Assembly: GCA_937858825.1 (NCBI GenBank)
Contig: CALMAI010000002.1
Location: 2,759-66,758 of the forward strand
Source of the DNA: an uncultured Candidatus Peregrinibacteria bacterium
GTDB lineage: Bacteria; Patescibacteriota; Gracilibacteria; UBA1369
Length of the DNA stretch: 64,000 nucleotides
Direction: 5' to 3'
Shown: positions 1 through 64,000 of the stretch, one piece after another
Numbering within the stretch: the stretch's first letter is position 1
How the letters are laid out: each line of letters starts with the position of its first letter
Notes under the pieces: model-generated
Told to the model about the DNA's origin: nothing
What the model saw: the letters and a program-made list of their open reading frames with translations, nothing else
Database searches by the model: none
Translations under genes and position numbers: made by a program

Positions 1-2
1 AA

Positions 3-326
3 CTTTCCGGTGGGCAGCGACAACGGGTGGCTATTGCCCGGGCAATTCTGAGTAATGCCAAAATTTTAATCCTTGATGAAGCGACCAGCAGCCTTGATAG
101 TGAGTCTGAGATGTTGATTCAAAAGGCTCTGGATAACCTGGTGAAAAATAAAACAACTATTGTTATCGCGCACAGGCTTTCGACTGTTATGTCGGCGGAT
201 CGGATTTTGGTTTTGCAGGACGGGAAAATTGTTGAGGATGGCCGGCATTCAGACCTGATCAACAAGAAGGGGAGTATGTATGGGAAGATGTGGGATCTGC
301 AGGTTGGCGGCTATATGCAGGACTAG
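3..326 (+). CDS. ABC exporter ATP-binding domain, C-terminal fragment (5' end outside window)
   Basis: Frame 3 reads [14 protein letters not shown] (ABC signature) from nt 3. It is followed by [12 protein letters not shown] (Walker B) and IAHRLST (H-loop). The tail is MsbA/multidrug-exporter-like. The stop TAG overlaps the stop of the convergent gene within a CTAG. Confidence 0.85.
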
Positions 327-787
327 TATTGAGCCTCCATCTGGTCGAGCATTTGTAATACCAGAGGGATCTGGTCTTGTTGGCCGTTGCGGGTCATTTC
401 ATCGATGATTTGCTGCCGTGATTCGCGAAGGATTTGTTGGGTCATTTCGTCGGAAACATTGGAATTTACGGTACTGTTCGTCACGCTATAAGTTGGCATT
501 TGGAAGCTGTTTTCGGTGGTTACCTCGAAATTACTTTCTGTCGTGATTTCTGGCTCTTCGATTATCGGTTCTTCCACAATAGATTCTTGGTCCTCCTGGT
601 CATAACGGCTTTCGTATGGGAATCCAAGCTCTCCAGAAACTTCAACCATGAAATCATCCCAAAAGTTTTTGATATGCGGCCAGGCACTAAAAATACCAAA
701 AGCAATGGCGCCAACAATAAGAATGAGGACAATACGTCCGCGATCGTTTTTTACGCCAGGTGGAGTGACGGGATTATATTGGTTCAT
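323..787 (-). CDS. hypothetical single-pass membrane protein
   Basis: 154-aa ORF with one hydrophobic helix ([18 protein letters not shown]) near the N-terminus, followed by an acidic, low-complexity tail. No recognisable domain. Confidence 0.45.
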
Positions 788-907
788 GGGATTTTAGAAA
801 TTTATTAATTTTATTGTATCATAAAAGGGATTTGTCATTCTTGCTTATTGACATAGGCTATAAATCTATTAAAATAAACATCCTTATATGTCACTAATTT
901 TTCATCA

Positions 908-1588
908 ATGCAGGGTTTAGTTGATGCTTCCGAACATCTAGGAGAAAAAGAGGAAAAGGAGTCTGTCCAGGAATCACATGAGGAGAATGTGGAAGAGGAA
1001 CTGGTGAATGAGAGAGATGAAATATCTGGACAGGTGGACAAGCTTTTTGTTCCTTCAAAAGAGGAACAGTTGGCCAAACTTATTGAAAAATTTTCTTCTG
1101 TTGGGCGATTTGCCCGATGGGCAAGGGATAAATACAGAGATTTGAGTGGGATTTCTTCGAAAATTTTAGACAATTTAGGCGAGTACTCTTTTGTTTTGAT
1201 CGACGATGATCTTCACAACCATGTCGCTTTTGTTCCGGGTCTTATTGCTCATAGCAGAGAGGCAACGGGGATTCTTTACAGGGGCAATATTCCTGTGGAA
1301 GAGCTTCTTCGGCAGCTTCAGGAGTTTCATCCGGACTTTGTGTTGGTCGATAATGATTTAAGAAGAAATATGAATGGTCCACAAATTGTGGAAGTTCTCA
1401 ATGATTTGTTACCAGAAACTCAATTTATTGGTTTCTCTGATAATCGTAGTCTAGCGGATCTGAAAGAACAGTTTCAAAAGGCTGGAGCCATTGGTTATGT
1501 TGAAAAGCGAAACCTTGGTATTGATGATGTTCAGATGACCATTGAGTCTTTGGCCGGGTTTATTGGTCGTCTGAAGAAGAAAGAGTAA
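908..1588 (+). CDS. stand-alone CheY-like receiver domain protein with acidic N-terminal extension
   Basis: All receiver landmarks are in the expected order: VLIDDD (beta1 acidic pair), DFVLVDNDL (phospho-acceptor Asp), FIGFSD (Ser/Thr), GYVEKR (Lys). No output domain is present. The first ~100 aa are Glu-rich. Confidence 0.6.
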   Translation: MQGLVDASEHLGEKEEKESVQESHEENVEEELVNERDEISGQVDKLFVPSKEEQLAKLIEKFSSVGRFARWARDKYRDLSGISSKILDNLGEYSFVLIDDDLHNHVAFVPGLIAHSREATGILYRGNIPVEELLRQLQEFHPDFVLVDNDLRRNMNGPQIVEVLNDLLPETQFIGFSDNRSLADLKEQFQKAGAIGYVEKRNLGIDDVQMTIESLAGFIGRLKKKE

Positions 1589-2783
1589 AAATCCGCTCGC
1601 GAATGGTTTCTTTAAGGGGTTCAAGGCCTTCTTTTTTGTATGTTGATACAAAGCACGGAGTGTACTTTTTGTATTTGCGGGCAAGGGCAGCTTGGTTTTT
1701 TGTGTGGGGAATATCGGTTTTATTGAAGACGTAAATGGATGGTTTGGTGAGTACGTCTATTTGTGCGAGAATTTCATTCACCGTTTTAATTTTATCGTTC
1801 ATTTTTGGATCAGAAATGTCGATGACATGGAGAAGAAGATCGGCTTCAATGGTTTCTTCCAGTGTGGATTGGAATGATTTAATGAGTTGTGGGGGCAGAT
1901 TTTGGATAAACCCGATGGTGTCAGAGATCAGTACTTCGCTTGGTGGTCTTTGGCCAAAGTTGGGTTGAAGAGGGGCATGCTGGCCGGCGCTTTTTTCCTG
2001 GAGTGTTTTTGGAGGAAAAACCAGTTTTCCTACGCGGGTGTCGAGCGTGGCAAAGAGCTTGTCGGCAGCCATGGCGCCTTTTCCGGTGAGGGTATTGAGA
2101 AGGCTGGTTTTTCCGGCATTGGTGTAGCCGATAATCCCAACGGTTTTCAGGTTTTTGCGTTTGCGGCTTTTTCTGTGCAGTTTGCGGACTTTACGGCACT
2201 TTTCCAGATCTTTTTTAATGCTCTGTTCCATCTTTTTTAAGTGACGGCGCATGAATTCGATATTGGTTTCTCCTCGTCCTCTGGTTCCGATTCCTCCAGC
2301 CTGACGTGAAAGTTCAATTCCCATACCAAAGATACGCGGCCCCATGTGTTTGATACTGGCTAACTCAATCTCCAGTTTGGCTTCTTTGGTGGATGCGTGT
2401 TTTTGGAAAATTTTGAGGATAAGATCAATGCGATCCCAAACCTTGAGATCATGTTTACGGATTTTTTCGCTTAGATTGTATGTCTGGCGAGGTTTGAGTT
2501 CGTTGTTGATGATGATAATGTTGGCCTTTTTGTCTTTCCCGGCGGTTTTATTTTCTTCAATGATTTCGTCGATTTTTCCGCTGCCAAGATAGGTGGCATA
2601 GTTGGGAATCAGTTTTTTCTGGATCTTTTTCACCAGAACGACACCACCATACGTCTTAATCAGGTTTTCTGCCTCTAATATACGATACTCTGCCTCTTCC
2701 TGTGAGAGGTTTGGTGGTATGCAATCAATGAGGATAGCTTTGAGCACGGTTTTTGATCGTTTTAAAAAAAAATCTGGCACCAT
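1560..2783 (-). CDS. hflX: GTPase HflX
   Basis: G1 motif GYTNAGKTSLLN, DTIGFIQNLPPQLIKSFQSTLEE (HflX-typical G3/switch region), NKTD (G4), and an N-terminal HflX domain. 29-nt convergent overlap with the receiver gene. Confidence 0.85.
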   Translation of the reverse strand: MVPDFFLKRSKTVLKAILIDCIPPNLSQEEAEYRILEAENLIKTYGGVVLVKKIQKKLIPNYATYLGSGKIDEIIEENKTAGKDKKANIIIINNELKPRQTYNLSEKIRKHDLKVWDRIDLILKIFQKHASTKEAKLEIELASIKHMGPRIFGMGIELSRQAGGIGTRGRGETNIEFMRRHLKKMEQSIKKDLEKCRKVRKLHRKSRKRKNLKTVGIIGYTNAGKTSLLNTLTGKGAMAADKLFATLDTRVGKLVFPPKTLQEKSAGQHAPLQPNFGQRPPSEVLISDTIGFIQNLPPQLIKSFQSTLEETIEADLLLHVIDISDPKMNDKIKTVNEILAQIDVLTKPSIYVFNKTDIPHTKNQAALARKYKKYTPCFVSTYKKEGLEPLKETIRERIFTLSSSDDQ

Positions 2784-2829
2784 GCTTGATGATGCCAGAT
2801 TTTTGATTCTTTATCGAGGCGAAAGCGTC

Positions 2830-3267
2830 TTATTTTTCGCAGAGTCCGCAGTGTCCTCCTACGTTCCCCATGAGAGCGAAGTTCATACCAAGGGCGAAAA
2901 GAGCCAGATCGGCATACATTCCAGCTATACCCTGAGAGAACCCATCGCCAAATCCTTTTGATTTTACGAGGATGATTGCTCCGAGCATGATGAGGGCAAT
3001 AATTCCACCACTCAAACGTGTGAGCATACCTTTTGCGTCTTGTGAGGCGATAAGTTTTCCAACAATGATACCAATACCGGCACCAAGCTCACCAAGAGCG
3101 ACGAGCCATGCAACGATTTCCGGGAGTCCCATTGATTGGGCAAATCCTGGAACAGTGAAGATGAAGATCTTCATGTATGAGGCATTGAGGAACACTATTG
3201 CCAGCACTAAACGCATGATCCATGATGATGCTTGAGCGCATTTGCACCCAGCTTGTGAATCTTTCAT
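2830..3267 (-). CDS. DoxX-family membrane protein
   Basis: 145 aa with four hydrophobic helices. DoxX-like pattern: LRLVLAIVFLNASYMKIF ... GLPEIVAWLVALGELGAGIGIIVG. Confidence 0.6.
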   Translation of the reverse strand: MKDSQAGCKCAQASSWIMRLVLAIVFLNASYMKIFIFTVPGFAQSMGLPEIVAWLVALGELGAGIGIIVGKLIASQDAKGMLTRLSGGIIALIMLGAIILVKSKGFGDGFSQGIAGMYADLALFALGMNFALMGNVGGHCGLCEK

Positions 3268-3344
3268 AAAGAATAAGATTAAAGGATTATTAAACTAAGC
3301 GGTATTGTAGCATTTGCGACCTTGAAAGCTCAACAACAGATTTC

Positions 3345-3388
3345 AAAAAGAGCCTGCGATTTTCATCACAGGCTCTTTGAATTTTTTG
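3345..3388 (-). terminator. rho-independent terminator downstream of rpsG (works in both orientations)
   Basis: aaagagcctg (3347-3356) pairs perfectly with caggctcttt (3369-3378). T-tracts flank the hairpin on both strands. Confidence 0.5.
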
Positions 3389-3401
3389 TGCGTCAGTTGC
3401 T

Positions 3402-3854
3402 TTAGTAACGTGCGTAGTGAGCAAAAGCCTTGTTGGCAGCTGCCATTTTGAGCGTGTCTTCCTTCTTCTTTACAGCTGCTCCTTCTCCGTTAGCGGCATT
3501 CAAAAGTTCGGTTGCGAGCTTTTTTGCCATTGGAGAACCCTTTCCAGACCGGGCTGAACCAATGATCCATCGGAATGCGAGTGCAATCTGACGGTTTGGT
3601 TTTACTTCAACCGGAATCTGATAAACCGATCCACCAATACGTTTTGCCTTTACTTCCATGTTTGGCTTCACGTTGTCGACCGCGCGTTGGAACACTTTTT
3701 CCGGATGTTGATCCTTTTTGGAAATGATTCCAAAAGTGTCTTTAAAAATGCGTCGCGCAGTGTTCTTCTTTCCATCGTTCATCAGGTAGTTGATGAATTT
3801 TTCCTGGAGTGGAGAAGAGTTTTCTGGAATGTGTGTGCTTCTTTTTTGAGGCAT
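3402..3854 (-). CDS. rpsG: 30S ribosomal protein S7
   Basis: Full-length S7 signature, including [19 protein letters not shown] ... [10 protein letters not shown] ... [33 protein letters not shown]-like C-terminus. Confidence 0.95.
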   Translation of the reverse strand: [150 protein letters not shown]

Positions 3855-3875
3855 ATGGAGGTTTAGAAGTTAGCT

Positions 3876-4289
3876 CTATTTCTTTGGTTTCTTAGCACCA
3901 TAGCGTGAACGTCCCTGTTTTCGGTCGTTTACACCTTGTGTGTCCAGCTTTCCACGGATGATGTGGTATCGGACACCTGGTAAATCTTTCACTTTTCCGC
4001 CACGAATCATTACAACCGAGTGTTCTTGAAGGTTGTGACCTTCACCTGGGATGTAGGCATTTACTTCAACACCGTTGGTAAGTCGTACACGAGCGTACTT
4101 TCGAAGCGCTGAGTTCGGTTTCTTTGGTGTCATAGTGGTTACCTTCAGGCAAACACCACGTTTCTGTGGAGAAGGGGATTTTACAGATCGATTCTTCAAA
4201 GTGTTGAAGGTGGTCTGCATAGCCGGAGACTTACTCTTTTTAGTCTTGTTCTGGCGTCCTTTCCGAATGAGTTGATTGATTGTTGGCAT
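3876..4289 (-). CDS. rpsL: 30S ribosomal protein S12
   Basis: [12 protein letters not shown] ... [59 protein letters not shown] is canonical S12. Confidence 0.97.
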
Positions 4290-4376
4290 ACTGTTTTATG
4301 TGTTAGAGATCACACTTTCGTGCGATCTGGCTTGCCTACTTTACAGAAATGGTTGTAAAAGTGCAAGCCAATTTTA

Positions 4377-7300
4377 CTAGATAATGGCAAACTGACGTTC
4401 ATCCTCTTCAGAAGTTTCATCCTCTGCTATTGGGGCTGGAGGCATATATTCTGGATTGAGCTTCTTGTAGGTCTCTCCTGCAGGAATAAGCTTACCGATG
4501 ATAACGTTTTCTTTGAGTCCTTCAAGGTTATCGATGCGGTTGGTGGTTGCTGCTTCAACCAATACACGGATGGTTTCCTGGAAGGAAGCGGCAGAGAGCC
4601 AACTATCGGTACAAAGAGAAACACGTGTAAGTCCGAGGAGGAGACGATCACCCTTGGCAATTCGTTTTCCATCCTTTTCAAGTTCCCGGTTTACCTCTTC
4701 AAACCGCATAATGTCGGTCATTTCTCCTGGGAGGAATACGCTGTCACCAGCGTCAAGGATTCGCACCTTTGAAAGCATTTGTCGGGCAATAATCTCGATA
4801 TGCTTGTCGTTAATGGTTTGTCCCTGTGAAGCGTAGATGCTCTGTACTTCGGTCATGATGTACTTCTGAACGGTGTAGAGATCGGTGAGCTTCATGAGTT
4901 CACGTAGGTTGAAGTGTCCTGTGGTAAGGGCCTGTCCCTTGTTTACCGTCTGGTTGTTTTGAACCTTGAGGGTTCGACCAAATGGAATGTCGTAGGTTTT
5001 TTCTACGTTTCCTTCACTTACAACGGTGACCATATCTTCTGATGCGTCCTTAATCTTTCCTGGACTCTTGGTTCGGATAACGCTCTTATTGTGCTTGTTT
5101 TTGGCAAGAACATCCTTTTCTTTTACGATATCACCCTTCTTCACAATGACTTCGTAGTCAGAAGTGATGTCGTACGCATCTTCAACCGGTTCTTCAGAGA
5201 TGAGTGTGATTTCTGTCTTTCCACCCTTTCGTGAAACTTTCACTTTTCCATCGATCTCTGCCAAGAGAGCAGGGCTCTTAGGAGTTCGGGCTTCGAAGAG
5301 CTCTTCTACACGGGTAAGACCCTGTGTAATATCACCTTCACCGGCTACACCACCCATGTGGAAGGTACGCATAGTAAGCTGCGTTCCTGGTTCTCCAATA
5401 CTTTGAGCGGCGATAATTCCGACGGCTGTTCCAACTTCAACAGTGTCGTTAGTTCCAAGGTCTTTTCCGTAACATTTTACGCAGATTCCACCCTTGGTTT
5501 GGCAGGTCATAACTGATCGGACCAGAACCTTATCAACGTTGTGATCGGTAATGGCTTTAAGGACATCTTTGTCGATCTCTTTGTCGGCTTCGGCAACGAC
5601 TTCACCAGACTTTTCGTCGGCGACTGCCTGAGCCAATACACGTCCGTAAATGCGGTGTTCAAAATTTTCACCAATCTGTTCACTCTCTTCACGAGTTACT
5701 TCGTGAGCAAAGCTTGATCCGCAATCGTCTTCACGGATAACAACGTCTTGTACAGCATCCACCAGACGACGTGTGAGGTATCCGGCTTCCGCTGTCTTAA
5801 GCGCTGTATCGGACTTACCTTTACGTCCTCCGTGTGTCGCGATGAAGTATTCAAGAATGGTAAATCCTTCCTTAAGGTTGGATTTAATTGGGAGTTCGAT
5901 TGTTCGTCCGGCTGGATTGGCAACGAGTCCCTTCATTCCGCAGAGCTGGGTGATCTGTCCCCAGTTACCACGCGCTCCAGAGTTGATCATGTAGTGAAGA
6001 TCGTTTTCGTCGTCGATACTTCCGATCATTGAGGTTGTGATGTCAGATTTGGCTTGTGACCATACTTTAATGGTGTGGTTGTAGCGTTCGTCGTCAGTGA
6101 TGAGACCCTTGTTGAAGAAGTCCTGAATCTTTTTGATGGCTTCAGATGCATCGTCGATGATTTTGTCTTTTTCTCCAGGGATAACCATGTCGTCCTGTCC
6201 GATTGAAAGTCCTGATCGGGTTGCGAAGAGGAATCCAATACGTTTGAGTTCGTCAGCAACACGTGACGTGATGGCATTACCACATTTTTCGAAGCAGTCT
6301 CCCACGAGTCGACCAAGTTTTTTCTTGTCGATGGTTTCGTTCAGATAGCCAATCTCTTTTGGAAGGAGGCTGTTGAAAATGATTCGTCCAATAGTGGTTT
6401 CTTTGAGTTCTGCTTCTTCTCCTTCGCCAACACGTGCGACGATAGGGGATTGAAGGTCTACATAACCCATTTGGTACGCCATCATGGCTTCGTTAACGTC
6501 GGCGAATTTCATACCTTCACCAGCTTTTCCTTCGGTCAATTTGGTGAGGTAGTAGCATCCCAAAACCATATCTTGTGTTGGGGTGATAATTGGATCACCG
6601 GCTGATGGTTTGAGAAGGTTTGCTGTTGAGACAATAATTTCGTGTGCCTCTTTTTGCGCTGATTGTGAAAGTGGTACGTGAACCGCCATCTGGTCACCAT
6701 CGAAGTCGGCGTTGAAGGCCGCACAAACGAGTGGGTGAATCTGAATCGCTTTACCTTCTACCAATACTGGTTGGAAGGCCTGAATACCAAGACGGTGAAG
6801 GGTTGGAGCACGGTTCAAGAGAACGTGTCGGTTCTTGGTTACTTCTTCCAGGATATCCCATACCTCTTTCTTACCAGCCTGGATCAGTTTTTCGGCATTC
6901 TTAATGTTGTGTGCGTATCCGTCACGGATCAGTTTTCCAATAACGAATGGCTTGAAGAGTTCAAGCGCCATAGTTTTTGGAAGTCCACATTGGTTGAGTT
7001 TGAGTTTTGGTCCAACTACGATTACTGAACGTCCAGAGTAGTCCACGCGTTTACCAAGAAGGTTTTGTCGGAAACGTCCCTGCTTACCTTTAAGCATGTC
7101 AGAGAGGGATCGGAGTTTTCGTTTGTCTCCACTGTTGAAGACAGTTTTTCCTTGGCGTGCGCTGTTATTTAAAAGGGTGTCGACCGCTTCCTGAAGCATA
7201 CGTTTTTCGTTTCGGCAGATTACTTCCGGCGCTCCAATAGCCATCAATCTCTTAAGACGGTTGTTACGGTTGATAACACGTCGGTAGAGGTCGTTGAGGT

Positions 7301-8249
7301 CAGATGCGGCGAATCGTCCACCATCCAACTGAACCATTGGTCGAAGGTCTGGTGGGATAACCGGTAAGACGGTCATAACCATCCATTCTGGTTTGATACC
7401 TGCTTTGAGGAGGCTACCAGCCAGTTTGATTCGTTTGATGATCTTCTTTTGCTTTTGTCCGGAAGCTTTCTTGAGGTTTGACTGAAGTTCGTCGATGAGT
7501 TTTTCAAGATCCAGGTTTTCGATGATCTGGCGGATTGCTTCTGCCCCGATTCCGGCTTTAAAAATTTGTCCAAACTTGGTGGACATGTCCCGGTATTCCA
7601 GCTCAGAAAGGATGTGTCCGATCTTGAGGTTGTCCAGATCGCTCTTGGCTTGTTTGTGCTGTTCATCGAGCTCTTCTACACGGAGAGCCAACTCTTTTTG
7701 TGCTTCTTCGTTGCCTCCTTTGTACTCATCCTGGAGTTTTTTGCGGAGTGTCTTGTACTCTTGTGTCAGCTGTTCTTTGGCTTCGTTTTTTGCTTCTTCG
7801 TCCAGTTCGGTCACGATGTATGCAGCAAAGTAGATGACTTGCTCGATCGCTTTAATTGGAAGGTCGATCAAAAGTCCAATACGGCTTGGTGTTGATCGGA
7901 GGAACCAGATGTGGCTGACCGGTACAGCAAGCTTAATGTGAGCCATGCGGTCACGTCGAACGCTTGATCGTGTTACTTCCACACCACACTTTTCACAAAT
8001 GACACCTTTGTATCGGATTCTTTTGTATTTTCCACAGTAACATTCCCAGTTCTTGGTCGGTCCAAAGATTCTTTCGCAGAAAAGACCGTCTCGTTCTGGT
8101 TTCTGTGTACGATAGTTAATGGTTTCAGGTTTTTTTACTTCTCCGTGTGACCAGGCCAGAATCTCTTCTGGAGAGGCAACAGAGATAGAGATGGAATCAA
8201 AGTAGTCAAGCTGGTTGACCGTTTGTTTCTCTTGGGTTTGTTGAGCCAT
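4377..8249 (-). CDS. rpoC: DNA-directed RNA polymerase subunit beta'
   Basis: 1290 aa. Zinc-binding [23 protein letters not shown], catalytic [12 protein letters not shown], and bridge-helix/trigger-loop regions are all recognisable. Ends with TAG. Confidence 0.98.
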
Positions 8250-8308
8250 AAGGGTGGAGATAAATTATTGTTGGGAGGGTTGTGGTGAGGCGTTGGCCTC
8301 AATTGTTG

Positions 8309-8911
8309 TTAGAGACCAAGGTCTGAATCGATGTCGATTGTTCCGCTTCCGCTGTCTGATGCGGTTGCGACAGGTTCTTTCTTTTCTTCTTGTGGTGGTT
8401 GTTCTTCCTTCATCGGTTCTGCTGCAGCTTCTGTTGATGTTTCAGCAGCTGGTTGTTCAGCGGGAGCCTCTTGAGGAGAGCTTTCAGGAGCTGAGCTTGA
8501 TGGGGCTTCCGATGAAGAGGTATCCATCGTTTCTTCAGAAGATGAAGTTTCTGCATAGTCCATTTCGTCTTCACCTTCACCACGCTTGTCGAGCATGATC
8601 ATGTCCTGGACAACGATCTCTGTTCGGAACTTCTTTACGCCTTCCGGAGTTTCCCAGTTACGGGTTTTAAGATATCCCTCAACGTATACAAGTTTTCCTT
8701 TCTTGAGATATTGTTCACAGATTTCTGCGAGTTTTGCCCAGGCGACAAGGTCGTGGTACTCAACAGAGTTCTGTTTGCGTCCGTCTTTGGTGGTCCATTC
8801 ACGGTTGGTGGCGAGGCCAAAGGTGGCAACGCTCTGTCCGTTTGGAGTTTCACGCATTTCAGGGTCGCGGGTGAGGTTTCCGATAAGAATGACTTTGTTA
8901 ACGCTTCTCAT
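8309..8911 (-). CDS. ssb: single-stranded DNA-binding protein
   Basis: N-terminal OB fold (MRSVNKVILIGNLTRDPEMRETPNGQSVATFGLATNREW...). This is followed by a long acidic/Ser/Pro linker and the acidic tip TIDIDSDLGL. The gene lies between rpoB and rpoC with 44-nt and 59-nt gaps and no hairpin. Confidence 0.9.
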   Translation of the reverse strand: MRSVNKVILIGNLTRDPEMRETPNGQSVATFGLATNREWTTKDGRKQNSVEYHDLVAWAKLAEICEQYLKKGKLVYVEGYLKTRNWETPEGVKKFRTEIVVQDMIMLDKRGEGEDEMDYAETSSSEETMDTSSSEAPSSSAPESSPQEAPAEQPAAETSTEAAAEPMKEEQPPQEEKKEPVATASDSGSGTIDIDSDLGL

Positions 8912-8955
8912 AATTGATTAATAGTTAGAAATTCAAATGTCGCTGTACGACGGGG

Positions 8956-11900
8956 TTAGGCTTCCAGCTCTTTTTCAAGCTCTTCTGCTTCTGCGATCTC
9001 TTCTTCTGTTGGTTCATCTTCATCAGATTCTGACTCGTCGTCAGCTGGGAGCTCTTTTTCACTCATGGTTTCTGGATCGACCCCTTCTTTTTCAAGGTTT
9101 TCGGCCAGATTCTCATCGAGCTCGTCTTTTTCGCTGACTGAATCTTTCATTGCTGCTTCTTCTTCCAGACTTTGTTCAATGGTGTACTCTTCTTCTTCGC
9201 TGGCAAGCATTTCTGTTTTATCAGTCTGAAGGAGTTTTACACTGAGTCCAAGACTCTGGAGCTCTTTCACCAAGACGTTGAACGATTCTGGTGTTCGAGG
9301 TTTCTTAATGGTTTCACCCTTCACAATAGATTCGTACGCTTTGGCACGACCATAAACGTCATCGGACTTAATGGTGAGCATTTCCTGAAGTGTGTGAGCC
9401 GCTCCGTAAGCTTCGAGCGCCCATACCTCCATTTCTCCAAAACGCTGTCCTCCATGTTGGGCTTTACCTCCGAGTGGCTGTTGTGTCACCAATGAGTAAG
9501 GTCCAACTGAACGCGCGTGGATCTTGTCTTCAATCAAGTGGCTGAGCTTCATGATGTAGGTAATACCAACGGTTGTTTCTCGGTCGAACTGTTCTCCAGA
9601 GAGACCGTCGTAGAGGCGTACTTTTCCGTGTGTTGGGAGTTCAGCTTCTTTAAGGAGTTCGGTAATTTGTGCTGGGCTAATACCGTTCAATGCTGGTGTA
9701 GCAACGGTGATTCCCATTTTCTTGGCTGCCCACCCAGCATGTGTTTCCAGGATCTGACCAATATTCATACGGCTGGATACACCGAGTGGGTTGAGGATGA
9801 TGTCGACTGGTGTTCCGTCAGGCATGAATGGCATGTCTTCCTGTGGAACGATAATCGAGATAACACCCTTATTTCCGTGACGTCCCGCTACTTTATCTCC
9901 AATAGAGATTTTTCGGGTTTGAGCCACGTTAACTTTAATTTGTTGGTTTACACCGGTTGGGAGTTCGTCTCCGTTCTTTCGTGAGAAGATCTGCACGCCG
10001 ACGACTTTTCCTCCTTCACCTCCTGGGAGGCGGAGAGATGTGTCTTTGACGTCGCGGGCCTTGTCTCCGAAGATGGCGCGGAGGAGGCGTTCCTCTGCGG
10101 TTAGTTCTGTTTCTCCCTTTGGAGTAATTTTACCAACAAGAATGTCTCCTTCGTGCACGGTTGCACCGATTCGAATGATTCCGTTGTCGTCCAAATCTTT
10201 CAATCGGGCTTCACCAACATTTGGGATGTCTCGAGTAATAACTTCCGGTCCAAGTTTGGTATCACGCATGTCGATGGTGAATGTTTCGATGTGAACAGAA
10301 TCGAAGATTCCATCTTTCACCACACGGTCTGAAATGATGACCGCATCCTCGAAGTTGAATCCCTGCCATGACATGTATGCCACGAGAAGGTTTTGTCCGA
10401 GCGCTACTTCACCCTTGTCGGTTGCAGCACCGTCAGCAAGAATGTCTCCACGTTTTACTTTTTGTCCTTTCACAACGAGTGCTCGCTGATGAATACAGGT
10501 TCCCTGGTTACTTCGTTGATATGTATGAAGTTTGTAGGTGGATTTCTTACCGTTTTTGTAGAGCACAACAATCTGTTCCGCATCAACATACGAGATGGTT
10601 CCATCTTCTTCGGCGAGGACTACTTGTCCGCTGCTCTTGGCAGCCAACTCCTCCATACCGGTTCCTACTACAGGAGCTTTTGGAGAGATGAGCGATACTG
10701 CCTGACGTTGCATGTTTGAACCCATGGATGCACGGGTATTGTCATCGTGCTCAAGGAATGGAATCAACGCGGTTGTTTCTGAAATAATCTGTTTTGGAGA
10801 GACGTCCATGTGGGTTGCCTCTTTTGCGTCGATTACTGTCGCTTCGCTATCGACACGGGCGGATACTCGTGGAGTCATGATCTGTCCAAGTTTGTCGAGT
10901 TCGGTATTGGCCTGAACGATTACGAGATCTTTTTCTTCGTCGGCGTCGTAGTATTTGATGTCATCCTTTACATATGGAATGACTGGAATTTCGTCGAGGC
11001 CAGATTTTTCGAGTTGTTTTGCGAGTTTTTCGTCGATAACGGTTCCAGTTTTAGCAAGGAGTTTTCCTTTTGAATCTTTCACTGGGGCTCCAATAGTTCG
11101 TCCTTCGAGCTCAGAAGCTTTTGCTGGAGCGGTTTGTTGTACCTCGCGGAATGGAGTTTCAATAAATCCGTATTCGTTTACACGAGCGTAGGTTCCAAGG
11201 TGGACAACAAGTCCAATGTTTGGTCCTTCTGGTGTAGAAATAGGACAGATACGACCATAGTGAGATGGATGCACGTCACGAACGTCAAACGATGCACGTT
11301 CACGTGAAAGTCCACCTGGTCCCATCGCAGAAAGACGACGTTTGTGGGCCAGTTCCGCAAGTGGATTGGTCTGGTCCATGAACTGTGACAGCTGTGAGCT
11401 GGCAAAGAATTCACGGAGTGCCGCTGTTATTGGACGAGAGTTCACCAATTGGGTTGGTGTCACGGTCTCAAGATCCATAACGGTCATACGGTCTTTTGCA
11501 ATTCGGTCGGTTCGAAGAAGTCCCACGCGGAACTTGTTCTGTACCAGTTCTCCAACGGCACGAACACGTCGGTTTGAGAGGTGATCGATGTCGTCTGGTC
11601 GTTCTTGTCCGTTGTTGAGTTTGATCAAGTGCTTGAGGATGTAGACCAAATCAGAAACCTGGAAAGTGTGATTCTCTTTCTTGTTTGGCACATCGATTTG
11701 GAAGCGCTTGTTGAGTTTGTATCGCGCTACTGGTCCCATGTCGTATTTTCGATAGTCGAAGAACATGGACTGGATGAGTGACTTGGCATTTTCTGGTGTT
11801 GCCAGGTCTCCTGGGCGGATTTTCTTATAAATGTTTTGGTATGCTTCATCTTCTGTCTTGGCACCGTCTTTATCCAATGTGTTTTGGATGAAATCTTTTT

Positions 11901-12834
11901 CCGGTCCCATGATTTCGTCGGCAAACAGATCTTTAATCTCTTTGTCTGTTGAATATCCGAATACACGGAGAAGGGAAGTGATTGGAATTTTTCGTTTTCG
12001 GTCGATCTTTACGGTGATGATCCCTTTCTTATCGGTTTCAACTTCCAACCATGCACCACGCTTTGGAATAATTTTTGCGTTGTGCATTCCTGGCGCAGCG
12101 GCGTTGGTAGAGAAGAAAACACCTGGTGATCGCACCAATTGGCTGACGACAACTCTTTCAATACCGTTAATAATGAAGGTTCCACGTGTGGTCATGAGTG
12201 GGATTCCTCCAAGGAAAACGTCCTGTTCTTTAATTTCTCCAGACTCTTTATTAATAAGTTGTACGTGAACCTTGAGTGGTGATTCGTAGGTAAGGTTCTT
12301 CATTTTGCAGGTTTCTGCGTCGTATTTTGGTTCTCCAATTGAGTGTTCCAAAAAGTGGAGTTCCAGCTTCTTGCCAGAGAAGTCCTGAATTGGGGTAATT
12401 TCGTCCAAAAGATCCCGGATTCCATCTTGCAGGAACCATCGGTATGAGTCGATTTGCACTTCAATAAGATTTGGAAGCGGTACTTTCTTGTCGATTCGTT
12501 CAGAGAAAAATTTTCGTTCGCTTTCTTCTTTAATATAGGCTTCGATTTTCGGGAGAAGTGTGTTTACTTCGTCCAGTACGCTCTGTGAAGCTTTTTGCTT
12601 TGAAAGTGTTTTGAGTTTCTTGGTTGTTTTTACTTCAGACACGCTTGAAGAGGCCTTCGTGGATTTGGTTGTTTTGGAAGGAGCTTTTTTAATTGCTCGC
12701 TTTTCGGTTGTTTTGGAAGGAGCCTTTTTAATGGCCCGTTTTGTTGTTTTTTTTGCAGCAGAAGGCTTTGCCGCTTTTTTTGCTGTAGGAGCTTTATTGC
12801 TCTTAGCTGATGCGGCAGTTTTTTTCTTTGGCAT
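8956..12834 (-). CDS. rpoB: DNA-directed RNA polymerase subunit beta, with basic N-terminal and acidic C-terminal extensions
   Basis: 1292 aa with canonical RpoB blocks (e.g. [19 protein letters not shown]-like [53 protein letters not shown]). About 95 aa of K/A/P/T-rich sequence precede the conserved core. About 90 aa of E/D-rich sequence follow it. Confidence 0.98.
   Translation of the reverse strand: [1292 protein letters not shown]
12667..12744 (-). repeat. 39-nt tandem duplication inside the rpoB 5' extension
   Basis: 12667-12705 and 12706-12744 match at 33 of 39 positions by hand alignment. They encode [13 protein letters not shown] / [13 protein letters not shown]. Confidence 0.8.
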
Positions 12835-12993
12835 AGATAAAAACGTGAAATAATAGCTGAGGGAAACGCCATTCTGAGGCGTTCACAGGACTATCTTCCA
12901 CAACACAATCGGTATACCTTATTATAGGTAATCAGTCTGATAGCTGGGCAAATTCTATAGAATTTTGCGGCTTTGTCAAATGAATTTTCATTC

Positions 12994-13581
12994 TTATTTT
13001 GTTTTGTTTGTACTGTTTTTTTCTTTTTTCGCAATTTTCATTGTTTTGTCGAAAAGATACTCAACCGTGGTAAGAATATCTTTGGCGGTCTTAGAATCAG
13101 GATCAACCAAAATATGGTGAAGTGCTTCCTCTTCATCTGTAAAGAATTTTATATTTATCCCATTAACCAGATTTGCTTTTCGTTGAAGGAATAAAAAACT
13201 GTCGGTAACCAGCTTGGTTGTGATGCTTGAGTTTGGGTTCAATATTGCCATGCGGTATGTTTCTGGAATTGTTTTTTGTTTCATTTTTTCCATGAACTTT
13301 TTCGCTTGGTCTTTATTGGGGGCTTTATTCCTGGGAATCCAGACAAGACATTGGCTACAGTTCATATTGCTAATACTGTGAAAGATGAAATCTATGGATT
13401 TATCCCAGTCGGGATCAGTAGGGTGTTGATCGATATGCGAAAAAACCATGATTGGGGAAGACTTGGTTTTTATCAGGGCGGAAGAGAGCGAAGGTGTGAT
13501 AACCATGTCCAGAATGGGAATGGTCTGTCGCTCAATAGAAGTTTTTAACCGAGAGAAGGGGCTGCGAAATTGATCTTCCAT
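12994..13581 (-). CDS. hypothetical protein (possibly SpoIIAA/STAS-like)
   Basis: 195-aa ORF. The only hint is a C-terminal ...INIKFFTDEEEALHHIL pattern reminiscent of SpoIIAA-like (DUF3478) proteins. This is weak. Confidence 0.4.
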   Translation of the reverse strand: MEDQFRSPFSRLKTSIERQTIPILDMVITPSLSSALIKTKSSPIMVFSHIDQHPTDPDWDKSIDFIFHSISNMNCSQCLVWIPRNKAPNKDQAKKFMEKMKQKTIPETYRMAILNPNSSITTKLVTDSFLFLQRKANLVNGINIKFFTDEEEALHHILVDPDSKTAKDILTTVEYLFDKTMKIAKKEKNSTNKTK

Positions 13582-13625
13582 ATGACTATTACATGATATT
13601 TTTTTGGAAAAATCAAATTTAAACT

Positions 13626-14897
13626 CTATTCCGAAAGCGCTTCCAGAGGTTTAAGGTGCGCGGCCCTGGCTGCCGGAATGAAGGCGAAGACTGTGGAGAG
13701 GATGATTGCAAAAATGATAATGCCGATGATTGTTGGGAGGTCGTAAACAAGGAGGGTTTCGGGTTTGCTGGATACATCGGGGAAGGATGCCAGGGCAATA
13801 GCATCGACGGCGAAGCCCACAATGTAGCCAATGATTGTTCCGCTGACTCCGCCAATTAAGCCAAGGAGGGCGGCTTCGGTGAGGAAGATTTTTTGGATGT
13901 GTCCGCGGGTGGCACCGACGGCGCGTAAAATGCCAATCTCCTCTTTGCGTTCGTTCACGGCAGAAAGGAAAGTGTTGGCGATCGTTAATCCACTTACAAA
14001 AAGGATCATCAGGCTGATCATGCTGAGTCCAACGGTAATAATGCGGAAGTTTTGTTCAAAGATCTGGATCTCTTCCTGAGCGGAAGAGGTGATGTATCCT
14101 AATGATTCAATGTCTTCTGCAACGGCCGGAACATTGCTTTCTTTATCCACCTCCAAAAAGATTTTTGGATACTTTTCTTCGTAGTCGGGATTGGCCTCTT
14201 TGTTGAGCTGGCGGACGATATCAATAGGAAGGGTTATGCCAACAAGATCCACTTTTGTGGAAAACCCGGCGATGCGTGCTTTGCGGGAAGGTCCCTCGGA
14301 ACCGAGTTGTGGAAAGAATGTGGATTGCCCAGGCAGGACAATGAATTCGATGCCGGAAATATCTTCTTCTTTAAAGGAGGGGAGGCTGTTGGTTGGGGCG
14401 ACAGTGACGTTGTAGAGATCGATGATGCGGCGACTGATGATGGCCGGGTATGGTTCTTCTGACTCGTTAGCTATGAGTTCCGGACGGATAATGTCTTCTT
14501 CTAAAAGTTCAAATGGGAGGCCGAAGATCATGGAGTCGGTCTGGAATGATTGACCCAGGAGTGTGACGCGCAATGATGAGAGGTTTTCATAATTGATTTG
14601 TGGATATGTGGCTTCTACATGGTTGATTTGTGCCAGTTTTTCCAGATCTTCCGGCTTGAGACTGTTTTCTGAAAGTTGCGTGAAGCTGCGGAGAAATCCT
14701 GCTTCGCCTGCTTTTGGCTGGACGGTGAGTTGAGTGAGGGATCCTTTGCTGGTGATGGATTCGATGACAGCAATTCGAAGCCCATTACTAAATGCCAAAA
14801 TCCCCAAAAGGGAAGCGGTTCCAATGGCAACACCTATCGTGGTGAGAATGGTGCGTCCTTTTTGGGCGAGTAGATTTTTTTTAGCGAGAAGGAACAT
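13626..14897 (-). CDS. ABC transporter permease, MacB/FtsX family
   Basis: N-terminal TM helix, then a large extracytoplasmic domain, then a C-terminal FtsX module (ISLMILFVSGLTIANTFLSAVNERKEEIGILRAVGATRGHI...). Lies directly downstream of a LolD/MacB-type ATPase. Confidence 0.85.
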   Translation of the reverse strand: MFLLAKKNLLAQKGRTILTTIGVAIGTASLLGILAFSNGLRIAVIESITSKGSLTQLTVQPKAGEAGFLRSFTQLSENSLKPEDLEKLAQINHVEATYPQINYENLSSLRVTLLGQSFQTDSMIFGLPFELLEEDIIRPELIANESEEPYPAIISRRIIDLYNVTVAPTNSLPSFKEEDISGIEFIVLPGQSTFFPQLGSEGPSRKARIAGFSTKVDLVGITLPIDIVRQLNKEANPDYEEKYPKIFLEVDKESNVPAVAEDIESLGYITSSAQEEIQIFEQNFRIITVGLSMISLMILFVSGLTIANTFLSAVNERKEEIGILRAVGATRGHIQKIFLTEAALLGLIGGVSGTIIGYIVGFAVDAIALASFPDVSSKPETLLVYDLPTIIGIIIFAIILSTVFAFIPAARAAHLKPLEALSE

Positions 14898-14898
14898 G

Positions 14899-15648
14899 TT
14901 AGTTCATGAATTTTTTGAAGTTGTTTTCCTTTTTTAGGATGCCGTCTTTGATCTCTACAATGCGGTCGGCGTGTTTGGCGATGTTTTGATCGTGGGTTAC
15001 GACAATCAAAGTGATGCCCTCTTCTTTGTGAATTTTTTTGAGAAGATCGATAATGTTTTTCCCGGTGAGGGAGTCCAGGTTGCCGGTTGGTTCGTCGGCG
15101 ATGATAATATCCGGCTTGTTGATAAGAGCGCGTGCAATGGCGACGCGCTGTCTTTGGCCGCCGGAAAGTTCGGTTGGTTTATGGTGGAGACGGTTGGCCA
15201 GATCTACCTTTTTGAGCATGGCCTGGGGTTGGCGATCGATTTTTCCTTTAAAAAAAAGTTGTGGTATTCCCACATTTTCTTCGGCGGTCAGGTGTGCCTG
15301 GAGTTTGAAGTCCTGGAAAATGTATCCGATCTTTTTGCTGCGATAGGCCGAAAGTTTTTTGTCGTTCTGTTTGCCCAAGTCTAATCCATCCACTTCAATG
15401 GTTCCTTCGGTTGGGGTATCTAATCCGCCAATCATATGGAGGAGTGTGGATTTTCCGGATCCGGACGGACCAACAATTGCTAAAAATTCACCCTCTTCGA
15501 TTTCGAGGGAGATGTTCTGTAACGCGTGTACCAGCTCAGTTCCTATCTGATAGGACTTGGAAACATTACTGAGCTTGATTTTGGTCATTTGCCGCCGGAG
15601 TTGTTTCTGAAGCTGAAGCGCCTTCTTCTGGGTCTGCATCTTCGGCAC
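14899..15648 (-). CDS. ABC transporter ATP-binding protein (MacB/LolD type)
   Basis: Walker [10 protein letters not shown], signature [14 protein letters not shown], Walker [14 protein letters not shown]-loop VTHD. The true start is probably MTKIKLSNV at about 15588. The listed 5' end overlaps the upstream gene. Confidence 0.9.
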
Positions 15649-16405
15649 TCTTCATGATCTTAACATTTGTAAAGTAGGTATCATAGAAGAGTTTTTGTTC
15701 AGCAAGGGACTTCATGAGTTTCTCGTCGTCGCCGGCATGAAGGAATTTTCCGTTAACCTTTAAGGAGATGACTCCAGGGAATTGATCCTGTTTGAGTTTT
15801 GTTAAAAAGCTTTCCAGCGGAATAACTCCTTTTTCTGGTGGCGCGTATGGTGTTCCGGCCCGAAGGTTGGAAAGGTGTACGTGTACCAGGTATTTTTTGA
15901 GTGTGTTGTAAACGCGAATGATATCCTCTTTGCGTTTTCCAAGTCGTGCGGTGTCGATGCAGGCATGTTTGAACTTCTTTAAATCGAGGATGTTGCCCAT
16001 TGCATGTTCGGGAATGATTCCGAAAAATGATTTTGAAGGAGCGTTCTCCAGCGCGATTGAAAGGTTTTCTTTCTGCCGCATTTTTGGAATCTCGTTCTTC
16101 ATCCAGCTAATGAATTTGTAGTCAAAAAACTTTGGTGGCTGGACGACCACAATGCGGGCACCGGTCTTTTTTGCAATATCAACAGCCATTTTAATGTTGC
16201 GGGCGTTGGAATGAATCGGTGCGGAAACAGACAGAACCGGAATTCCGACCTGTTCAGAAAGTGCAGCGATGTAAGTGGCATTCATGGTATCGAAATTTCG
16301 TGGATCCATGGCCAAATCTACGCCATCAAATCCAGCATCTTTTATGATTTGGAAGATGCGGTTGAGACCATATCCACGCAATGAATCTGTTGAAAGTGCA
16401 AGCAT
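15566..16405 (-). CDS. sugar phosphate isomerase/epimerase (xylose isomerase-like TIM barrel)
   Basis: Family-typical pattern: FQIIKDAGFDGVDLAM ... IVVVQPP ... ALEN ... HVHLSN. Confidence 0.65.
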   Translation of the reverse strand: MLALSTDSLRGYGLNRIFQIIKDAGFDGVDLAMDPRNFDTMNATYIAALSEQVGIPVLSVSAPIHSNARNIKMAVDIAKKTGARIVVVQPPKFFDYKFISWMKNEIPKMRQKENLSIALENAPSKSFFGIIPEHAMGNILDLKKFKHACIDTARLGKRKEDIIRVYNTLKKYLVHVHLSNLRAGTPYAPPEKGVIPLESFLTKLKQDQFPGVISLKVNGKFLHAGDDEKLMKSLAEQKLFYDTYFTNVKIMKSAEDADPEEGASASETTPAANDQNQAQ

Positions 16406-16441
16406 GATTTTTGTTTTAAACTCCCTCTATTGTAGCATAAT

Positions 16442-17617
16442 TTGGAGGGTAATGGAAGGCGTCACTTGTGCTCCAAAAAGGTTTTGGCTAGGATGGTTCT
16501 GGTTTTAACTCTTGCTATGCAAAACGCACCGACATTTCAGAAATCACCGCTTGGTCCGCGTCGGAATATGGTTAATTTGGATGATTGGCCAAAGGTGATG
16601 CAGATTTTTCAGGAAGGACGCTATCGGGATACTTTTATGGCTATCCTGAACTATATTAATGCCGAACAGGTGAAGAAATATGGGAATGAGGATCAGACTC
16701 ATTTTGAGTTTCGGCATGGATCGACTGTTCTTTCTGTGGATGTGAATGATAAAGATTATACGATTCGGGCGCCGTTTTTGAAGTTGGCGGGGGACAAGTT
16801 GGTTCCTTTTTTGCGTCAGATAACAGAATTGAACTTTAATACTTTGGTTTTACCTCGATTGGTACTGGAGGATGACGTTTTGACTTTCCGTTTTGCGTCA
16901 CCGATTGATGGAAGCTTTCCATATAAGGTTTACGATCTTTTTAAGAATATTTGTCATACCGCCGATAATTTTGACGACTTTTTTATTGATAAATTTGGAG
17001 TGGAACATGCTCAGGAGTTGAAAGTGGAACACTATACCGATGCCGAAGTTGATGCTTTTTATGAGCAGTTTCAATCGATTTTGAAAGAGGCGATGGAGTT
17101 TGTAAACTACTTTGAAGGACGACGGCTCTACACTTTTGGGAAAGAGATTTTGATTTTAGAACTGCAGAAACTGGACTATTCTCTTCGACCACAAGGGTTT
17201 TTGAAAGGGGAGATTGAGAAGGTTATTAAAGGTCTAAAGGCTCAGGCTCCGGATGATCAGAAGTTGATGGATCAGAAGCCGGAAGTGGTGAAATTGCAAG
17301 AAATGCCAAAGGAGAAGTTTGCGCAATCGATGTATAAAGTAGAGGTTTTTGTGCCGGAAGGTGGAAAGATGGATGTGATGGGTGTGAAGAACTACTTTAA
17401 GAAAACTGTGGAGGATGCGGAAAAAGATCTGGAACGACGTGCGTATGAAGGAGCATATTTAATTTTGGCGGGAGATATTTACTCACTTCTTTTCTATAAC
17501 GATCTGCCGGAAGACATGTATAAGATGTTGGTGGAACTTTTGGAAGCGGCCAGTGGAAAGTCATGGGCTGAAGCGGATACTGTTCTTTTGGAGGGACTAC
17601 AAAATTTGATGAAATAA
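16442..17617 (+). CDS. hypothetical protein with YbjN-like (T3SS-chaperone-like) N-terminal region
   Basis: The segment HGSTVLSVDVNDKDYTIRAPFLKLAGDKLVPFLRQITELNFNTLVLPRLVLEDDVLTF resembles YbjN-family sensory-regulator folds. The listed start is a non-ATG codon, and the ATG at 16517 is a more likely start. Confidence 0.45.
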   Translation: MEGNGRRHLCSKKVLARMVLVLTLAMQNAPTFQKSPLGPRRNMVNLDDWPKVMQIFQEGRYRDTFMAILNYINAEQVKKYGNEDQTHFEFRHGSTVLSVDVNDKDYTIRAPFLKLAGDKLVPFLRQITELNFNTLVLPRLVLEDDVLTFRFASPIDGSFPYKVYDLFKNICHTADNFDDFFIDKFGVEHAQELKVEHYTDAEVDAFYEQFQSILKEAMEFVNYFEGRRLYTFGKEILILELQKLDYSLRPQGFLKGEIEKVIKGLKAQAPDDQKLMDQKPEVVKLQEMPKEKFAQSMYKVEVFVPEGGKMDVMGVKNYFKKTVEDAEKDLERRAYEGAYLILAGDIYSLLFYNDLPEDMYKMLVELLEAASGKSWAEADTVLLEGLQNLMK

Positions 17618-17627
17618 CTCCTTAATA

Positions 17628-18698
17628 ATGAATCAAGACATTTCAAAAGCGATTGTGCGCGTTGCTACTGCAGCGGGAACTGGTAGTGGTTTTTATTTGA
17701 AGGAAAAGGATGTAGTGGTCACAAATCACCATGTGGTGGGAACGAGCCGGGAGGTTTCTTTGGAAACACAATCAAAGGATCGGATTACTGCTCGTGTGAT
17801 TTTTGTGAATCCGGTTGATGATATTGCTTTGTTGCAGCCGAATGGAAAGCTTGATGCTCCGGAATTGCAGTTGGCGATGGATGACAATGTGCAGAATTCA
17901 CAGAAGGTTTCGGTGTTGGGATTTCCTTTTGGTATGCCGTTTACGGTGACAGAGGGGATTGTTTCGTCTCCAAACCAATTGATGAATGGCCGCAAGTATA
18001 TTCAGACCGATGCGGCGGTGAATCCAGGGAATAGTGGTGGGCCGCTTGTGAATGAGGAAGGCCAGATTATCGGTATTACAACGGCGAAATTTCAATCAGC
18101 GGATAATGTGGGATTTGCGGTTCCGGTTCGGGACCTGCTTGATGACTTGCAGTCTTTGGATGAGAATACGGAACGGAAATTTTCGGCGAAATGTCCTTCT
18201 TGTGATGCCGTTCTTTTTGAGAAAGTGGACTACTGTCCAAACTGTGGAGATGATCTACAGAATGAAAAGATCTTTGAAGAGGAAAAGATGAATCCGCTTG
18301 CAGAGTTTGTGGAAGAGGCTTTGAAAGAGCAGGGAATTGATCCAATTACAGCCCGGAATGGGTTTAATTTCTGGGAGTTCCATCAGGGAAGCGCGTTGAT
18401 TCGTGTGTTTGTGTATCAGAACAACTATTTGTATGCGACTTCACCTCTGGCCAAGCTGCCAAAGCAGAATTTGGAGGAGTTTTATCGTTATATCTTGAGT
18501 GATTCAGAATATCCGTATCGGTATGGAATCGATAAAAATCTGGTCTATGTTTCGTTTAGAACAGATATGGAGGATATTCGCGGGCCGCGAAAACAGGATA
18601 TTCAAAAATTGATTGCCGGTCTGGCAGCGAAAGCTGATGAGCTGGATGGTATGTTGCAGGAAAAATTTGGCTGTGAGCCAAGTGATTTTGCGAAGTAA
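17628..18698 (+). CDS. cytoplasmic trypsin-like (S1C) serine protease fused to a zinc ribbon and a YbjN-like C-terminal domain
   Basis: Catalytic triad context: TNHHVV (His), DDIALLQ (Asp), GNSGGPLVN (Ser). No signal peptide and no PDZ domain. Followed by CPSCDAVLFEKVDYCPNCG (CxxC-N10-CxxC). The C-terminal segment ALIRVFVYQNNYLYATSPLAKLPKQNLEEFYRYIL...LVYVSFR is YbjN-like. Confidence 0.8.
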   Translation: MNQDISKAIVRVATAAGTGSGFYLKEKDVVVTNHHVVGTSREVSLETQSKDRITARVIFVNPVDDIALLQPNGKLDAPELQLAMDDNVQNSQKVSVLGFPFGMPFTVTEGIVSSPNQLMNGRKYIQTDAAVNPGNSGGPLVNEEGQIIGITTAKFQSADNVGFAVPVRDLLDDLQSLDENTERKFSAKCPSCDAVLFEKVDYCPNCGDDLQNEKIFEEEKMNPLAEFVEEALKEQGIDPITARNGFNFWEFHQGSALIRVFVYQNNYLYATSPLAKLPKQNLEEFYRYILSDSEYPYRYGIDKNLVYVSFRTDMEDIRGPRKQDIQKLIAGLAAKADELDGMLQEKFGCEPSDFAK

Positions 18699-18707
18699 TC
18701 CAACTTA

Positions 18708-19964
18708 TTATCCTATCTTTTCCTGATTGCCCATGAATGGGCGGAGGACTTCTGGAATCAGAATTGATCCGTCGGCTTGTTGGTTGTTTTCGATAATGGC
18801 GACAATGGTGCGGCCAATAGCGGTGGCTGTTCCGTTGAGGGTGTGGGCAAACTTTTTGCCGTCAACGTCCTGGAAGCGGATTTTGGCGCGGCGTGCCTGG
18901 AAGTCGGTGCAGTTTGATGTACTGGTGAGTTCTCGGAATTTGTTTTGAGATGGGATCCAGACTTCGATGTCGTATTTTTTTGCAGCAGGTGCGCCCAGGT
19001 CTCCGCCACAAATGTTGATGACCTGATAGTGGAAGCCGAGCTCCTGCATGATCTCTTCTTCGATTGAGAGGAGGAGTTCGTGTTCTTCTTCTGATTTGCT
19101 TGGGTGGCAGTAGCTGAACATTTCGATTTTGTCGAACTGGTGCACGCGGATGATTCCCTGAGTGTCTTTTCCGTAGCTTCCGGCTTCACGGCGGAAACAG
19201 CTAGAGAAAGCGAAGTATCGCATTGGGAATTTGTCTGCCTGAAGGATTTCGTTGGCGTGGAGCATGGTTAGTGGGACTTCTGATGTTCCAACAAGGTAGA
19301 GGTCGTCTTCGTCGGCGTTGACTGAGTAGATTTCGTTGCGGTCGGCCGGGAAGAAACCAGTGGCTTCCATAGCGTGTTCGCGTACGAGAACCGGTGGGAC
19401 AATTGGTGTGAATCCTTTTGACCGGAGTTTTTGCGCCACGAACTGGATGAGTGCGAATTCGAGCATGGCGGCTTCGTTTTTGAGGTATGCGAAGCGGGTT
19501 CCAGACATTTCTACGGCTTTTTGGAATTCGATGATGTCGTGTTTTTCTCCCAGTTGTACGTGGTCGAGTGGCTCGAAGTCGAATTGTGGTTTTTCTCCAA
19601 CTGTGCGGTCCGGAGTGTTGTCTTCTTCTCCTTTGCCTTCTGGAACTGAAGGGAGTGGGGGATTTGGGACTTCCAAAAGGAGTTCGTTGAGCTGTTTTTC
19701 CAGGTCCTGAAGTTTTGGTTCAGCTTCCTGGAGCTGCTCTTTCAGTTTTTTTGATTGTTCCAAGAGCGGCGCTTTGTCTTCGGCTTGCGGGATCTGTTTG
19801 GCCAGGCTGTTTTGTTCTGCTTTCAGCTCGTCGGTGGATGCGATGAGGCTGCGCCGCTCCTCATCCATCTTTAATAATGCATCAATGTCACCTTTGTAGT
19901 GTTTTTTTGCCAAGGCTTTTTTGACCTCTTCAACGTTTTCGGCCAGGTATTTAAGATCGATCAT
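18708..19964 (-). CDS. serS: seryl-tRNA synthetase
   Basis: N-terminal coiled-coil arm plus class II core (FRREAGSYGKDTQGIIRVHQFDKIEMF, TSNCTDFQARR, GTATAIGRTIVAIIEN). Confidence 0.95.
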   Translation of the reverse strand: MIDLKYLAENVEEVKKALAKKHYKGDIDALLKMDEERRSLIASTDELKAEQNSLAKQIPQAEDKAPLLEQSKKLKEQLQEAEPKLQDLEKQLNELLLEVPNPPLPSVPEGKGEEDNTPDRTVGEKPQFDFEPLDHVQLGEKHDIIEFQKAVEMSGTRFAYLKNEAAMLEFALIQFVAQKLRSKGFTPIVPPVLVREHAMEATGFFPADRNEIYSVNADEDDLYLVGTSEVPLTMLHANEILQADKFPMRYFAFSSCFRREAGSYGKDTQGIIRVHQFDKIEMFSYCHPSKSEEEHELLLSIEEEIMQELGFHYQVINICGGDLGAPAAKKYDIEVWIPSQNKFRELTSTSNCTDFQARRAKIRFQDVDGKKFAHTLNGTATAIGRTIVAIIENNQQADGSILIPEVLRPFMGNQEKIG

Positions 19965-20021
19965 GAGAAAAAATTACGTTTGCGCCCACGCATTATGCCA
20001 TAAAAAGGGGGCAAAGAAATA

Positions 20022-20843
20022 TTATTCTTGAGGTGGTCGGCGACTGGAAGGTGGAGAATAACTTTCCTGAAGCGAATAAATGAGTTCATTTAGGTAATCT
20101 CCGTGGCCGTGGCTTTGGGCGTAGTTTTCACAGATGGCCAGGATCCGTTCCAGTCCGGGATGTTCTTTTGCATACTTTTTGAGGTCTTCGTATGATCTTA
20201 GTTCTGCCAAAATTTCTCGAAAATCGGAATCGTCAAGGTGTCCAATTTCTGGAATAATTGCTATTCGTAAATCTTTTAAGAGATGATGCGTTTCTGCGTG
20301 TGCTTTGATTTCCCAGAGTGTGAATGGGGCTATTTGAAGGTTGGAACTGCTTGAGTGTGTGAGGCGTGCTTTTTCGAGGGCACTTCTTACCGCGCGGATG
20401 AAAACTGGTGAGTTTGTAACGATACTTTCTCCGTAAGTCATGTTAATAACGCGCCGAAAGGCTACTGCCAGCGGATTTATTTCCATAACAATGTCATGGT
20501 ATGTGGTGATTTGTCTTAATTGAACCACTGCACCGGAGTGGTTGATTTTTTTGCTTTGATCTCTGATGTTGCGGAGCGCTGTTATCGTTTTTTTAAAAAG
20601 TTTGGCCAGCTTTTCGGCTTGTTCTTCAACCTCTTTATCGATTCCTTCAATTAATGGTCGAACCGCTGGAGTTGAAGGCGGAGAAGGTTCGACTACGTGG
20701 ATTGAAGGCATTTGGAGTGTGGCCTTTTTTGAAGGTTTTCCTGAAGAAGCCATGCTATGGGGTGAGTGATTCTTGACATATGCTACATCAGTTTTATTGT
20801 TTCGGGCAATGAAAGTTTGGCTTCTACTCTTAGAGAAATGCAT
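20022..20843 (-). CDS. hypothetical protein
   Basis: 273-aa ORF with a 14-nt overlap with the upstream 498-aa ORF. No recognisable motif, no TM segment, no signal peptide. Confidence 0.5.
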   Translation of the reverse strand: MHFSKSRSQTFIARNNKTDVAYVKNHSPHSMASSGKPSKKATLQMPSIHVVEPSPPSTPAVRPLIEGIDKEVEEQAEKLAKLFKKTITALRNIRDQSKKINHSGAVVQLRQITTYHDIVMEINPLAVAFRRVINMTYGESIVTNSPVFIRAVRSALEKARLTHSSSSNLQIAPFTLWEIKAHAETHHLLKDLRIAIIPEIGHLDDSDFREILAELRSYEDLKKYAKEHPGLERILAICENYAQSHGHGDYLNELIYSLQESYSPPSSRRPPQE

Positions 20844-22326
20844 TTTTTACATTTGCAATGCTTTCTTTTACCTGTTCAGGAGAGAGGGGCAACTCTGTTG
20901 TGCGAGGATTTTGCATCATCATTCTGACGGTGTAGGAGATGGCATTTGCCATGAACGAGTTAATGATTTCAGCTGAATCGCATGCTGCTTCAATGGCTTC
21001 TAGTTGTTGGCGAATCCAGCGGTAAGCACTTTGTCCGGCCCCTATTTTTTTGCTTTCCTGAAGGAGATTGATAATAAGCCATGATTCGAAGTGATCTTTT
21101 GCTTCTACTGCCTGTCTTTGACTTTCGGAGAGGATAATTGGGTTTTTAATAGCTCCGCGGAGCGTTTCTTTTAACCGTTTTCTTTTTGGAGGAGGGGTGG
21201 ATCGTGGTTGTCTCTTTGATTCTGGTTCAGGTTGATAGTTTGGGCGCATGAGACCGATCCCTCGAATAGGAAGTGCGGTGAGAATAGATGGTTTATCTTT
21301 GAGTTTGGAGATCGCATGCCACACAATGTAGTCTCTTATTTTCCAGTCCAGTTCCTCCATTTGTCCAACTGGTGAGAATATTTTTTTGTTGTCTTTTTTG
21401 AGGGTGATTTCTTTGAGTTCGTCCCAGTCTTGGGAGAGTTCTTCCAGTTCTGCTATGAAAGCTTCTGTAGTTCGTTTCATTCTTGCAGCGCGAAGTAATT
21501 TTTTTCTTTGGCTGCGAGATGGATTAACTAAAAGTTTTTCCATGTCCTGGGAAAATGATTCTGCCTGACGAAGAGTGATGTTAATGTAGGATTTACACTT
21601 AATGGTTACAAGGTAGAGGATGGTCGCGACTTCTTGTTCATCAACACCAGGTTTTGCTTCGTAGATTTGTTCCCGAAGGTGGTTTTCTACTTCTGCGCTT
21701 TCCATGGTGAGGGCGTGTTCCAGAGTAAGGCTGTTTCCGTCGTTGATAAGGTCTCCGAGGAGTTCTGTTGCAAGGGATGCTGCCAAGTCGGTCGCAAGGG
21801 TGACATTTTCTGAAAGACGGATAAATTTAGGTGGAGTTGATGGGGCAGATTCCACTGGAGGAACACCAAGTGATGGCATTGTCTGCTTTGTTACCTGTGG
21901 TTCTCGAATGGTTGGTGGAGCGTCTGTGTCGCTTATTGTTGTTTCAAACTCTGAAGCAAGTGATGTTCGCAAATCATCGAGTGGATCGTGTTCATAGATT
22001 TCAATTTTTCCTCTGGTAAAGCTGACTGTTCGTGTTTTGAGCTGTCCAAGCGCTGATTCCAGAGCAGGTACAAAGAGTTTGTATGGATATTGGAGTTCTT
22101 TAATGATTTGAAATGTTTCTGAAAAAATTTTGGGAGGCTGTTCGCGTCTTTCTTCTATGCGGGCGGAGGAATTGTGACTAAATCTGAGCGCCTGTTCAAT
22201 GGCCTCTATTTGTTGTTCGATAGAGGTTGGATAGCGTCTTTGAAGAATCTGGATGATCTGGTCTGCAACCATGTTTTGAGGGCTTTCAGTAATGTTTTCA
22301 AGTGGTGTTGGTTGATGATGTCCCAT
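20830..22326 (-). CDS. hypothetical protein
   Basis: 498-aa ORF. It is helical/charged with Pro-rich linkers and has no recognisable motif. Appears translationally coupled to the 273-aa ORF. Confidence 0.55.
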   Translation of the reverse strand: MGHHQPTPLENITESPQNMVADQIIQILQRRYPTSIEQQIEAIEQALRFSHNSSARIEERREQPPKIFSETFQIIKELQYPYKLFVPALESALGQLKTRTVSFTRGKIEIYEHDPLDDLRTSLASEFETTISDTDAPPTIREPQVTKQTMPSLGVPPVESAPSTPPKFIRLSENVTLATDLAASLATELLGDLINDGNSLTLEHALTMESAEVENHLREQIYEAKPGVDEQEVATILYLVTIKCKSYINITLRQAESFSQDMEKLLVNPSRSQRKKLLRAARMKRTTEAFIAELEELSQDWDELKEITLKKDNKKIFSPVGQMEELDWKIRDYIVWHAISKLKDKPSILTALPIRGIGLMRPNYQPEPESKRQPRSTPPPKRKRLKETLRGAIKNPIILSESQRQAVEAKDHFESWLIINLLQESKKIGAGQSAYRWIRQQLEAIEAACDSAEIINSFMANAISYTVRMMMQNPRTTELPLSPEQVKESIANVKNAFL

Positions 22327-22419
22327 ATGTACAGGTGTAAAGTATTTGGTTCATTGTACATCAAAATGTGGAAAGCTCATTGCGATCATCTTTTTGTCAA
22401 TGATGTAATGGCTAATCTA

Positions 22420-22428
22420 TGGTAGAAT
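22420..22428 (+). promoter_or_regulatory. candidate extended -10 promoter element (TGgTAGAAT)
   Basis: TG-n-TAGAAT lies 42 nt upstream of the SIMPL gene start, in a divergent intergenic region. No good -35 element at 17-nt spacing. Confidence 0.3.
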
Positions 22429-22469
22429 TAAAGATAATAGTTTCGTTTATTTCTTAATTTTTTACTTTT

Positions 22470-23243
22470 ATGACCATGCATGCAAAAACGTTTCGGCATG
22501 TGGCACAGGGAATCTTTTTCCTTGTTTTTGCCGGATTTATTCTTTGGTTCGCTACACGGCCAACACTTTTGAAAGATTTTAATCTTCAGGTAACAGAGCA
22601 GCCGTATGCTCGGGTTATTACCGTAAATGGAGAAGGGGAACTAACAATGAAGCCGGATATGGCGATCGTGAATTTGTCTGTTGTGGAGCGTGCTCCAACT
22701 GTGCAGGAGGTGACTCAGGCCGGAAATGAAAAGATGGAGAGTGTGGTCTCTTTCTTGAAAGGGCTTGGAATTGTTGAGGACGATATCAAGACTACAAACT
22801 ATTGGCTTAATCCGGAATATCGATATCCAGAGGAAGGCGGTGAGCCACAAATTATTGGGTATAGTTTGAATCAGAACGTTCGTGTTGAGGTGAAGGATCT
22901 GTCAAAAGTTGAAGATGTAATTGACGGAGCGGTACAGGCCGGAGTGAACCAAACCGGACAGCTTTCTTTTGAGATTGATGATGATAGTGAGGCTCGGGCA
23001 ACGGCACGAGAGGAAGCGTTTAAGGATGCTCGTGAAAAGGCTGAGACCATGGCTAAGGCTGCGGGCGTTCGGCTTGGACGGGTTGTTACTTTCAATGAAA
23101 GTGGTGGATTCTATGACCCACAACCGTACTATACACGGAGTTATGCAGGAGATGTTGCTGTTGAAGAAGCTGCTGCGCCTTCTATTGAACCTGGAAGTCA
23201 GGATGTAACAGTGAATGTAAGTGTGACTTACGAGATTGAGTAG
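22470..23243 (+). CDS. SIMPL/DUF541-domain periplasmic protein
   Basis: N-terminal TM/signal anchor, then ITVNGEGELTMKPDMAIVNLSVV ... GYSLNQNVRVEVKDLSKV ... IEPGSQDVTVNVSVTYEI, the typical SIMPL pattern. Confidence 0.75.
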   Translation: MTMHAKTFRHVAQGIFFLVFAGFILWFATRPTLLKDFNLQVTEQPYARVITVNGEGELTMKPDMAIVNLSVVERAPTVQEVTQAGNEKMESVVSFLKGLGIVEDDIKTTNYWLNPEYRYPEEGGEPQIIGYSLNQNVRVEVKDLSKVEDVIDGAVQAGVNQTGQLSFEIDDDSEARATAREEAFKDAREKAETMAKAAGVRLGRVVTFNESGGFYDPQPYYTRSYAGDVAVEEAAAPSIEPGSQDVTVNVSVTYEIE

Positions 23244-23260
23244 TTGAGTTGATATTACGA

Positions 23261-23296
23261 AAAAGCGACACCATTCGTTGGTGTCGCTTTTTTATT
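23261..23296. terminator. bidirectional rho-independent terminator between convergent genes
   Basis: aaaagcgacacca / tggtgtcgctttt stem with a ttcg loop. A-run upstream and T-run downstream. Confidence 0.55.
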
Positions 23297-23298
23297 TT

Positions 23299-23772
23299 CT
23301 ACACGGCTGATGCGGCTTTGGTTGGATCGGTTGGATCGTAGACAATTTGCATCATGTCTCCCGGGCGTGGGACGTTGACTCTTGAAACGAACTGTTTGAA
23401 TGTTGCCTGATTTCCTTTGGTGGTTTCGACTGTGATTTTTACGTAGAAATTGACGTTATTCATGGTGATGCCGGTGTCTTCCACTTTTAAAATCCTTGCC
23501 ATGGTTTTTACACCTCTTTCCCGAAGCATTTTACCTTGTTTTGAATCGCCTGAAAGTCTTTTTAGGACCGGAACAAAGACCATAAGCATGGTAAAGACCA
23601 CAACGCTTATAATAAGAATCGGTAAAATCCACATAAAATTATCAAGACCTCCTTCTGTAGCTGTTTCAAAAAATGCTCTTGGGTTGGTGAAGACGTAAAT
23701 GGCAAAGACAAGTCCGCCAAGTCCAAGGAGAAGTCCGGGGAGGGCTATCAGCATAAGTTTTTTCCAGTTCAT
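23299..23772 (-). CDS. hypothetical two-TM membrane protein (DUF3592-like?)
   Basis: Two hydrophobic helices followed by a small beta-rich soluble domain. The family assignment is tentative. Confidence 0.45.
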   Translation of the reverse strand: MNWKKLMLIALPGLLLGLGGLVFAIYVFTNPRAFFETATEGGLDNFMWILPILIISVVVFTMLMVFVPVLKRLSGDSKQGKMLRERGVKTMARILKVEDTGITMNNVNFYVKITVETTKGNQATFKQFVSRVNVPRPGDMMQIVYDPTDPTKAASAV

Positions 23773-23806
23773 GTTTTAGGGGTTAAATTACTGCGAGCTT
23801 ACCATA

Positions 23807-24598
23807 TTATCTTTTGGGTGGTAGCGGGAAGAAGGCGCTCGTTCTTTTTTTGTATCTTTGGAAGATGGGATCGTCTTCGTATTTTTTTTCCAACATGGGA
23901 ATGCCGGACACTTTTAAAATAAGGAAGGTGATAAGGAGTGGACTGATGATAGCAATCCACCCTGAATCTGATGCCAGCACGATAACGAATAATCCCCACC
24001 ATTGGGTGACTTCGCCAAAGTAGTTGGGATGTCTGGTGTATTTCCACAGGCCAGTCATCATGATTTTGCCTTTGTTCTGGCTTCCTTTTTTGAATTGATA
24101 GAGCTGAAAATCTCCTATGGTTTCAAAGAAAAAGCCAATGGCCCAGATAACGGTTCCCCAAAAGAGTGGTGCTGATGGGTTTTGGATAGCCTTCAGGCTG
24201 GCGGTGGTGTAGACGGGCATTGCTATGAGGAGCATGAGGAATCCCTGGAGCATGAAAACCTGAAAGTAGCCGCGAACGGCATGGAATTTCCCCCAGTCTT
24301 TGCGCCACTTTGCATAGCGGTGATCCTCTTTTTTGCCATGATTGCGAATGGCGATGTGTGTAGCAAGACGGATGCCCCACAGGGTAATGAGGAATGTGAC
24401 AAGGGATTGGGCGAGGTTGGCGTATGGGTTGAGGAGGATGTGTTCCCATGCAATGACTATGAAGCCCAGACCCCAGGCAATGTCGACCAGGTCGTACCGT
24501 TTTTTTGCCAGCGCAACGAAGAACCATATATTCATATAGACGAATATAGTGGCGGCGCTTATGAGCGCCTTTTCTATGATGAGCATTGATTCGTTCAT
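23807..24598 (-). CDS. DUF1295 / steroid 5-alpha-reductase-like membrane protein
   Basis: GLWKYTRHPNYFGEVTQWWG is the hallmark of the DUF1295/ICMT-like family. The protein is polytopic. Confidence 0.75.
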   Translation of the reverse strand: MNESMLIIEKALISAATIFVYMNIWFFVALAKKRYDLVDIAWGLGFIVIAWEHILLNPYANLAQSLVTFLITLWGIRLATHIAIRNHGKKEDHRYAKWRKDWGKFHAVRGYFQVFMLQGFLMLLIAMPVYTTASLKAIQNPSAPLFWGTVIWAIGFFFETIGDFQLYQFKKGSQNKGKIMMTGLWKYTRHPNYFGEVTQWWGLFVIVLASDSGWIAIISPLLITFLILKVSGIPMLEKKYEDDPIFQRYKKRTSAFFPLPPKR

Positions 24599-25041
24599 TA
24601 CATGAAGTATCCGATGTATCCAAGAATTATACCGAAGATGAGGCTAAATGCCCCGACGGTTTGAATGATGTTCTTTATTTTGAGAACTTTTTCAGCGAAG
24701 CCCATTCCAAAGGTTGGAAGTGCGAGCAAAGAAAGTCCTTTAAGGAATGAGATCCATCCAATAATGGTGACGATGATAGTCCAGTCGGAACTCCAAATGT
24801 TGTGAGCAGAAACGATTGAAAATCCGGCAACAAGAGCGAGCATTCCAGCTACGAAGATAAACTGTTTCGATTTTTTTATTTCATCAAAGAGGTCTCTATA
24901 CCATTTTGTGTTGGTGAGAGCTCCAACTCCCAGAGCAAGGTATACAAAAGCCATGATCCTAATAATGAAGATGGAAATTCCCATGATAAAAATGTGAAAT
25001 TGTAAAAGTTGAGCTGCCCCGGAAACTGCTTTACAATACAT
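24598..25041 (-). CDS. hypothetical polytopic membrane protein
   Basis: Four hydrophobic helices. The stop overlaps the downstream start (TAATG). The true start is probably the internal Met near 24984. Confidence 0.5.
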   Translation of the reverse strand: MYCKAVSGAAQLLQFHIFIMGISIFIIRIMAFVYLALGVGALTNTKWYRDLFDEIKKSKQFIFVAGMLALVAGFSIVSAHNIWSSDWTIIVTIIGWISFLKGLSLLALPTFGMGFAEKVLKIKNIIQTVGAFSLIFGIILGYIGYFM

Positions 25042-25070
25042 TATAATAAAATTCTATAATTTGTATAGTT

Positions 25071-25847
25071 ATGAAACGGATAATATCTTTTATCGGCACT
25101 TTTTTGATTGCCGTTTTTTTTGTGGGTTGCCAGCAGCAAACGGTCGCGCCTGAGGATGCAATGGAAGAAGGAAGTAAGGTTGGCGAATGGGTTTCTTATG
25201 GGGATAATTTTCGGGGATACTTTGTTGAGCCGATGGACGAGGGGGAACATCCGGGGGTGGTGATGATTCATGAATGGTGGGGGTTGAATGAGAATATTAA
25301 AAATATGGCTCATGAACTGGCAGAGGAGGGTTACAATGTTTTGGCGGTCGATTTGTATGATGGACGTGTTGCGAGTGGGCCGGAAGAGGCTGGCACATTT
25401 GCGACTGAAGTGAGGGAGAATCCGGAACGGGCTATTGAACATATGAAGGCTGCTGCGGAATTTTTGAAAGAGCAGGATAATTTTAATGGGAAGATTGGGT
25501 CGATGGGATGGTGTTTTGGTGGAGGAATGTCGATGCAGTTGGCGCTGAACGAACCGCTTGATGCGACGGTGATCTATTATGGAAATCTTTAGACCGATCC
25601 AGAGAAGCTTCGGAGTATTGATTGGCCGGTGCTTGGTGTTTTTGGGGAAGAGGATACTTCTATTACGGTTGATTCTGTGAATGCGTTTGATGCGGCTTTG
25701 GATCAACTTGGAATCGATAATGAAATTTATATTTATGAAGGTGTGGGACATGCTTTTGCGAATCCTTCGAACGCCGGACATGATCCTGAAAAGACGGCTG
25801 ATGCTTGGGGAAAGACTGTGGACTTTTTGGCCCGGACTCTGCAGTAA
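25071..25847 (+). pseudogene. dienelactone hydrolase family protein interrupted by one in-frame TAG (25590-25592)
   Basis: ORFs 25071-25592 and 25629-25847 are in the same frame (558 nt apart). Translation reads straight through: ...VIYYGNL*TDPEKLRSIDWPVLGVFGEEDT... The nucleophile elbow GWCFGG lies upstream of the stop and the catalytic His (GVGHAF) downstream. There is also an N-terminal lipoprotein-like signal (FFVGC). Confidence 0.75.
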
Positions 25848-25900
25848 GGTTTGTAAAGGAGACCGGCCGTCCCCGCTGATGCGAGGCGGCCGGCTTTTGA

Positions 25901-28264
25901 TCATAAGCACTCCTTTCGGATGGTGATTGAGCCAGTGTAATACTGGCAGGCAGCTTGGCTGCAGCTTGTGGGTGATTTGATGTAGGCCCGAAGACCCGCA
26001 CCATTCATGGCTCCGTAGCCGGTTACCTGATTGAGGTTGAATGACTTCCAGTTTGTACAGCTGACTCCAGTGGATTCGTTGTAGGTCGAGTAGTTGACCA
26101 TGTGGTTATCATCTCTCAACTGGTGAGAGAAAGAGTTGCTGAAAGCTCCACCTTGCTTGCAGACTCTGTATTTCCAGCTGGCCCCGCTGTTTTGTTGTAC
26201 GTTCAAACACAGAGTTGGATTTCCCGAACCCTGGGGGTTGTTGTAGCAGGACTGGCTGCTCGATGCGAGGTAGGTGTCCTGACATGATGACTGGCAGGAA
26301 CTCCAGCTTCCCCATTGACCGCTGCTGTTACAGCTCCTTTCTTTGGTTCCCGACTGTCCGTTGACCGTGCAGGATTGTTGTTGCGTTTGTCCGGGGCTGC
26401 ACTCTGCAGTGCATTGACCCCAGCCGCCCCAGTTACAGGAACTGGAACAGGTTTTTGTTTGCGTTCCCACGCTGTTGCAGGTTTGATTCTGCTGTTGGCC
26501 TGGTTGGCAAATGCCTTGATTCTGACACGATCCCCATTGCCCGTTCGAGCCGCAGGTCATGGTGCCGCAGTTTCCGCAGGAAGCTGTCTGGCCGGAGGTG
26601 CAATTACCTTCGCCCGTACAGGTTCCCCACGCTCCCCATGTACAGCTGCCGTTGCAGGTGGCGGTTTGAGTTCCACCGTTGCCACAGCTCTGCTGTTTGG
26701 TTTCCCCTGGAGTACAATCTCCGGGGTTGCAGGAATTTTCGTCGATCCCACCGCCGATTTCGCAGCCCTTTGTTTCTGAAGGGACGCATTCGGTGTTGTC
26801 GTTGCAGCTTCCGTTGTTTGGATTGCAGTGCTGTCCGATGGGACAAGCTACGTTATCGCAGAGGCTGTTGTATGAACTGTTGTTCAGTTCATACGCTTTG
26901 ATGATCCATTTGGCCATTTCTTCCCGCATGACGTGTTGTCCGGGGTTGAAGTTGGTTTGGATCTGTACCAATCCTTTCCAGACGCCAAAATACACGTATG
27001 GCGCGTACCATTCGTGTATGTCAATGTCCTGAAAGAATTGCGTTTTGGGGATCTCTAAGAACAGGCTGATTTTATCCAAAACGTCGGCAGCTGTCTGGGT
27101 CCAATAAAATTCCTTTTGAAAGCTGTCGAACTCTGCGTAGTAGAGAGCGACGACGATCATTTTCAGGGCTCCCACCCTGTTGATGGGGCTGTCTGGACAG
27201 AAACTGTAGCCTTCGTCCTCAGTACACGAGTGTACTGGGTTGATGACTGCATTATGCGTGTTGGCGACAGAGGCAGGGAAGCGCGTGAGTGCTTCCACAT
27301 AAGGGAATAGAGGATCGTCAGCGGGAACGTCTTTGAACGTTGCCGAAACGTTTTTGATGCTCGGAATTCCCAATGCGGTTTTCAGCCAACGTGCGACTTC
27401 ACCGCGTGTTGCTGGTTGCTGCGCGCCATAGCGTCCGTCGAACAAGCCGAACTCGATGCCGTACTTGCGCATCTTCTTCACGTACGGGAGTGACCACATG
27501 TAGGCCTGGTTAGGGTCCTGGTAGTCATGGAAGTACTTGAAGAGGAGCGCGTGAGGATCCAGATGTTTCTGGAGTTTGCTGTCGTCGTTGTAGGTGTAGC
27601 CGTGGCCGAACAGGGAAGCTCTATTTTTGTCCTGAAGAGCATTTTTGAGATCCTGCAGGCTGTTCCATCGTCGTACGGTCAGGTGAAGGTGTGATCCTTC
27701 ACTTTTTCCGGTACTTCCTTCTTTGCCCAGCAGAGCTCCACGATTCACCGTTTCACAGGCGTTGAATTGCCGAGTGGTGACATAGTTGGTGCCACTTTTG
27801 CCGTTGTTGTAGAGGTGATGGTAGTGGAAGGTCAGAATCTCTTCCGAGCCTTTGTTCGGGCGGGTGGCCATGATGATGGATTCGCCCCACCCAGCGGTGA
27901 GATTTTCTTTTTCGGAAAGAATGACAATCCCTTTCTGAGTGGAGACTACATCGTTGACGCCTTCGGTGTCGCTGGACCCTTCACTGTCGATACCGTCGTG
28001 ACCGTAGATCCATACGTCATCGAACCAGTAGCCATCCTCATAAGGAGTGTTGTACCATTGGTTGATGTTGTATGGGGTCTGGGGCAGAACGGTGTCGCTC
28101 TTGAAATCTCCTACCGGAATCTGTTCCAGCGTGAGGTTTTGGCAGATGCCGCTGAAGATCTGCTTGTCTCCTCCTTCCTGAGCCACACTGGGTGATCCAG
28201 GAATCAGGATGCAGCAGAACGTTACCATGAGGAGCCACAAGCTTCTCATTTTCCATTTGGACAT
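25901..28264 (-). CDS. secreted M23 peptidase - SLH-like repeats - Cys/Trp-rich repeat protein
   Basis: Signal peptide (LWLLMVTFCCILIPGSPSVAQ). M23 motifs HDGID and GSHLHL. Three SLH-like segments (e.g. FKDVPADDPLFPYVEAL, FQDIDIHEWYAPYVYF). A Cys-rich region spans aa 469-661, followed by a Cys-containing C-terminal domain. Confidence 0.8.
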   Translation of the reverse strand: MSKWKMRSLWLLMVTFCCILIPGSPSVAQEGGDKQIFSGICQNLTLEQIPVGDFKSDTVLPQTPYNINQWYNTPYEDGYWFDDVWIYGHDGIDSEGSSDTEGVNDVVSTQKGIVILSEKENLTAGWGESIIMATRPNKGSEEILTFHYHHLYNNGKSGTNYVTTRQFNACETVNRGALLGKEGSTGKSEGSHLHLTVRRWNSLQDLKNALQDKNRASLFGHGYTYNDDSKLQKHLDPHALLFKYFHDYQDPNQAYMWSLPYVKKMRKYGIEFGLFDGRYGAQQPATRGEVARWLKTALGIPSIKNVSATFKDVPADDPLFPYVEALTRFPASVANTHNAVINPVHSCTEDEGYSFCPDSPINRVGALKMIVVALYYAEFDSFQKEFYWTQTAADVLDKISLFLEIPKTQFFQDIDIHEWYAPYVYFGVWKGLVQIQTNFNPGQHVMREEMAKWIIKAYELNNSSYNSLCDNVACPIGQHCNPNNGSCNDNTECVPSETKGCEIGGGIDENSCNPGDCTPGETKQQSCGNGGTQTATCNGSCTWGAWGTCTGEGNCTSGQTASCGNCGTMTCGSNGQWGSCQNQGICQPGQQQNQTCNSVGTQTKTCSSSCNWGGWGQCTAECSPGQTQQQSCTVNGQSGTKERSCNSSGQWGSWSSCQSSCQDTYLASSSQSCYNNPQGSGNPTLCLNVQQNSGASWKYRVCKQGGAFSNSFSHQLRDDNHMVNYSTYNESTGVSCTNWKSFNLNQVTGYGAMNGAGLRAYIKSPTSCSQAACQYYTGSITIRKECL
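26282..26716 (-). repeat. four tandem ~35-aa Cys/Trp repeats (coding)
   Basis: The units are as follows. CTPGETKQQSCGNGGTQTATCNGSCTWGAWGTC. CTSGQTASCGNCGTMTCGSNGQWGSC. CQPGQQQNQTCNSVGTQTKTCSSSCNWGGWGQC. CSPGQTQQQSCTVNGQSGTKERSCNSSGQWGSWSSC. Confidence 0.75.
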
Positions 28265-28288
28265 TGGGTGTTCTCCTTCTGTTTGAGG

Positions 28289-28852
28289 TTAACGCTCAAC
28301 GAACTTGAGCGTGGAGATGATCTGTTCCAGTTCCTCCATGTGGAGGTCTGCTTTGTCGTAGAGAATGAAGATGGCTTTGCGGCCATCATGCTCGAAGCCG
28401 AGAACGCTGGTCCAGCTTTCCATACCCCAAACGGAGCCAGTGGACATGGAGGCGTAGACGGTGGTGTCGTCGAATACGAACTCTTTATAATACTCTGGAT
28501 TGCGATCACATTCTTGATCGGGAGACTGCCCGCGATCACAGTGAATGTAGTTGTAATTTTCCAGAATATCGGCTTTGGCTTCCTCTTCGGTCCCGATTGG
28601 GAATTCGAGAGGGGTGAACTTCACGAATGGAGATCCACCATCTTTGGAGCGATGCTCCCAGATGGCGACACCGTTTTCTTCGTCGAGCCATGTCCAGCCT
28701 TCCGGCAGGTCGTAGACTGCGCGAAGGGCCACTACCGGTTCTTCCGGTACGGTCGCGTTGTCGCTGTCGCAGCCAGTTGCGCTGAGGCAGGTGAGTACTG
28801 TGAACAGCACAGAGAAAAGTTTGATCATGAGGTTTGAGGTTACGGATTGCAT
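28289..28852 (-). CDS. hypothetical lipoprotein
   Basis: Lipobox-like LSATGC after a hydrophobic leader. No other motif. Confidence 0.5.
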   Translation of the reverse strand: MQSVTSNLMIKLFSVLFTVLTCLSATGCDSDNATVPEEPVVALRAVYDLPEGWTWLDEENGVAIWEHRSKDGGSPFVKFTPLEFPIGTEEEAKADILENYNYIHCDRGQSPDQECDRNPEYYKEFVFDDTTVYASMSTGSVWGMESWTSVLGFEHDGRKAIFILYDKADLHMEELEQIISTLKFVER

Positions 28853-29058
28853 GTTGGTGTTCCTTGTGGAGTGCTTGTTGTCAAAGATCCGCCCTTGTTG
28901 CCGCTCGATATTTCGAAGGCTTCAAGGAGCATGATCCACGCTATCAATCCGACATTATCGGCAGATAAAATTTTGATGAAATTTATCTGAAGCGATGCAC
29001 TCGCGCTTGAAACACTTTCTGCTATACTACCTGCGCTTGTTTTCTAAACGCAAATCGT

Positions 29059-30282
29059 ATGCGAAGATTTAATAAAAATTTCATGTTGGGTGCGGTGATT
29101 GCTGTGATGGCTTTTTCCGGACTCGCGCAGGCACAGGTTTTTCCTGATTTAGCCATTGATAATGACAACTATCTGGCGATTGAATATATGAATCAGTATG
29201 GATCAATGACCGGTTATGCTGATGGAACTTTTCGTCCAAACAAAGCCCTGAATCGGGCGGAATTGATGAAGGTTGTTTTCGCGGCCAGCTCAATTGAAGA
29301 TGGTTTTGGGGGAAACTCGGATGGAGAGGAGCAGGTTGCAGAGCCGGATGCAGAGCAGTGTTTTGCGGATGTGCCGGAGGATGCGTGGTTCGCGGAAGCG
29401 GTCTGTATTGCCAAGGCTGAAAATATAATTGGAGGCTATGAGGATGGCACTTTTAAGCCGGATCAGAAGGTTTCGGTTGTGGAAGCGGCGAAGATCATTG
29501 CGTTAGCGAAAGGTATAGAGGTGAGTGAGGGAGGGGATTTTTGGTATAGCCCTTACCTGAGGGCTTTGGGGAATGAAGGTGTTTTGCCGGAATCTTTTGA
29601 ATACGCCAATCAGGAGGGGAGTCGGGGTGAGTTGGCAGAGATGATGTGGCGATTGGCTGGGGCCGAATCGGCTGCGGATCCATCGCTTTTGAGTCGGGCA
29701 AATGTTGCTGAAATTGAAGGGTCAACCTGTTCGCCGTCGCCGGAGGATATGCCGGAAAATATTGATATGGATCGTGTGCGTGAAACGTGGCTGGGGTGGA
29801 ATAATGATACGCGTGCCGGGCTTGGACTTGCGGCGTATGAGTATGAACCACAGCTTGGGCGAACTGCGGCGATCTGGTCGGAGCGGGCCGAAAATCTGGG
29901 ATATATTTCGCACACCCGGCCGGGTTCGAGTGCTTATTATGACTATAGTTTGATTGGGCGTTGGTTCGCGGATTTAGGGGTGGAGTTTGAGCGCAGTGGA
30001 GGCCGGTCTGACTATGTTGAAAACATCGCCTGGGAGTACTATTCCTGCAACGATGGGGAGTGTACCGACGAATTGATTGCCGGAATTCGCAAGAGCTACG
30101 ATTTCTTTGTTGGAGAAAAAGGACGGGCGTATTCACCGCACTACGACAGTATTGTGAGTCCAAACTACAAATATCTTGGCCTTGGCATTGCTGTTGATGA
30201 AACGGCCAACGGTGGCAAGTTCTATCTGACAGTCCATTACGGAACGGAGATTACTTCGAATCCGGATCCGATTTGTCCGTAG
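29059..30282 (+). CDS. secreted SLH-domain protein with C-terminal CAP/SCP (PR-1-like) domain
   Basis: Signal peptide. Two SLH-like units (FPDLAIDNDNYLAIEYMNQYGSMTGYADGTFRPNKALNRAELMKVV; FADVPEDAWFAEAVCIAKAENIIGGYEDGTFKPDQKVSVVEAAKII). The C-terminus has a CAP pattern (WNNDTRAGLGL..., SHTR, GHYDSIVSPNYKYLGLGIAV-like). Confidence 0.7.
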   Translation: MRRFNKNFMLGAVIAVMAFSGLAQAQVFPDLAIDNDNYLAIEYMNQYGSMTGYADGTFRPNKALNRAELMKVVFAASSIEDGFGGNSDGEEQVAEPDAEQCFADVPEDAWFAEAVCIAKAENIIGGYEDGTFKPDQKVSVVEAAKIIALAKGIEVSEGGDFWYSPYLRALGNEGVLPESFEYANQEGSRGELAEMMWRLAGAESAADPSLLSRANVAEIEGSTCSPSPEDMPENIDMDRVRETWLGWNNDTRAGLGLAAYEYEPQLGRTAAIWSERAENLGYISHTRPGSSAYYDYSLIGRWFADLGVEFERSGGRSDYVENIAWEYYSCNDGECTDELIAGIRKSYDFFVGEKGRAYSPHYDSIVSPNYKYLGLGIAVDETANGGKFYLTVHYGTEITSNPDPICP

Positions 30283-30841
30283 TTGAAGCGCTCATTTGAT
30301 TCTCAACTCCTTCTGCAAACTTGGGCCACATCACCTTGTTTAGAGGGTAGGCATAATTAGCGGCTGCGCCACTTAAGAACATCGCGTCTTGTGAGTTTGG
30401 ATCTTTAACTCCGTAAAGTTCTTCAATCAGTGGACGGTGAAGGGGGATCAAATCTTTTAGGTCCCATAGGTGCATATCCTGCGTTCGTGTTCCTTGGTGA
30501 ACTTCTTCTTCTGTACATGGCTCTCCGTGAACATAGTAGGTTCTGCAGGCAAGTGGGCGAACTTCATAGACTCCACATTCTCCTTCAACAAGAAACGGAC
30601 ACTCTTCAGTTTCTGAAGTAGCGGCTTTCATCTGTTCGAGCATCTTTTGCCCAACCGCGGTTGTGGCTTTTTCTGCTATGTAATCAACAATGTTAAATGC
30701 TTCGGGTTGAAAAACCATGACATCACTGCTTTTTTTGCAGCAGGCGTCGCAACCTTTGTGGCACGCAATGTTGTCGCAGTTTTTCATTTCTTTGTCGATG
30801 TAAGCATCTACGTCTTGATAGACTTTGAGGAGTTTTTTCAT
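30251..30841 (-). CDS. YkgJ/UPF0153-like Cys-cluster (Zn/Fe-chelating) protein
   Basis: CHKGCDACCKK cluster near the N-terminus plus later Cys residues (ECPFL, CGVYEVRPLACR), typical of the CxxCxxCC family. 32-nt convergent overlap with the CAP gene. Confidence 0.5.
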   Translation of the reverse strand: MKKLLKVYQDVDAYIDKEMKNCDNIACHKGCDACCKKSSDVMVFQPEAFNIVDYIAEKATTAVGQKMLEQMKAATSETEECPFLVEGECGVYEVRPLACRTYYVHGEPCTEEEVHQGTRTQDMHLWDLKDLIPLHRPLIEELYGVKDPNSQDAMFLSGAAANYAYPLNKVMWPKFAEGVENQMSASTTDKSDPDSK

Positions 30842-30850
30842 GGTTTTAAG

Positions 30851-31573
30851 TTAGAGTATTTCTTGAATGGAGTGGATGATTCTATCCGGTTTGGCGGGCG
30901 CGTTTTGGGGAAGTCCGGATTTGCGCCAGTCGTTCCAGATGGTTTGAATGCCCAGCTGGCTTGCTCCGAAGATGTCTGATGTTAAGCTGTCACCGATCAT
31001 CGTGGCAAGGGAGGTATTATCACCATCGATTTTATAAAAGTCAAGCGCGTGTTGGAAGATGCGGGAATCTGGTTTGTCGTAGCCGAAGGCTCCGGAAATG
31101 ATGATGTTATCGAAATATTTGTCCAGGTGGAAACGGTCGATTTTGCGTTGTTGAACCTCTGCGTTGCTGTTGGTGATCATGGTGAGGGGAGTGCCGCGCT
31201 GTTGAAGCTCCCGTAATGTTTCCAGCGCTCCTGGGAAAGGGTAGATCAGCTCTTCCCGGCGATGAGTGAAGTAGTCGGCAATGGTGTTGGCGACCTCCTG
31301 ATTTGGCACAGCAATCCCTTCGGCTTTCAGCATTTCAAAGGCTTTGGAAACGACTTGCCGGCGGGCTTCCACCAGATTGTGCATCATTTTTTTGAAGCGT
31401 TTTTCATCGGACCAGAACCATGAACTGGCAGCTAAAATCACATTCAAAAGCTGCGATGATGAAAGGTTGGAAAAGTGGTCGATATAGATGTCACAGGCTT
31501 CGGTCCAGGCTTGTTCCGACACGCCGTGGTACACCAGAATGGTATCGTCGAGGTCGAAAAAAAGTGGTTGCAT
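30851..31573 (-). CDS. HAD-superfamily hydrolase
   Basis: Motif I FFDLDDTIL, motif II ITNS, motif III/IV K...GDSLTSDI. Confidence 0.8.
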   Translation of the reverse strand: MQPLFFDLDDTILVYHGVSEQAWTEACDIYIDHFSNLSSSQLLNVILAASSWFWSDEKRFKKMMHNLVEARRQVVSKAFEMLKAEGIAVPNQEVANTIADYFTHRREELIYPFPGALETLRELQQRGTPLTMITNSNAEVQQRKIDRFHLDKYFDNIIISGAFGYDKPDSRIFQHALDFYKIDGDNTSLATMIGDSLTSDIFGASQLGIQTIWNDWRKSGLPQNAPAKPDRIIHSIQEIL

Positions 31574-31602
31574 GAGCTGTAACGTGTTATTTAATTTTCT
31601 TG

Positions 31603-32178
31603 TTAGCGTGCTTTTACAGGATGCTTTTTGTATTTCTGTGAGTAAGGTTCACAGAGTTCGCGGAGGACATCGATCTCTTCGTGTTTGTTTTCGCGGATGA
31701 TTTCAATCAGATTGGTGAAGGTGGCGGGATGGGGGATATAGTTGAGAGAAATGGTTTCTGTCACGGCGGCCAGATTAATAATCACGCTGCCGTAATCCAA
31801 AAGGTTTGGGAGCAGTCCGTGCATTTTTTCTTCGACTTCGTGGATTTCATCTATGCGGACGTAGAGAATGTCGTTGCGAACAAATGGCATGTTCCGAAAG
31901 TGAATAACCCGCTGATTGGTAATGAGTGATGATGAGAGCTGCCAATGAAGAAGTCGATAAAAGAACCAGTGATTACCAATAGTGAGGATGATAACAGCTC
32001 CTATAAAATGGATGTTGGCAGTCATTTGCTCATTAGAGAGAAATGCCAGGTGGATGAAGCTCAGAGCCAGACTCCATACTAAAAACAGACTGAGCAGGGG
32101 TTTGATTAACTGCACCCAATGACGGTTCACGTGGATGATAATGTCTTCATTTTCGATCTTTTTGTGGCTGTCGTTCAT
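31603..32178 (-). CDS. membrane protein with bacterial PH (YdbS/YdbT-like) domain
   Basis: Two TM helices followed by ITNQRVIHFRNMPFVRNDILYVRIDEIHEVEEK...YGSVIINLA, the bPH_2-like pattern. Confidence 0.5.
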   Translation of the reverse strand: MNDSHKKIENEDIIIHVNRHWVQLIKPLLSLFLVWSLALSFIHLAFLSNEQMTANIHFIGAVIILTIGNHWFFYRLLHWQLSSSLITNQRVIHFRNMPFVRNDILYVRIDEIHEVEEKMHGLLPNLLDYGSVIINLAAVTETISLNYIPHPATFTNLIEIIRENKHEEIDVLRELCEPYSQKYKKHPVKAR

Positions 32179-32414
32179 GAGAAGATGGTGCTAAGGCCTA
32201 CGTAAAGATATGTTGTGTAGATAATGGTGCCGATGATAATAAGAAGGTAGAGGGCGCGGGAGCGGATGGTCGATTTCTTTGGGAGTTCTACTTGGTTGCG
32301 AAGAAGGAAGGTGCGCTGCTGCATTTCCAGGATGCGTGTAACCTGCTGGTGCATAAAGAGATACACCAAAACAGAAATGATGTTCAACGCGATAAGAGTG
32401 ATGAGAAACCACAT
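32175..32414 (-). CDS. small two-TM membrane protein
   Basis: 79 aa with two hydrophobic helices. 4-nt overlap with the downstream PH-domain gene. Confidence 0.4.
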   Translation of the reverse strand: MWFLITLIALNIISVLVYLFMHQQVTRILEMQQRTFLLRNQVELPKKSTIRSRALYLLIIIGTIIYTTYLYVGLSTIFS

Positions 32415-32497
32415 GTTAGAGACTCAGAAAGTTATAGTATAGCCTACGATATACCAATTTGATGTGTTGACCTAATGTTTTTTGGTATAATGCGTTC

Positions 32498-33013
32498 ATG
32501 CGAAAAAAGCCTGTTAAAGTTGTGGTGAACGATCTAATGCAGACCGGTTATTCGTATTTGCTGGTGGAGCCGGAGGGGAAGAATTTTGATCCAGAATTTA
32601 AACCGGATTTAACGCCCAAGCAGATGCTGGAGATGGGGATTTTTGGCGGAAAGTACATGACGGATTGCAAGAAGGAGTTTCCGGCTTCGTGGTTTGCGAA
32701 GGCGAAGCTCTGCCATGAAAAGCATGACGCGAAGCTGAACTTTTTTGGGGTGAACGCGTCGAAGCCTTTGAGTTATTGGGTGAAGAAGGGATGGATTTAT
32801 CCGGAGGATCCGCGCGGATGGTTTCAATGGTATTGCCGTTATTACATGGGGAGGCGTATTCCAGAGGAGGATGCGCGGCAGATTAAGCGGTGGAAAGCCA
32901 TGACGCGTCACATTGCGCAGGTGCGGAAAAATTGCACGGCGGGGGATTTGTTGTGCCGGCCGCGCCAACGGCAGGCGCTTTTGCACTGGGCGTATGATAG
33001 CCGGAAATTTTAG
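32498..33013 (+). CDS. conserved-looking hypothetical protein (Trp/Arg-rich)
   Basis: 171 aa with distinctive blocks GIFGGKYMTDC, DPRGWFQWYCRYYMGRR and DARQIKRWKA. I cannot name a family from memory. Confidence 0.5.
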   Translation: MRKKPVKVVVNDLMQTGYSYLLVEPEGKNFDPEFKPDLTPKQMLEMGIFGGKYMTDCKKEFPASWFAKAKLCHEKHDAKLNFFGVNASKPLSYWVKKGWIYPEDPRGWFQWYCRYYMGRRIPEEDARQIKRWKAMTRHIAQVRKNCTAGDLLCRPRQRQALLHWAYDSRKF

Positions 33014-33327
33014 GAGTTGACCTTCTTTTTTTTGTCGACTTTGAGGATTTTTACTTCTAGTTGAAGCTTTTTGCCAAGTTTTTCTTTGGCGATTTCAACG
33101 TCGTAGTGATTTTGGAGGTTGAGCCAAAAATCGGTGCTCATATTGAAGTATCGACCCAGACGTAGAGCTGTGTCTGCGCTCATGGCGCGTTTGCCATGAA
33201 CGATTTCGTTTATGCGCCTCGGTGGGACGCCAATGTCTTTGGCTACACGGTACTGGCTGAGGTTGAGGGGTTTCATGAACTCTTCGTTGAGGATTTCGCC
33301 GGGGTGGGGGATGTGAAGCTTTTTCAA
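33010..33327 (-). CDS. higA: HigA-family antitoxin (XRE HTH)
   Basis: HPGEILNEEFMKPLNLSQYRVAKDIGVPPRRINEIVHGKRAMSADTALRLGRYFNMSTDFWLNLQNHYD is canonical HigA. TTG start. Confidence 0.85.
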   Translation of the reverse strand: MKKLHIPHPGEILNEEFMKPLNLSQYRVAKDIGVPPRRINEIVHGKRAMSADTALRLGRYFNMSTDFWLNLQNHYDVEIAKEKLGKKLQLEVKILKVDKKKKVNS

Positions 33328-33497
33328 TGGTAGTCGGTTATTTCTAAATTATAGACATGATTGTTGATCCAGTGGAAGCAGTCTGATAGTTTCATTGCAG
33401 AATCTATCATTGAAAGTTTATTGGTTATTCGTTGATGTAATTCTTGGGGAACTTTTTTTGAAGGTTTTGCTTCTTTATCTTTAAAAGATTTAATCAT
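33324..33497 (-). pseudogene. HigB-family toxin remnant (57 aa, internal deletion)
   Basis: My own translation, since the ORF is below the 60-aa cutoff of the track: MIKSFKDKEAKPSKKVPQELHQRITNKLSMIDSAMKLSDCFHWINNHVYNLEITDYH*. Its N-terminus (MIKSFK) and C-terminus (VYxLxxxDYH) match HigB ends, but about 35 aa of the core are missing. The stop TGA overlaps the higA TTG start. Confidence 0.6.
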
Positions 33498-33513
33498 TAA
33501 TGCGTCGCGTTAA

Positions 33514-33528
33514 TAACGTACCACGTTA
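33514..33528. promoter_or_regulatory. candidate higBA operator palindrome
   Basis: TAACGT-acc-ACGTTA has perfect 6-bp inverted arms and lies 17 nt upstream of the higB-remnant ATG. Confidence 0.3.
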
Positions 33529-33605
33529 ATAGGGTGATGGTCAATGTATACTTAAAATACCTTCTTAGGGTGAAGGATTCTTAATGTCTGGATAAATTCT
33601 GGTCA

Positions 33606-34382
33606 CTATTTGAGGTTCTCCAACTCCTGCAAATAGAGGCTCAACTCTTCGGTGTCTTCTGGGCTGAGTGGAGGTGGTTCTGGCGCGTCCAGGCAGGCTT
33701 TAATGTCCTGGAGGGTTTGTTCAATCCAGCTGTCGTCGCCATCGTATTCCAGGATGGTCATGTTAAAGGAGAGGACGCCGGTTTGGCCGGTTGGGTCTGC
33801 GGAGTCCATGAATCCGGGTTTGGATTTATCGCCGTTGGCGTAGACAAAGTAGGCTTTTGAGTTCACGGTGAAGCCGTTTTGGCGGAGCAGCCATTGGTAG
33901 ATTTCGGCCTGGCGTTTGTAGGCCTGTTTGTATTCGTCGTCCAGGCTGGGTTCTTTTTCGGTGGAGGTGGATTTGTAGTCGACCACGTGGATCTCTTGTT
34001 TGGGGTTGATCCAGATGTCATCCACGGCTCCGGTAATGAGCAGGTTGGTGGCTTTGTGGTGCGTCTGGACTCCCTCAAAGTTGGCGCGCCAGGTTTCCAG
34101 ATCTTCGTGCTGAAAGGGGATCGCGTTGATCTTGTATTTGGTCATGAGTGGGTGCGGCTTCTGTTGGTTTCGGTATTGATCGAACTCGTTTTTCAGCAGT
34201 TGGTCCACGGCCGAATTGAGCGTGAAGGCCGGCATGCCGGGCAGACTGATGCCACGGCGGCGATCCAGATAGAAGAGATGCGGCGACTTGAGGAAGAGCT
34301 CAATCTTCGACCGGCTGAGCTTGTATGGATGGTCCGGGTCGGCGTTGAGGGTGGGGTCGTAGATGTTGCGGGATCGGGGCAT
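33606..34382 (-). CDS. PD-(D/E)XK nuclease (Cas4/RecB-like fold, no Fe-S cysteines)
   Basis: SRSKIELFLKSPHLFYL (N-terminal helix), GAVDDI (motif II Asp), VVDYKS (motif III D-x-K), QAEIYQWL (QxxxY). Last gene of the R-M operon. Visibly GC-rich. Confidence 0.65.
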   Translation of the reverse strand: MPRSRNIYDPTLNADPDHPYKLSRSKIELFLKSPHLFYLDRRRGISLPGMPAFTLNSAVDQLLKNEFDQYRNQQKPHPLMTKYKINAIPFQHEDLETWRANFEGVQTHHKATNLLITGAVDDIWINPKQEIHVVDYKSTSTEKEPSLDDEYKQAYKRQAEIYQWLLRQNGFTVNSKAYFVYANGDKSKPGFMDSADPTGQTGVLSFNMTILEYDGDDSWIEQTLQDIKACLDAPEPPPLSPEDTEELSLYLQELENLK

Positions 34383-34387
34383 GGGGG

Positions 34388-34762
34388 TTATTTAATTGTT
34401 CCTTCTTTTTTTGCTTTTGACATCAGTTTATTGAGGTCTTTTGCAGGGATTATTGGGCAAAATTGTCCCCAGACCCATTTCCCTTTTCTATTTCCATTTT
34501 TTCCAATCATGAAATATCCAATTCTATATACAATTTTTCCTGTTTTGTTACCGTCTTGATGAGTAATTTCCCCTTTAGTCGATGAGAGTCGTAGTCTTTC
34601 AAGAAGGAGGACCTTTTCCTTAATGGTTGATTCGGGCATGAATGTCCATGCTTCACGGGTATATATGTGCCAACCTTTTCTTCCAATGTCTTTCATTCGT
34701 ATTGGTTTGGCCTTCTTAAATTGCTCGTTTTTTCTCTGGATGAATTGTTGGAGTGTTTCCAT
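34388..34762 (-). CDS. hypothetical protein (orphan, 124 aa)
   Basis: Lys/Gly-rich ORF between hsdR (25-nt gap) and the PD-(D/E)XK gene (5-nt gap). No motif recognised. Confidence 0.5.
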   Translation of the reverse strand: METLQQFIQRKNEQFKKAKPIRMKDIGRKGWHIYTREAWTFMPESTIKEKVLLLERLRLSSTKGEITHQDGNKTGKIVYRIGYFMIGKNGNRKGKWVWGQFCPIIPAKDLNKLMSKAKKEGTIK

Positions 34763-34787
34763 ATATTGTATGATTCTCTGTATTTTT

Positions 34788-37106
34788 TTAAGTTGTGGTT
34801 TTGTGCTTTGAGTAGAGTGTTTTTTGAAAATTGAAGAATACAGCTCTAATTTTTGTTACATCACCGAGTTTATCTTGTGCATCTGCAATGGCGTGATATT
34901 TGAGATTTAGGAGTTTTGGTAATTTTTCCTCATCGAGTTCATCAACACCAGCTTCAATATATTGAGATAGTACAAATTCGATGAATTCTATTTCGTTGTC
35001 ATTCAATCCTTTGTATATGTTACTTCTTGATTCATCTACACGTTCGCTGCGTGTAATAGGCTGACTTGCAAAGGCAACGTAGGCTAATACATCAAATAAA
35101 TCGCTTTCGTCGGCATTTATAAGATGTTGGAGACTTTCAAGTTCTTCCTTTCCATAGCCAAGTTCGGAAATTCGTTGTAAAAATGCTTTTCGAGTTGTTG
35201 GATTTGACCATATTTGTCGTAGTTCAGCTTCATTTTTGAAAAATGTGGGAAGGTCGCCGTAAAGGCTTTGGAGGAACTCTTCTGCGGAGATAGGTTTTCC
35301 ATCGGCGCTCCAGAAGGAAGTCGAAATCATGTGTTGTATTTCTCGTTCTTTTCCGTCTCTCAGTTTAATTTTGATTTTTTTCGGTCTTTTTTTGGTTTCT
35401 TCCTCAGGTTTTAATTCTTTTTCTACCTTTTCGTGCGCTTCTTTTACTTTTCTTGGCTCTTTTTCTATTGTTTCATTGAGTGGTTCACCATCCCATTCAG
35501 GATCGTTAAAATGATGATATGCATTAACGAAGTCTAAGATGGTAAAGAACTCCTTTCCGTCAAAGAGTCGTGTTCCACGTCCAACGATCTGTTTGAACTC
35601 AATCATGGAGTTTACAGGTCGCATGAGAACTATATAGCGAATGTTTCGGGCATCAACTCCGGTTGATAGTTTTTGTGATGTGGTAAGGATTGTTGGAATG
35701 TTTTTCTCATTATCCTGAAAATCTCGTAAATACTGTTCTCCTCGGGCTCCATCGTTGGCGGTTACTCTTACACAGTAGTATGGATTTTTACTTTTGGCAT
35801 ACTGATTTACTAAGTCGCGAACAGCTGCTGCGTGCTCTTGTGTAGCGCAAAAGATAATGGCTTTTTCGTCCTCATTCATTTCATTTAAAGCAATTTGGAC
35901 TCTCTTTGCTTCACGCTCTTTGATCTCAATAATTCGATTGAAATCCTCTTCCTGATAGATTTTTCCTTCTTCTACTTCACCTTCTATGAGTTGGTCATCG
36001 GAAGTGTACATATATTCGTCGAGGGTGGTTTGGATTCTTCTGACCTTAAATGGTGTTAAGAATCCATCATTGATACCTGTTTTGAGCGAGTAGGTGTATA
36101 CGGGTTCTCCAAAGTATCGATATGTGTCTACGTTGTCTTTTCGCTTTGGTGTTGCGGTTAATCCGAGTTGAACAGCAGGGGAAAAGTGTTCCAAGATCGC
36201 ACGCCAGTTGGATTCGTCGTTGGCTCCTCCTCGGTGACATTCGTCAATAATGATGAAATCGAAGAAGTCAGGATTGTATTCACCAAAATATGGGCTTCCA
36301 TTCGGTCCGCTCATAAAGGTTTGGAAGATGGTGAAGAAGATGCTGCCGTTTGTTGGGACCGAACCCTTCTTGCGAATGTCGAGGGGCTTGATTCTCACCA
36401 TGGCATCTTCTGGGAAGGGAGAAAAGTTATTGAAGGCTTGATCTGCCAAGATGTTACGATCAGCAAGGAAGAGTATGCGTGGTTGGCGGCCGCCGTCTCG
36501 ATTTAAGTTCCATCGTGAGTGAAAGAGTTTCCAGGCGATTTGAAAAGCTATAAATGTTTTTCCTGTACCGGTTGCCAGGGTTAAGAGTATTCGCTCTTTT
36601 CCGTCTGCGATGGCATTGAGTGCTTTGTTGACGGCAATTTCTTGATAGTAGCGTGGTTTTTTGGTTCCGCTTTTGTCTTCAAAGTGTATAGCATCAAATT
36701 TTGCTCGCCATTCGTTCGATTTAGCATTGATTCTATTCCAGAGTTCCTCTGGGGTAGGGAAGCGATCAACAAGACCTTCATCTCCATTCATTGCTATTTC
36801 ATAAATCTCTTTGCCATTGGTGCTATAGGTGTATTCAAGGTGGAGCTTGTCAGCATATGCTTTAGCTTGGGCTACTCCTTCAGAGACTTCAAGTTCATCG
36901 CTTTTTGCTTCAATAACGGCAATTTTTTGATTTTTGTAGACTAAAACATAGTCAGCGATTTCTGGCTTTGCTCGAAGACCACCGGTTTGTATTTTTCCAT
37001 CGGTAATGCGGTATTCGCGGAGTATTTTTGAATCTTCAACTTCACCCCAGCCAGCTTCTTTTAGTTTTGGGTCTATATACTCAGCTCTGGTTTCTGCTTC
37101 GTTCAT
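34788..37106 (-). CDS. hsdR: Type I restriction enzyme, R subunit
   Basis: MNEAETRAEYIDPKLKEAGW (HsdR N-terminal nuclease region), helicase motif I LATGTGKT, motif II IIIDECHRG, motif VI QIVGRGTR. Confidence 0.92.
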   Translation of the reverse strand: MNEAETRAEYIDPKLKEAGWGEVEDSKILREYRITDGKIQTGGLRAKPEIADYVLVYKNQKIAVIEAKSDELEVSEGVAQAKAYADKLHLEYTYSTNGKEIYEIAMNGDEGLVDRFPTPEELWNRINAKSNEWRAKFDAIHFEDKSGTKKPRYYQEIAVNKALNAIADGKERILLTLATGTGKTFIAFQIAWKLFHSRWNLNRDGGRQPRILFLADRNILADQAFNNFSPFPEDAMVRIKPLDIRKKGSVPTNGSIFFTIFQTFMSGPNGSPYFGEYNPDFFDFIIIDECHRGGANDESNWRAILEHFSPAVQLGLTATPKRKDNVDTYRYFGEPVYTYSLKTGINDGFLTPFKVRRIQTTLDEYMYTSDDQLIEGEVEEGKIYQEEDFNRIIEIKEREAKRVQIALNEMNEDEKAIIFCATQEHAAAVRDLVNQYAKSKNPYYCVRVTANDGARGEQYLRDFQDNEKNIPTILTTSQKLSTGVDARNIRYIVLMRPVNSMIEFKQIVGRGTRLFDGKEFFTILDFVNAYHHFNDPEWDGEPLNETIEKEPRKVKEAHEKVEKELKPEEETKKRPKKIKIKLRDGKEREIQHMISTSFWSADGKPISAEEFLQSLYGDLPTFFKNEAELRQIWSNPTTRKAFLQRISELGYGKEELESLQHLINADESDLFDVLAYVAFASQPITRSERVDESRSNIYKGLNDNEIEFIEFVLSQYIEAGVDELDEEKLPKLLNLKYHAIADAQDKLGDVTKIRAVFFNFQKTLYSKHKTTT

Positions 37107-37145
37107 GGGAATGGGGCTTATAGTATGTATAGCTTACGAGTAAAT

Positions 37146-37982
37146 TTATGCCGTTTCTTTTTTTATAATCATCCTTATTGAGGCATGATACGTAGCTAAA
37201 TAGAAATGGAATATCCAGGAATACCAGATATTTAAATCATAATTGCTTTTTTGCTTCGGATCATGATGTCTTATAGCAAAATTATTTGCAATATTAAACA
37301 AAGCTGCTTCATCTTTTTTGTTTAATATACTATCAAGTTTTTGGGATTTCTTGAGCCATTCAAATACATCCGCGAGTTCTTGAATAGCTTTTTTTCTCTC
37401 TTCTAAAGAAGATTTTCTGTTTTTCCATATTGATAAGGCATTGACTACTTTTCTATCAACATTTACTGCATCATAAGGAACAATGTCTGCATTCAAAATA
37501 AACTGCAGTCCATGCTCACCAAGAGATATGATTTCCCCCTCCTCTGTTAGTTCAAACCCATTTTTATAATCGAGTAAGAAAAAATTGGCATATTCTCTAA
37601 ATTCATTACGCCCTGTTAGTTCATCATAAGAGTCATAATCTTGATAATTCCACCCTGTTGGAGTTATCATGTCAACTAACTCACCAGGCTTAGAAACGTG
37701 ATCAAATAGGAACTCAATACATGAAAAGATATTTTCTTCATTTATATCTTGGGGATTCCATTCATCTATAGGAAATGGGGAGAAATTGAGTTTAATTGCT
37801 GCTATTCTCATTATGCTTTCTGGCACCCATTTTGTGTCTGATTCGTGGGAATTTATTTTCGCTTTTTCTTTTAAAAAGTCTTTTTCCCGGAATAAAAAAT
37901 AAAGATTTTGCAGTTTTTCATAGAGCTGATCTATTGAGATTTTCTGTTGATTATTACGAGATGCGAAATATTTTCTAGTCAT
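37146..37982 (-). CDS. hypothetical protein (orphan, 278 aa) nested between hsdS and hsdR
   Basis: Uninterrupted AT-rich ORF with a 9-nt gap from hsdS and a 39-nt gap to hsdR. No P-loop, no Rx4-6H HEPN motif, no TM segment, no family recognised. Confidence 0.6.
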   Translation of the reverse strand: MTRKYFASRNNQQKISIDQLYEKLQNLYFLFREKDFLKEKAKINSHESDTKWVPESIMRIAAIKLNFSPFPIDEWNPQDINEENIFSCIEFLFDHVSKPGELVDMITPTGWNYQDYDSYDELTGRNEFREYANFFLLDYKNGFELTEEGEIISLGEHGLQFILNADIVPYDAVNVDRKVVNALSIWKNRKSSLEERKKAIQELADVFEWLKKSQKLDSILNKKDEAALFNIANNFAIRHHDPKQKSNYDLNIWYSWIFHFYLATYHASIRMIIKKETA

Positions 37983-37991
37983 CGCTTTGTG

Positions 37992-39161
37992 TTAGAGTTT
38001 TCCAGTAAATGCTTGATGCAGAATTGATTGTTTGAGTTCTTCCAGGTTGTTGAGTTTTTGTTGGTATAGAGATTCAATTTTTTTTGTATTTGTTGATAAT
38101 TTATCAAATGATTCAACAATTGATTTTTGTTCAGAAATTTCAGGCAGATGTATTTCAATAGAATTTAGCGAAGCCTGGTTAAGTTTAGGCTGAGCCATAC
38201 CACTAATATAAGATACTAGATTAATTGAGTTTAAGTAATATTCTACAAATTTCTGTGTTATTTTCTTTTTAAATTTTAGTACATGTGCATGGTTATTAAC
38301 CCAAGTTTTTCCACTGATTGAGAAGGCAATGGGATAAGTTCTTGCTAACAGGTTTGCGCCATCTTCTGAAATAAGTAATAAATCTTCGTCAAAAATGTAA
38401 TCATTAACATAATCAACAATGCCAGAAGCACCATAGTATGGAAAATCTCCATTAATTCTATCTTTTTTAGTTATAGGTATCCTTTTCCTGTCTAAATTTT
38501 CTGCAATTTCCCCAAGTTGTTGCTTGGCCCAATCGTTGTCAGGATTGTGAATCCTATCCTTCAACCAAGATTCAAAAAGCTCTTTCGAATTTTTTAAATT
38601 TTTTTTAGTGTTTTCATTGGCTTTTTCTATTTTTTCAAAAAGTTCATCAAGAAGTGCGACGAGGCGTTTTTGCTCGAGGAGGGGTGGAAAGGATATGGTG
38701 AAATTTTTAATAAATTCTTTTGATACCCTTTTATGACCAGCCGCACCCCTCATATTTTTGGATCCTTCCTCTCGAAATTTTTTAGTAGATAAAAAATAGA
38801 AAAGATATTCTGGTAATAAATCATCATTTGTCCTAAAAACAACATATTCACTTGATCCAAAACCAATCCCATTCTTTAAATTTTTTGCAATCCCGAGTTT
38901 TCCATTCTCAAAACATGGTGTAATTTTCGCCATTAGTACATCATCATCTGCAAAATATGTATAACTTTCCACGACTTCTTTGAGTTTTTTTGTTTGGCTT
39001 AAGTTAAGATTCTTATTCAATATTCCGAGATCCTCCATTGGCACAAATGAAACAACATCGTTGTCATTAAGCTTCTTTCGCGCCTCACTTTTTGGTGGTT
39101 TAACAATGCATATCTCTCCCAATTTTTTAATCTGCCAATTATTCATGATTAAATAATTCAT
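37992..39161 (-). CDS. hsdS: Type I restriction enzyme, S (specificity) subunit
   Basis: Two target-recognition domains separated by the conserved helices LLEQKRLVALLDELFEKIE and EQKSIVESFDKLSTNTKKIESLYQQKLNNLEELKQSILHQAFTG. Confidence 0.88.
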   Translation of the reverse strand: MNYLIMNNWQIKKLGEICIVKPPKSEARKKLNDNDVVSFVPMEDLGILNKNLNLSQTKKLKEVVESYTYFADDDVLMAKITPCFENGKLGIAKNLKNGIGFGSSEYVVFRTNDDLLPEYLFYFLSTKKFREEGSKNMRGAAGHKRVSKEFIKNFTISFPPLLEQKRLVALLDELFEKIEKANENTKKNLKNSKELFESWLKDRIHNPDNDWAKQQLGEIAENLDRKRIPITKKDRINGDFPYYGASGIVDYVNDYIFDEDLLLISEDGANLLARTYPIAFSISGKTWVNNHAHVLKFKKKITQKFVEYYLNSINLVSYISGMAQPKLNQASLNSIEIHLPEISEQKSIVESFDKLSTNTKKIESLYQQKLNNLEELKQSILHQAFTGKL

Positions 39162-40911
39162 TTATTTTTTTAAAAAGTGGTTCAAAATTTTCAAAATCTG
39201 CTTTATTCAGTTTAAAAAGTTTTTTCCACAGTGTCCCTTTAGCATTTATTTTCACAATTTTTTTGCCACCGCTTGGTTCATATTCTCCACCATGGGCTTT
39301 TATTGAGGTAAGCACGGAATCTTCAAAAAGGTGTTCCAAGGTTAAGTAACTGTGAGTATAAGTACTATCAGCATAATCATTTCGTGAAGGGGGAACTGGA
39401 ATTAATAAGCTATAAAAACAGTTATAGTTTTTTCGTTTCCTGAAAAGACAATCATTTTTATTTCCTTCAATTTCTTTCCATCTTATTTTATTTAAACCAT
39501 TAAAATTATTGAAACCATCATCAAAATCAAAAATCCCAATTACTCCGGAATTTTTATATTCTTCCATGTTTGCTAAGTCTAAAAATTTTTGCAATTCATC
39601 TCTGCCGCCTTTCCCATATATATGGAAATGAGATTTTTCTTGAAAGAGCTTTTCGAAATTATCTTTATTACAAGCAATTTCATTTATCTTAAGCCAAGCA
39701 ATTTTATATATCTCTTTTTTAGTGTCTTCTATAAAAACCGTGTGCTTTTGTTTTTTTAACTCATGCCCAAGGTGCTCACTCAATTTAGAGTACATTTCTA
39801 AAATTCCGACTTCTTTTTCAAGCTCATCAGTATCATTTTCAAATTCCGGCCCTTTTATTGTTCTTTGTTCCCAGTTAATCAATCCAATTTGAGAAACATT
39901 CTTTTCAATTTTTACTCTGTAAGAGCTTATATTTTCTCCTTGTAGAGAGATGAAAGGGAAGGCGTGCGAAGTAATGAAAATCTGTTTTTTTTCTGCATAC
40001 TTAACAAAGTCTTGTGCAAGCTCAAAACAGCGCAACGGTTCATATGAGTTTTCAGGTTCTTCAAATCCCCAAATTATCTTCTTACGTGAATTCCTAGAAA
40101 TTTCATTAAGAATATCGGGGATAAAGCGTGCCTGAATACCATCACCCCTATCAAATAAGGATACTTCATTGTCAGTTGTGACTCCAAGTGTCCTAAAGAA
40201 ATCTAAGAGTGTATCAGGTATGCTAAATCGTGCTTGGATACTTGTGTTACTTCTAAACTCTTCAAAAAGTTTGATGGTTTGATCTTTCAAAAGATCGTTG
40301 AATTTTGAAGAGTGCGTTTTAAAAACATTTTGTTCTTTTTTGTCTTCTTTTTCGAACAAGTGCTTTTGCAGTTTCTGAAAAAGAAAATTAAAAAACTGTC
40401 TGTCTTTTACTGCTGGAATATATTCATACTGAATATTATTGAGAAACATAGTTAGTCTGCCTTCTTGCACATGTTGGTATTTGTGTTTATGCTTCTTTAC
40501 ATCTGAATTGCGTTTGGGATGCAAACCATTTTTGTCCCAAGTTTTTTCGACAAAAAAACGTTCTGGTAGCACACCTTTTTTATCGTTGTAAAAATGTATT
40601 TTGATTTTGACCCAAAGATCTTTTTGGCGAACATCTGTTTTTGGAGCTGCTTTTCTTTTGCTTTGCGCTTTAGCGTCACTTCTGGCTTTAAGTACTTTTG
40701 ATAAATCTCTGTTTATATCGAACTTAATACCAGGTGTAACTTCGTCATTAAAAAAAAGATTCAGGGCTCTTAATATATTTGATTTACCAGAATCATTTGC
40801 ACCGGAAAAAATATTCAAATCTCTTAAATCAATAACTTCAACTTTTGGTTGTTTTACGCCACCATCAAAGGATCTGAAATGTTTTATAACAATTTTTTCA
40901 ATAATCTTCAC
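39139..40911 (-). CDS. ABC-type (AAA_15/21-like) ATPase with putative Toprim/DUF4435-like C-terminal domain (OLD-family or fused-PARIS-like)
   Basis: Walker A GANDSGKSN, signature-like DRGDGIQ, Walker B KIIWGFEEPE, H-loop ITSHA. The C-terminal ~190 aa carry an E...DxD pattern (VFIEDTKKEIY ... IGIFDFDDG). The start overlaps the hsdM stop by 4 nt, and the stop overlaps the hsdS start. Confidence 0.75.
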   Translation of the reverse strand: MKIIEKIVIKHFRSFDGGVKQPKVEVIDLRDLNIFSGANDSGKSNILRALNLFFNDEVTPGIKFDINRDLSKVLKARSDAKAQSKRKAAPKTDVRQKDLWVKIKIHFYNDKKGVLPERFFVEKTWDKNGLHPKRNSDVKKHKHKYQHVQEGRLTMFLNNIQYEYIPAVKDRQFFNFLFQKLQKHLFEKEDKKEQNVFKTHSSKFNDLLKDQTIKLFEEFRSNTSIQARFSIPDTLLDFFRTLGVTTDNEVSLFDRGDGIQARFIPDILNEISRNSRKKIIWGFEEPENSYEPLRCFELAQDFVKYAEKKQIFITSHAFPFISLQGENISSYRVKIEKNVSQIGLINWEQRTIKGPEFENDTDELEKEVGILEMYSKLSEHLGHELKKQKHTVFIEDTKKEIYKIAWLKINEIACNKDNFEKLFQEKSHFHIYGKGGRDELQKFLDLANMEEYKNSGVIGIFDFDDGFNNFNGLNKIRWKEIEGNKNDCLFRKRKNYNCFYSLLIPVPPSRNDYADSTYTHSYLTLEHLFEDSVLTSIKAHGGEYEPSGGKKIVKINAKGTLWKKLFKLNKADFENFEPLFKKINELFNHE

Positions 40912-42371
40912 AATTTTTGTCTTATAGAGAGTAAAATTTTATCGGTCTTTTTATCTAGCTTCTCAATCTCTTTCAAAATCTCTTTTGGCTCTCGTAAAGT
41001 CACCTCGTCGTTGCTATTTGGGTTTCGTACTGATAGATCAAAGGTTTTTGTGTTGAGGTCGGCGACGTTTACAGTCCATGAATTCTCTGAAGCAGATTTT
41101 GTTTTGTGGAGTTCTACAAATTCGGCTAAATCTTTTTCGTTTAAAGGATTGGTTTTGCCGAGGTTGCGGCCTGGGTTGAGTTGGTAGTACCATATTTTTT
41201 TTGTTGGTTCACCTTTGGTAAAAAATAAAACGATGGTTTTTACCCCTGCACCGCTAAAGGCACCTCCAGGAAGGTCAAGTATTGTGTGGAGGTTGCACGT
41301 TTCAAGGAGATATTTTCGAAGTGAGACGTAGGCATCACCGGTAGAGCCATTAGAAAGGAATGTATTTTTTATAACAATGCCAGCTTTTCCGCCTGCTTTA
41401 AGATGTTTAATAAAGTGCTGTAAGAATAAAAGAGCGGTTTCTCCTGTTTTAATAGGGAAATTTTGTTGAACCTCTTTGCGTTCTTTGCCTCCAAATGGTG
41501 GATTGGCTAGAATAACGTCGAATCGATCTTTTTCTTGAATGTCTGCTAAATTTTCGGCAAGAGTGTTGGTGTGAATGATGTTTGGTGCTTCAATTCCGTG
41601 GAGAATCATGTTCATGATGCCAATGATATAGGCAAGTGATTTCTTTTCTTTACCGTAAAAGGTTTTTTTCTGGAGGGTCTCGATATCTTTGGTTGAGAGT
41701 TCTTTGCTTTTCATCAAGTATTCAAAGGCTTCGACTAAGAATCCTGCGGAGCCAACAGCGCCGTCATAAATAGTATCCCCGATTTTAGGAGCAACAACTT
41801 TTACAATGGTTTTAATGAGAGGACGGGGTGTATAGTATTCACCTCCATTGCGTCCGGCATTGCCCATGTTTTTAATTTTTGCTTCGTAGAGATGGGAAAG
41901 TTCATGTTTCTCCTTTTGGGACTTGAATCTGAGCTCATCAACGATGTTTAAAACTTCGCGGAGGTTATATCCGCTTTGAATTCTGTTCTTGAGTTGGCTA
42001 AATATTTCTCCAATCTTGTATTCGATGGTGTCGGCACTCTCTGCAGATTGTTTGAATTTTTTGAGATAGGGGAAAAGGTCATTATTGACGAAATCGTGAA
42101 GATCATCTCCCGTCATTGCTTTGTTGTGGTCTATTTTGTCGTCTGATGTTTTTGGGACAGCCCAGTTGTGCCATCGAAATTTAGTTGCAATGATATGGGT
42201 GTAGGTTCCTTTCCCTGCCAGAGCTGCTTCGGTTTTTCTTTCTTGTTCTAGATCTTCGAGGTACTTTAGGAAGAGGATCCATGAAGTTTGTTCTACATAG
42301 TCAAGTTCGCTACTACAACCAGCATCTTTCCAGAGGACATTATCAATGTTTTTGAAAGCTTGTTCGAACAT
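40908..42371 (-). CDS. hsdM: Type I restriction enzyme, M (N6-adenine methyltransferase) subunit
   Basis: HsdM N-terminal domain (LWKDAGCSSELDYVEQTSWILFLKYL), SAM motif I DGAVGSAGFL, catalytic NPPFGG. Confidence 0.93.
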   Translation of the reverse strand: MFEQAFKNIDNVLWKDAGCSSELDYVEQTSWILFLKYLEDLEQERKTEAALAGKGTYTHIIATKFRWHNWAVPKTSDDKIDHNKAMTGDDLHDFVNNDLFPYLKKFKQSAESADTIEYKIGEIFSQLKNRIQSGYNLREVLNIVDELRFKSQKEKHELSHLYEAKIKNMGNAGRNGGEYYTPRPLIKTIVKVVAPKIGDTIYDGAVGSAGFLVEAFEYLMKSKELSTKDIETLQKKTFYGKEKKSLAYIIGIMNMILHGIEAPNIIHTNTLAENLADIQEKDRFDVILANPPFGGKERKEVQQNFPIKTGETALLFLQHFIKHLKAGGKAGIVIKNTFLSNGSTGDAYVSLRKYLLETCNLHTILDLPGGAFSGAGVKTIVLFFTKGEPTKKIWYYQLNPGRNLGKTNPLNEKDLAEFVELHKTKSASENSWTVNVADLNTKTFDLSVRNPNSNDEVTLREPKEILKEIEKLDKKTDKILLSIRQKL

Positions 42372-42535
42372 GGAATTTTCTTAAGTTGCGAGATAAACAG
42401 GATTTGAAGTCTGATCTACTTTACTCCAAAAAGACTCTTTCTACAAAAATCTGCCTTGGCCGACATAGCTTTTCACTCTTTTATCATCCACTGTGCTACT
42501 CTTTCTATTGAACCGTTGTTTCATCCATCCCATCC

Positions 42536-42781
42536 ATGCAAAAATTCTATGTCTACCTGGTCCGGTGCAGTGATGACACGTTGTATTGTGGGTACAGTAC
42601 GAATGTGGAGGCTCGGGAAAGGGCGCACAATGAGGGGAAGGGGGCGAAGTATACGCGGGCGCGGTTGCCGGTAAGGGTGGTGTATAGTGAGGAGTTTGCG
42701 ACTCGGTCGGAGGCGCAGCAGCGGGAATACGCGATTAAGAAGCTGACGCGGAAAGAGAAGGAGGAGTTGATTGAGGGGTGA
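42536..42781 (+). CDS. GIY-YIG nuclease-superfamily protein (UPF0213-like)
   Basis: FYVYLVRCSDDTLYCGYSTNVEARERAHNEGKGAKYTRARLPVRVVYSEEF is the GIY-(x10)-YxG-R-E-N core. Confidence 0.8.
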   Translation: MQKFYVYLVRCSDDTLYCGYSTNVEARERAHNEGKGAKYTRARLPVRVVYSEEFATRSEAQQREYAIKKLTRKEKEELIEG

Positions 42782-42918
42782 AGTGGATGTAGTAGGAATT
42801 TATTTGTCGTTCAGGTTTTGATTATCTCTTTTTGCTACTTTGTTGGTAGTCCTTTACTAATTCCTATATTATTACTATAATATTAATGTATTTATAATTA
42901 ATTTTATAGTTATTCACT

Positions 42919-43128
42919 ATGACTCTTTTGCAAGTAAACATTGAAGATGATCTGAAGGAGGCAATCCAGAAAAAGGCGAAGGCCTATGGGGTTTCTGTGA
43001 GTGCGATTGTTAAGATTGTCTTGGCTCGATCATTTATGATGGATGGAAGGCCAGGCAATGTTTTTAATGCTGATCGTGATAATAAAGGTAAAGGGTTACC
43101 TGTTGATGATTTAATAGATGCCCTGTAA
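42919..43128 (+). CDS. ribbon-helix-helix antitoxin (RelB/CopG-like)
   Basis: 69 aa. LQVNIEDDLKEAIQKKAKAYGVSVSAIVKIVL fits an RHH fold. The stop abuts the start of a RelE/ParE toxin (TAAATG). Confidence 0.6.
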   Translation: MTLLQVNIEDDLKEAIQKKAKAYGVSVSAIVKIVLARSFMMDGRPGNVFNADRDNKGKGLPVDDLIDAL

Positions 43129-43368
43129 ATGCCTGATAAGATAACGAAGTTTGTTAACGCTCTTGATGCCAAGACGCGGAAGCGATTGAAGGAACGTTTA
43201 AAGAGCTTGAGAGAGAACCCTTTGGCTCGATCTCAAGATGTGAAGAAGCTGAAGGGATGGGGAAAGAATACTTACCGTTTGCGTATGGGAGACATTCGGA
43301 TTATTTATCGATTGAATGACAGCAAGGTGGCGATCATCGATATTGATTTTCGAGGAAATGTTTATTAA
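43129..43368 (+). CDS. RelE/ParE-family toxin
   Basis: 79 aa. ...LKGWGKNTYRLRMGDIRIIYRLNDSKVAIIDIDFRGNVY is the RelE/StbE C-terminal pattern. Confidence 0.8.
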   Translation: MPDKITKFVNALDAKTRKRLKERLKSLRENPLARSQDVKKLKGWGKNTYRLRMGDIRIIYRLNDSKVAIIDIDFRGNVY

Positions 43369-43396
43369 AAAGCCCCACGTCATGTGAGGCTTTTAT
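43367..43396. terminator. bidirectional hairpin between relE-like gene and dnaK
   Basis: The aaagcc-c-cac / gtg-a-ggcttt stem has one mismatch, with an A-run and a T-run on either side. Confidence 0.4.
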
Positions 43397-43417
43397 ATGG
43401 TCTTTGTTGGAAGGTTT

Positions 43418-45379
43418 TTATTCCTTCTCCTCATCTTTTTCATCCACCACTTCGCCTTCTACTACGTCTTCTTTAGCCTCGCCGTCTTCGCTACCTTCTG
43501 AATCGGAGCCGTCGGCTTTTTTTACGCGTACGCCGTCGTCGTCTCCTTCGGCAGCTGCTCCTTCAGCACCACCTTGTTGGTACATGGCCGCGCCGACTTT
43601 TTGGATTTCCTCAGAAAGCTCGTCGTGGGCTTTCTTGATGTCGTCGTTGCTGGCCCCCTCGTCTTCCAAAAGCTTCTTCAGCGCATCCACCTTTTCCTGA
43701 ACCGGGCCTTTCACGTCGTCGCCAACTTTGTCGCCGGCGTCTTTAAGGGTTCGTTCGGTTTGGTTGATGAGTGATTCAGCGCTCACGCGGACTTCTACCT
43801 GCTCTTTCTTCTTCTTGTCTTCCTCTGCGTGTTGTTCGGCTTCGGCGCGCATCTTTTCGATCTCTTCGTCGGTCATGTTGGAAGAGCCGGTAATGGTGAT
43901 GTGCTGTGTTTTGTTGGTTCCTTTGTCGGTTGCTTTTACATTGATGATTCCGTTGGCGTCGATGTCGAAGCTGACCTCGATTTGTGGCACGCCTCGTGGA
44001 GCTGGTGGAATTCCATCCAGAATGAACCGTCCGAGCGATTTGTTGTCGGCAGACATTGGGCATTCTCCCTGGGTTACGTGGATTTCCACGCTTGGTTGAT
44101 TGTCGGCAGCGGTACTAAAGACTTGTGATTTGGTGGTTGGAATGGTGGTGTTGCGCTCAATGAGCTTGGTTGCCACGCCTCCCATAGTCTCAATCGCCAA
44201 TGAAAGGGGAGTTACATCCAGAAGAACCACGTCTTTCACGTCTCCCTGCAAAACTCCTCCCTGAATGGCAGCTCCAAGAGCGACCACCTGGTCTGGGTTG
44301 AGTCCCCGATGTGGCTCTTTGCCGAACACCTCTTTCACTTTGTCCTGTACCATTGGAATGCGAGTTGATCCTCCTACCAAAATAACTTCGTCAATGTCGG
44401 ACATGTAGATTTTGGCATCGTCGACAGCTTTCTTACATGGTTCTACGCACTTCTCCACAATCGGAGCAATCAAATCTTCCATCTTGGCCCGGCTGAGCTT
44501 GGTCTGGAAGTGCTTTGGAGAGTTGTTGGCGTCCATGGTCAGGAATGGCACGTTGATGTCCACTTCGTGCAATCCGGAAAGTTGGATTTTGGCCTTTTCT
44601 GCTTCGTCACGCAGACGTTGGAGCGCGGCTTTGTCTTCTGAGAGATCGATTCCAGACTCTTTTTTAAACTCTTCCAAGAGCCATCCAACAATCACCTGGT
44701 CAAAGTCGTCACCTCCAAGCTGGGTGTCTCCGTTGGTGGACATTACTTCAAATACTCCGTCTCCAAGTTCCAAAACAGAGATGTCGAATGTTCCTCCACC
44801 AAGGTCGAACACGGCGATCTTTTTATCGACACCTTTGTGTTTGTCCAGACCGTAGGCCAGGGCGGCTGCGGTTGGTTCGTTGATGATTCGTTTTACATCG
44901 AGTCCGGCAATTTTTCCGGCATCTTTGGTTGCCTGGCGTTGCGCGTCGTTAAAGTATGCCGGCACGGTAATTACCGCTTCTGTCACCGGTCCTCCAAGAT
45001 AGCTTTCTGCGTCGGCTTTGAGTTTTGCCAGAACCATTGAACTGATTTCTGCCGGTCGGTGCTGTTTTCCGTTTACTTCAATTTCTGCCTCTCCACCTTT
45101 TCCTTTTATCACTTTGTATGGCATGCGCTTAATGTCGTCTCCGGCTTCGCTGAACTGTCGTCCAATAAAACGTTTGGCCGAGAAAATGGTGTTTTCCGGA
45201 TTGGTCACCGCCTGTGATTTGGCGGTCATCCCCACCATGCGCTTGTCGTCTTTAAAAGCAACAATAGATGGGGTTGTTGGTTGTCCTTCTGCATTGTTGA
45301 TAACGGTTGGTTCTCCTCCTTCCATAACGGCTACGCAGGAGTTGGTTGTCCCAAGGTCGATTCCAATAATTTTAGTCAT
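43418..45379 (-). CDS. dnaK: chaperone DnaK (Hsp70)
   Basis: [37 protein letters not shown] and a full substrate-binding domain. Extra acidic C-terminal tail (...[24 protein letters not shown]). Confidence 0.98.
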
Positions 45380-45388
45380 AAGAGTGAG

Positions 45389-45769
45389 TTAAAGTTTGTT
45401 GATAATGTCTATAAGGATGTGCCGATGACACTTTTTTGGTTCTTTTTCGTAGCAGATCAGGTACACGTCTTCTTTTTTGGCCAGTTCTTTGATTTCCTGC
45501 ATCAGCTTTTGGGCCTGTGGATCGTTGGTGATTTTTTTTCGATACTTTTCTTCAAACTTCGTTTTTTCAAAGGCGGTATTGTGGGCTTTCACGGGATCCA
45601 TCCCTTTTTCCTGGAGCTCTTCATCCTTCTTCTTAATGGCTTCTACCATTGCCGGACTTGGAGCCAGACAGTCGTGTCCGCGGTGCATCATTACAAAAAT
45701 TCGATTCTTCTCTGGTATATTTTTGAGGTTTGATACGTATGTTTCTTTCAGACTCATCCAAATTTTCAA
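45389..45769 (-). CDS. DUF488-family protein
   Basis: LAPSPAMV...FEEKYRKKI...VYLICYEKEPKKCHRHILIDII matches the DUF488 C-terminal LxC.E....CHR pattern. Lies 9 nt upstream of dnaK and immediately behind a CIRCE element. Confidence 0.55.
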   Translation of the reverse strand: MKIWMSLKETYVSNLKNIPEKNRIFVMMHRGHDCLAPSPAMVEAIKKKDEELQEKGMDPVKAHNTAFEKTKFEEKYRKKITNDPQAQKLMQEIKELAKKEDVYLICYEKEPKKCHRHILIDIINKL

Positions 45770-45772
45770 ATT

Positions 45773-45799
45773 TTAGCACTCGAAATTATAGAGTGCCAA
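45773..45799. promoter_or_regulatory. CIRCE operator (HrcA binding site)
   Basis: TTAGCACTC-gaaattata-GAGTGCCAA versus consensus TTAGCACTC-N9-GAGTGCTAA. Lies 4 nt upstream of the DUF488-dnaK unit. Confidence 0.8.
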
Positions 45800-45894
45800 A
45801 AGTGGCGAGTCAAGGATCATTTTGAAAGAAAATCTTGCGTGAGGACGTATATCTTTATTAAGGTGGACTATATTTATTTTTTAAATTTTTTCCT

Positions 45895-46425
45895 ATGTTG
45901 AAGAAATTATCTGTTTTTGGAGCGTCACTTATGGTGATGGCTTTATTGGTGGGATGTGGCGAGACTACTCCGCCTTCTGGTACCAATACCGATGATCAGC
46001 GGTCTGGTGGTTTGACGGTTGAAACATTGCCGTTGGATGACGAGGTTATGGAGGATGATGATGCCATGATGGAAGATGACTCTATGATGGAGGATGACGC
46101 TATGGAAGAAGGGGATTCAATGGAAGAGGACGACGCGGCTATGGAGGAAGGGGTAAAGGAGTTTACCATCGACGCGGAGAACTTTAGTTTTTCTCCAAAC
46201 ACCATGACGGTTAATGAAGGTGATACTGTTCGTATTACTTTGAACAATCTTGGTGGAAGTCATGACTTTGTGATCGACGAGTTTGATGCCCAAACAGAGG
46301 TTATTAATACCGGTGAAACCGAAACTATTGAATTCGTAGCTGACAAAGCTGGAACTTTCGAATATTATTGTTCTGTTGGAAGTCACCGTGACATGGGTAT
46401 GGTTGGAACTCTGACTGTTCAATAG
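45895..46425 (+). CDS. lipoprotein cupredoxin (plastocyanin/amicyanin-like type 1 copper protein) with Met/Asp/Glu-rich linker
   Basis: Lipobox LLVGC. Cupredoxin ligand pattern: GGSHDF (His) ... YYCSVGSHRDMGM (Cys-x4-His-x3/4-Met). Linker: VMEDDDAMMEDDSMMEDDAMEEGDSMEEDDAAMEEG. Confidence 0.8.
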   Translation: MLKKLSVFGASLMVMALLVGCGETTPPSGTNTDDQRSGGLTVETLPLDDEVMEDDDAMMEDDSMMEDDAMEEGDSMEEDDAAMEEGVKEFTIDAENFSFSPNTMTVNEGDTVRITLNNLGGSHDFVIDEFDAQTEVINTGETETIEFVADKAGTFEYYCSVGSHRDMGMVGTLTVQ

Positions 46426-46434
46426 TTTTTCTTC

Positions 46435-47766
46435 ATGAATAAGACCAAAAAGCTGCTGTGGATAGGGTTTCTTGCTCTGCACCTTGCAATCATCGGTTTC
46501 TACTGGTGGCAGGGATCCGGCAGCCTTTTTGGTACGGATGGGAATAATGCAATGATCGCGTTGGGGCGGTTGGCTGGGCTTTTGGCCGGGTTGACCGTCC
46601 TTTTGCAGTTTTTGTTTATGGGAAGGATGCCTTGGCTGGAGCGGGTCTTTGGTTTGGATAAGCTGGCCAAGGTGCATAAGCTAAACGGGAAGTTGACGCT
46701 GCTTTTTATTTTGACGCATCCGCTTTTGTTGTCTCTGGGGTACGCGGGGGCGAGTGGGATTAATGTGGTGGATCAGTACATGAGTTTTGTGTTCGATTAT
46801 GAGCATGTGTGGATGGCGGCGATCGCGCTGTGGCTCTTTGTGTTTGTGGTGATCTCGTCGATTTACATTGTGCGGAGTAGGGTGAAGTTTGAGTCGTGGT
46901 ATTTTGTGCATTTGGCAGTGTATGTGGCGTTTTTTATGTCGTATTTTCACCAGGCCGAGGTGGGAACGGATCTGATTGTGAGTAAGGTGTTCGCGATATA
47001 CTGGATTGCGCTGTATGCCACAGTTTTTGGGATGCATGTGGTGTTCCGTTTTGGTGTGCCGCTCTATAATTTTTTCCGGCATGGATTTGTAGTGGATAAA
47101 GTGGTTCGTGAAACGGGCAGCGCGGTGTCTATCTACATAAAAGGAAAAGCCATGGATCGGTTTAAGGTTGATCCAGGGCAGTTTATGATTTTCCGATTTT
47201 TGGCGAAGGGGCTCTGGTGGCAGGCTCATCCGTTTTCACTTTCTATGGTGCCGGATGGCAGGCAGATTCGTATTACGGTGAAGGAGGTTGGCGATTTTAC
47301 TCAGATGTTGAAGGATTTGAAGCCGGGAACCAAGATTATGATTGAGGGACCATATGGTGTGTTTACCGACTTTTTTGGAATTGCCGATCGCGTGCTTCTG
47401 GTTGCCGGTGGTATTGGCATTACGCCGATCCGATCACTTTCTGAACAGCTGGCAAAGGCTGGGAAAAATGTTGAGGTCCTTTATGGAAACCGCACGCGTG
47501 AGGATATTGTTTTTTGGGAGGAGCTGAACGATCTGGCGGCGAGTATGGAGAATGTTCGACTCACGCATGTGATGAGCCAGGATGAGTCGTTTGAAGGAGA
47601 GCAGGGGAGGATTGATGCAGAAAAGATTGAGCGTCTGGTGCCGGATGTGGCGCAGCGCGAAGTGTATGTGTGCGGTCCGATTCCAATGATGGAGGCAGTG
47701 GTCCAGGCTGTGAAAAGCTTGGGTGTTGCTCCGGAGCGGGTGCACTATGAGAAATTTGAACTCTAG
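46435..47766 (+). CDS. NOX/FRE-family ferric-reductase-domain flavocytochrome (6-TM heme domain + FAD + NAD(P)H domains)
   Basis: Two His pairs in TM helices are spaced 14 and 13 residues apart (KVHKLNGKLTLLFILTH; VHLAVYVAFFMSYFH). FAD motif HPFSLS, NAD(P)H motif GGIGITP, C-terminal VCGP. Confidence 0.8.
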   Translation: MNKTKKLLWIGFLALHLAIIGFYWWQGSGSLFGTDGNNAMIALGRLAGLLAGLTVLLQFLFMGRMPWLERVFGLDKLAKVHKLNGKLTLLFILTHPLLLSLGYAGASGINVVDQYMSFVFDYEHVWMAAIALWLFVFVVISSIYIVRSRVKFESWYFVHLAVYVAFFMSYFHQAEVGTDLIVSKVFAIYWIALYATVFGMHVVFRFGVPLYNFFRHGFVVDKVVRETGSAVSIYIKGKAMDRFKVDPGQFMIFRFLAKGLWWQAHPFSLSMVPDGRQIRITVKEVGDFTQMLKDLKPGTKIMIEGPYGVFTDFFGIADRVLLVAGGIGITPIRSLSEQLAKAGKNVEVLYGNRTREDIVFWEELNDLAASMENVRLTHVMSQDESFEGEQGRIDAEKIERLVPDVAQREVYVCGPIPMMEAVVQAVKSLGVAPERVHYEKFEL

Positions 47767-47767
47767 T

Positions 47768-48304
47768 TTACGCCAACCATTTGTTCTTTTTGACCAGGTC
47801 GGTTTTGGCCCACCATTCGCCCAGACCGAAGGTTTTTCCCGCATCGCTGTAAGCAAGGGCGAGTGCGGCAAAGGCATATACAATGTGGTCATCGACGATT
47901 GGGTTGTTTTCAGGTGACAGTGTTGCCAGGTACAGGATTACCATCATGATTGCGGCAGACCATCCTCCAAGTTTCATGGCAATACCAAGAATCAAAGAAA
48001 CTCCAATTCCAAGCAGACCAAGCATGAATAGCCAGTCAACAATTGGGTTGCCGGCCATAGCCTGAAAGATTCCGGCAAATGGGCCTTGCGTTCCATGGGT
48101 TAAAAATCCTGTTGTTGGAGATCCTCCACTCAACCAGGCGTTTTGGCACAAGAGTTCTGTGACTCCGGTCTCAGTGTGACATGTGGCGAATCCTAATCCA
48201 AAAAGCTTATCTACGAAGGCCCACAGAAAAATCCATCCGAGTGAAATGCGAAGGAGTGCCAAGAGTTTGGCTGCTGGTTTTGGGGCTTTTTGAAAGAGTT
48301 TCAT
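47768..48304 (-). CDS. DoxX/DoxD-like membrane protein
   Basis: LLALLRISLGWIFLWAFVDKLFGLGF plus three further TM helices. Follows grpE on the same strand. Confidence 0.45.
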   Translation of the reverse strand: MKLFQKAPKPAAKLLALLRISLGWIFLWAFVDKLFGLGFATCHTETGVTELLCQNAWLSGGSPTTGFLTHGTQGPFAGIFQAMAGNPIVDWLFMLGLLGIGVSLILGIAMKLGGWSAAIMMVILYLATLSPENNPIVDDHIVYAFAALALAYSDAGKTFGLGEWWAKTDLVKKNKWLA

Positions 48305-48342
48305 GATGTGGAGGTTAGTTGCTAACCCCCATTGTACTCGTG

Positions 48343-48864
48343 TTATTGGCCGTTGCCAACTTTCACGCGAGCCGGCTTGATAACTTTGTCGCCGAGCATG
48401 TACCCTTTTTCCAGGACTTCAATGATCTGGCCGTCCGGGCCGGGTCCGGTGAGCAGTGCTTCGTGTTTTTCCGGATCGAACTCGCCGTCGGTGGCGATTG
48501 GGGTGAGCCCCATTTTTTCTGTGGTCTGGAGGAGGTGGGATAGTGTTTGTTCAACTCCTTTGGTCCACTCTTCGTCTTTTTGTTGGTGTTCCAGAGCACG
48601 GCTGGCGCTTTCCAAAATAGGCAGGAGCTCTTTGAAGAGGGCGGCGTTGGCCATGGTTACAAACTGGGATCGTTCTTCTTCTGTGCGGCGTTTAAAGTTT
48701 TGGAGATCGGCCAAAGCACGCTGGCTGATGACAGTCATCTCTTCCAGCTTTTGCCTGGTCTGTTCCAGCTCTTGCTGGATGGTGTCCAGATTTACGTCTT
48801 GTTGTACATCGTCTTGAGCTGATGTTTGATTGTCTTGAGGTGGGGTTGGGTTTTGATCGTTCAT
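48343..48864 (-). CDS. grpE: nucleotide exchange factor GrpE
   Basis: Coiled-coil N-terminus, then ALADLQNFKRR ... LLPILESASRAL ... GLTPIATDGEFDPEKHEAL ... VLEKGYMLGDKVIKPARVKV. Confidence 0.9.
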   Translation of the reverse strand: MNDQNPTPPQDNQTSAQDDVQQDVNLDTIQQELEQTRQKLEEMTVISQRALADLQNFKRRTEEERSQFVTMANAALFKELLPILESASRALEHQQKDEEWTKGVEQTLSHLLQTTEKMGLTPIATDGEFDPEKHEALLTGPGPDGQIIEVLEKGYMLGDKVIKPARVKVGNGQ

Positions 48865-49580
48865 TATTTTTCGATTAATTTTTTGACTTCTTCCATGATG
48901 GCACGGTTGAAAGGGTATTTCATTCGTGTTGGGCCAAGGATGCCAAAGTATCCCTGAAAGCCATCAATGTTATAGGTGGTGACCATAAGGCTGCATGATT
49001 GGATCTGTTCTAAAATGTTTTCTTTTCCAATGAAGATTTTGACTTTATCGCTAATGTCCAGGCCGGAAAGGAGTTGGACAAAGTTGTCGTTTTTTTCCAG
49101 GACTTCAATGACCTGGCTGGCGCGGATGGAGTCGGTGGCAAATTCCGGCTGGCGCAAAACGTTGGCGAGTCCAAGATAAAAAGTGCGTTTGTTGTCTGGG
49201 AGGGTGGCGAAGCTTACGTTTTCGGTGGCCCGGGTAATAAGTTCCACGGCATCGTAAATGCGGTTTTTGACTTTCTCGACTTTGTACTGCTCGGTGACTT
49301 GTTGCAAAACCTCTAGTGCCTGTTTGTGGGCCTGTTCGTAATCGGCCATTTCATCAATGTAGAGCCGGTATCCTTGATCCGTCGGGACCCGTCCGGCAGA
49401 TGTGTGCGGCTGATAAATGAATCCTTCTTTTTCAAGGGCGGCCATGTCATTGCGGATGGTTGCCGGGCTCACGCTGAATTTGTAGCTCACCAGAATGGTG
49501 TTGGAGCCAACCGGTTCAGCCGTGTTAATAAAGTGTTTTACAATGGCTGAAAGGACTTTTTTTTTGCGGTCTTGCGTCAT
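48864..49580 (-). CDS. hrcA: heat-inducible repressor HrcA (compact, 238 aa)
   Basis: N-terminal wHTH ([53 protein letters not shown]) and C-terminal [12 protein letters not shown]. Confidence 0.85.
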
Positions 49581-49589
49581 ATTGAGGTT

Positions 49590-49616
49590 TTAGCACTGGG
49601 CATTATAGGGTGCCAG
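49590..49616. promoter_or_regulatory. degenerate CIRCE-like operator upstream of hrcA
   Basis: TTAGCACTG-ggcattata-GGGTGCCAG. It matches the dnaK-side CIRCE at 22 of 27 positions, including the spacer ATTATA and the variant right arm GTGCCA. Begins 10 nt upstream of the hrcA start and overlaps the 3' end of the upstream ORF. Confidence 0.5.
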
Positions 49617-50106
49617 CTTCATTTTTACAATGTTGGTCTTGGATTCTCTGACGGACTTGTACGGTGAGGTCGGGATCGAGGTCCATGCCAAAATCCAGGC
49701 CGAATGTTTGGAGGAATCGGCGGAGGATGCGGACTCTTTTGGGTCCTATTCGTTCCAACTTGAATGCTTGGTTTTCAGAAATGCTCACCAGGTCAATGAT
49801 ATAAGAGATCCCATTTTTTCGAAGCTCTCTTCTTAAAGGGATGTTGTGTTTGTTGAGGTCCGGGTTATGAAGATGGTGAAATCTTTCCAGAAAATCATGG
49901 ATTCTCATACTTAAGAGGTTTGGAAGCTCTATGTTCGTTTTGGGTAAAACCTCGACCTGGAGTGTCTTCAATATTTGTGGCTCTGTTTTTTTGCGGATCG
50001 CCTGAAGTTCTTCCAGAATTTTTTGTTGCTCTTCGTTGTCTACAAAATCTGCCGCATCAACAATTTCTGCCGCGACAGCCTGGATGTCTTCCTTAAAATT
50101 TGCCAT
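49603..50106 (-). CDS. hypothetical protein (possible helix-hairpin-helix C-terminus)
   Basis: 167-aa ORF. ...ISENQAFKLERIGPKRVRILRRFLQTFGL faintly resembles an RpoA-CTD-like HhH motif. Weak. Confidence 0.4.
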   Translation of the reverse strand: MANFKEDIQAVAAEIVDAADFVDNEEQQKILEELQAIRKKTEPQILKTLQVEVLPKTNIELPNLLSMRIHDFLERFHHLHNPDLNKHNIPLRRELRKNGISYIIDLVSISENQAFKLERIGPKRVRILRRFLQTFGLDFGMDLDPDLTVQVRQRIQDQHCKNEAGTL

Positions 50107-50107
50107 G

Positions 50108-50470
50108 TTACGCGGCTTGTTGTTGATTGGCGGTTTCTTGCTGAGTTGTTTCTGGGGCTGGTTGTGATTCTGGTTCTGGCTTCGGGGCTGGTGTTGGAGC
50201 TGGAGAGAGGGGAGGGGATTCCAGGCTTTCTTTTGGAATTGATGGCTCCTGAGTCATGGATTTCACAACATTTTTTACAGGACTATCAGGAATAGCCCAA
50301 TCAAGAAGCTGTTTGGTTGTGTCAAAGCTCCAGCCAAAAACTTTTTTGATGCCGTCTTGTACCAAAGTCGTGATTTTTTTGATGTTGGCAGAGATAAACT
50401 CGAGGAGTCCGGACTTCTCTTGTTCTGCAACAATATTTTCGGTGTTGATGCTTGCGACTTCACTCATCAT
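50108..50470 (-). CDS. hypothetical protein with Pro-rich tail
   Basis: 120-aa ORF with a 1-nt gap to the downstream gene. C-terminal PAPTPAPKPEPESQPAPE low complexity. Confidence 0.4.
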   Translation of the reverse strand: MMSEVASINTENIVAEQEKSGLLEFISANIKKITTLVQDGIKKVFGWSFDTTKQLLDWAIPDSPVKNVVKSMTQEPSIPKESLESPPLSPAPTPAPKPEPESQPAPETTQQETANQQQAA

Positions 50471-50497
50471 ATTGATTTATGAGAGCCTATTCTGTGT

Positions 50498-51118
50498 CTA
50501 TTCGCTAGAGTTGTCAAGTTTTGAAGCAGGAGTTTTTGATTGTTCCTGTGTGTAGTGCCAGTATGCAACGTTTCCAGCCATTCCAATGGCCACACCGGCG
50601 AGCACAGACATAATGATAATTCTTGTATTTCTGCTGATTTTTTCAACTTTTGGGGTTGGATTTGGCTTTGGATCAATATTTTCTGGAGGCATTTGAGGAA
50701 TCAGGGCCGAGTCAATATGGACCATGGTATTCATGAGCTGCCGTCGAACAGGAACAGCAACAGCTTTGGGGGTTGGTTCCGGGTTCTGTTCTGGTTGAGG
50801 TGGTTGAATCGTTGTTGGAATAAAGGGCATGGTTTTTCCGCTTCGAATGAGGCTTGCTTCATCAGGTTCTGGCTTTGGCTTTTTTTCTCGAGTGATAGAT
50901 TTAAATGGCGGACGAACGCTTTCTGGAGTTGTTTTTTCGGATGTGAGAAAAGGGAAAGGCACAGTTTTTCGGGATCTTCTAGGTAGATCTGTCGCTTCTT
51001 TTTGCTCAACGGGTTCAAAAACCTGAGGGAGGGTGAGCCGTTGGCTTTCTGGTTGTGTTTCGGATTCTGGGTTGGATTTTGAGCGTGGACCAACCAGCGC
51101 GCTTAATTTCCGTCGCAT
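50498..51118 (-). CDS. hypothetical Pro-rich protein with C-terminal TM helix
   Basis: 206-aa ORF. Hydrophobic segment IIIMSVLAGVAIGMAGNVAYW near the C-terminus. Confidence 0.4.
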   Translation of the reverse strand: MRRKLSALVGPRSKSNPESETQPESQRLTLPQVFEPVEQKEATDLPRRSRKTVPFPFLTSEKTTPESVRPPFKSITREKKPKPEPDEASLIRSGKTMPFIPTTIQPPQPEQNPEPTPKAVAVPVRRQLMNTMVHIDSALIPQMPPENIDPKPNPTPKVEKISRNTRIIIMSVLAGVAIGMAGNVAYWHYTQEQSKTPASKLDNSSE

Positions 51119-51209
51119 AACAGTACGTTATAAATGGAGTTTACTGTACCTTAAAACGCGGTTGTCACCAACCTATTACGAAATTTGTCAAAATTTGGTC
51201 ACTGAATTG

Positions 51210-52223
51210 TTAGATCTTGGAAGCCACAAGCCGTGTCAGGTCGATCACGCGGCAGCTGTATCCCCACTCATTGTCGTACCAGGCGACAACCTTAACAAGA
51301 TTGTCGTCCATAACGAGGGTGGAGAGTCCATCAACAATAGCGGAGCGGTCGTCGCCTTTGTAATCCATAGAAACGAGCGGCTGATCGCTATAGCCAAGAA
51401 TCCCTTTTAAAGGTCCATCTGCAGCTTTTTTGAAAGCTTCGTTAACCTCTTCTGCGGTAACATTCTTTTTCAGGCGATAGGTGGCGTCCAGAATAGATAC
51501 GGTTGGGGTTGGAACACGGAAAGCCATCCCGTTGAGTTTGCCTTCCAGTTCGGGGATAACGAGCCCCACGGCTTTGGCGGCCCCGGTTGTGGTTGGGATG
51601 ATGTTTTGCGCTGCAGCCCGGGCCCGGCGCATATCCTTCTTGTGTGGAAGATCCAGGATGTTCTGGTCGTTGGTGTACGAGTGGACGGTGGTCATAAGGC
51701 CATCTTCGATTCCAAAGGTGTCGTTGAGGACTTTTGTGACTGGAGCCATGCAGTTGGTGGTGCATGAAGCGTTGGATGTTACGTCTTCGTTTGGGTCGTA
51801 CTGGTCGTCATTCACGCCCATAACAATGATCTGTTTTCCACCTTTGGTAACGGCGGTAACAATCACTTTTTTGACTCCATCGTGAAGGTGAAGCGAGGCG
51901 TCTTCGATTTTTGTGGAGACACCGGATGCTTCCCGAACGATATCAACTTTTTCTTCTCCCCAAGGGATTTTTGCTGGATCGCGTTCCTGGAAATAGCGGA
52001 TTTTTTTGTCATCCACACGGATATAATCGTCTCCAACCGGTTCAACGTCGGCTTCGAATGTTCCATAGCTGGAATCGTACTTTAAAAGGTGGGAAAGTTG
52101 TTTATTGTCGCTCAGGTTGTTGATAGCGACGATCTCGATATCATCGGTTCCAAGCTTGTAGGCTCGGCGAAACATAAGGCGCCCGATGCGCCCGAATCCA
52201 TTGATTGCTACGCGAACTGCCAT
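51210..52223 (-). CDS. gap: glyceraldehyde-3-phosphate dehydrogenase
   Basis: INGFGRIGR (NAD binding), SNASCTTNC (active-site Cys), WYDNEWGYS. Confidence 0.95.
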   Translation of the reverse strand: MAVRVAINGFGRIGRLMFRRAYKLGTDDIEIVAINNLSDNKQLSHLLKYDSSYGTFEADVEPVGDDYIRVDDKKIRYFQERDPAKIPWGEEKVDIVREASGVSTKIEDASLHLHDGVKKVIVTAVTKGGKQIIVMGVNDDQYDPNEDVTSNASCTTNCMAPVTKVLNDTFGIEDGLMTTVHSYTNDQNILDLPHKKDMRRARAAAQNIIPTTTGAAKAVGLVIPELEGKLNGMAFRVPTPTVSILDATYRLKKNVTAEEVNEAFKKAADGPLKGILGYSDQPLVSMDYKGDDRSAIVDGLSTLVMDDNLVKVVAWYDNEWGYSCRVIDLTRLVASKI

Positions 52224-52289
52224 ATTGAAGGTTGCTAGAGAATAGGTACACTATTAGTATAGCGTGGCGCTTAGTTCTAATAAAGAAAA

Positions 52290-52910
52290 ATGGAACAGAT
52301 CGATGTTGGCGACGGGCTGAGTCCCGATCAGGTAAGTATTATTGTGAATGCTCTTGAGGAGGGGAAGGTTGTGATGCATGCGACTGAAACCTGTTATGGT
52401 TTGACGGTTGATCCTTTTCAGGAGGAGGCGTTGGCGAGGCTTTATGCTTTGAAGGAGATGGATCTGGATAAACCGGTGAGCCTGATGGTGAGTTCTCTTG
52501 AGCAGGGGATGCAGTATGGTGAATTTAATGAGAAGGCGAGAGCTTTGGCGGAGCGATTCTGGCCGGGGCCTTTAACGTTGATTGTTCCAAGAAAGACATC
52601 ATTGCCAGACTTTTTGAATCGGGGAATAGATTCGGTGGGATTGCGATGTCCTGACCATACGGTGACGCAAACGTTTTTGAAGGTGATGGGGACGCCATTG
52701 GTGACTACCAGTGCCAATGTTTCGGGGAAACCTCAGGCTTATGCTCCTCATGAAACGACTTTGGAGCCGGATCTTTTGGTGAATAGTGGTCGGATTCGGG
52801 CTGAGCTGCCTTCTACGATAGTGAAGGTGGAGGGGGATGGGGTTGAAATTGTACGGGAAGGAGACAACATTTCTGAGGTGGAGATGTTTTTAGAACAGCT
52901 TGTGGACTAA
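52290..52910 (+). CDS. tsaC: L-threonylcarbamoyladenylate synthase (YrdC/TsaC type)
   Basis: ATETCYGL, KPVSLMV, FWPGPLTLIV, VGLRCPDH and TSANVSGKP are the YrdC-domain blocks. 206 aa, with no Sua5 C-terminal domain. Confidence 0.85.
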   Translation: MEQIDVGDGLSPDQVSIIVNALEEGKVVMHATETCYGLTVDPFQEEALARLYALKEMDLDKPVSLMVSSLEQGMQYGEFNEKARALAERFWPGPLTLIVPRKTSLPDFLNRGIDSVGLRCPDHTVTQTFLKVMGTPLVTTSANVSGKPQAYAPHETTLEPDLLVNSGRIRAELPSTIVKVEGDGVEIVREGDNISEVEMFLEQLVD

Positions 52911-53112
52911 TTTTTTAAGGTTTTGCTTATTTTTGTAGCCTTGCTGCCTTGCTATAAAGGGTTTTTCTGCTAAACGTATAAATTAGTTATGCAATATCAA
53001 ATCTTTTGAGCAACAGTTTCTTTCTTTGGGGTTATTTCTTTTTGATAAGGGCAAAACGGTTAATTTTTAATATTCTATGACTACAAAAATAGTACTCTTT
53101 TTGTGTGAATGT

Positions 53113-53154
53113 TTGACTTTCCCTCATGTAGAGCTTAATTTTAGGTGGTATAAC
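53113..53154 (+). promoter_or_regulatory. candidate sigma70-type promoter(s) for rsmH
   Basis: TTGACT (53113-53118), 17-nt spacer, TAATTT (53136-53141). An alternative extended -10, TGgTATAAC, is at 53146-53154. Confidence 0.3.
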
Positions 53155-53210
53155 GTATAAAAAACTTATACACATCGTGTGCACAAGTTTTGAACATTTT
53201 CGTCCGTTTT

Positions 53211-54212
53211 ATGCCAAAAAAAATATCAAAACCAAGGAAGAAAGTGCAAGCCTCAAAGCCTAAAGCTGTAAAAAAAGCTCCAGCGAAAAAGAAAGCTCCA
53301 GTTGAAAAGGAGGTAGAAAAAAAAGAGTACATTCATGAATCCGTTCTGCTTGAAGAGGTATGCGAGCTTTTGGAACTTTCCAAGAAGAAAAATGTGGTGG
53401 ATGCCACATTGGGAATGGGGGGACATGCAAAAGAGATGTTGAAGGCTTTGCCAAAGTCTGGAAAATTGATTGGGCTGGATGCTGATCCGGAACATTTGAA
53501 AGTTGCGAAGAAGAATTTACGGTCATATAAGGATAGAACCATTTTGGTGCATTCAAACTTTGGAGATATGGCTGAAGCTATTCGGGAGAATAGTCGTATT
53601 AAGTCGATTGATGCTGTTTTGTTTGATTTAGGAATTGCTTCTCCTCATGTGGATTTTGGGGAGAGAGGATTTTCTTTTATGCGAGAAGGGGATTTGGATA
53701 TGCGCTTTAATCCGGAGCAACAACTGACTGCTGCGGAGGTGGTGAATAAATATGGAGAAAAACGTCTTGCTGAGATTTTTAGGGATTTTGGAGAAGAGAA
53801 GCGGGCAAAGAAGATTGCTCAGGCTATTTGCAAGAACCGGAAGCGAAAACCTTTTAAGACAACAAAAGATTTGGCCGATTTTATTGAGAAGTTGTTGGGA
53901 CGAGGTGGAAAAATTCATCCGGCAACGCGTGTGTTTCAGGCTTTGCGGATTGAAGTGAACAAAGAGCTGGATGTTTTGGTGGAAGGTCTAAGACAGGCTG
54001 TAGAGCTGTTGAAAAAGAATGGTCGTGTGGCTGTGATTTCGTATCACTCACTGGAAGATCGGATTGTGAAGAACTTTTTTCGGGATTTGGCTCGGAATAA
54101 CGGGCAATCACTCAAGCTTATAACAAAAAAACCTATCGCTCCGTCTGAAGAAGAGATTCAGCGCAACCCACGGAGCCGTAGCGCGAAATTACGGGTTGCT
54201 GAAAAACTTTAA
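53211..54212 (+). CDS. rsmH: 16S rRNA (cytosine1402-N4)-methyltransferase RsmH with Lys-rich N-terminal extension
   Basis: HESVLLEEV, DATLGMGGH, DLGIASPHVD, ISYHSLEDRIVK and NPRSRSAKLRV are RsmH/MraW blocks. I prefer the ATG at 53211 over the TTG at 53190 listed in the track. The first ~38 aa are MPKKISKPRKKVQASKPKAVKKAPAKKKAPVEKEVEKK. Confidence 0.9.
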   Translation: MPKKISKPRKKVQASKPKAVKKAPAKKKAPVEKEVEKKEYIHESVLLEEVCELLELSKKKNVVDATLGMGGHAKEMLKALPKSGKLIGLDADPEHLKVAKKNLRSYKDRTILVHSNFGDMAEAIRENSRIKSIDAVLFDLGIASPHVDFGERGFSFMREGDLDMRFNPEQQLTAAEVVNKYGEKRLAEIFRDFGEEKRAKKIAQAICKNRKRKPFKTTKDLADFIEKLLGRGGKIHPATRVFQALRIEVNKELDVLVEGLRQAVELLKKNGRVAVISYHSLEDRIVKNFFRDLARNNGQSLKLITKKPIAPSEEEIQRNPRSRSAKLRVAEKL

Positions 54213-54221
54213 CTTTCCGAT

Positions 54222-54797
54222 ATGTCTGTTTACCTCAGCCGCAGTCCTTATCTTGCATCGTACGGGCATGGATCCCGAAAAAAATCCCTCTTTAAGAAGC
54301 GTGCTACACGGCAGCGACGTTTGTGGGATAGTTCCTCTTTTTCTGGAATGAGTCGTGTGAAAAAGCGATCAACCGGTAATCTTTTGAGTGAGTTGAAGAC
54401 GCAAACCAAGGTTGGAGCGGCAGCGACGACCAGTGTTGTGCGGAAAAGTGCTGAAACGGTAACAGGAATGGCTCATGCCATGAAGAATGTTGGGAGTAAG
54501 AAGGTGAAGTTTGAGATTGGACCGCGATTTGTGATTATTGGTCTTCTGGGAATGGTTGCATTCCTGAGTTTTGCGTATCTGGCGCATTTTCATACTGTTG
54601 CGACAAAGGGATATGAACTCCGGCGTTTGGAGGCCGATCGGCAGCAGCTTTTGAATCAGTATGAGATTAAGAATATGCGTCTGGCAGAGATGCAGTCGCT
54701 TACAACAATTGTTGAGAGTGAAAAGGCGAACTCTATGCGCCGGGCGAATCAGATTGAGTTTGTTCGTGGAAATTCCGCTCTTGCTTCAAACCCGTAA
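54222..54797 (+). CDS. FtsL-like single-pass membrane protein (tentative)
   Basis: Position directly after rsmH. One TM helix (FVIIGLLGMVAFLSFAYLAHF) followed by a coiled coil (ELRRLEADRQQLLNQYEIKNMRLAEMQ). Confidence 0.45.
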   Translation: MSVYLSRSPYLASYGHGSRKKSLFKKRATRQRRLWDSSSFSGMSRVKKRSTGNLLSELKTQTKVGAAATTSVVRKSAETVTGMAHAMKNVGSKKVKFEIGPRFVIIGLLGMVAFLSFAYLAHFHTVATKGYELRRLEADRQQLLNQYEIKNMRLAEMQSLTTIVESEKANSMRRANQIEFVRGNSALASNP

Positions 54798-54825
54798 TTC
54801 AGTGATGACTTGAGACGGATGTACA

Positions 54826-54865
54826 GAAAAGAACCCATCATGATGATGGGCTCTTTTTGTTTTTA
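54826..54865. terminator. bidirectional rho-independent terminator
   Basis: aaagaacccatca / tgatgggctcttt stem with one mismatch, followed by ttttgttttt. Lies between convergent genes. Confidence 0.5.
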
Positions 54866-54871
54866 AAGGTT

Positions 54872-57800
54872 CTAGGTTGCCGGAGTTCTGGTGAGGTCGA
54901 AGGTGAGAGTGACCTGGTATGATCCGGCCAGCTGGAATGCAGGGATCTGGAGGTAGTATTGGATGTTTTGTTTGAACTGTCCGCTACGACCAACTTCTGC
55001 AATGGTTACTGGTGCGAGCATGATGTCGATAATAGAATCGAGGTTGTCACCGTTGGTGGTGAATGTTGATGCTGCGTCGAGGTTGCCGGCGGTGTTATTG
55101 TTTTGTGGCGCAGTGATGTTGGTGACACCAGCATAGCCGCTGTCGTACTCAACTCCACCAGTCTGGGTTCCACCGGTGTTTGATGCCTGTGTTACGGCAT
55201 AGAATCCTGTGAGCGGAATCTGTTCTGAGGTTACAGAGTCTTCGAACGCGCTTGCCTGAAGCTGAAGGGTGAATCCTCCTGCGTTTTCTGTGTCGGTGAC
55301 TACAGCAACGTCGTTAACGTTGAGAGTGTATGGTGTTGCGGAGCCGATACTAAAGATCTCTTGTGAGCTTGTTGCACTGGTGATTGCCGGGAAGGCAAAG
55401 TCGTCTGGGGCGGTGATGGTCAGAACACCTGGATTTGGTTCGATTTCGATCTGGAGACACTGTTGGTTTGGTCCGACAATACAGGTGAACTCTACATCGG
55501 CTGTTCCAATAAGGATTGGTGCTCCGGTTACATCGTTTCCGGTAAAGGTAACGTTGTCGACCGTTGTGGATCGGACATCGAAGGTTGCTTCACCATTTAC
55601 GTCAGTGACGTCGGTTGGGTATGGTGGTGGAGTAGCGTAGCCAACGTATTCGATCTGGCTTACGGCCTGGTCATCAGAGAGTTCTACTGTTCGTCCTGGG
55701 ACAGGGTTGTTGAAGGCGTCGCGGAGAGTAATCGTAATGGTGCTGGTCTGTACTCCATCGGCTACAACTGATGTTGGGTTGGCAACAATGGTTGAGTTTC
55801 CTGCGTCAACGCTTCCTGCTGTGAAGGTTACTTGTGGTTGCTGTGTAACCCCTGGAGTGACAGGTCCTGTTAAAGGATTGTACAGACGGGTGGCTTCGGA
55901 GTCTCCAAAGATACTGTTATCGTACGTTGAGATTTCGTCCGGTTCAGAGCTGGCGGTGCTGTCGTACATTCCGATGCGGGCTGTTTGTCCATCGTTTGAG
56001 AAGTAGTGGAATTCAACAGTGTTGTTTTGGTAAAGGATGATTTCAAAGAAGATTGGATTGCTGGTTCCGGCGTCTTGAGCGTCCCAAAGGAATCGGACAC
56101 TGTTATTGTCGCTCGCAACCTCCCGGTAAATTCCACCGCTGGTAGTGTCGAGGTCCCGGAAGAATCCGGCAATGGCATTACTGAGGGATCCGGAAGATGG
56201 ACATCCGGTTGAAGCAAGGCTAATGAATCCGTTACTACAAACGTAGATATTGGTTGAAGCCGGCACGTTGGTTCCAAAGAGTTCAAAGTCGAATGGAAGG
56301 GTTGTTGTGGCTTCAACATCATCTCCCTGGCTTCCGGCAATAAGGCTTGAGGCGGTTCCCGGGTAGTCGTTTACAAATGTTTGAGAGGCCAACTCTTCGT
56401 AAGAAGTTTTTTCGTAATAAAGACTATTCCGATTTGGAGTGAAAGTTGCGGGTTGTGCTGCTGTGCTGGTGACGTCGAAGTCGGCTACACCGCTGCTGTT
56501 GGTGTTTTCAGTGGCAGAAACAGGGGAGTAGGTTGTAGCGGTTCCATCGTCGGTGACAGTGACTGATTGTCCGGTGATGAATCGTCCGAGTGAGTCCACA
56601 ATGGTTGCGGTAAGAGTGCTTGGAGTTGATCCGTCGGCGGCAACCGTTCCCGGCGCGCTGGTAAAGGTTGAGTCGTCCAGGTCAGGATAGTCAGCAATGA
56701 ATTCAACGCTTGCTGTTTGTGTCATTGCCGCAGGAATGCTGGTGATTGTAGCAGTATAGGTATTGCTTCCAGGAGTTGTGATGTCTTCTGAGTGGATGGC
56801 AAAACATGCTTCACCATTTAAGTTGGTGGTTCCCTTAGTTATAACACCAACATCGGACTGGTCGCAGTTAACAGCACTAATGGTTGTTGTTCCTGATCCA
56901 CCAGTTTGAGCAACAGTTACGACTTCACCTTCAACAGGTGATCCTCCTCCATCGTTTACGGTTGCGGTAAGGATGTTGGTTGTTACTCCATTGGCGATAG
57001 TAGTAGCTGAAGATGGAACAAAGGTTGAGGTTGTTTCGTCTGGATCACCAACATAGGTGAATCCGTTTGTTAATGTGTCTGATTGAGTGTCTGGGTTGGT
57101 GACGGTTACATCTACGGCTCCAAGAGCGTGGGCTGGGGTTTCACATGTGAGGGTGGTGCTGTTGATGTAGACGATATTGTTACAGCTGATTCCATCAAAG
57201 GTGATTTGTGGTGGGTTGGTTGTTTGAGCTCCAAGAGATGTTGATGCCTGGTTTCCAGAAAGGGCATACTTGGTATCCAAATACTCTTCTACTGCTTCCC
57301 GGTCGGTTGTAGAGAGGTTTCCGCTGAAAATAATGGTTTCAGCAAGGTCCATGTTAACGTATGGACTGTTGTCCATTTCTCGTCCGATTTCAATTTCGGT
57401 TGTACCGGTGTTGATTGATGTTGGGCTATGGGTGCTTTGGAGGCTTCCATTAATGTATTGTTCAAGTGTGTTGCTTCCGTTTCCGGCAAAGACTGATGTT
57501 TGGATGTTCCATCCGGTTCCGTTGGCAAAGAGTCCGCTATCATAGTCGGTTCCCCATCCCTGAACAAAGAAGTTTCCATTAAATCCTACAACGTTTCCGT
57601 AGACTCCATTTGATGCGGTTGTACCGTAGGAGACACCTCCCCATCCGACACTTTGGTAGTCTACAACATTGAAGAATGTTCTGGTTGCGGCGCCTGTTGG
57701 GAGTCCGGTGAATCCGGTTCGACCCATAGACTGGTTGACTCCGTTAAAGCTTACGGCTGGGAGACCATTTACGATGTTGGTGATCCAGGTTGGATTAAGA

Positions 57801-60800
57801 TTGTTGGTTGTTACGTCGTTGTTGTTGCTTGATTGGTCGGTCCAGCTGGTTACCGGGTCGTTGTTGGTTGTGGCGTCGGTTCCTTCGTTGGCTTTGAGCC
57901 AGAATTCTACATTACTGCTGAGTACTGGGAATACTGCTGCAAGGCTGCTTTCTGAAGACCGGCTACTGTCGCCGTAGTTGATGATGATATCTTTTCCGGC
58001 GATAGGAATGTTTGGAACAAGCGCCCAAATAATGGTGTCGTTCGAGTTGCAGTCTTCAACCCAGTAGCTAAGTGGGGTAATTCCATTTGAATCGTAGACG
58101 CGGATGTCGCCACAATCACTCTTCATTTCTGTTGCTGTAATAAGCGATGCGGTATCCAATATGATTGGGACGGCATAGTTGGTGAGGATTCCACCGGTTG
58201 GATTTGTAATTGAGGCTGTCTGGTTATATCCACCATCTATAAAGTTGGATCCGAGAATGAGTACTGGAGTTCCTCCAGCAGCTGGGCCATTGTCTGGGTT
58301 GACGCTGCTTACTACTGGTGGCGCGTTGGTGACAGTGAAGTAGTCTGTGAGGGTGTCGGTACCTCCGTCCGGGTTGGTTACAACAACATTCCATGCACCA
58401 ACAGCGGCTCCGGTGATTGGAAGATCACAGGTGAACTGTGTGGTGTTCACGAATGCGGTGTTTGTACAGTTGATGTCTGTTTGTCCGTTTCTTGTGAGTT
58501 TTCCGGTAATTCCAGAAAGGAAATCGGTACCGTTGAGCTGAATGCCTACAAGGGTTGCGTTATTTTCACCAGTTGTTGGGTTGGTTGATGTGAGTGTTGG
58601 TGGCGGATTATAGGTGAATCCGTTTGTTAGTGTGTCAGATTGTGTGTCTGGGTTGGTGAGGACAACATCTACGGCTCCAAGAGCATGAGCTGGAGTGTCA
58701 CAGGTTACTTCTGTGCTATCAACGAATGTGATGTTGCTACAAGATGTTCCGTCGAATGTGACATCAAGGAGATGCGATTCCGCGTTTGCAGATGAGGTTG
58801 GGTCCGGGTTTGAGTAGTTTCGGACCATGAGTGAGTTTGGATCTGAGTTCAGCGATTCTCCAAGGCCGTTATAGAGGTCCTGAACCTCTGCCTGGGTGAG
58901 AGCTCGGTTTGAAACGAATACTTCATCAAATGAACCAGTAAAGTAGTCTGTGGCGGTTCCGCCATCCCAGTCTTGTCCAACAGTGAATCGTCCATTGGTG
59001 TCTGGTCTTTCTGTGGTTGTAAAGGTTGCTGCCGGATTTCCGTTGAGATAGAGAACACCGTTATTTGATGAGTCGATGGTAACAACAACATGATTCCATT
59101 GTCCCAGGGTTGCTTCTACGTCTGCATATTGGTGTGCTGCAATAACATCGTCGTAGTATGAGAATTTGTTTGTTTCAGGATTGTTCCACCATACCTGGTT
59201 TTCATTTGCTCCTGCGCTGGTGTGGAATCCAAATGCAAATGAACTGGTTGAGATGTCTGGATTGATCCATGCTCCAAAGGTTACTTCATTGGTTGTCATG
59301 TCTGGAGGGATGCTGTCCGCGCGCATGTAATCGCCGGAACCGTCGTAGTGGACTGCCGTTCCTTCATATCCACTTACCCAGGTTGGATTTCCAAAGAATG
59401 TTCCGTCGCTATCGTTTCCAGAGAAGTCACAAACATCTTCTCCGCCAGTACAGGTGTTGTCTGAACCTTCATTTGAAGGGAAGTGAGCAACGATGCTTGA
59501 ACTGTCGATTTCACGAACAAAGGTGTTGGCACTGCTGCTATCTGAAATGAGCGTACTGTCACCATATGTTGCATAAATGGTTTTTGCAGGTGATCCGTTT
59601 GGAATAGATGGGATCTTTACCCAGAGCAATGTGGCAGCATTGTCACATGGGCCTTCAATGTAATAGTCGAGGTTGTTGTTGAGGTCTGAATCTACTAGGC
59701 GGAGGTCGCTACAGTCTGCGTTCATGTTTCCAGCTGCAATTGGGGTGGCAGTGTCGAGGGTGAGTTGAACCTGATAGTCGGTAAGGGCTCCTCCGGTATT
59801 GGTGATTTCGTATGGTACGCCATAGGTGCTGTAGAAGTTGGTTCCTCCAATGCTGACATTGGTTCCGCCAGAAGTTGGGCCGTTGTCTGGGGTAACACTT
59901 ACAACGTCTGGCGCAGGCCGTGTAATAGTGAAGTAGTCTACGAGTGTGCCCGTTTGTGTGTCTGGGTTTTCAATAACAACATTCCAATCTCCTGTTTCTG
60001 CTCCGGTGAGTGGCAGATCGCAGGTGAACTGTGTTGAATTGATGAATGCGGTATTTGTACAGTTGATGTCGGTTTCGTTATCTCTTGTGAGTCGACCAGT
60101 GATTCCAGAGATAAAGTCGGTACCATTGAACTGTACACCTACAAGGGTTGCATTATTTTCACCAGTTGTAGGGTTGGTTGATGTGAGGGTTGGTGGGGGA
60201 TTATAGGTGAATCCACTTGAGAGAGTGTCTTGTTGTGCGTCTGGATTGGTGACTACAACATCGACTGCGCCAGCGGCATGGGCTGAGGTGTCACAGGTGA
60301 GGGTGGTCGCGTTGACGTAAGCAGTATTGCTACATAGTGTTCCATCAAATTCGACAACAGTAAAATTGTTGGTTTCTGTTCCAACCGAGGTGGTTGGTTC
60401 ATTGCCGGTAATAGCGTATTTACTATCAATGTAGCGTTCGATTTCTGGTTGTTCTACTGAGTTGATTGCGTCGTTGAATACAATCAATTCGGCAATGTTT
60501 CCGTCAAAATTGGTTTGGCTTGTAGCATCTCCAATCCAGATGGTGGCACTTGCTGTGTCTTCGGTGTTTCCATCTGTCTGGAATGATGTTGTTGAGTCGA
60601 GCAATGCCCCATTACTGTAGAGAGAGGCGTTGCTGTTAGCGAAGTTAAGGATTGCAGTTTCAAAAGTATAGATTCCAGTGTTTACTGTTCCTCCGGAAAC
60701 GGCCTGATATGCATCGGCATCAAGTCGGCGTCCACCCATTTCAAAGATGGTACCGTTTCGGGTGAGTCCGGCTCGTGCTGCTGTTGCACTTGCTGTTGAA

Positions 60801-63800
60801 GCGAGGAAAATGTATTCGCTGGCACCAGTTGTATCTGATTGTGCTACAGATATAACAGAGGTTCCTGTTACATTGCGAAGGAGGTTAAGATTACTAAACT
60901 GGAAGTAGTCTTCAACTCCATCAAAGACAAGTGTTGGAAGTCCATTAAGGCTGGCTGGAAGGTATCCTGCTGCGTTGGCAGGGATTGCGGTAACATTGTT
61001 TCCATTACCAGATTGATCGGAAAGGGTGGTTACTGAACCATAAGTACAGTCGCCACTACACATTTCGATATTATTTATTTGTGTTCCGGTGTCATAAAGG
61101 CTTGCAAGACCATAGAGAGTAGCGGTAGGCGCTACAGAGCTGACATAGAACTCTTCACCATTTTTTCGGTAAACAACGACACCATCTTTTGATTCAACAC
61201 TTAAGACGTCTGTATCGGTGTAGCTGCCAAAAGATCCTCTGCTCGCTCCATTTTCATAAACGTTGAGTGTTCCGTCGTTAGCATAGAGAGCAAAGTCGAT
61301 ATAAATATAGTTTCCGACGTTTGCCGCATCCACATCCAGTCCAACCATTGCCCGTTGAGTTCCAGATGTTGGAGCCTGGAAGGTTATGATTCCGTCTCCG
61401 GTGAAGGATTCGTTGGTTGAAAATCCTCCAGACCATCCTGTGGCGCCGGTTTTTGTGACATTGTTTCCGTTTGTAGTAACTCCCACTGTCTGGTTGAATG
61501 TGACGGCTGATGATTCAGAAGCAACGATGCTGTTAGCTTTTAACCAGGCTACATTGTTTGCACTGGCAAGGCTTGGGAATGTGCCTGCGAGGTTACTGTT
61601 GGAAGTGAGTGTTGGGGTTCCGTAGGTTACAAAAATGTCTTTGGTTCCATTTGGAACAGAAGGAACAACTGCCCAAATCACTGTGTGGTCGCTGTCACAA
61701 GGTCCATCAATCCAGTAGGTGAGATCGGAAAGATCTGAATCTTTCACACGGATGTCGCTACAATCGGCATTCATGTGGGACGCGTCGATAGCAGATTTTG
61801 TGTCGAGCTGGAAGTTGATCTGATGGTTTGTGAGGGCGCTACCGCCATTGTTGATGGTGACGATGTTTTTATATCCATCGTTTACAAAGTTGGTTCCTGT
61901 AATTGTTACTGCGGTTCCACCGGAGACTGGTCCGTTGTCGGGATTTACATTGGTAATGTTTGGTGGAGCCTGATTGACAGTGAATCCATCAACGAGGATG
62001 TCGGTAAGGGTGTCTGGATTTTCAACAACAACATCCCATGTTCCGAGTGCTGCGCCGCTGATATCAAGATCACAGGTAAACTGTGTGCTGTTTATAAAGT
62101 TGACACTGGTACAGACAATGTCTGATTCTCCGGTCTTTTGGAGTCGACCGGTGATACCACTTACAAAGTCGGTACCGTTGAAGGTGACATTGTAAATTTG
62201 ATTGTTGATTCCGTTGTCAGGTGTGATGCTCGTGACATCTGGTGGTATCCGGTATTCGTAAAGGCTTGGGTCAAGGTCACCAATGGTGCTGCTTCCGCCA
62301 AGGGTTCCGTCAAAGTTTCCGATTTCAACGTCTACAAATCCAACAGGGTGGGCAGGGGTGTCTGCAGTTACTGTTGTATTGTTTACGAATGTGATGTTTG
62401 TTGCTGGCAGGGCATCAAGTTCTACATAGAGGTTGGCACCTGTTTCTGCCTGAACGGATGGAATTGGTTCGTATGAAACAACATTGCGAATGAATATCCA
62501 ATCCCATTCTGCATCGTAGCTTTGAGTGTAGACGCCATTGTCATACCGTTCGCCAAGTGCGATTTTTTCGTTGATAGCTCCGTTATCATTGTCGGTTACA
62601 GAGTGAATTGATGCTCCGGTGCTAAAGTTTTCGATTTCGTACGTTGCGGATGTTCCGCTCATAGTCATGCGGTAGCGGAGATCTGTAGCGAGAGGGATTA
62701 TATCGCTTCCAATACTAATGTAGCTGGAATCTTCTCTATAGTAGTCGGTTCCTGGGTGATTGAGGTAACCTGCACCGTTACTGGTGCTTTCAAAGAATCC
62801 AAGTGGGGTGTATCCGTTTCCTGGCAGACTGTTAGTGATATGTTTTGCTTCAAGAATGTAATCTCCGGTGTAGGCGTTAATTGAAGCGAGACGGTTGTTG
62901 TTGGTTCCTGTACTGGTAAGGACACCATTTGCGACTGCAAACTGGCCGGTGTCCGCTTCCCATTTCGTTGTGTCTACAGATCCACCACTAAAGTCGTCGC
63001 AGAATGTGAAGACATCTTCACAACTTGCAGAACTTGAAAGGTTGAGATTTCCATAAGTCATGTAGATGCTGAGGAATCCACTTGCAGGAATGGACGGAAT
63101 TTTTGTCCAGATTCGAGTATTTGCTGTGTTACAGGTTCCTTCTTCCACCCAGTAAGGGAGGTTGCTGATCTGGTTGTTGTCTTTAATGCGGATGTCACCA
63201 CAGTCGCTGCGCATTTTTCCTGCTGCAATTTCTGTTGCAGTATCGAAAGTGAACGAAGCTTCATAGTTGGTGAGTGCTGAGGCTGAAGGTGTGTTGTCGA
63301 AAGAGATTTCCCGTCGGTAGTAGTTTGGTCCAAAGTTGACTCCGCTGAGTGTGACATTGGTTCCACCGGTTGTTGGTCCAGCATTTGGGTTAATGCTTAC
63401 CAAGCTTGGATCGGCAAAAATGTAAGCTCCTGAAAGTACATTTGAGACTTGTCCTGTTGGGTTGATAGCTTGCACGTCGATTGTTCCTGTCGGGTGAGCA
63501 GCGGTGGTTGCAACGATTTCGGTGTCGCTATTCCAAATGACCTGGTCAGCATCGTATCCATCAAAGGTAACATTGACCGGGTCAATGAATCCGGTACCGG
63601 TAATGGTGACTTCTGTTCCTCCGGCAGTTGACCCTTGAGTTACATCAAGGGATATAATGGTTGGAGCTGGAGGATTAACGGTAAATGGATCGCTTGAAGC
63701 GAAGGTGAGTGTTGGAACGGATGATGTGTCGGTTGCGCGGAGGACAACGTCAGTCTCTGCTGTGTCGTAGGTAACACCGGAAATGGTTGCCTGGCTTTGT

Positions 63801-64000
63801 CCGGAAAGGATTGTTCCGTTAAGGTTTCCTCCAAGATTTCCAGTTCCTGTTTCCAGGCTGAGGGTAATACTACGGTTTGCGGGAACGGTAACAGGGTTGT
63901 TATTAAGGTCAATTGACTGAACAACAACATCGAATGGATCAAACTGGGTTGGATCTGATCCTCCATTCACTTCTTCTGGATGAACACGTTCCCGTGTGTC
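54872..64000 (-). CDS. giant surface protein, 5'-partial (>3,040 aa): four IPT/TIG-like + DUF2341-like + LamG/ConA-like modules, Big_1-like Ig domains, NIDO-like domain, WxL-like C-terminus
   Basis: The frame stays open from 63970 to the window edge. The codons at 63971-64000 read DTRERVHPEE, and the listed start is GTG. There are four copies of the DUF2341-like block (C[GS]D[IL]R[ILV].D...YW[IV][ED]...[IL]W..[IV]P.[IV]P...Y[GA]), near 63.2, 61.75, 59.7 and 58.1 kb. Multiple IPT-like units are present (P.I.S..P..GP..GGT.V.I.G.NF). Big_1-like units are present (e.g. STIVANPTSVVADGVQTSTITITLRD). The C-terminus ...AGSYQVTLTFDLTRTP resembles a WxL-domain end. Confidence 0.85.
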   Translation of the reverse strand, partial: DTRERVHPEEVNGGSDPTQFDPFDVVVQSIDLNNNPVTVPANRSITLSLETGTGNLGGNLNGTILSGQSQATISGVTYDTAETDVVLRATDTSSVPTLTFASSDPFTVNPPAPTIISLDVTQGSTAGGTEVTITGTGFIDPVNVTFDGYDADQVIWNSDTEIVATTAAHPTGTIDVQAINPTGQVSNVLSGAYIFADPSLVSINPNAGPTTGGTNVTLSGVNFGPNYYRREISFDNTPSASALTNYEASFTFDTATEIAAGKMRSDCGDIRIKDNNQISNLPYWVEEGTCNTANTRIWTKIPSIPASGFLSIYMTYGNLNLSSSASCEDVFTFCDDFSGGSVDTTKWEADTGQFAVANGVLTSTGTNNNRLASINAYTGDYILEAKHITNSLPGNGYTPLGFFESTSNGAGYLNHPGTDYYREDSSYISIGSDIIPLATDLRYRMTMSGTSATYEIENFSTGASIHSVTDNDNGAINEKIALGERYDNGVYTQSYDAEWDWIFIRNVVSYEPIPSVQAETGANLYVELDALPATNITFVNNTTVTADTPAHPVGFVDVEIGNFDGTLGGSSTIGDLDPSLYEYRIPPDVTSITPDNGINNQIYNVTFNGTDFVSGITGRLQKTGESDIVCTSVNFINSTQFTCDLDISGAALGTWDVVVENPDTLTDILVDGFTVNQAPPNITNVNPDNGPVSGGTAVTITGTNFVNDGYKNIVTINNGGSALTNHQINFQLDTKSAIDASHMNADCSDIRVKDSDLSDLTYWIDGPCDSDHTVIWAVVPSVPNGTKDIFVTYGTPTLTSNSNLAGTFPSLASANNVAWLKANSIVASESSAVTFNQTVGVTTNGNNVTKTGATGWSGGFSTNESFTGDGIITFQAPTSGTQRAMVGLDVDAANVGNYIYIDFALYANDGTLNVYENGASRGSFGSYTDTDVLSVESKDGVVVYRKNGEEFYVSSVAPTATLYGLASLYDTGTQINNIEMCSGDCTYGSVTTLSDQSGNGNNVTAIPANAAGYLPASLNGLPTLVFDGVEDYFQFSNLNLLRNVTGTSVISVAQSDTTGASEYIFLASTASATAARAGLTRNGTIFEMGGRRLDADAYQAVSGGTVNTGIYTFETAILNFANSNASLYSNGALLDSTTSFQTDGNTEDTASATIWIGDATSQTNFDGNIAELIVFNDAINSVEQPEIERYIDSKYAITGNEPTTSVGTETNNFTVVEFDGTLCSNTAYVNATTLTCDTSAHAAGAVDVVVTNPDAQQDTLSSGFTYNPPPTLTSTNPTTGENNATLVGVQFNGTDFISGITGRLTRDNETDINCTNTAFINSTQFTCDLPLTGAETGDWNVVIENPDTQTGTLVDYFTITRPAPDVVSVTPDNGPTSGGTNVSIGGTNFYSTYGVPYEITNTGGALTDYQVQLTLDTATPIAAGNMNADCSDLRLVDSDLNNNLDYYIEGPCDNAATLLWVKIPSIPNGSPAKTIYATYGDSTLISDSSSANTFVREIDSSSIVAHFPSNEGSDNTCTGGEDVCDFSGNDSDGTFFGNPTWVSGYEGTAVHYDGSGDYMRADSIPPDMTTNEVTFGAWINPDISTSSFAFGFHTSAGANENQVWWNNPETNKFSYYDDVIAAHQYADVEATLGQWNHVVVTIDSSNNGVLYLNGNPAATFTTTERPDTNGRFTVGQDWDGGTATDYFTGSFDEVFVSNRALTQAEVQDLYNGLGESLNSDPNSLMVRNYSNPDPTSSANAESHLLDVTFDGTSCSNITFVDSTEVTCDTPAHALGAVDVVLTNPDTQSDTLTNGFTYNPPPTLTSTNPTTGENNATLVGIQLNGTDFLSGITGKLTRNGQTDINCTNTAFVNTTQFTCDLPITGAAVGAWNVVVTNPDGGTDTLTDYFTVTNAPPVVSSVNPDNGPAAGGTPVLILGSNFIDGGYNQTASITNPTGGILTNYAVPIILDTASLITATEMKSDCGDIRVYDSNGITPLSYWVEDCNSNDTIIWALVPNIPIAGKDIIINYGDSSRSSESSLAAVFPVLSSNVEFWLKANEGTDATTNNDPVTSWTDQSSNNNDVTTNNLNPTWITNIVNGLPAVSFNGVNQSMGRTGFTGLPTGAATRTFFNVVDYQSVGWGGVSYGTTASNGVYGNVVGFNGNFFVQGWGTDYDSGLFANGTGWNIQTSVFAGNGSNTLEQYINGSLQSTHSPTSINTGTTEIEIGREMDNSPYVNMDLAETIIFSGNLSTTDREAVEEYLDTKYALSGNQASTSLGAQTTNPPQITFDGISCNNIVYINSTTLTCETPAHALGAVDVTVTNPDTQSDTLTNGFTYVGDPDETTSTFVPSSATTIANGVTTNILTATVNDGGGSPVEGEVVTVAQTGGSGTTTISAVNCDQSDVGVITKGTTNLNGEACFAIHSEDITTPGSNTYTATITSIPAAMTQTASVEFIADYPDLDDSTFTSAPGTVAADGSTPSTLTATIVDSLGRFITGQSVTVTDDGTATTYSPVSATENTNSSGVADFDVTSTAAQPATFTPNRNSLYYEKTSYEELASQTFVNDYPGTASSLIAGSQGDDVEATTTLPFDFELFGTNVPASTNIYVCSNGFISLASTGCPSSGSLSNAIAGFFRDLDTTSGGIYREVASDNNSVRFLWDAQDAGTSNPIFFEIILYQNNTVEFHYFSNDGQTARIGMYDSTASSEPDEISTYDNSIFGDSEATRLYNPLTGPVTPGVTQQPQVTFTAGSVDAGNSTIVANPTSVVADGVQTSTITITLRDAFNNPVPGRTVELSDDQAVSQIEYVGYATPPPYPTDVTDVNGEATFDVRSTTVDNVTFTGNDVTGAPILIGTADVEFTCIVGPNQQCLQIEIEPNPGVLTITAPDDFAFPAITSATSSQEIFSIGSATPYTLNVNDVAVVTDTENAGGFTLQLQASAFEDSVTSEQIPLTGFYAVTQASNTGGTQTGGVEYDSGYAGVTNITAPQNNNTAGNLDAASTFTTNGDNLDSIIDIMLAPVTIAEVGRSGQFKQNIQYYLQIPAFQLAGSYQVTLTFDLTRTPAT

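Follow-up and report, generated by a model that had tools for sequence, protein, structure and literature searches.

Several systems are known in which more than one OB-fold single-stranded DNA-binding protein (SSB) is encoded in a single bacterial genome, among them the SsbA/SsbB pairs of Bacillus subtilis and Streptomyces, which combine a housekeeping protein with a specialised one. The accessory SSBs of these pairs either lack the C-terminal tip or are regulated with competence or sporulation, and we know of no Bacillus or Streptomyces accessory SSB that is encoded in the rpoBC operon. Few gene pairs in bacteria are as stable as rpoB-rpoC. That an SSB can act in transcription has a precedent in archaea, namely the interaction of SSB/RPA with RNA polymerase described for Sulfolobus SSB. 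The literature that we searched, including PMC2837039, contained no description of an ssb gene between rpoB and rpoC, nor of a DLGL tip or multiple SSBs in Peregrinibacteria. The gene described here lies in a 64,000-nt stretch of an uncultured Peregrinibacteria genome (hereafter, the window) and, as judged from sequence, belongs to a family of SSB paralogues specific to its clade, whose client-binding tip is derived and whose operon position is unreported in that literature.

The protein encoded between rpoB and rpoC (the embedded SSB) shares with E. coli Ssb the OB fold, the DNA-stacking aromatic residues, an equivalent of His55, and a disordered linker that leads to an acidic tip whose positions -6, -2, and 0 are hydrophobic. 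It differs in the tip itself, which reads I-D-x-D-L-G-L rather than the F-D-D-D-I-P-F of E. coli, and in a linker that is acidic and rich in S/T/P/E/K, whereas canonical linkers are G/Q/P-rich. Its context differs as well, given that the gene is found between rpoB and rpoC instead of in rpsF-ssb-rpsR and coexists with three other SSB genes. Like the SsbA/SsbB pairs, this is a case of several OB-fold SSBs in one genome; unlike the accessory members of those pairs, the embedded SSB has kept its long tail, and its variant tip is strictly conserved. Sulfolobus SSB belongs to another domain of life, has another architecture, and is not known to have an operon link.

The first-pass annotation had reported a 200-aa ssb between rpoB and rpoC on one strand, with gaps of 44 and 59 nt, and all of these coordinates were confirmed; the strand is the minus strand. 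The rpoB gene (8956-12834) encodes an RNA polymerase beta subunit of 1292 aa with six Rpb2 Pfam domains, a lysine-rich N-terminal tail, and an acidic C-terminal tail. It is followed by a 44-nt spacer (8912-8955), in which a weak 5-bp stem (8939-8951) precedes AUUUGAAUUU, and then by ssb (8309-8911; protein P0001), whose stop codon occupies 8309-8311. A second spacer of 59 nt (8250-8308), with a 6-bp hairpin that has no U-tract (8286-8301; fold z-score -1.8), leads to rpoC (4377-8249), which encodes a beta-prime subunit of 1290 aa with five Rpb1 domains. Directly 3' of rpoC is rpsL (3876-4289), and rpsG (3402-3854) lies 3' of rpsL on the rpoC strand. On the other side, an intervening segment (12835-12993) separates rpoB from a conserved open reading frame of 195 aa without a Pfam match (12994-13581, minus strand), beyond which lies an FtsX/ABC transporter pair; rplJ-rplL does not precede rpoB. 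The same gene, at 192 aa, is found ahead of rpoB in ERZ794931. An Rfam search of 3000-14000 at E values up to 0.1 returned no known RNA family, and neither did a search beside the DLPF-tipped paralogue described below.

A chimeric or mis-binned contig could in principle create such an arrangement, and the first-pass annotation had raised this as a reason for caution. The identical 200-aa SSB is present in ENA ERZ794931, Logan SRR2107182, and GCA_035326795.1, which are three independent assemblies, and in all three the FtsX-192aa-rpoB-ssb-rpoC order and the 44- and 59-nt gaps are unchanged. The same rpoB-ssb-rpoC order occurs in about 58 other Peregrinibacteria or Peribacteria assemblies, including the complete chromosomes OZ246407.1, OY970195.1, and OY969931.1, and GC content is flat across both the rpoB-ssb and the ssb-rpoC junctions. 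Nothing that we found supported chimerism or mis-binning, and we give this explanation virtually no chance of being correct.

Domain searches and structure prediction agreed that the embedded gene encodes a genuine SSB. The protein matched PF00436 (E value of 5.8e-38; 129.6 bits against a cut-off of 26) and TIGR00621 (161.1 bits against a cut-off of 53.95), which, together with the AlphaFold and Foldseek results, place the ssDNA-binding and oligomerisation OB fold in residues 1-112 (8576-8911). In the AlphaFold model, residues 4-110 form a five-strand barrel with a helix at pLDDT values of 85-91, while the tail is disordered except for a short, low-confidence helix at the tip (residues 194-197). 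Solved SSBs made up all of the best Foldseek matches in the PDB (E values as low as 6e-14; TM-scores, normalised to target length, of 0.8-0.9, up to 0.91), and a sequence search of the PDB returned SSBs alone, led by Salinibacter ruber 5odn (E value of 4e-37). By BLASTP, the OB domain was 47% identical to that of E. coli SSB. Residues W39, Y52, H53, W58, and W86 fall opposite E. coli W40, W54, H55, F60, and W88, of which W40, W54, F60, and W88 are the DNA-stacking residues and H55 is the tetramer-interface histidine.

The tail that follows the OB fold (residues 113-200; 88 residues) is rich in S/T/P/A and contains 24 D/E against 3 K/R, which bears out the long, acidic Ser/Pro linker noted earlier; the linker proper covers residues 113-191 (8339-8575), is acidic and S/T/P/E-rich in composition, and is predicted to be disordered (pLDDT <50). 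A [DE][YF]xP[EDQ] motif after the OB fold was present in 38 of 59 embedded SSBs compared to 1 of 19 rpsF-linked copies, and in the window's SSB it is degenerate (DYAE). We also considered an SsbB-type competence SSB, a candidate that is ruled out by the 88-residue tail with its conserved tip; the short paralogue on contig C25 of the same genome fits that description better than the embedded SSB does.

The C-terminal tip, IDIDSDLGL (residues 192-200; 8312-8338), closes a protein that ends in ...TIDIDSDLGL, and the canonical [DE]-[DE]-[IL]-P-F end is absent. All 58 complete embedded SSBs in the window's order end in I-[DS]-x-D-L-G-[LI]. A logo of these 58 orthologues showed I at -6 and D at -3 in 56 sequences each, L at -2 and G at -1 in every sequence, and L (55 sequences) or I (3 sequences) at position 0. 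The 19 rpsF-linked SSBs from the same set of loci all end otherwise, with DGIEF, EENIF, DGNVF, DKIEF, or D[IV]FEG. When L-D-I-D-S-D-L-G-L is set beside M-D-F-D-D-D-I-P-F of E. coli, the layout matches at every position: the hydrophobic residue at -6, Asp at -5 and -3, the hydrophobic residues at -2 and 0, a turn-prone residue at -1, and the free carboxylate are retained, while aromatic residues have become aliphatic and Pro has become Gly. Given this shared layout, we interpret the tip as an SSB-Ct motif in derived form rather than a tail of a new type. The earlier observation of a non-canonical tip thus stood, with conservation in orthologues (G at -1 in 58/58), but the tip appears to be a conservative derivative of the canonical motif. 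Embedded SSBs in other orders carry different ends, some with a terminal F (GDDLNF, DDLDNLF) and some without a hydrophobic terminus (SFELPK, PLFEEEENK, EDASEKK). These differences indicate that DLGL is an innovation of the window's order, with the operon position being older, and that the function of the tip would not be tied to that position.

The L-G-L at the extreme C terminus of 55 of the 58 orthologues also resembles the C terminus of E. coli Pol IV, QLVLGL, and could be read as a beta-clamp-binding motif through which the SSB would tether the sliding clamp. The tip does not follow the QL[SD]LF / QLxLxL pattern, in which Gln comes first and Leu second; the defining Gln at -5 is Asp here (41/58), and the Leu at -4 is replaced by a variable polar residue (K, S, A, or Q). 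The whole nine-residue tip fits the SSB tip pattern at each position, which is the simpler explanation, and we therefore regard clamp binding through LGL-COOH as very unlikely.

The survey of rpoB-rpoC intergenic content proposed in the first-pass annotation showed that the arrangement is a lineage trait and is not peculiar to the window's genome. A family-alignment scan of species-representative genomes yielded 80 loci, nearly all labelled Peregrinibacteria, Peribacteria, or Gracilibacteria. In 57 of these, rpoB, ssb, and rpoC are colinear; another 4 have one flank and a contig end at the other, and 19 are SSBs in the rpsF context. The OB domains of related loci are 70-99% identical to that of the window. 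For the class as a whole, rpoC was located in 147 of 151 genomes, and the upstream DNA was read for 59 genomes in addition to that of the window, drawn from 32 families. An embedded ssb was present in 15 of 28 informative families: five in the window's order (f1, f2, f4, f6, and f7) and ten in other orders (f12, f16, f18 [1 of 2 genomes], f19, f21, f23, f24, f30, f31, and f35). It was absent from f8, f9, f10, f17, f22, f25, f27, f28, f29, f32, f33, and f34. Within the window's order, families f3 and f5 lack an ssb in the rpoB-rpoC spacer, and the SSB copies retrieved from them included none with a DLGL tip; both keep a DLPF-tipped copy, and f3 also has an F-tipped, rpsF-linked copy. The lack of the embedded gene in f3 and f5 implies that it is dispensable there. 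The possibility had been raised that the arrangement was a widespread, already catalogued trait with a canonical tip in orthologues; widespread it is, across 15 of 28 families, but the tip is non-canonical in the orthologues.

In other classes of the phylum, an ssb adjoining rpoC was found in none of 86 sampled genomes, almost all of which have a single SSB. Among 20 of these that were checked, the gene was in rpsF-ssb-rpsR in all 20 and its product ended in [ED]DIPF in 19. In 21 other-class genomes, rpoC and the single rpsF-ssb-rpsR locus were 7-25 kb apart (mostly 8-14 kb), on opposite strands in 19 of the 21. This looks like a recurrent neighbourhood, and it may have eased the original transfer of ssb into rpoBC. 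In family f26 an ssb follows rpoC in place of an embedded one: locus L119 (genome G020) encodes a DLPF-tipped SSB (...DVNDLPF; 7585-8040) about 520 nt 3' of rpoC on the same strand.

The space between rpoB and rpoC has also accepted other genes. In eight relatives (loci L054, L055, L057, L060, L063, L072, L078, and L084), a Na+/Ca2+ exchanger gene (~320 aa; PF01699, E value of 3e-55) lies between ssb and rpoC, and in 3 of the 4 f3 genomes read (L088, L089, and L143) the exchanger lies between rpoB and rpoC with no ssb. Since the exchanger is inserted with or without ssb, the spacer is a recurrent insertion site in the window's order. In locus L112 (genome G016, family f22), the rpoB-rpoC spacer encodes a 511-aa probable surface or secreted protein. 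Families f13 and f14 (L098-L103) have no rpoB within 3.2 kb upstream of rpoC, where there are unrelated genes instead. Taken with the exchanger, these cases mark the site as permissive in the class, and rpoBC linkage is unusually loose in the window's class.

The gaps around ssb are short throughout. The rpoB-ssb gap had a median of 41 nt (range, 11-174; 57 loci) and the ssb-rpoC gap a median of 49 nt (range, 13-160; 49 loci), and hairpins with a U-tract were found in 2 of 49 rpoB-ssb gaps and 0 of 49 ssb-rpoC gaps. The first-pass annotation had seen no visible hairpin in the two gaps, and this needs qualification: the two small stems at 8286-8301 and 8939-8951 are present, but neither is a convincing intrinsic terminator, and the latter is limited to the window and its closest relative (L006). 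Because the gaps lack terminators, rpoB, ssb, and rpoC are likely co-transcribed, and rpsL and rpsG may be in the same transcription unit. A consensus scan detected no promoter-like site inside or just 5' of ssb. The sole strong promoter-like site lies upstream of rpoB (12952-12979, minus strand), 118 nt 5' of the rpoB start; it was identified by its consensus match (TTGACA-16-TAGAAT; 11 of 12 positions) and is a candidate promoter for the rpoB-ssb-rpoC unit. Terminator-like sites in the region were no commoner than in shuffled sequence, and the count of promoter-like sites was likewise not above that in shuffled sequence; given these counts, we took the scan for promoters and terminators as weak support.

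Elsewhere in the window's genome (1.32 Mb in 46 contigs; 96% complete), the search for a second, canonical ssb that had been suggested earlier was successful. There are four PF00436 genes in total. One paralogue, at C23:44435-44935, lies between a methyltransferase-like gene and gmk and ends in the canonical ...VPVDDLPF; another, at C19:98001-98465, occupies the rpsF-ssb-rpsR slot and ends in ...EQPAEQAA; and the one on contig C25 is short, nearly tail-less, and ends in ...LVEVETA. The idea that the housekeeping ssb had been displaced from rpsF-ssb-rpsR was not upheld, given that a copy in that slot and the DDLPF-tipped copy are both kept among the four. The OB domain of the rpoBC copy is 71% identical to that of the rpsF copy and 62% identical to that of the DDLPF copy. 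The genomes of 8 relatives, including 3 complete chromosomes, carry the same four SSB classes in matching contexts: proteins with [IV][ED]DLPF tips in the methyltransferase-like/gmk context, DLGL-tipped proteins between rpoB and rpoC, proteins with tipless acidic tails in rpsF-ssb-rpsR, and ~125-aa copies with LVDVPA-like ends.

We considered whether the embedded SSB could be the main replicative SSB of the lineage, placed in the strongest essential operon for high expression, with the other copies being accessory. The strong conservation of its OB domains is in line with this, as is draft genome G157, in which the DLGL-tipped and short copies alone were found. However, f3 and f5 manage without an embedded copy and keep the DLPF-tipped one, and it is the DLPF class, with its canonical tip and G/Q-rich linker, that groups with the housekeeping SSB of other classes. 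A replicative role for the embedded copy therefore seems improbable to us.

This grouping comes from a tree of the OB domain (112 columns), in which the DLPF class (98% support) falls with the single, rpsF-linked [ED]DIPF SSBs of other classes. The DLPF class is thus probably the ancestral housekeeping gene, now outside the rpsF slot. The embedded SSBs and the rpsF-linked copies of the window's own order form a separate clade with 96% support, within which the embedded genes of other orders branch first. This branching order points to an old embedded family, from which the copy in the rpsF slot of the window's order would derive. Within the order, the embedded and rpsF-linked copies are interleaved in the tree, as gene conversion or repeated duplication between them would produce. 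AU tests did not reject a single clade for either group (p = 0.17 and 0.11), and we leave the choice between these histories undecided.

The reading that we favour, with a probability of roughly 60%, is that the embedded ssb is a functional, class-specific accessory paralogue with constitutive expression coupled to that of RNA polymerase and with clients of its own. The protein would bind DNA through an OB core that retains the stacking aromatics and the tetramer-interface histidine, followed by the long, acidic, disordered linker, and its I-D-x-D-L-G-L tip keeps the canonical client-docking architecture. Early in the evolution of the class, the paralogue family probably entered the rpoB-rpoC spacer, where it has remained. 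A single rpoB-ssb-rpoC(-rpsL-rpsG) transcript is predicted to start at the rpoB promoter, and production from this promoter would make expression constitutive and tie it to that of RNA polymerase. Through its variant tip, the embedded SSB may select a set of clients unlike that of the co-resident DDLPF-tipped SSB, in which case labour would be divided among the four SSBs. The operon position would then serve expression, and physical contact with RNA polymerase would not be required.

Such contact is central to a different proposal, in which the embedded protein is a transcription-associated SSB whose DLGL tip or acidic linker docks on RNA polymerase or on a transcription-coupled factor, such as a helicase or an R-loop-removing enzyme of the RNase H type. 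The task of the SSB would then be to cover R-loops or the non-template strand, or to intervene where replication collides with transcription, with its amount relative to beta and beta-prime fixed by the shared mRNA. The retention of the rpoB-rpoC position across several orders is consistent with this, and the DLPF-type ssb after rpoC in f26 provides a second association of ssb with rpoBC; nevertheless, the site is permissive and has accepted unrelated genes, and the tips differ between orders while the position is constant. The acidic C-terminal tail of RpoB is longer where ssb is embedded (median, 88 versus 64 aa; Mann-Whitney p of ~1e-6), but this difference is confounded by phylogeny. The basic N-terminal tail of RpoB is not tied to the presence of ssb either. 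In the window, this lysine-rich tail is encoded at 12550-12834; its length varies between 2 and 244 residues in close relatives (L006-L083), with up to 70 K/R, and it is present in some genomes without an embedded ssb and absent from some with one. The charges of the two tails correlate weakly and in the wrong direction, and overall tail length and charge gave weak correlations whose signs disagreed (rho of +0.38 and -0.34). We rejected co-evolution with the RpoB tails as a sign of RNA polymerase contact on the grounds of phylogenetic confounding and these weak, inconsistent correlations. Docking on the transcription machinery is, in our view, unlikely, and that the protein is an SSB dedicated to this role, with its DLGL tip or acidic linker docked on RNA polymerase or a transcription-coupled factor, is slightly less probable still. 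If it were true, one mRNA would supply RNA polymerase and an ssDNA-coating hub in a fixed ratio, and the two would cooperate on the non-template strand, R-loops, or replication-transcription conflicts; a cellular bacterial SSB would thereby be linked to the transcription machinery for the first time.

A gene kept between rpoB and rpoC across several orders is unusual, and the embedded ssb could serve as a synteny marker for lineages in the Peregrinibacteria/Gracilibacteria class. Genomes of ~1.3 Mb with four SSBs, compared to one in the rest of the phylum, amount to a natural experiment in client selection, and the DLGL and DLPF tips within one organism could show how SSB hubs pick their clients.

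Two proteins other than SSBs, encoded in the same genome but outside the window, have ends that recall SSB tips. The ribosomal protein S6 encoded at C19:98495-99046 (minus strand; PF01250, residues 3-94) is extended at its C terminus by ~90 aa, with an abundance of acidic residues and lysine and an SSB-tip-like end, ...IIDNPDLNF; the ssb directly 3' of this extended S6 gene has lost its hydrophobic tip. At C4:70955-72250 (minus strand), an orphan of ~405-431 aa without a Pfam match ends in ...DDYDNDDDIPF, an exact canonical SSB tip, and this non-SSB protein could be an SSB-tip mimic or competitor.

Follow-up and report, generated by a model that had tools for sequence, protein, structure and literature searches.

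The locus described here is probably a type IB restriction-modification (R-M) operon that was horizontally acquired by a Gracilibacteria-class CPR bacterium and that carries two embedded, autonomous defence-type genes. It lies on the minus strand of the window, by which we mean the whole 64,000-nucleotide stretch of DNA that was analysed, from an uncultured Candidatus Peregrinibacteria bacterium. It is a good new example of a recently described arrangement, not a new kind of system.

Gene order and junctions

All seven of the tightly packed minus-strand ORFs listed in the preliminary description are present. In order, they are hsdM, the type I methyltransferase subunit (40908-42371, 487 aa); the first embedded gene, a fused ABC-ATPase/Toprim-like gene resembling OLD and PARIS (39139-40911, 590 aa); hsdS, the specificity subunit (37992-39161, 389 aa, or 384 aa if translation begins with the ATG at 39146); the second embedded gene, ORF278 (37146-37982); hsdR, the restriction/translocase subunit of the EcoAI/FtnUII family (34788-37106, 772 aa); ORF124, encoding a small conserved protein (34388-34762); and a stand-alone RecB/Cas4-like PD-(D/E)XK nuclease gene (33606-34382, 258 aa).

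Most of the junctions are as first reported. The hsdM/ATPase junction is a 4-nt GTGA overlap (40908-40911), in which the TGA stop of hsdM overlaps the GTG start of the ATPase gene, and the last four gaps measure 9, 39, 25 and 5 nt. The 23-nt overlap given for the ATPase gene and hsdS (39139-39161) holds if the first ATG is the hsdS start, but public gene calls on the same DNA begin hsdS five codons later and leave an overlap of 8 nt. A pattern scan of the minus strand found no hairpin terminator inside the unit, again as claimed. The sole minus-strand terminator-like site between 32900 and 43000, a hairpin followed by a T-run that was also read in the sequence (33576..33560 on the minus strand), lies about 30 nt past the last stop codon and is the probable 3′ end of the unit. 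At the other end, 164 nt (42372-42535) separate hsdM from a divergent GIY-YIG gene, and the position of this region suggests that it would hold the promoter. The pattern scan found no sigma-70-like match there on the minus strand, and promoter-like matches were fewer than expected by chance (15 observed vs 23.6 in shuffles), with none of them informative. Taken as a whole, the packing is consistent with one transcript: neighbouring genes overlap by 4 and 8-23 nt or lie 9-39 nt apart, and the one terminator-like hairpin comes last.

A complete type IB system in a low-GC island

HsdM contains the Pfam domains HsdM_N and N6_Mtase (5.2e-63), the latter an N6-adenine methyltransferase domain, matches PADLOC MTase_I over its full length (1.7e-161), and has an NPPF motif at residue 290. 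HsdS matches Pfam Methylase_S in two stretches (3.9e-39), which represent two target-recognition domains, as well as PADLOC Specificity_I (1.3e-159). HsdR scores 845 bits against the curated family cut-off of 550 for NCBIfam NF046051 (4.9e-254; residues 1-766 of 772), matches Pfam ResIII, SWI2_SNF2, Helicase_C and EcoEI_R_C, and carries the motifs GTGKT at 180 and DECH at 288. The three subunits are intact with their catalytic motifs and constitute a complete EcoAI-family (type IB) system, and, judging from sequence, the R-M operon is apparently functional. These domain calls bear out the original reading of a type I operon with non-canonical genes nested inside it. HsdM2S would methylate host DNA, and HsdR2M2S would restrict unmodified DNA. 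In the closest loci, hsdM and hsdR are 72-77% identical to those of the window (76-77% for the hsdM of L083, L093 and L105), and hsdS is only about 30% identical. We also considered the methylation-associated defence system (MADS) and rejected it, as the MAD2, MAD3 and MAD5 equivalogs were below cut-off (77.8 vs 720, 15.1 vs 420, and 30.4 vs 400 bits, respectively).

Third-position GC content (GC3) delimits an island that extends from hsdM through ORF124, within which the ATPase gene, hsdS and ORF278 form a core of still lower GC. GC3 is 0.25-0.39 in the hsd island, with ORF124 (0.33) similar to the hsd genes, vs 0.74 in the PD-(D/E)XK gene (GC 0.55). The composition of the latter resembles that of the GIY-YIG gene on the opposite flank and is unlike that of the island. 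The PD-(D/E)XK nuclease is identified by Pfam PDDEXK_1 (1.9e-10, 41.5 bits vs a cut-off of 22) and a D135-Y-K motif, and it has 1,411 homologous cluster representatives at E<=1e-3. Among the relatives examined, no homologue stands beside hsd, ATPase, ORF278 or ORF124 genes. Its inclusion in the unit had been proposed, but it falls outside the compositional island, linkage to hsd or ORF124 is never seen elsewhere, and it is probably a co-oriented neighbour of the acquired R-M island. Cas4 was rejected as an identity for this protein: TIGR00372 scores 23.7 bits vs a cut-off of 65, there are no cas genes nearby, and the nuclease has one cysteine, not four, and therefore no Cas4 Fe-S cluster.

The gene between hsdM and hsdS

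HMM matches, motifs and a model of the C-terminal part support the assignment of the first embedded gene as encoding a putative OLD/PARIS-type protein in which an ABC ATPase is fused to a Toprim domain, a family with more than 2,100 homologues. The ATPase domain (residues 1 to ~330) matches Pfam AAA_15/AAA_21/AAA_23 and also SMC_N, and has every motif of an OLD-type N-terminal ABC ATPase: Walker A at 37, the signature motif at 256, Walker B at 279 and the H-loop at 313. Its best PADLOC matches are AriA models (1.8e-13 and 7.6e-11), at only 49 bits over residues 4-319, with HEC-01A and GajA models scoring nearby. The ATPase/Toprim family lacks a dedicated strong PADLOC 2.0 model.

The Toprim-like label given earlier to the C-terminal domain (residues ~385-590) is invisible to Pfam on the whole protein, where there is no Toprim match, but it gains support when the domain is analysed alone, matching PADLOC RT-Toprim_I-C at 2e-6. 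Residues E395, D462, D464 and E526 (E...DxD...E) are invariant in the family, and the AF2 model of the C-terminal part (pLDDT 86) shows a beta1-E / beta3-DxD topology. This model had no significant Foldseek match, the best Toprim being 6njv (probability 0.38). Family members match DUF4435, AriAB, OLD-like_TOPRIM and HEC-04, with DUF4435 or AriAB matched by two of the 17 members; the C-terminus of the window protein has no DUF4435 match at E<=10, and searches of PDB sequences found nothing that resembles the solved AriA or AriB structures. Gabija was rejected as well, since there is no adjacent gene for a GajB-like, UvrD-like helicase and the GajA matches lie mostly within the first ~60 residues.

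By analogy with OLD, PARIS and HEC-04, the protein may be an ATP-dependent sensor that a phage cue, perhaps an anti-restriction protein, releases from its inactive state. Once triggered, it would cleave nucleic acid (tRNA or DNA) and thereby abort the infection. We infer that it acts as a self-contained module rather than as a component of the Hsd complex.

Genomic contexts of the ATPase/Toprim family

The preliminary description raised the recurrence of the gene order in relatives as a check, and the hsdM-ATPase-hsdS arrangement was indeed found in two of them: L175, with overlapping junctions, and L083, with the same order plus an extra Mrr gene. At least three hsd families have type I operons that contain relatives of the ATPase gene, and the ATPase/Toprim family is found in such operons in 5 of 17 well-flanked loci vs 1 of 73 for the ORF278 family, used as a control (Fisher p ~7e-4). 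Taken together with the translational coupling to hsdM and hsdS, this enrichment could reflect a real functional tie rather than hitch-hiking.

These observations bear on the idea that the ATPase/Toprim protein, and perhaps ORF278, depends physically or functionally on Hsd, as PrrC does on EcoprrI, or senses anti-restriction proteins, as PARIS senses Ocr, so that the operon would be a layered unit of restriction plus anti-anti-restriction. The concept has precedent, having already been proposed for embedded ABC-ATPase systems, and it draws further on AriA as the best PADLOC match, on the family members that match AriAB and DUF4435, on the enrichment in type I operons, which spans several hsd families, and on the coupled position between hsdM and hsdS in both the window and L175. 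Nevertheless, we think it unlikely. Relatives that are 63-64% identical (L176, L177) are kept without any type I system nearby, and close relatives (L176, L177, L178) stand solo or beside other methyltransferase or Mrr genes. Because such similar relatives also occur alone, the ATPase would need no Hsd partners, and a PrrC-like dependence on the restriction complex is disfavoured. About two-thirds of the family loci with enough flank are without hsd genes, unlike those of PrrC, and membership in a PrrC-type guardian family was rejected on the same grounds, as embedding in type I operons is not exclusive. The slot also differs, lying between hsdM and hsdS in the window and between hsdS and hsdR in L093, L097 and L131, and there is no sequence-level likeness to the solved AriA/AriB structures. 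Finally, co-conservation with hsd genes was not seen in relatives for ORF278, ORF124 or the PD-(D/E)XK gene; the multi-layered guard of the restriction complex that had been suggested may apply to the ATPase.

A more specific version of this idea, which we also doubt, is that the protein belongs to an OLD/PARIS-superfamily branch for which type I operons, spread over several hsd families, are the favoured destination, and that in the window's clade its gene is translationally coupled to hsdM on one side and hsdS on the other. The protein would sense anti-restriction proteins and fire its Toprim nuclease upon an attack on the restriction enzyme encoded alongside it; with ORF278 as an independent layer, this would make a three-layer unit in a CPR bacterium otherwise with few defences. 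Under our preferred reading of autonomous embedded genes, embedding would mainly couple the inheritance and expression of the defence layers.

ORF278, ORF124 and a possible passenger role

ORF278 and ORF124 had been called complete orphans, a description that the homologue searches overturned. ORF278 has no Pfam or NCBIfam match, but it matches phrog_20667 over its full length (2e-36) and has at least 685 homologues (~57-60% identity) across phyla. PDC-S32, a PADLOC single-gene candidate, is matched by all 20 family members tested (best 2.3e-11), while the window protein matches it weakly and only over ~50 residues (4.6e-4, residues 214-264). Sequence comparison thus places ORF278 as an apparent distant relative of PDC-S32 within a widespread conserved family, not as a demonstrated member. 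AF2 modelled it poorly (pLDDT 64), and no known fold matched the model. We fetched 80 species loci, and the 73 that could be analysed showed no conserved neighbour of the ORF278 family; L037 was the only one with the gene after hsdS. ORF124 had no HMM match in any library searched and has 161 homologues, mostly from Patescibacteria, with varied neighbours: Abi_C, Fic, PIN, NYN and RelE/ParE modules.

A non-defence role is possible for ORF278, given the housekeeping genes that flank many of its homologues. Extended to all of the extra genes, this reasoning would make them either passengers, selfish or accessory (cargo of an addiction-like or mobile-element type), or host genes at a type I locus that tolerates insertions, with the tight spacing due to the compaction of a small CPR genome. 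CPR genomes are indeed gene-dense, ORF124 is a lineage-typical small Patescibacteria protein, ORF278 homologues have no conserved partner, and the PD-(D/E)XK gene matches the flanking GIY-YIG gene in composition. We nonetheless judge this explanation very improbable. Almost all known ABC-ATPase/Toprim fusions belong to defence systems (OLD, Gabija, PARIS and HEC-04), R-M, Mrr, Vsr and SLFN genes dominate the neighbourhoods of the ATPase family, the model matched by the ORF278 family was itself derived from genes nested in defence operons, and the relatives of ORF124 adjoin Abi_C, Fic and toxin-antitoxin genes. On the reading that we prefer, ORF278 would be a second autonomous single-gene defence candidate, ORF124 a small accessory gene carried along in toxin/Abi neighbourhoods, and the PD-(D/E)XK gene presumably a bystander outside the island.

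Relation to known systems

Embedding itself has older examples, such as the rlo genes of hsd loci in Campylobacter jejuni. The window's architecture had been proposed as one not yet described, which does not hold: the nesting of defence genes within operons of the type I R-M, BREX, DISARM and Hma systems has been reported under "guilt-by-embedding," and a backup or guardian rationale for embedded ABC-ATPase systems has been published (Payne et al. 2024, bioRxiv 10.1101/2024.01.29.577857; review PMC12707154). TgvAB, inside the type I operon of Vibrio cholerae VPI-2, is another of the older examples (PMC11411939). The window shares with these operons its extra same-strand genes nested between hsd genes, an ABC-ATPase-based module (the commonest embedded class), and a gene whose family matches a PDC model derived by guilt-by-embedding. 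It also shares variable cargo in the hsdS-hsdR slot, which in related loci holds Fic (L083), RhuM (L093), SLFN/HATPase_c_4 (L097, L131), or a 186-aa protein with an HTH protein (L175). It differs in its ATPase/Toprim family without a dedicated model, its CPR host, and the simultaneous filling of two slots.

PARIS consists of the ABC ATPase AriA and the DUF4435 Toprim nuclease AriB, occasionally fused, and is activated by the anti-restriction protein Ocr, after which tRNA is cleaved (PMC10802454). The window protein likewise joins an ABC ATPase to a putative Toprim-type nuclease domain, and two members of its family have a DUF4435/AriAB-type C-terminus, but its own C-terminus does not match the DUF4435 of AriB and is better matched by retron RT-Toprim_I-C models. 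Class 1, single-gene OLD and HEC-04 resemble it in that one polypeptide carries an ABC ATPase at its N-terminus and, at its C-terminus, a Toprim domain (putative in the window protein) with conserved E and DxD metal ligands, and some of its relatives are likewise stand-alone; the differences from OLD are that Pfam OLD-like_TOPRIM matches only 1 of 17 family members (0.0036) and that the Foldseek likeness of the model to the OLD C-terminal region is not significant. The prr locus also nests an ABC-ATPase-containing effector gene in a type I operon, with PrrC between hsdS and hsdR of EcoprrI. However, PrrC hardly ever occurs outside such operons, and the R-M complex keeps it latent, whereas the window's family also occurs solo and has a Toprim-like effector domain, not the PrrC anticodon-nuclease domain.

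Because embedding in type I operons and its guardian rationale are already in the literature, the current picture is unchanged. Two families are nevertheless worth testing: the OLD/PARIS-like ATPase/Toprim fusion, whose homologues number more than 2,000, and the very conserved 280-aa ORF278 family, which has no known domain. Should the embedded genes prove active, the locus would represent compact, natural layered immunity in a CPR bacterium, a member of a group with poorly studied phage defences.

Layout and extent of the operon

The minus-strand unit at 33606-42371 holds seven ORFs in the order given by the preliminary description: hsdM, a gene for a 590-aa ATPase (39139-40911), hsdS, ORF278, hsdR, ORF124, and a PD-(D/E)XK nuclease gene (33606-34382). 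The three hsd genes are predicted to constitute a complete type IB R-M system. HsdR scores 845 bits against the NCBIfam EcoAI/FtnUII equivalog (cut-off 550) in a match that spans the whole protein, and it contains GTGKT and DECH motifs; HsdM carries HsdM_N and N6_Mtase domains with an NPPF motif, and HsdS has two target-recognition domains.

The tight packing reported for these genes was recovered with one amendment. The hsdM and ATPase genes overlap by 4 nt, the TGA stop of the former with the GTG start of the latter, and the last four junctions are gaps of 9, 39, 25, and 5 nt. The 23-nt overlap between the end of the ATPase gene and hsdS holds for the first-ATG start of hsdS, but public gene calls on identical DNA place that start five codons downstream, which reduces the overlap to 8 nt. 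Using a pattern scan of 32900-43000, we found a single terminator-like hairpin on the minus strand, at 33576..33560, directly past the last stop codon; as previously stated, none interrupts the seven genes. Promoter-like matches were rarer in this region than in shuffled sequence. The anatomy is compatible with one transcription unit, though cotranscription is beyond proof by sequence alone.

Composition sets narrower limits. GC3 is low from hsdM (0.39) through the ATPase gene (0.25), hsdS (0.25), ORF278 (0.27), and hsdR (0.36) to ORF124 (0.33), with the lowest-GC core formed by the ATPase gene, hsdS, and ORF278, whereas the PD-(D/E)XK gene stands at 0.74. The acquired island therefore would run from hsdM to ORF124, and the nuclease, formerly counted as operon cargo, is better described as a neighbor. 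On the opposite flank, a divergent GIY-YIG gene (42536-42781, plus strand, about 81 aa) has a GC3 of 0.72. Both flanking values are unusually high; the value for dnaK is 0.53, and the window as a whole is 45% GC.

The ATPase between hsdM and hsdS

Residues 1-330 of the 590-aa protein form an ABC ATPase (matches to AAA_15/21/23 and SMC_N) in which the Walker A, signature, and Walker B motifs and the H-loop are all found. Among PADLOC models, AriA of PARIS scores best (1.8e-13), with HEC-01A and GajA next. The C-terminal 300 residues have no Pfam match. Alignment with 35 homologues revealed invariant E395, D462, D464, P507, and E526 in this part, and its AF2 model (pLDDT 86) presents a beta-alpha-beta domain with the Glu after strand 1 and the DxD after strand 3. 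Searched alone, the domain matches PADLOC retron RT-Toprim_I-C models (2e-6), and other family members match DUF4435, AriAB, OLD-like_TOPRIM, ATPase-Toprim_I-B, and HEC-04. Foldseek returned no significant match for the C-terminal model, with OLD (6njv) at rank 44 and HsdR and RAD51-like matches that we dismissed as noise (E about 0.1-0.9); PDB sequence and profile searches with the ATPase gave only coiled-coil noise. Because these searches lacked significant matches, the Toprim call is based on motifs, topology, and weak HMM links, from which we conclude that the protein is a predicted ABC-ATPase/Toprim fusion. It is of the OLD and PARIS kind, yet membership of either family is not demonstrable. 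Membership tests for MADS, Gabija, and PrrC led us to reject all three.

Two members of the family, P0139 and P0143 (L178 7001-8743), combine a similar ATPase part with a different C-terminal domain, of DUF4435/AriAB type and with a VEGKWD motif, in what looks like a Toprim domain swap inside the family.

Genomic context of the ATPase family

More than 2,100 homologues make up this family. Plasmid searches turned up only a few distant matches, annotated “hypothetical” or “AAA family ATPase.” The gene order of the operon recurs in part. Locus L175 from another genome (ATPase 66% identical) repeats hsdM-ATPase-hsdS with the same junction overlaps; after these come two cargo genes that differ from those here, and an hsdR of the EcoEI_R_C type. 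L083 (67%) reads hsdM (76%)-Mrr-ATPase-hsdS (31%)-Fic-hsdR (72%), L093 (40%) reads hsdM-hsdS-HSDR_N protein-ATPase-RhuM-hsdR, and the type I operon of L099 has the order methyltransferase-ATPase-S. L097 and L131 share the order hsdM-hsdS-ATPase-SLFN/HATPase_c_4-hsdR, their HsdR proteins being HindI-type (T1RH-like_C) and T1R_D3-type, respectively, not EcoAI-type. The SLFN_AlbA_2 and HATPase_c_4 gene 3' of the ATPase in these two unrelated type I operons (L097 4296-5654; L131 5654-7117) may form with it a recurrent two-gene embedded cassette.

Other close homologues are not in type I operons: that of L176 (64%) adjoins a type II-like methyltransferase and an integrase, that of L177 (63%) is surrounded by housekeeping genes, and that of L178 (56%) adjoins an Mrr gene. 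Type I operons enclose 5 of the 17 full-length homologues with good flanks, and most of the remainder have other R-M, Mrr, Vsr, or SLFN genes around them. With ORF278 loci as the control, of which 1 of 73 adjoins an hsd gene, this is a significant enrichment (Fisher P about 7e-4). The ATPase family is drawn to type I operons without depending on them.

ORF278, ORF124, and the nuclease

ORF278 had been called an orphan, which its at least 685 homologues (about 57-60% identity) in Chloroflexota, Acidobacteriota, Verrucomicrobiota, Bacillota, Spirochaetota, and other phyla refute. It matches phrog_20667 over its full length, although no relatives were found on IMG/VR viral contigs. All 20 aligned family members match PADLOC PDC-S32 (best E-value 2.3e-11). 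PDC models are candidates built from the embedded genes of BREX, DISARM, and type I operons (Payne et al. 2024, 10.1101/2024.01.29.577857). From the 80 species loci fetched, 73 had readable neighbors, and none of these neighbors was conserved: flanks were mixed, with housekeeping genes and occasional reverse transcriptase, Mrr, DUF4145, and integrase genes. Co-conservation with hsd genes is not supported in these loci; the hsdS-ORF278 adjacency is repeated only in L037, where a Fic gene is next. Numerous acidic, His, and aromatic positions are invariant, which suggests an enzyme. The AF2 model was poor (20 sequences, pLDDT 64), and no fold could be assigned (nothing below E 0.5 in Foldseek against the PDB). 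In some relatives (L061, L075, and L077; plasmid hits H7 and H8) the first ~75 residues are missing and the match covers only ~71-278, so that the conserved core would correspond to the C-terminal two thirds.

The 161 homologues of ORF124 come mostly from Patescibacteria and are found following Abi_C (L172) or Fic (L174), or close to PIN, NYN, RelE, and ParE genes. In the 12 loci fetched (7 distinct contexts), none adjoins an hsdR or PD-(D/E)XK nuclease homologue, and we rejected ORF124 and the nuclease as a conserved pair (0 co-occurrences). On two Patescibacteria contigs (L163 3224-3469; L168 4066-4317), the ORF124 homologue has a similar small GIY-YIG gene two or three genes upstream of it; the window's island-flanking GIY-YIG gene differs from these in orientation. 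The PD-(D/E)XK protein is a member of a large group of RecB-like nucleases that occur as stand-alone proteins of about 250 aa; a Cas4 identity was rejected since the Cas4 cysteines are missing.

Flanking modules and genetic code

At 33010-33497 (minus strand), a HigA antitoxin gene (TIGR02607, 6e-32) is preceded by a 57-aa ORF starting MIKSFKDKEAK that looks like a truncated HigB/RelE-type toxin. The imperfect palindrome TTAACGTGGTACGTTATTAACG just upstream could be an operator. On the other side lies a small two-gene module (42919-43368, plus strand); its second product has a ParE_toxin match among precomputed Pfam annotations (seen in L081). Toxin-antitoxin modules thus stand on both sides of the hsd island, next to dnaK.

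DnaK of the window clusters at ≥90% identity with a protein labeled Candidatus Gracilibacteria, and code 25 is known from some Gracilibacteria. We rejected that code here, as long ORFs end at TGA and have no internal TGA. Since TGA acts as a stop in this window, translation with table 11 holds. The host is probably a CPR bacterium of the Gracilibacteria class with TGA as a stop codon.

Overall interpretation

Same-strand genes are often embedded in type I R-M, BREX, DISARM, and Hma operons, the commonest class being ABC-ATPase modules partnered with Toprim, NERD, or PIN; one ATPase-Toprim fusion, HEC-04, protects against phage (Payne et al. 2024, bioRxiv 10.1101/2024.01.29.577857). One case that has been tested is TgvAB, within the type I operon of Vibrio cholerae, and Campylobacter rlo genes are also cited (PMC11411939). 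PrrC and PARIS have been termed “RM guardian systems” in a 2025 review (PMC12707154). The layout is real, but with both embedding and the guardian idea in the literature its kind is already described, contrary to the novelty first proposed.

Payne et al. proposed that embedded ABC-ATPase systems can back up the host system under phage anti-defense attack (10.1101/2024.01.29.577857). The preliminary description suggested that the cargo genes may jointly guard the restriction complex; this role is plausible for the ATPase only, and its solo relatives weaken it even there. We instead read the locus as a type IB R-M operon with two embedded, probably autonomous defense-type genes, followed by a putative small accessory gene, ORF124, and then an unrelated co-oriented nuclease.

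Follow-up and report, generated by a model that had tools for sequence, protein, structure and literature searches.

A type I restriction-modification operon with an additional gene

The window, a stretch of 64,000 nucleotides from an uncultured Candidatus Peregrinibacteria bacterium (GCA_937858825.1 CALMAI010000002.1:2759-66758), contains a complete EcoAI-type (type IB) restriction-modification (R-M) operon, in which HsdM, HsdS and HsdR were all found. The genes lie on the minus strand, as do all features described below, in the order hsdM–X–hsdS–orf278–hsdR and in one orientation. X (39139..40911, GTG start, TAA stop) encodes a protein of 590 amino acids, in which an ABC-type ATPase appears to be fused to a divergent Toprim nuclease. 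It is a member of a large family, uncharacterised so far, of a type known in outline.

The hsdM gene (40908..42371) encodes 487 amino acids with matches to Pfam N6_Mtase (5e-63) and HsdM_N and to the PADLOC MTase_I model (1.7e-161). The hsdS gene (37992..39161) encodes 389 amino acids, or 384 if translation begins at the ATG at 39146, and its product matches Pfam Methylase_S in two stretches (4e-39) and PADLOC Specificity_I (1.3e-159). The hsdR gene (34788..37106) encodes a 772-amino-acid member of the EcoAI/type IB family, as indicated by NCBIfam NF046051 (845 bits, cut-off 550) and the Pfam domains ResIII, Helicase_C and EcoEI_R_C, and with it the R-M system is complete. Between hsdS and hsdR lies orf278 (37146..37982), encoding a conserved protein of 278 amino acids for which the homologue search returned more than 685 homologues and for which no family match was found in Pfam or NCBIfam; orf278 is a member of the operon, and its membership in the ATPase system is only putative. 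The GC content of the ATPase, hsdS and orf278 genes is 8-9 points below that of hsdM and hsdR.

Both ends of the ATPase–Toprim gene overlap hsd genes, as had been claimed in an earlier, sequence-only reading of the locus. At the upstream junction, the end of hsdM (AAA TTG TGA) and the start of the ATPase gene (GTG AAG ATT) share the four nucleotides GTGA, and at the downstream junction the hsdS ATG, at 39161 or 39146, lies 23 or 8 nt within the ATPase reading frame, the second ATG being the one used in the gene call for hsdS in L001. The same 4-nt overlaps with hsd genes are kept in close relatives. The gene would be transcribed together with the complete type IB R-M system, and its translation is probably coupled to that of the R-M genes.

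The reading frame, whose extent was taken from the ORF list, an identical record and the family alignment, is a real gene and not a chance ORF, because more than 2000 full-length homologues of its product were found at E ≤ 1e-3 and residues of both the ATPase and the C-terminal part are invariant in an alignment of 52 sequences with 42-70% identity. An identical protein is recorded on three contigs. The sequence-only reading had described this 590-amino-acid frame, a set of quoted motifs and flanking hsdM and hsdS genes; the frame is present on the minus strand with a GTG start, every quoted motif was found at its position, and Pfam placed HsdM upstream and HsdS downstream.

Domain architecture and predicted active site

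Residues 1-345 (39877..40911) form an OLD/AAA_15-type ABC ATPase domain, which was recognised by Pfam (AAA_15, 3.2e-14; AAA_21, 5.9e-9; also AAA_23), PADLOC and Foldseek and in an AF2 model, where a helical insertion at about residues 172-256 has low confidence. The top PADLOC match of this domain was AriA (residues 4-316, 1.8e-13, 49 bits), a score that is generic for AAA_15/21 ATPases; the GajA, HEC-01A, NsnB and Old models scored near AriA over the same P-loop region. When the full-length model was searched with Foldseek, Eco8 OLD, GajA and Thermus OLD led the matches (6P74 at 1.7e-13), and OLD-family enzymes ranked above SMC heads with approximately 100-150 extra aligned columns. The nucleotide-binding motifs are Walker A GANDSGKSN (residues 37-45, 40777..40803; K43 and S44 invariant), an ABC signature-like motif DRGDGIQ (residues 254-260, 40132..40152; D257 and Q260 invariant), a Walker B and D-loop region IIWGFEEPE (residues 279-287, 40051..40077; E284, E285, P286 and E287 invariant) and an H-loop ITSHA (residues 313-317, 39961..39975; H316 invariant). 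Both the Pfam assignments to AAA_15 and AAA_21 and the Foldseek ranking, with OLD-family proteins first, agree with the N-terminal ABC ATPase that had been proposed earlier.

The ATPase domain is followed by a linker (residues 346-386, 39754..39876), modelled by AF2 as a short beta element and then a long helix (361-386). In the family alignment, relatives of 650-680 amino acids have 60-80 additional coiled-coil-like residues in this linker.

The C-terminal part (residues 387-590, 39142..39753) is predicted by PADLOC, NCBIfam, hhalign and AF2 to be a divergent Toprim-like nuclease domain. The PADLOC model RT-Toprim_I-C matched the protein at 1.1e-6, with six such models matching in all, and it also matched 15 of 42 relatives (best 9.5e-11). 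The sole NCBIfam family to match the nuclease domain was NF038237 (retron_Ec67_fus), which aligned at 6.3e-7 to residues 424-589 over profile positions 402-571 of 572, with a score of 28 bits, where the cut-off is 450, and with a match that begins only after beta1; 11 of the 42 relatives matched it as well. Judged by these profiles, the closest detectable relative of the domain is the Toprim of retron Ec67/Eco2, and the domain would belong with it as a divergent Toprim nuclease that uses two metals. No Pfam family, including OLD-like_TOPRIM (PF20469) and DUF4435, was found in residues 387-590. Among the relatives, OLD-like_TOPRIM gave weak matches in 6 of 42 (best 0.0085), and there were 12 member instances of weak Pfam matches to OLD-like_TOPRIM, Toprim_2, Toprim_4, Toprim or DUF3226. 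Comparison by hhalign with a 10-sequence profile of class 1 OLD Toprims gave a probability of 74% (E 2.7e-5), in a register that places E395 on VEG, GKG on GKG and DxD on DxD.

The AF2 model of the C-terminal domain has a pLDDT of 93.7 and a Toprim-like order of beta-alpha-beta-alpha-beta-alpha-beta. A structural comparison of this domain had been suggested along with its cautious assignment as a Toprim; Foldseek with the confident model against PDB and BFVD returned no neighbour at E ≤ 1e-3, and the Eco2, OLD, GajA and AriB structures held in the PDB were not retrieved. A profile hmmsearch over PDB sequences likewise gave no match, Eco2 chains included. The Toprim assignment is therefore upheld by the sequence profiles but not by the structural search. 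Elsewhere the same domain is fused to NACHT or PtuA/AriA-like ATPase N-termini, and its occurrence on varied sensor-type N-termini is expected for an effector module.

The putative active site would comprise E395/D396, D462/D464, T524/E526 and K558, the conservation of which was counted in an alignment of 277 relatives. The pair E395-D396 (39724..39729), contained in the previously quoted motif FIEDTKKEIY, lies at the end of beta1, and E395, which corresponds to the Toprim catalytic Glu, is present in 277/277. The DxD motif D462-F-D464 (39520..39528), contained in the quoted motif IGIFDFDDG, lies at the end of beta3 and aligns to the OLD DxD; D462 is found in 277/277 and D464 in 276/277, with Glu in the single exception. 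T524-L-E526 (39334..39342) is a [S/T/E]-x-E motif that was equated with Eco2 S513/E515 (metal B) from motif order and the NF038237 match over residues 424-589, and E526 is again present in 277/277. K558 (39238..39240), found in 248 of the relatives, is a candidate for the catalytic Lys, a role that we infer from comparison with Eco2 K562. In Eco2, the Toprim is an RNase that cuts tRNA, and it requires E374, D378, D460, D462, S513, E515 and K562 (PMC12405507, PMC12916289), of which E374 and D378 are catalytic residues (PMC12405507).

The canonical +4 Asp (metal B ligand) is absent from the 590-amino-acid protein, which has K399 at this position, and the predicted activity thus depends on D396, which probably replaces it. 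Where relatives have Gly at +1, the +4 residue is acidic in 57/57, whereas where +1 is Asp it is acidic in only 101/217.

Distribution of the family and its genomic contexts

The C-terminal domain family comprises at least 847 clusters, and hardly any members of the ATPase–Toprim family were found in the phage and plasmid collections that were searched. Of the loci with adequate flanks (n = 32), 13 are located inside type I R-M operons. The position of the ATPase–Toprim gene, [T], differs among them (M-[T]-S-R, M-S-[T]-R, R-[T]-M-S and S-[T]-M), and the operons represent at least three HsdM families and at least six clades scattered over the tree. The slot occupied in the window is conserved in five related type IB operons. 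HsdR was found in every R-M-embedded relative with a contig long enough, indicating that no nuclease is missing from these operons.

The remaining informative loci, approximately 60%, have defence-island-like surroundings with no fixed partner, which means that R-M cannot be required for function. Neighbours at other family loci include integrases, RhuM, TIR, Mrr, Fic and AbiEii, and no conserved partner gene was found across 42 loci. The R-M context to which the sequence-only reading had pointed is frequent, but the linkage is not obligate.

Comparison with known systems and possible function

Retron Ec67/Eco2 (type I-C) shares with the 590-amino-acid protein the catalytic order E, DxD, [S/T]xE, K, and each protein carries its nuclease on the same chain as a regulatory domain. 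Unlike the retron protein, the 590-amino-acid protein has an ABC ATPase as its N-terminus, with no RVT match, and an Rfam search of the window gave no match, so no msr/msd RNA was seen.

Class 1 OLD proteins (P2 Old; Thermus scotoductus OLD, PDB 6P74) have the same N-terminal ABC ATPase and C-terminal Toprim in about 590 amino acids, and they are single polypeptides without a helicase partner, as is the product of the gene between hsdM and hsdS. A UvrD/PcrA-type helicase partner is the defining trait of class 2 OLD/Gabija. Identity with Gabija GajA was rejected, as the PADLOC GajA match covers only approximately residues 1-70 and there is no UvrD-like neighbour. In contrast to class 1 OLD, the 590-amino-acid protein has VED instead of VEG and has lost the +4 acid, and its gene is situated in an R-M operon and not on a prophage. 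P2 Old itself is only marginally similar in sequence. With regard to the earlier proposed resemblance to P2 Old or to a single-chain PARIS, size and architecture agree with class 1 OLD, and the closest nuclease relative is the retron Eco2 Toprim.

The same pairing of an OLD-type ATPase with a Toprim is found in PARIS, which consists of the AriA ABC ATPase and the AriB DUF4435 Toprim and also occurs as fused AriAB. A link to restriction is also common to the two: the signal sensed by PARIS is Ocr, an anti-restriction protein, and tRNA is the target of AriB cleavage (PMC10802264, PMC10802454). The alternative of a DUF4435/AriB-like C-terminus, also considered in the earlier reading, was rejected: Pfam found no DUF4435 in the 590-amino-acid protein or 42 relatives at E ≤ 1, and the PADLOC PARIS models matched the C-terminus in 0/42 relatives for AriB and in 1/42, marginally (0.028), for AriAB.

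PrrC, located inside a type I R-M operon (the EcoprrI type IC locus), and RloC likewise combine an ABC-type NTPase with a C-terminal nuclease. PrrC is linked to and silenced by type I R-M (PMC1484252, PMC3458546); the R-M enzyme holds it in a latent state, and a phage anti-restriction peptide activates it (PMC1484252). The linkage of rloC to R-M is facultative, unlike that of prrC (PMC3458546), and in this respect the 590-amino-acid gene resembles rloC and not prrC. Identity with PrrC or RloC was rejected, since no AAA_13 was found at E ≤ 0.01 and the matches of the C-terminus are to Toprim models. PrrC has an ACNase domain that is unrelated to Toprims; the two proteins share logic and layout without being homologous.

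An ABC ATPase with a Toprim/OLD-like nuclease module is also found in RloA/RloB of Campylobacter jejuni, where RloAB is located inside a type I R-M locus (PMC10802264), and in lactococcal AbiL (AbiLi/AbiLii). These are two-gene systems, whereas the 590-amino-acid protein is a fusion, and identity with them was rejected, with no match to RloB (PF13707) and an AbiLii match in only 1/42 relatives (0.011). OLD-ABC+TOPRIM modules embedded in BREX and R-M-like loci have been described (PMC12839542).

In MADS, whose genes are ordered mad2 (MTase), mad3 (ATPase), mad4 and mad5 (S), an ATPase gene occupies the same slot between methylase and specificity genes (10.1101/2023.03.30.534895). The protein is not a MADS component by the NF047739 (MAD3) model, which scored 15 bits against a cut-off of 420 (E 0.0094); the mandatory mad6-8 genes are absent, and the operon is a canonical type IB operon with its own HsdR. 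PADLOC mad4 matches were seen in 3/42 relatives (best 2e-4).

We consider it probable, at approximately 60%, that the gene encodes an autonomous single-chain OLD-like ATPase-nuclease of the anti-phage class, recruited to back up type I restriction by analogy with PrrC, PARIS and RloAB, with a putative trigger and substrate. The gene itself, its domains and motifs, their conservation, the layout of the operon and the recurrent R-M linkage are observed, whereas a defence role, latency, trigger and substrate are what we infer. The ABC ATPase (residues 1-345) would serve as sensor and regulator of a second line behind R-M, and the nuclease would be held latent through the ATPase, through self-oligomerisation or possibly through association with the R-M methylase core. 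A phage cue, plausibly a protein that disables restriction as in PrrC and PARIS, would release the nuclease, and the infection would be aborted through cleavage of nucleic acid from either the host or the phage. The substrate is more likely to be RNA or tRNA, because Eco2, the nearest characterised relative, cuts tRNA.

As a tentative proposal only, the protein may be an independently evolved third 'restriction guard', in which an OLD-ABC ATPase is joined to an Eco2-type Toprim tRNase that is latent on the type I methylase/specificity core and triggered by phage anti-restriction proteins when these disable the R-M complex. Translational coupling would then allow co-assembly with this core. Such a guard would be a functional equivalent of PrrC–EcoprrI and PARIS built from different parts, and it would occur across many phyla and in several families of type I R-M.

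Another explanation, which we regard as unlikely, is that the protein is an independent OLD/Gabija-type DNA nuclease with a trigger apart from restriction, such as nucleotide depletion, DNA ends or RecBCD inhibition, and that its R-M location reflects the accumulation of defence genes in a permissive co-regulated hotspot. The best whole-protein structural matches are the DNA-cutting Eco8 OLD, GajA and Ts OLD, many relatives are stand-alone, and the GC content of the ATPase, hsdS and orf278 genes is below that of hsdM and hsdR. Related type IB operons hold Mrr_cat, RhuM, AbiEii, HTH and orf278 in the same intergenic slots, and these unrelated insertions indicate that the type IB operon is a hotspot. 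However, the nuclease domain is nearer to the Eco2 RNase Toprim than to the OLD or GajA Toprims, the 13/32 loci in type I R-M, from at least six clades and three families, are far above the expectation for co-location in islands alone, and the start-stop overlaps with both hsd genes are conserved.

Less likely still is a MADS-like integral accessory subunit that binds the HsdM2-HsdS core and adds an extra or alternative methylation-sensitive cleavage, and is not an autonomous backup. The slot and overlapping frames mirror the MADS gene order, the slot is kept in the five related type IB operons, and the MAD3 and mad4 models gave the weak matches described above; mad3 and mad4 are needed for defence and not for methylation (10.1101/2023.03.30.534895), and PrrC physically associates with EcoprrI (PMC1484252). 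Against such a subunit, HsdR is complete here and in all R-M-embedded relatives with a long enough contig, approximately 60% of informative loci are without nearby R-M genes or a conserved partner, the position in the operon is variable (M-[T]-S, M-S-[T], R-[T]-M-S), and the MADS HMM scores are far under the cut-offs.

It is very improbable that the protein is a housekeeping ATPase of the RecF/RecN/SbcC type, with no role in defence, and that its C-terminus is a non-catalytic module for regulation or binding, as might be suggested by the lack in this C-terminus of a significant structural neighbour, of a Pfam family and of the canonical +4 Asp, given the lack of a conserved housekeeping neighbourhood, the patchy, island-like spread beside integrases, toxin-antitoxin modules and R-M genes, the homology to a proven nuclease domain (PMC12405507), the near-complete conservation of E395, D462, D464 and E526 and the presence of the Lys in 248 of the 277 relatives, all at positions that correspond to Toprim catalytic residues, and the compensatory covariation of the +1 and +4 acids.

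Operon layout in the window

The 590-aa open reading frame (39139..40911, minus strand, GTG start) was located between hsdM and hsdS in the sequence-only reading, and both the ORF list and the family scans of the flanking genes agreed with this placement. The hsdM gene (40908..42371, minus strand, 487 aa) matched N6_Mtase (5e-63), HsdM_N and the PADLOC MTase_I model (1.7e-161), and the hsdS gene (37992..39161, minus strand, 389 aa) matched Methylase_S in two stretches and PADLOC Specificity_I (1.3e-159). On the same strand, orf278 (37146..37982, 278 aa) appeared in the ORF list between hsdS and hsdR, and hsdR (34788..37106, 772 aa) was of the EcoAI/type IB kind (NCBIfam NF046051, 845 bits against a cut-off of 550). 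The proposed overlaps with both neighbors were likewise found: a GTGA start/stop overlap with hsdM was read in the junction sequence, and the hsdS start lies 23 nt (ATG 39161) or 8 nt (ATG 39146) inside the ATPase ORF, the second ATG being the one chosen when this DNA was annotated independently. The ATPase–Toprim gene is co-oriented with, and joined by start/stop overlap to, the genes of a complete restriction-modification (R-M) system. An identical copy of the protein is on record, on three contigs, and more than 2000 full-length homologues were found.

The GC contents of the ATPase gene (31.8%), hsdS (32.0%) and orf278 (32.1%) are far below those of hsdM (39.9%), hsdR (40.8%) and the whole window (45.1%), which suggests that the center of the operon (37146-40911) is an exchanged cassette.

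ATPase and C-terminal domain

Residues 1-345 matched the Pfam families AAA_15 (3e-14), AAA_21 and AAA_23, with SMC_N below threshold, in agreement with the ABC ATPase claimed from the sequence, and every motif quoted for the protein was found at the implied residues. In an alignment of 52 sequences with 42–70% identity to the window protein, K43 and S44 (Walker A), D257 and Q260 (signature), E284, E285, P286 and E287 (Walker B and D-loop) and H316 (H-loop) were invariant, and the ABC ATPase is conserved and intact. The best PADLOC full-domain match was AriA (residues 4-316, 1.8e-13, 49 bits), and lesser, short matches in the P-loop region were obtained with GajA, HEC-01A, Old, NsnB and the retron I-B ATPase-Toprim; none of the PADLOC matches scored at the level of a true member. 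Comparison of the full-length AlphaFold2 model (pLDDT 80) with the PDB by Foldseek placed the retron Eco8 OLD effector first (2.8e-15), with Gabija GajA and Thermus scotoductus OLD (1.7e-13) among the other top matches, and the OLD-family alignments covered 520–600 columns versus about 400–460 for the lower-ranked SMC, Rad50 and PtuA-type heads. The N-terminal domain is an OLD-type ABC ATPase.

The C-terminus had been cautiously read as Toprim, with DUF4435/AriB as the alternative. Because three independent lines of profile evidence point the same way, it is very probably a Toprim-type nuclease domain; PADLOC, NCBIfam, hhalign and the Pfam matches of family members all favored the Toprim call, and DUF4435/AriB was ruled out on HMM evidence. 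The PADLOC 'RT-Toprim' models of retron type I-C matched the C-terminus of the window protein at about 1e-6 and 15 of 42 diverse family members (best E 9.5e-11), and other PADLOC matches of the C-terminus among these 42 were sporadic (mad4 in three, AbiLii and AriAB in one each). The sole NCBIfam family to match was NF038237, 'retron Ec67 family RNA-directed DNA polymerase/endonuclease', which aligned residues 424-589 of the window protein with profile positions 402-571 of 572 (6.3e-7) and matched 11 of the 42 members (best 8.6e-10). A Pfam scan of the C-terminal slice alone returned zero families even at E ≤ 10; among the members, weak Toprim-type Pfam matches were to OLD-like_TOPRIM (six), Toprim_2 (two), Toprim_4 (two), Toprim (one) and DUF3226 (one). 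In hhalign, the family profile was aligned over 68 columns (probability 74%, E 2.7e-5) with a class 1 OLD Toprim profile of 10 sequences, consisting of P2 Old and nine diverse plasmid homologues, so that E395 fell on the Glu of the OLD 'VEG', the strand-2 'GKGG' on 'GKG' and D462-x-D464 on DxD. This signal was usable only with the 10-sequence profile, the probability being 19% against the single P2 Old sequence and 7% for the full-length profile against P2 Old.

Across 277 aligned domains, E395, D462 and E526 were conserved in all 277, D464 in 276 and K558 in 248. These residues match, in order, E374, D460/D462, S513/E515 and K562 of the RT–Toprim of retron Ec67/Eco2 (type I-C); Eco2 defence is lost when those residues are mutated, and mutation of the catalytic acidic ones also eliminates its RNase activity (PMC12405507, PMC12916289). 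The acidic residues and the Lys form a conserved constellation on a Toprim-like core, which shares homology with an RNase of proven activity. The window protein is without the usual acidic residue at position +4 from the Glu (Eco2 D378). Position +4 is acidic in 57 of 57 sequences in which the Glu is followed by Gly, and in only 101 of 217 in which it is followed by Asp, as in the window protein (E395-D396); from this +1/+4 covariation we infer that D396 may take over the metal-B role.

A domain-only AlphaFold2 model (window 39142-39753; pLDDT 93.7, pTM 0.90) displayed the beta-alpha-beta-alpha-beta-alpha-beta order expected for a Toprim core, with E395 right behind strand 1 and the DxD right behind strand 3. 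The sequence-only reading had proposed AlphaFold and Foldseek as a check on the C-terminus, and this comparison gave no match at E ≤ 1e-3 in the PDB or BFVD, where the top matches were unrelated (HsdR of EcoR124I, 0.018, TM 0.25). Among PDB sequences, phmmer with the whole protein returned only 6P74, at 0.7, and hmmsearch with two family profiles returned zero matches at E ≤ 10. Since the Foldseek and PDB profile searches were empty, the Toprim homology rests on sequence profiles and motif geometry and not on a fold match. The Foldseek result was counted as a lack of confirmation rather than as a sign of a new fold. Such a result for a very confident domain model is at odds with the homology that HMMs detect to the Eco2 Toprim, whose structure has been solved.

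Distribution and genomic context of the family

When 1.84 billion representative proteins were searched exhaustively with an HMM of the domain, 847 clusters reached E ≤ 1e-3 and 510 of them reached E ≤ 1e-10; this search took the place of a word-index homologue search, which, owing to an index limit, returned one fragment for the C-terminal slice alone. Most of the matching proteins were ~600–680 aa long and consisted of an AAA_15 ATPase followed by this domain at the C-terminal end. The domain was also found behind a PtuA/AriA-like AAA_21 ATPase (P0232, P0245 and P0264), behind a NACHT NTPase (P0261, 991 aa) and, via the HMM libraries, behind the retron I-C reverse transcriptase. That the same domain is joined to several different N-termini marks it as a portable effector module. 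In P0214, P0222, P0223, P0211 and P0138, the N-terminal regions of about 370–830 aa matched neither Pfam nor PADLOC, and the first four were rejected as retron RT-Toprims, having neither RVT nor PADLOC matches.

More distant ATPase homologues of similar length carry unannotated C-termini. At locus L055 (10001-11962), an ATPase 37–40% identical to that of the window occupies the same slot of a related type IB operon, whose HsdM and HsdR are 73% and 70% identical to the window's. Its C-terminus was missed by the domain HMM and Pfam, yet retains ICED...DRDG...NEIEN, and its nuclease end is either evolving very fast or replaced. The phage and plasmid collections searched held no full-length relatives, and the ATPase–Toprim family is essentially absent from them. 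The homologues at L004, L008 and L054, with hosts in Peribacteria, a Patescibacteria-group MAG and Gracilibacteria and matches at 10001- or 3606-, stop after ~16 codons under table 11, yet their tblastn alignments are full-length; these genes are probably intact, since the early stops are consistent with UGA recoding in those lineages.

The genomic context was scanned in one genome per species (72 loci), to which four further contigs with precomputed Pfam labels were added, and neighbors were labeled by tblastn, by iterated HMMs seeded with the window Hsd proteins and by a Pfam scan of 144 neighbor proteins. The link of the gene to R-M held in part: 13 of the 32 informative loci, those with ≥ 3 kb on both sides, were inside type I R-M operons, and most relatives were outside R-M. 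With M, S and R for the hsd genes, [T] for the ATPase–Toprim gene and x for another gene, the orders were M-[T]-S-x-R (window, L002, L088), M-x-x-[T]-x-S-x-R (L006, L089), M-S-[T]-(x)-R (L015, L016, L022, L090), R-[T]-M-S (Archaeoglobus, L035) and S-[T]-M (L052). At least three families of R-M system host the gene; at L089 and L090, HsdM has only 26–27% identity to that of the window, and HsdR is of the HindI-like and not the EcoEI_R_C type. In a neighbor-joining tree, R-M-embedded and non-embedded members were intermingled, the former occupying at least six clades. Across the phylogeny, linkage to type I R-M is strong but facultative. The commonest neighbors outside R-M operons were integrases, RhuM, TIR, Mrr, Fic, RadC and AbiEii, and no recurrent partner gene was seen there. 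In the clade of the window protein, overlaps of 4 nt with hsdM and with hsdS are found again; HsdM and HsdR are 70–85% identical, and identity of the ATPase gene falls to 67, 43 and 37%.

The M–S and S–R gaps of related type I operons (L002, 9053-9970; L006, 2621-4098 and 6220-6900; L088, 9956-11632; L089, 5746-6988; L090, 9203-12290) are occupied by different additional genes, namely Mrr_cat, RhuM, HTH_24, DUF6088 with AbiEii, and several unknowns. Because related operons hold different genes in these gaps, type I operons act as insertion hotspots for other defence-like cargo. A 277-aa gene between hsdS and hsdR at L089 was rejected as a counterpart of orf278, as the two are not homologous.

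Proposed function and accompanying genes

The window protein has the architecture of the OLD family (class 1-like) and an Eco2-type nuclease domain, and its logic resembles that of PrrC, PARIS and RloAB. Membership in PARIS (DUF4435/AriB), RloB/AbiLii (AbiL), PrrC (AAA_13), GajA and MADS was rejected by the defining HMM test in each case, and the protein corresponds to the retron I-C definition in its nuclease domain only. PrrC consists of an ABC-type NTPase and a tRNA nuclease within a type IC R-M locus, is held latent by its R-M enzyme and is triggered by a T4 anti-restriction peptide (PMC1484252), and linkage of such genes to R-M can be facultative, as for rloC (PMC3458546). In PARIS, an OLD-type ATPase senses Ocr and releases a Toprim tRNase, and RloAB is an ATPase and Toprim pair within the type I R-M of C. 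jejuni (PMC10802264). OLD-ABC+TOPRIM modules are pervasive inside BREX and R-M-like loci and have been read as backup suicidal effectors (PMC12839542). That restriction loci can harbor a module of ABC ATPase and Toprim has, as a general idea, been published before; new are this particular fusion family, the occurrence of the Eco2-type Toprim outside retrons and the extent of the type I R-M linkage.

By analogy with these systems, a defence role of the window protein is considered probable (about 0.75). The ATPase would act as sensor and gate, the Toprim domain would be the toxic effector, and the module would fire as a backup once the first line of defence fails. RNA is favored over DNA as the substrate because the nearest characterized nuclease relative, Eco2, cuts tRNA; the preference is limited, because the whole-protein structural neighbors (OLD, GajA and Eco8 OLD) are DNases, and RNA is put forward tentatively, at somewhat less than even odds. 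A trigger related to anti-restriction is conceivable, if rather doubtful.

It is also possible, though unlikely, that the protein is an autonomous OLD/Gabija-like DNase merely placed in a hotspot, as the same operon slots hold unrelated cargo (Mrr_cat, RhuM, AbiEii and orf278); the rate, breadth and conserved coupling of the R-M linkage, however, point beyond hitch-hiking. An integral, MADS-like accessory subunit of the R-M system is less likely still: the genes are arranged like mad2-mad3-mad4-mad5, of which mad3 and mad4 are required for MADS defence (10.1101/2023.03.30.534895), but HsdR was present wherever checkable, most relatives sit outside R-M operons, and MADS HMM scores were negligible. 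A non-catalytic C-terminal domain is contradicted by the conserved catalytic residues and the compensatory covariation.

If the backup-effector reading is true, a large family, at present annotated only as 'AAA family ATPase', would be added to the OLD-like ATPase–Toprim defence nucleases; in bacteria and archaea together, its nuclease domain alone forms 847 or more clusters at the 50% identity level. The Eco2-type Toprim RNase module would then not be confined to retrons and would be joined to ABC ATPase, NACHT and other sensor domains. The compact operon with its translational coupling, together with the frequent and phylogenetically scattered embedding in type I systems, would offer a clean test system for the idea, for which PrrC and PARIS are so far the main basis, that backup effectors are built into restriction systems and go off once restriction has been disabled. 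In practical terms the gain is modest, namely improved annotation and a candidate programmable or inducible RNase.

A 124-aa ORF without a family and a PD-(D/E)XK/Cas4-like nuclease gene (258 aa; PDDEXK_1, 1.9e-10) are located 3' of hsdR on the minus strand (33606-34762). The only minus-strand terminator-like hairpin within 33-43 kb (33576-33560) lies directly past the PDDEXK gene, and therefore both genes may share the transcription unit of the hsdR operon. Apart from this hairpin behind the last gene of the cluster, the promoter/terminator scan was uninformative because it yielded fewer sites than shuffled sequence, and Rfam and tRNA scans of the window gave no match. The operon is flanked by a pair formed by a 69-aa ORF and a ParE-type toxin (42919-43368, plus strand; Pfam label from a contig look-up), and by two ORFs assigned by eye, an HTH/HigA-like one of 105 aa (33010-33327, minus strand) and a GIY-YIG-like one of 81 aa (42536-42781, plus strand).

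No Pfam or NCBIfam family was found for orf278 (37146-37982, minus strand), which gave a faint PADLOC PDC-S32 match (4.6e-4) and has more than 685 homologues, with about 54–83% identity among the matches listed. Three sampled homologues were stand-alone genes, two of them adjoining MmeI-type R-M, SIR2-like and toxin-antitoxin genes, and orf278 may be an unrecognized single-gene defence or mobile cargo gene.

Follow-up and report, generated by a model that had tools for sequence, protein, structure and literature searches.

The final part of the window, the 64,000-nucleotide stretch of DNA that we analysed, is occupied by a single minus-strand reading frame (54872..64000) of 3,042 aa followed by a TAG stop and open at its 5′ end. 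A sequence-only reading of this DNA had described it as one ORF of more than 3,040 aa whose N terminus lies outside the window. Both points hold, and following the gene beyond the window recovers the N terminus and its signal peptide: the gene runs on to the end of contig C2, which carries 4,798 aa in total, and its first 341 codons lie on contig C15 (4046-5068), with around 6 codons missing between the two. Rebuilt from these two contigs of one genome, the full protein has around 5,145 aa. From N to C terminus it comprises a Sec signal peptide, a region of Kelch-type propeller blades (around 2,100 aa), one Ig-like domain, four cassettes, a Big_1 region and a WxL-like domain. The four cassettes make up only around 40% of this length, and the distal 2,100 aa are Kelch propellers.

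A Pfam search of the window protein yields four copies of DUF2341 (211.6 bits, E = 1.5e-63), eight of TIG, two of Laminin_G_3 and three of Big_1/Invasin_D3. With the addition of our own HMM, the order TIG(s)–DUF2341–ConA-like head is seen to repeat four times, as the earlier reading had proposed. All features given below lie on the minus strand. The end of the Kelch-blade region and the Ig-like domain, the latter kept in all positional orthologues, precede module 1 (63665..64000, residues ~15–110). Module 1 begins with one IPT/TIG domain (63431..63664, residues 113–190; best Pfam TIG stretch 113–186, and our HMM), followed by a TIG-like lead strand (PxxxSxxPxxGPxxGGT) and the DUF2341 β-sandwich (62951..63409, residues 198–350; Pfam DUF2341 at 266–349), with AlphaFold2 pLDDT above 90 across both. 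Modules 2, 3 and 4 each have a stalk of two domains located by our HMM, TIG-a and TIG-b: at 61988..62488 (residues 505–572, a short TIG-a, and 587–671), 59936..60418 (1195–1262 and 1270–1355) and 58343..58822 (1727–1793 and 1801–1886), respectively. Each stalk leads into a lead strand and a Pfam-assigned DUF2341, at 61511..61963 (residues 680–830, CSDIR), 59456..59911 (1364–1515, CSDLR) and 57866..58318 (1895–2045, CGDIR). A closing TIG-a-type domain (57065..57268, residues 2245–2312; own HMM) ends the array.

The C[GS]D[IL]R motifs of the four DUF2341 domains, at residues 267 (CGDIR), 747, 1430 and 1963, correspond to 63.20, 61.76, 59.71 and 58.11 kb of the window, where the earlier reading had placed its DUF2341-like blocks (about 63.2, 61.75, 59.7 and 58.1 kb); all four exceed the Pfam cut-off. 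Each DUF2341 has two conserved Cys, around 24 residues apart in module 1, which likely form a disulfide. In an alignment of 39 sequences, the most conserved cassette residues lie in DUF2341 (K-M-R-x-D-C-x-D-I-R ... Y-W-[IV]-E) and not in the heads, and the constant functional site of the cassettes may be DUF2341 rather than the heads. The description of the IPT units as a conserved stalk of nearly identical repeats proved wrong, as the stalk segments share 50–70% amino acid identity among themselves and at most 76% at the nucleotide level.

The heads are of several kinds. Head 1 (62441..62953, residues ~350–520) has no Pfam match and is ConA-like by predicted fold, from AlphaFold2 and Foldseek. 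The model of DUF2341 with head 1 has a pLDDT of 76 overall and above 90 in DUF2341; the head itself is modelled moderately (pLDDT 40–85), and its Foldseek matches (TM 0.3–0.5) include GH16, legume lectins, VIP36 and CBM66 (E 5e-5 to 3e-3) as well as CBM2 of a Lactobacillus phage Dit. Module 2 carries two heads. The first, head 2a (60986..61507, residues ~832–1005), is SPRY/B30.2-like by AlphaFold2 (pLDDT 88, pTM 0.83) and Foldseek (TRIM67/TRIM9/SPRY7/Ash2L, TM 0.6–0.68; best viral match a Cellulophaga phage structural protein, TM 0.71), and seems to interrupt the following LamG domain after that domain's first strand. Head 2a is a member of a repeat family (around 170 aa per unit) that is widespread, lacks any Pfam model and forms tandem arrays in 42 proteins. 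The second, head 2b (60401..60883, residues ~1040–1200), is a ConA-like domain of the Laminin_G_3 type (PF13385, 33 bits against a cut-off of 27.6). Head 3 (58826..59443, residues ~1520–1725) matches the full Laminin_G_3 model (PF13385, 88 bits). Head 4 (57266..57853, residues ~2050–2245) has no direct Pfam match and is assigned to the LamG type through its homology to head 2b (phmmer E = 9e-27, 82 bits); the orthologous head in P0002 scores 347 bits.

The LamG-like assignments of the sequence-only reading therefore stand on Pfam for heads 2b and 3, on homology for head 4 and on a predicted ConA-like fold for head 1. Its statement that the heads differ is right, as heads 1 and 3 have no sequence relation to each other or to the other heads, but the heads are not all unrelated, since heads 2b and 4 are homologous. 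These two are also the only heads with the terminal motif AE.I.F...E.Y[LI]..KY that had been ascribed to every cycle; head 3 has an ordinary Laminin_G_3 ending and head 1 ends in ...AEWDWIFIRNVVSYEP. The count of one lectin-like region per cycle breaks down in module 2, where the additional SPRY-like domain had been merged in.

Beyond the cassettes lie two Big_1/invasin-D3-type Ig domains (56321..57064; Pfam), a conserved domain of around 170 aa with a NIDO-like look (55811..56323), which is present in all positional orthologues and has no Pfam match at E ≤ 1, a third Big_1/Invasin_D3 domain (55511..55795, residues 2736–2830; Pfam) and the C-terminal WxL-like domain (54890..55492, residues 2837–3037). 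This last domain recurs in at least nine other secreted proteins encoded by the genome, and an HMM of nine such paralogues, built with the giant protein left out, recovers it at 134 bits (E = 4e-40). Only one of the ten family members reaches the Pfam WxL model (PF13731, 31.7 bits against a cut-off of 25); the giant protein's own domain, in which Phe replaces Trp in both WxL motifs, falls below every Pfam WxL score. At the other end, the signal peptide, MKPIIGISALALISIVSLFSFSTSYA followed by ADP, is found on C15 and in a 94%-identical NCBI protein, and is the sole hydrophobic segment of the protein; there is no C-terminal LPXTG. The protein is probably secreted and located on the cell wall, with the WxL-like domain as a presumed non-covalent docking domain for the wall or for WxL-interacting proteins. 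The signal peptide, the WxL-like domain and the paired Cys of each DUF2341 all strengthen the original surface-protein reading.

Three lines of evidence show that this is a real gene of around 5,145 codons in an ultra-small CPR/Patescibacteria bacterium of the class Gracilibacteria, which uses the standard genetic code. First, its longest DNA repeats are only 63–76% identical and thus too diverged for assembly collapse. Second, an independently assembled MAG (GCA_041389165.1) contains the same 15.4-kb gene, colinear over 14.4 kb at 92.3% nucleotide identity, which argues against an artefact. In this relative the gene has a 1-nt frameshift that may reflect either a sequencing error or true inactivation. 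Between the two strains, residues ~560–1330 are 98–99.7% identical, compared with 87–94% in the flanks, which suggests a recent recombination tract covering exactly one cassette, with its ends in TIG spacers; head 3 is the most diverged part of the protein. Third, the gene as a whole has a dN/dS of 0.11, and no region whose synonymous divergence suffices for the measurement exceeds 0.27. A value of 0.57 in the second DUF2341 is the only higher one and rests on a dS of 0.012. Region-wise dN/dS gives no hint that the heads are under diversifying selection, and selection is purifying throughout.

Judged by its domain types, from which the term adhesin is drawn, the giant protein is most likely a wall-attached lectin-type adhesin. 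It would be exported by the Sec pathway and held non-covalently by its WxL-like domain on peptidoglycan, on the membrane-anchored WxLIP/LysM proteins that other loci of the genome encode, or on both. Ig/TIG domains would act as spacers, and the ConA-type heads and distal Kelch propellers would bind glycans or proteins on another cell, presumably a host or partner of this reduced-genome bacterium. What varies in this core-locus gene, otherwise conserved and under purifying selection, would be its array of cassettes: positional orthologues have one to four of them, with differing head types, and a recombination tract distinguishes one cassette between two strains. We consider this account, including the variable array, the best overall and on balance probable. 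ConA-like, SPRY and Kelch folds are also used in protein–protein contacts and in enzymes, and fold therefore does not establish glycan binding. Adhesion has been suggested for Patescibacteria proteins of more than 4,000 aa that contain DUF2341 (PMC11809585), and giant surface proteins of a related CPR predator have been credited with host attachment (PMC8080830).

The mounting of the protein could be more elaborate, with its adhesive role unchanged. Instead of simply sticking to peptidoglycan, it might form the tip of, or be cargo on, a fibre or complex built by WxL-like and WxLIP-like proteins, a CPR counterpart of the Firmicutes Csc/WxL complexes, possibly using donor-strand exchange like the recently described Pam pili. 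Along with the breadth of the WxL-like family in this genome, the gene order is suggestive: several paralogues adjoin WxLIP_PGBD genes, and four WxLIP_PGBD proteins are encoded in between them on contig C32; at least one of these four ends in a hydrophobic membrane-anchor segment and two end in LysM domains. Further, the Pam pili of CPR rely on strand exchange, with Ig-like pilins and chaperones anchored in the membrane (PMC13278184). However, the giant gene lies outside this cluster and is not adjacent to WxLIP genes, no NCBIfam or Pfam match ties the WxL-like or WxLIP-like proteins to Pam components, and Pam homologues are reported mainly from Saccharimonadia and Microgenomatia rather than from the class Gracilibacteria (PMC13278184). 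We regard such a complex as unlikely.

A slightly lower probability attaches to a structural or self-cohesion role, in which the protein would be a fibrous coat, a binder of matrix or EPS, or a link between cells of its own population rather than a host-recognition adhesin. The purifying selection would suit this role, as would the locus, a conserved core neighbourhood with housekeeping and envelope genes (LytR, S11 peptidase, GT4 and an SLH/CAP protein) in which orthologues share the order FBPase–giant gene–small ORF–RsmH–Sua5–GAPDH. Yet within the same overall frame the positional orthologues have 4, 3, 2 or 1 cassettes with differing head types. Such cassette variation and recombination mosaics fit partner-recognition proteins better than a constant coat, and the heads resemble phage receptor-binding and lectin modules. 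Proteins of related genomes have up to 15 DUF2341 domains, with open frames of 11,167 aa (15 DUF2341) and 8,157 aa (7).

A PilY1-like adhesin at the tip of type IV pili, the role suggested for archaeal DUF2341 proteins encoded in type IV pilus loci (PMC4858521), is disfavoured and very improbable: the signal peptide is Sec type I and not prepilin-type (class III), the protein ends in a WxL-like domain, pilus genes flank the giant gene in none of four orthologous loci, and the Pfam search found neither PilY1 nor a vWA domain. There is equally little to be said for a polysaccharide-degrading enzyme array, despite the GH16 and GH43 matches of head 1, since no GH16 ExDxxE motif occurs anywhere in the protein, no catalytic Pfam family is found and the matches to GH43 and levanase fall on the non-catalytic β-sandwiches of these enzymes, or for a repeat-made assembly artefact, despite the repetitive gene being split over two contigs, since the break is around 18 nt wide, inside the Kelch region and colinear on both sides with the 92% relative.

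Among known systems, phage receptor-binding and tail-fibre proteins and RTX-/Bap-type adhesins likewise have Ig spacers as beads on a string with ConA/LamG/SPRY-like or CBM-like modules, exchanged by recombination. The giant protein differs in being encoded by a chromosomal core-locus gene without phage context and in lacking RTX repeats, a T1SS signal and an outer-membrane anchor. In DPANN archaea and methanogens, stand-alone proteins that join DUF2341 to a ConA-like domain (MJ1470 type; arCOG03508 in type IV pilus loci of archaea, PMC4858521) share the K-M-R-x-D-C-x-D-I-R / Y-W-I-E motifs, and the unit of DUF2341 with a head of the first type aligns with Aenigmatarchaeota/Nanoarchaeia proteins of 320–500 aa over 83–93% of the unit's length at 31–36% identity. 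These archaeal proteins are short and single-unit, some in pilus loci, whereas the giant protein is Sec-exported and strings the unit as one of four cassettes on TIG spacers.

The WxL/Csc clusters of Lactobacillales, Enterococcus, Listeria and Bacillus combine large and small WxL proteins with the DUF916/DUF3324 membrane protein WxLIP (PF13731, PF06030). The resemblance extends to a large secreted protein that has its functional part at the N terminus, a WxL-type domain at the C terminus and no sortase motif, and to small secreted paralogues with WxLIP_PGBD genes beside them. The differences are a domain too diverged for the Pfam model, with its Trp-to-Phe changes, a gene unlinked to the cluster, LysM domains on two WxLIP-like proteins, and an organism that is a CPR bacterium rather than a Firmicute, in which peptidoglycan binding is putative.

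Closest in kind are the >4,000-aa proteins with DUF2341 and/or FhaB reported with Patescibacterium danicum (PMC11809585), which are of the same phylum-level group and size class, have DUF2341 in 'one or multiple' copies and were given the same proposed role in adhesion or host interaction, with the same suggested recombinational reshuffling of domains. Giant DUF2341 proteins of Patescibacteria are thus already known, and the protein described here is a further member of that kind. Here its cassettes could be followed through the orthologues at a single syntenic locus, a comparison that study did not make, and in place of FhaB domains it has a lineage-specific frame of N-terminal Kelch propellers and C-terminal Big_1 and WxL-like domains.

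The giant gene of the window encodes a secreted protein of ~5,145 aa, of which the window holds the last 3,042. Its frame lies on the minus strand, runs from the window edge at 64000 to a TAG stop at 54872-54874 and is open at the 5′ end. As the sequence-only reading had anticipated, the N terminus lies outside the window, and extension recovered it. In this 1.32-Mb genome of 46 contigs, the window spans C2:2759-66758. The frame remains open up to the end of contig C2 (4,798 aa), and the first 341 codons are found on a second contig at C15:4046-5068, where they run off the contig end; the start was located with that of a 94%-identical database protein ('MAG: DUF2341 domain-containing protein [Candidatus Gracilibacteria bacterium]', source GCA_041389165.1). 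Both contigs are colinear with one contig of this relative, leaving a gap of ~18 nt, and the two parts and the gap therefore give the complete length of ~5,145 aa. The start codon is TTG, and the Sec type I signal peptide, MKPIIGISALALISIVSLFSFSTSYA followed by ADP, is the sole hydrophobic segment of the protein, which has no C-terminal LPXTG signal. A promoter-like TTGCGT-N17-TACAAT lies ~70 nt upstream of the TTG. Despite the Gracilibacteria label, the standard genetic code applies: code 25 was rejected, since TGA terminates 64 of the 542 long ORFs and table 11 leaves the frame of the giant open.

Two observations argue against an assembly artefact, which a gene with so many repeats might invite. 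First, the best DNA repeats within the gene are 63-76% identical, too diverged for assembly collapse. Second, the gene of the independently assembled relative GCA_041389165.1 aligns end to end and colinearly, at 92.3% nucleotide identity over 14,403 columns, with all indels compensated save one net 1-nt deletion. That deletion, CC to C before AAAA at position 18169 of the relative's extracted locus (L003:18169, window 62141), divides the annotation into two ORFs (2,738 and 2,158 aa); with a dN/dS of 0.11, either an error of sequencing or an inactivation that is polymorphic or very recent would account for it. This dN/dS, from comparison with the relative, applies to the whole gene, and values of 0.03-0.27 hold in every region with measurable dS (the 0.57 of the second DUF2341 carries no weight, its dS being only 0.012). 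The gene is maintained by purifying selection.

The domain map of the full protein, numbered here along its ~5,145 aa (all other residue numbers are those of the window protein, 1-3,042), begins with dozens of Kelch-type blades between residues 27 and ~2100. Between the blades sits a domain of ~85 aa (~1573-1657; L001:1339-1593 in the extracted locus, equal to C2:68097-68351, minus strand) that matches Pfam DUF3383 / E217_gp31_N, the phage tail-sheath N-terminal domain, at 40.8 bits against a cut-off of 34.9. An Ig-like domain follows the Kelch region, and after it come four cassettes, each built of one or two TIG domains, a TIG-like lead strand (PxxxSxxPxxGPxxGGT) that passes without a break into DUF2341, and a head. 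From there the chain continues through a closing TIG, a pair of Big_1 domains, an unnamed conserved domain (~170 aa) and one more Big_1 to its C-terminal domain of ~200 aa. The unnamed domain (window 55811-56323, minus strand), present in all orthologues, looked NIDO-like by eye (…LPFDFELFGTN…IYVCSNGFISL…); that assignment, for residues ~2560-2730, was dropped, as no Pfam match appeared at E ≤ 1.

Pfam finds DUF2341 four times, IPT/TIG eight times, Laminin_G_3 twice and Big_1 / Invasin_D3 three times in the window protein. The four DUF2341-like blocks claimed from sequence alone are where they had been placed, with C[GS]D[IL]R motifs at residues 267, 747, 1430 and 1963 (window 63.20, 61.76, 59.71 and 58.11 kb). 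DUF2341 (PF10102) scores 211.6 bits (E 1.5e-63) over four separate stretches against a gathering score of 23.4, and single copies score 49-86 bits in a whole-genome scan; the four cassettes are real and far beyond chance. IPT/TIG (PF01833) reaches 155.2 bits over eight stretches (gathering score 20.9), and a custom HMM finds twelve TIG-type segments, four of which are only the lead strands merging into DUF2341. The claim that the IPT units are nearly identical did not hold, as a chunked BLAST of the window protein gave 50-70% protein identity between the stalks of modules 2-4.

DUF2341 itself is the conserved element of the cassette. A core K-M-R-x-D-C-x-D-I-R followed by Y-W-[IV]-E is common to archaeal and bacterial members and is carried by all four copies of the giant. 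In a 39-sequence alignment of DUF2341 plus head 1, M48, D51, G53, D54 and W83 are invariant and C52, R49, R56, Y68, W69 and E71 at least 90% conserved; all these invariant and nearly invariant residues lie in DUF2341. A second Cys follows the first by 21-24 residues in all four copies, a pairing that would be compatible with an extracellular disulfide. Folding DUF2341 plus head 1 from this alignment gave a mean pLDDT of 76 and a pTM of 0.78, with pLDDT above 90 throughout DUF2341. The 84-position Pfam model begins at C-x-D-x-R, and the confident β-sandwich of the predicted fold begins ~40 residues earlier; the domain is probably a larger, putatively disulfide-containing β-sandwich, of which Pfam DUF2341 takes in just the C-terminal two-thirds. 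The same combination with a head-1-type sandwich occurs in stand-alone proteins of 320-500 aa, mostly from DPANN archaea, at 31-36% identity over 83-93% of the unit. The DUF2341 sandwich and a ConA-type head stay together as one unit across a range that extends from DPANN archaea to the giants of CPR bacteria.

The heads are diverse. By Pfam score, the LamG-like assignment stands for two of them: Laminin_G_3 (PF13385, of the ConA-like lectin-glucanase superfamily; gathering score 27.6 bits) matches head 3 over the full domain at 88.1 bits and head 2b at 33 bits. Heads 1, 2a and 4 have no Pfam match, PF13385 included, and phmmer against PDB sequences returned nothing usable for them; a phmmer comparison identifies head 4 as a homologue of head 2b (82 bits, E 9e-27), and heads 1 and 2a connect with the superfamily by fold only. 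The terminal motif AE.I.F...E.Y[LI]..KY, proposed to close every module, is found in heads 2b and 4 and in these two alone. In a Foldseek search of the PDB, the predicted head 1 matched GH16 enzymes, legume lectins, VIP36/ERGIC-53, CBM66 and a GH43 β-sandwich (E 5e-5 to 3e-3, probability 1.0, modest TM of 0.3-0.5), and we take it to be ConA-like at the level of the predicted fold. The sequence-only reading therefore escapes both of the refutations named for it, unsupported DUF2341/LamG assignments and a misassembled gene.

Head 2a (residues ~832-1005) is a separate domain whose predicted fold (pLDDT 88, pTM 0.83) best resembles B30.2/SPRY domains (TRIM67, TRIM9, SPRY7 and Ash2L; TM 0.6-0.68, E ~1e-6), followed by CBM66 and a levanase sandwich. 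SPRY models (PF00622 and relatives) gave no match at E ≤ 1, the only hint being Neuralized at E 0.1; we call the domain SPRY-like for its modelled fold only, not as a member of the SPRY family. Among viral structures, the domain most closely matches a structural protein of a Cellulophaga phage (TM 0.71, E 1e-11), which is presumably also the sole PDB sequence match of the head-2a family profile. Head 2 reads VAWLKANS ... head 2a ... VTTLSDQSGNGNN, against VEFWLKANEG...VTSWTDQSSNNND in head 4, which suggests that the SPRY-like domain was inserted after the first LamG strand of head 2. Repeats of the head-2a type, ~170 aa long, stand in tandem, 6-24 to an array, in 42 of 243 proteins examined, and no Pfam model was found for them; the whole nested module 2 is matched colinearly by four proteins. 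The repeat family and these four proteins emerged from a representative search whose query ended in a TIG domain, so that TIG-rich proteins filled the top 150 matches and the search is less informative for LamG 2b.

Cassette content differs among proteins encoded at the same locus. Three more distant positional orthologues, P0002 (4,377 aa), P0003 (3,837 aa) and P0006 (4,185 aa), share with the giant the gene order SLH/CAP, LytR, S11 peptidase, GT4, FecR/DUF5667, ECF sigma, FBPase, giant, small ORF, RsmH, Sua5 and GAPDH. The four have a common frame, in which Kelch blades, the DUF3383-like insert (kept in all four and duplicated in P0006) and an Ig domain precede the middle part, and two Big_1 domains, the unnamed domain, a further Big_1 and the WxL-like domain follow it. 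The middle consists here of head 1, SPRY plus LamG, LamG_3 and LamG; in P0002 of three cassettes bearing head 1, a head of the head-4 type and a LamG_3; in P0003 of two cassettes; and in P0006 of one DUF2341 cassette and two LamG_3 domains that lack DUF2341. The locus stays fixed, then, and its cassettes vary in both number and type. Beyond this group, other giants carry TIG-DUF2341-head units as well, six or more in P0166, and DUF2341 occurs in 13 of 40 related genomes. Two genomes of the same family, G010 and G019, have much larger arrays of the giant's cassette, in open frames of 11,167 aa with 15 DUF2341 (G010:C1:258572-285082) and 8,157 aa with 7 (G019:C1:1245355-1254780).

The surroundings of the gene are also conserved. 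Directly downstream in all four orthologous loci lies the small ORF (window 54222-54797, plus strand), convergent with the giant gene, encoding 191 aa here and 124-191 aa in the relatives and matching nothing in Pfam; a terminator-like hairpin (window 54834-54850) separates the two genes. On the other side, C15:1-4045, colinear with L003:5964-10000 of the relative, encodes an ECF sigma factor and a FecR/DUF5667 anti-sigma-like protein. In every orthologous locus the pair is divergent and lies close upstream of the giant gene, past FBPase; it is a possible regulator of the giant locus.

Divergence from the relative's strain is uneven along the gene. Module 2, residues ~560-1330 (window 59990-62330, 2.3 kb), is 98-99.7% identical with a dS of 0.05; both ends of this tract fall within TIG domains, and identity on either side of it is 87-94%. 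In head 3, residues 1570-1670 (window 58990-59290) make up a 300-nt patch that is 78% identical with a dS of 0.8-1.2 and a dN/dS of ~0.15, the high dS indicating an imported divergent segment, not positive selection. Diversifying selection in the heads was rejected, with dN/dS at 0.07-0.15 in all of them. In this single pairwise comparison, the mosaic is the pattern expected of recombination between diverged alleles.

The giant shares its C-terminal domain with other secreted proteins of the genome. A tblastn search with its last 215 aa recovered paralogues on contigs C32 and C4; the domain ends secreted proteins of 205-766 aa, and an HMM of nine paralogues, built with the giant left out, matches the giant at 134 bits (E 4e-40). 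Among the ten WxL-like domains, that of one paralogue alone passes Pfam WxL (PF13731; 31.7 bits, cut-off 25). The last 212 aa of the giant have no Pfam match and stay below the WxL cut-off, and at its two Trp-x-Leu sites the giant has GGFTLQLQ and TLTFDL; two paralogues retain Trp at the first site (GWTL and GWIV). Because a direct Pfam match is lacking and Phe replaces both Trp, we call the domain WxL-like and only infer docking, which, judged from these relationships, would be to the wall or to a WxLIP protein.

WxLIP-like partners are encoded in the same genome. A 13-kb same-strand cluster at C32:5870-19295 (L004:870-14295) encodes at least seven secreted proteins with the giant's WxL-like C-terminal domain, among them the one that passes Pfam WxL, interleaved with four WxLIP_PGBD (PF06030) genes, two above the cut-off and two just below. 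The C terminus is formed by LysM domains in two of the WxLIP_PGBD proteins and by a hydrophobic membrane-anchor segment in at least one. The cluster has the appearance of a surface-complex locus of the Csc/WxL type, here in a CPR genome. Two tandem paralogues of ~708 aa with signal peptides and the WxL-like C-terminal domain lie at C4:24576-28842 (L005:3576-7842, minus strand). The genome has a second giant open frame (C19:40978-57507, 5,509 aa), with no DUF2341 by tblastn and no clear WxL-like end.

The lifestyle assumed for CPR bacteria (Patescibacteria) is one of attachment to other cells, and few of the molecules that mediate the contact have been identified. To go by its domains, the giant would be held at the wall by its C terminus, and its ConA-type heads, spaced by Ig and TIG domains, would project together with the distal Kelch propellers and bind the surface of another cell. 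The earlier interpretation as an adhesin of four supermodules seems reasonable and covers only ~40% of the protein. A wall-held, partner-binding protein agrees with proposals for CPR giant proteins in the literature (PMC11809585; PMC8080830). The main alternative concerns mounting: the giant might be carried by a WxL/WxLIP complex or by a fibre akin to Pam pili (PMC13278184). For a Pam-like fibre we found no sequence link, as NCBIfam release 20 gave no relevant match and no Pam or WxL naming for the ten WxL-like proteins. A PilY1-type pilus tip is disfavoured by the absence of a PilY1 propeller or vWA Pfam domain, by the Sec type I signal and by four loci without pilus genes. An enzymatic role is likewise disfavoured, given that head 1 lacks the GH16 ExDxxE motif and that Pfam finds no catalytic family in the window protein.

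A bolder form of the wall-held reading treats TIG-DUF2341-head as a portable specificity cassette. Recombination within TIG spacers would then gain, lose and exchange whole cassettes between strains at one fixed core locus, and the exchange would re-tune which glycans of partner cells are gripped, as phages swap receptor-binding modules. The giant would sit on the CPR counterpart of a WxL-WxLIP system, perhaps a fibre that is assembled by strand exchange and akin to Pam pili, and the invariant DUF2341 would position, or co-bind with, each variable head. Portable cassette, WxL-WxLIP mounting and this role of DUF2341 are proposals, and that all three hold together strikes us as rather improbable.

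The locus nevertheless offers a concrete, well-delimited candidate for a contact molecule, with its domains mapped in full, a signal for export and a domain likely to dock at the wall. Its four candidate binding cassettes are separable and could be expressed singly, and positional orthologues that differ in cassette content amount to a natural experiment on specificity. What is new is modest, namely the varying cassettes of a syntenic locus, a widespread SPRY-like repeat family of giant proteins for which there is no model yet and the probable true extent of DUF2341, and current views are not overturned. Compared with WxL/Csc clusters, in which the two kinds of gene are neighbours, as WxLIP genes and WxL-like paralogues are on C32, the giant gene stands apart on another contig without such a neighbour. 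Compared with the giant DUF2341/FhaB proteins of Patescibacteria, described as exceeding 4,000 aa and having at least one DUF2341 (PMC11809585), the protein, at ~5,145 aa and with four DUF2341, is a new and well-resolved representative of an already known kind.
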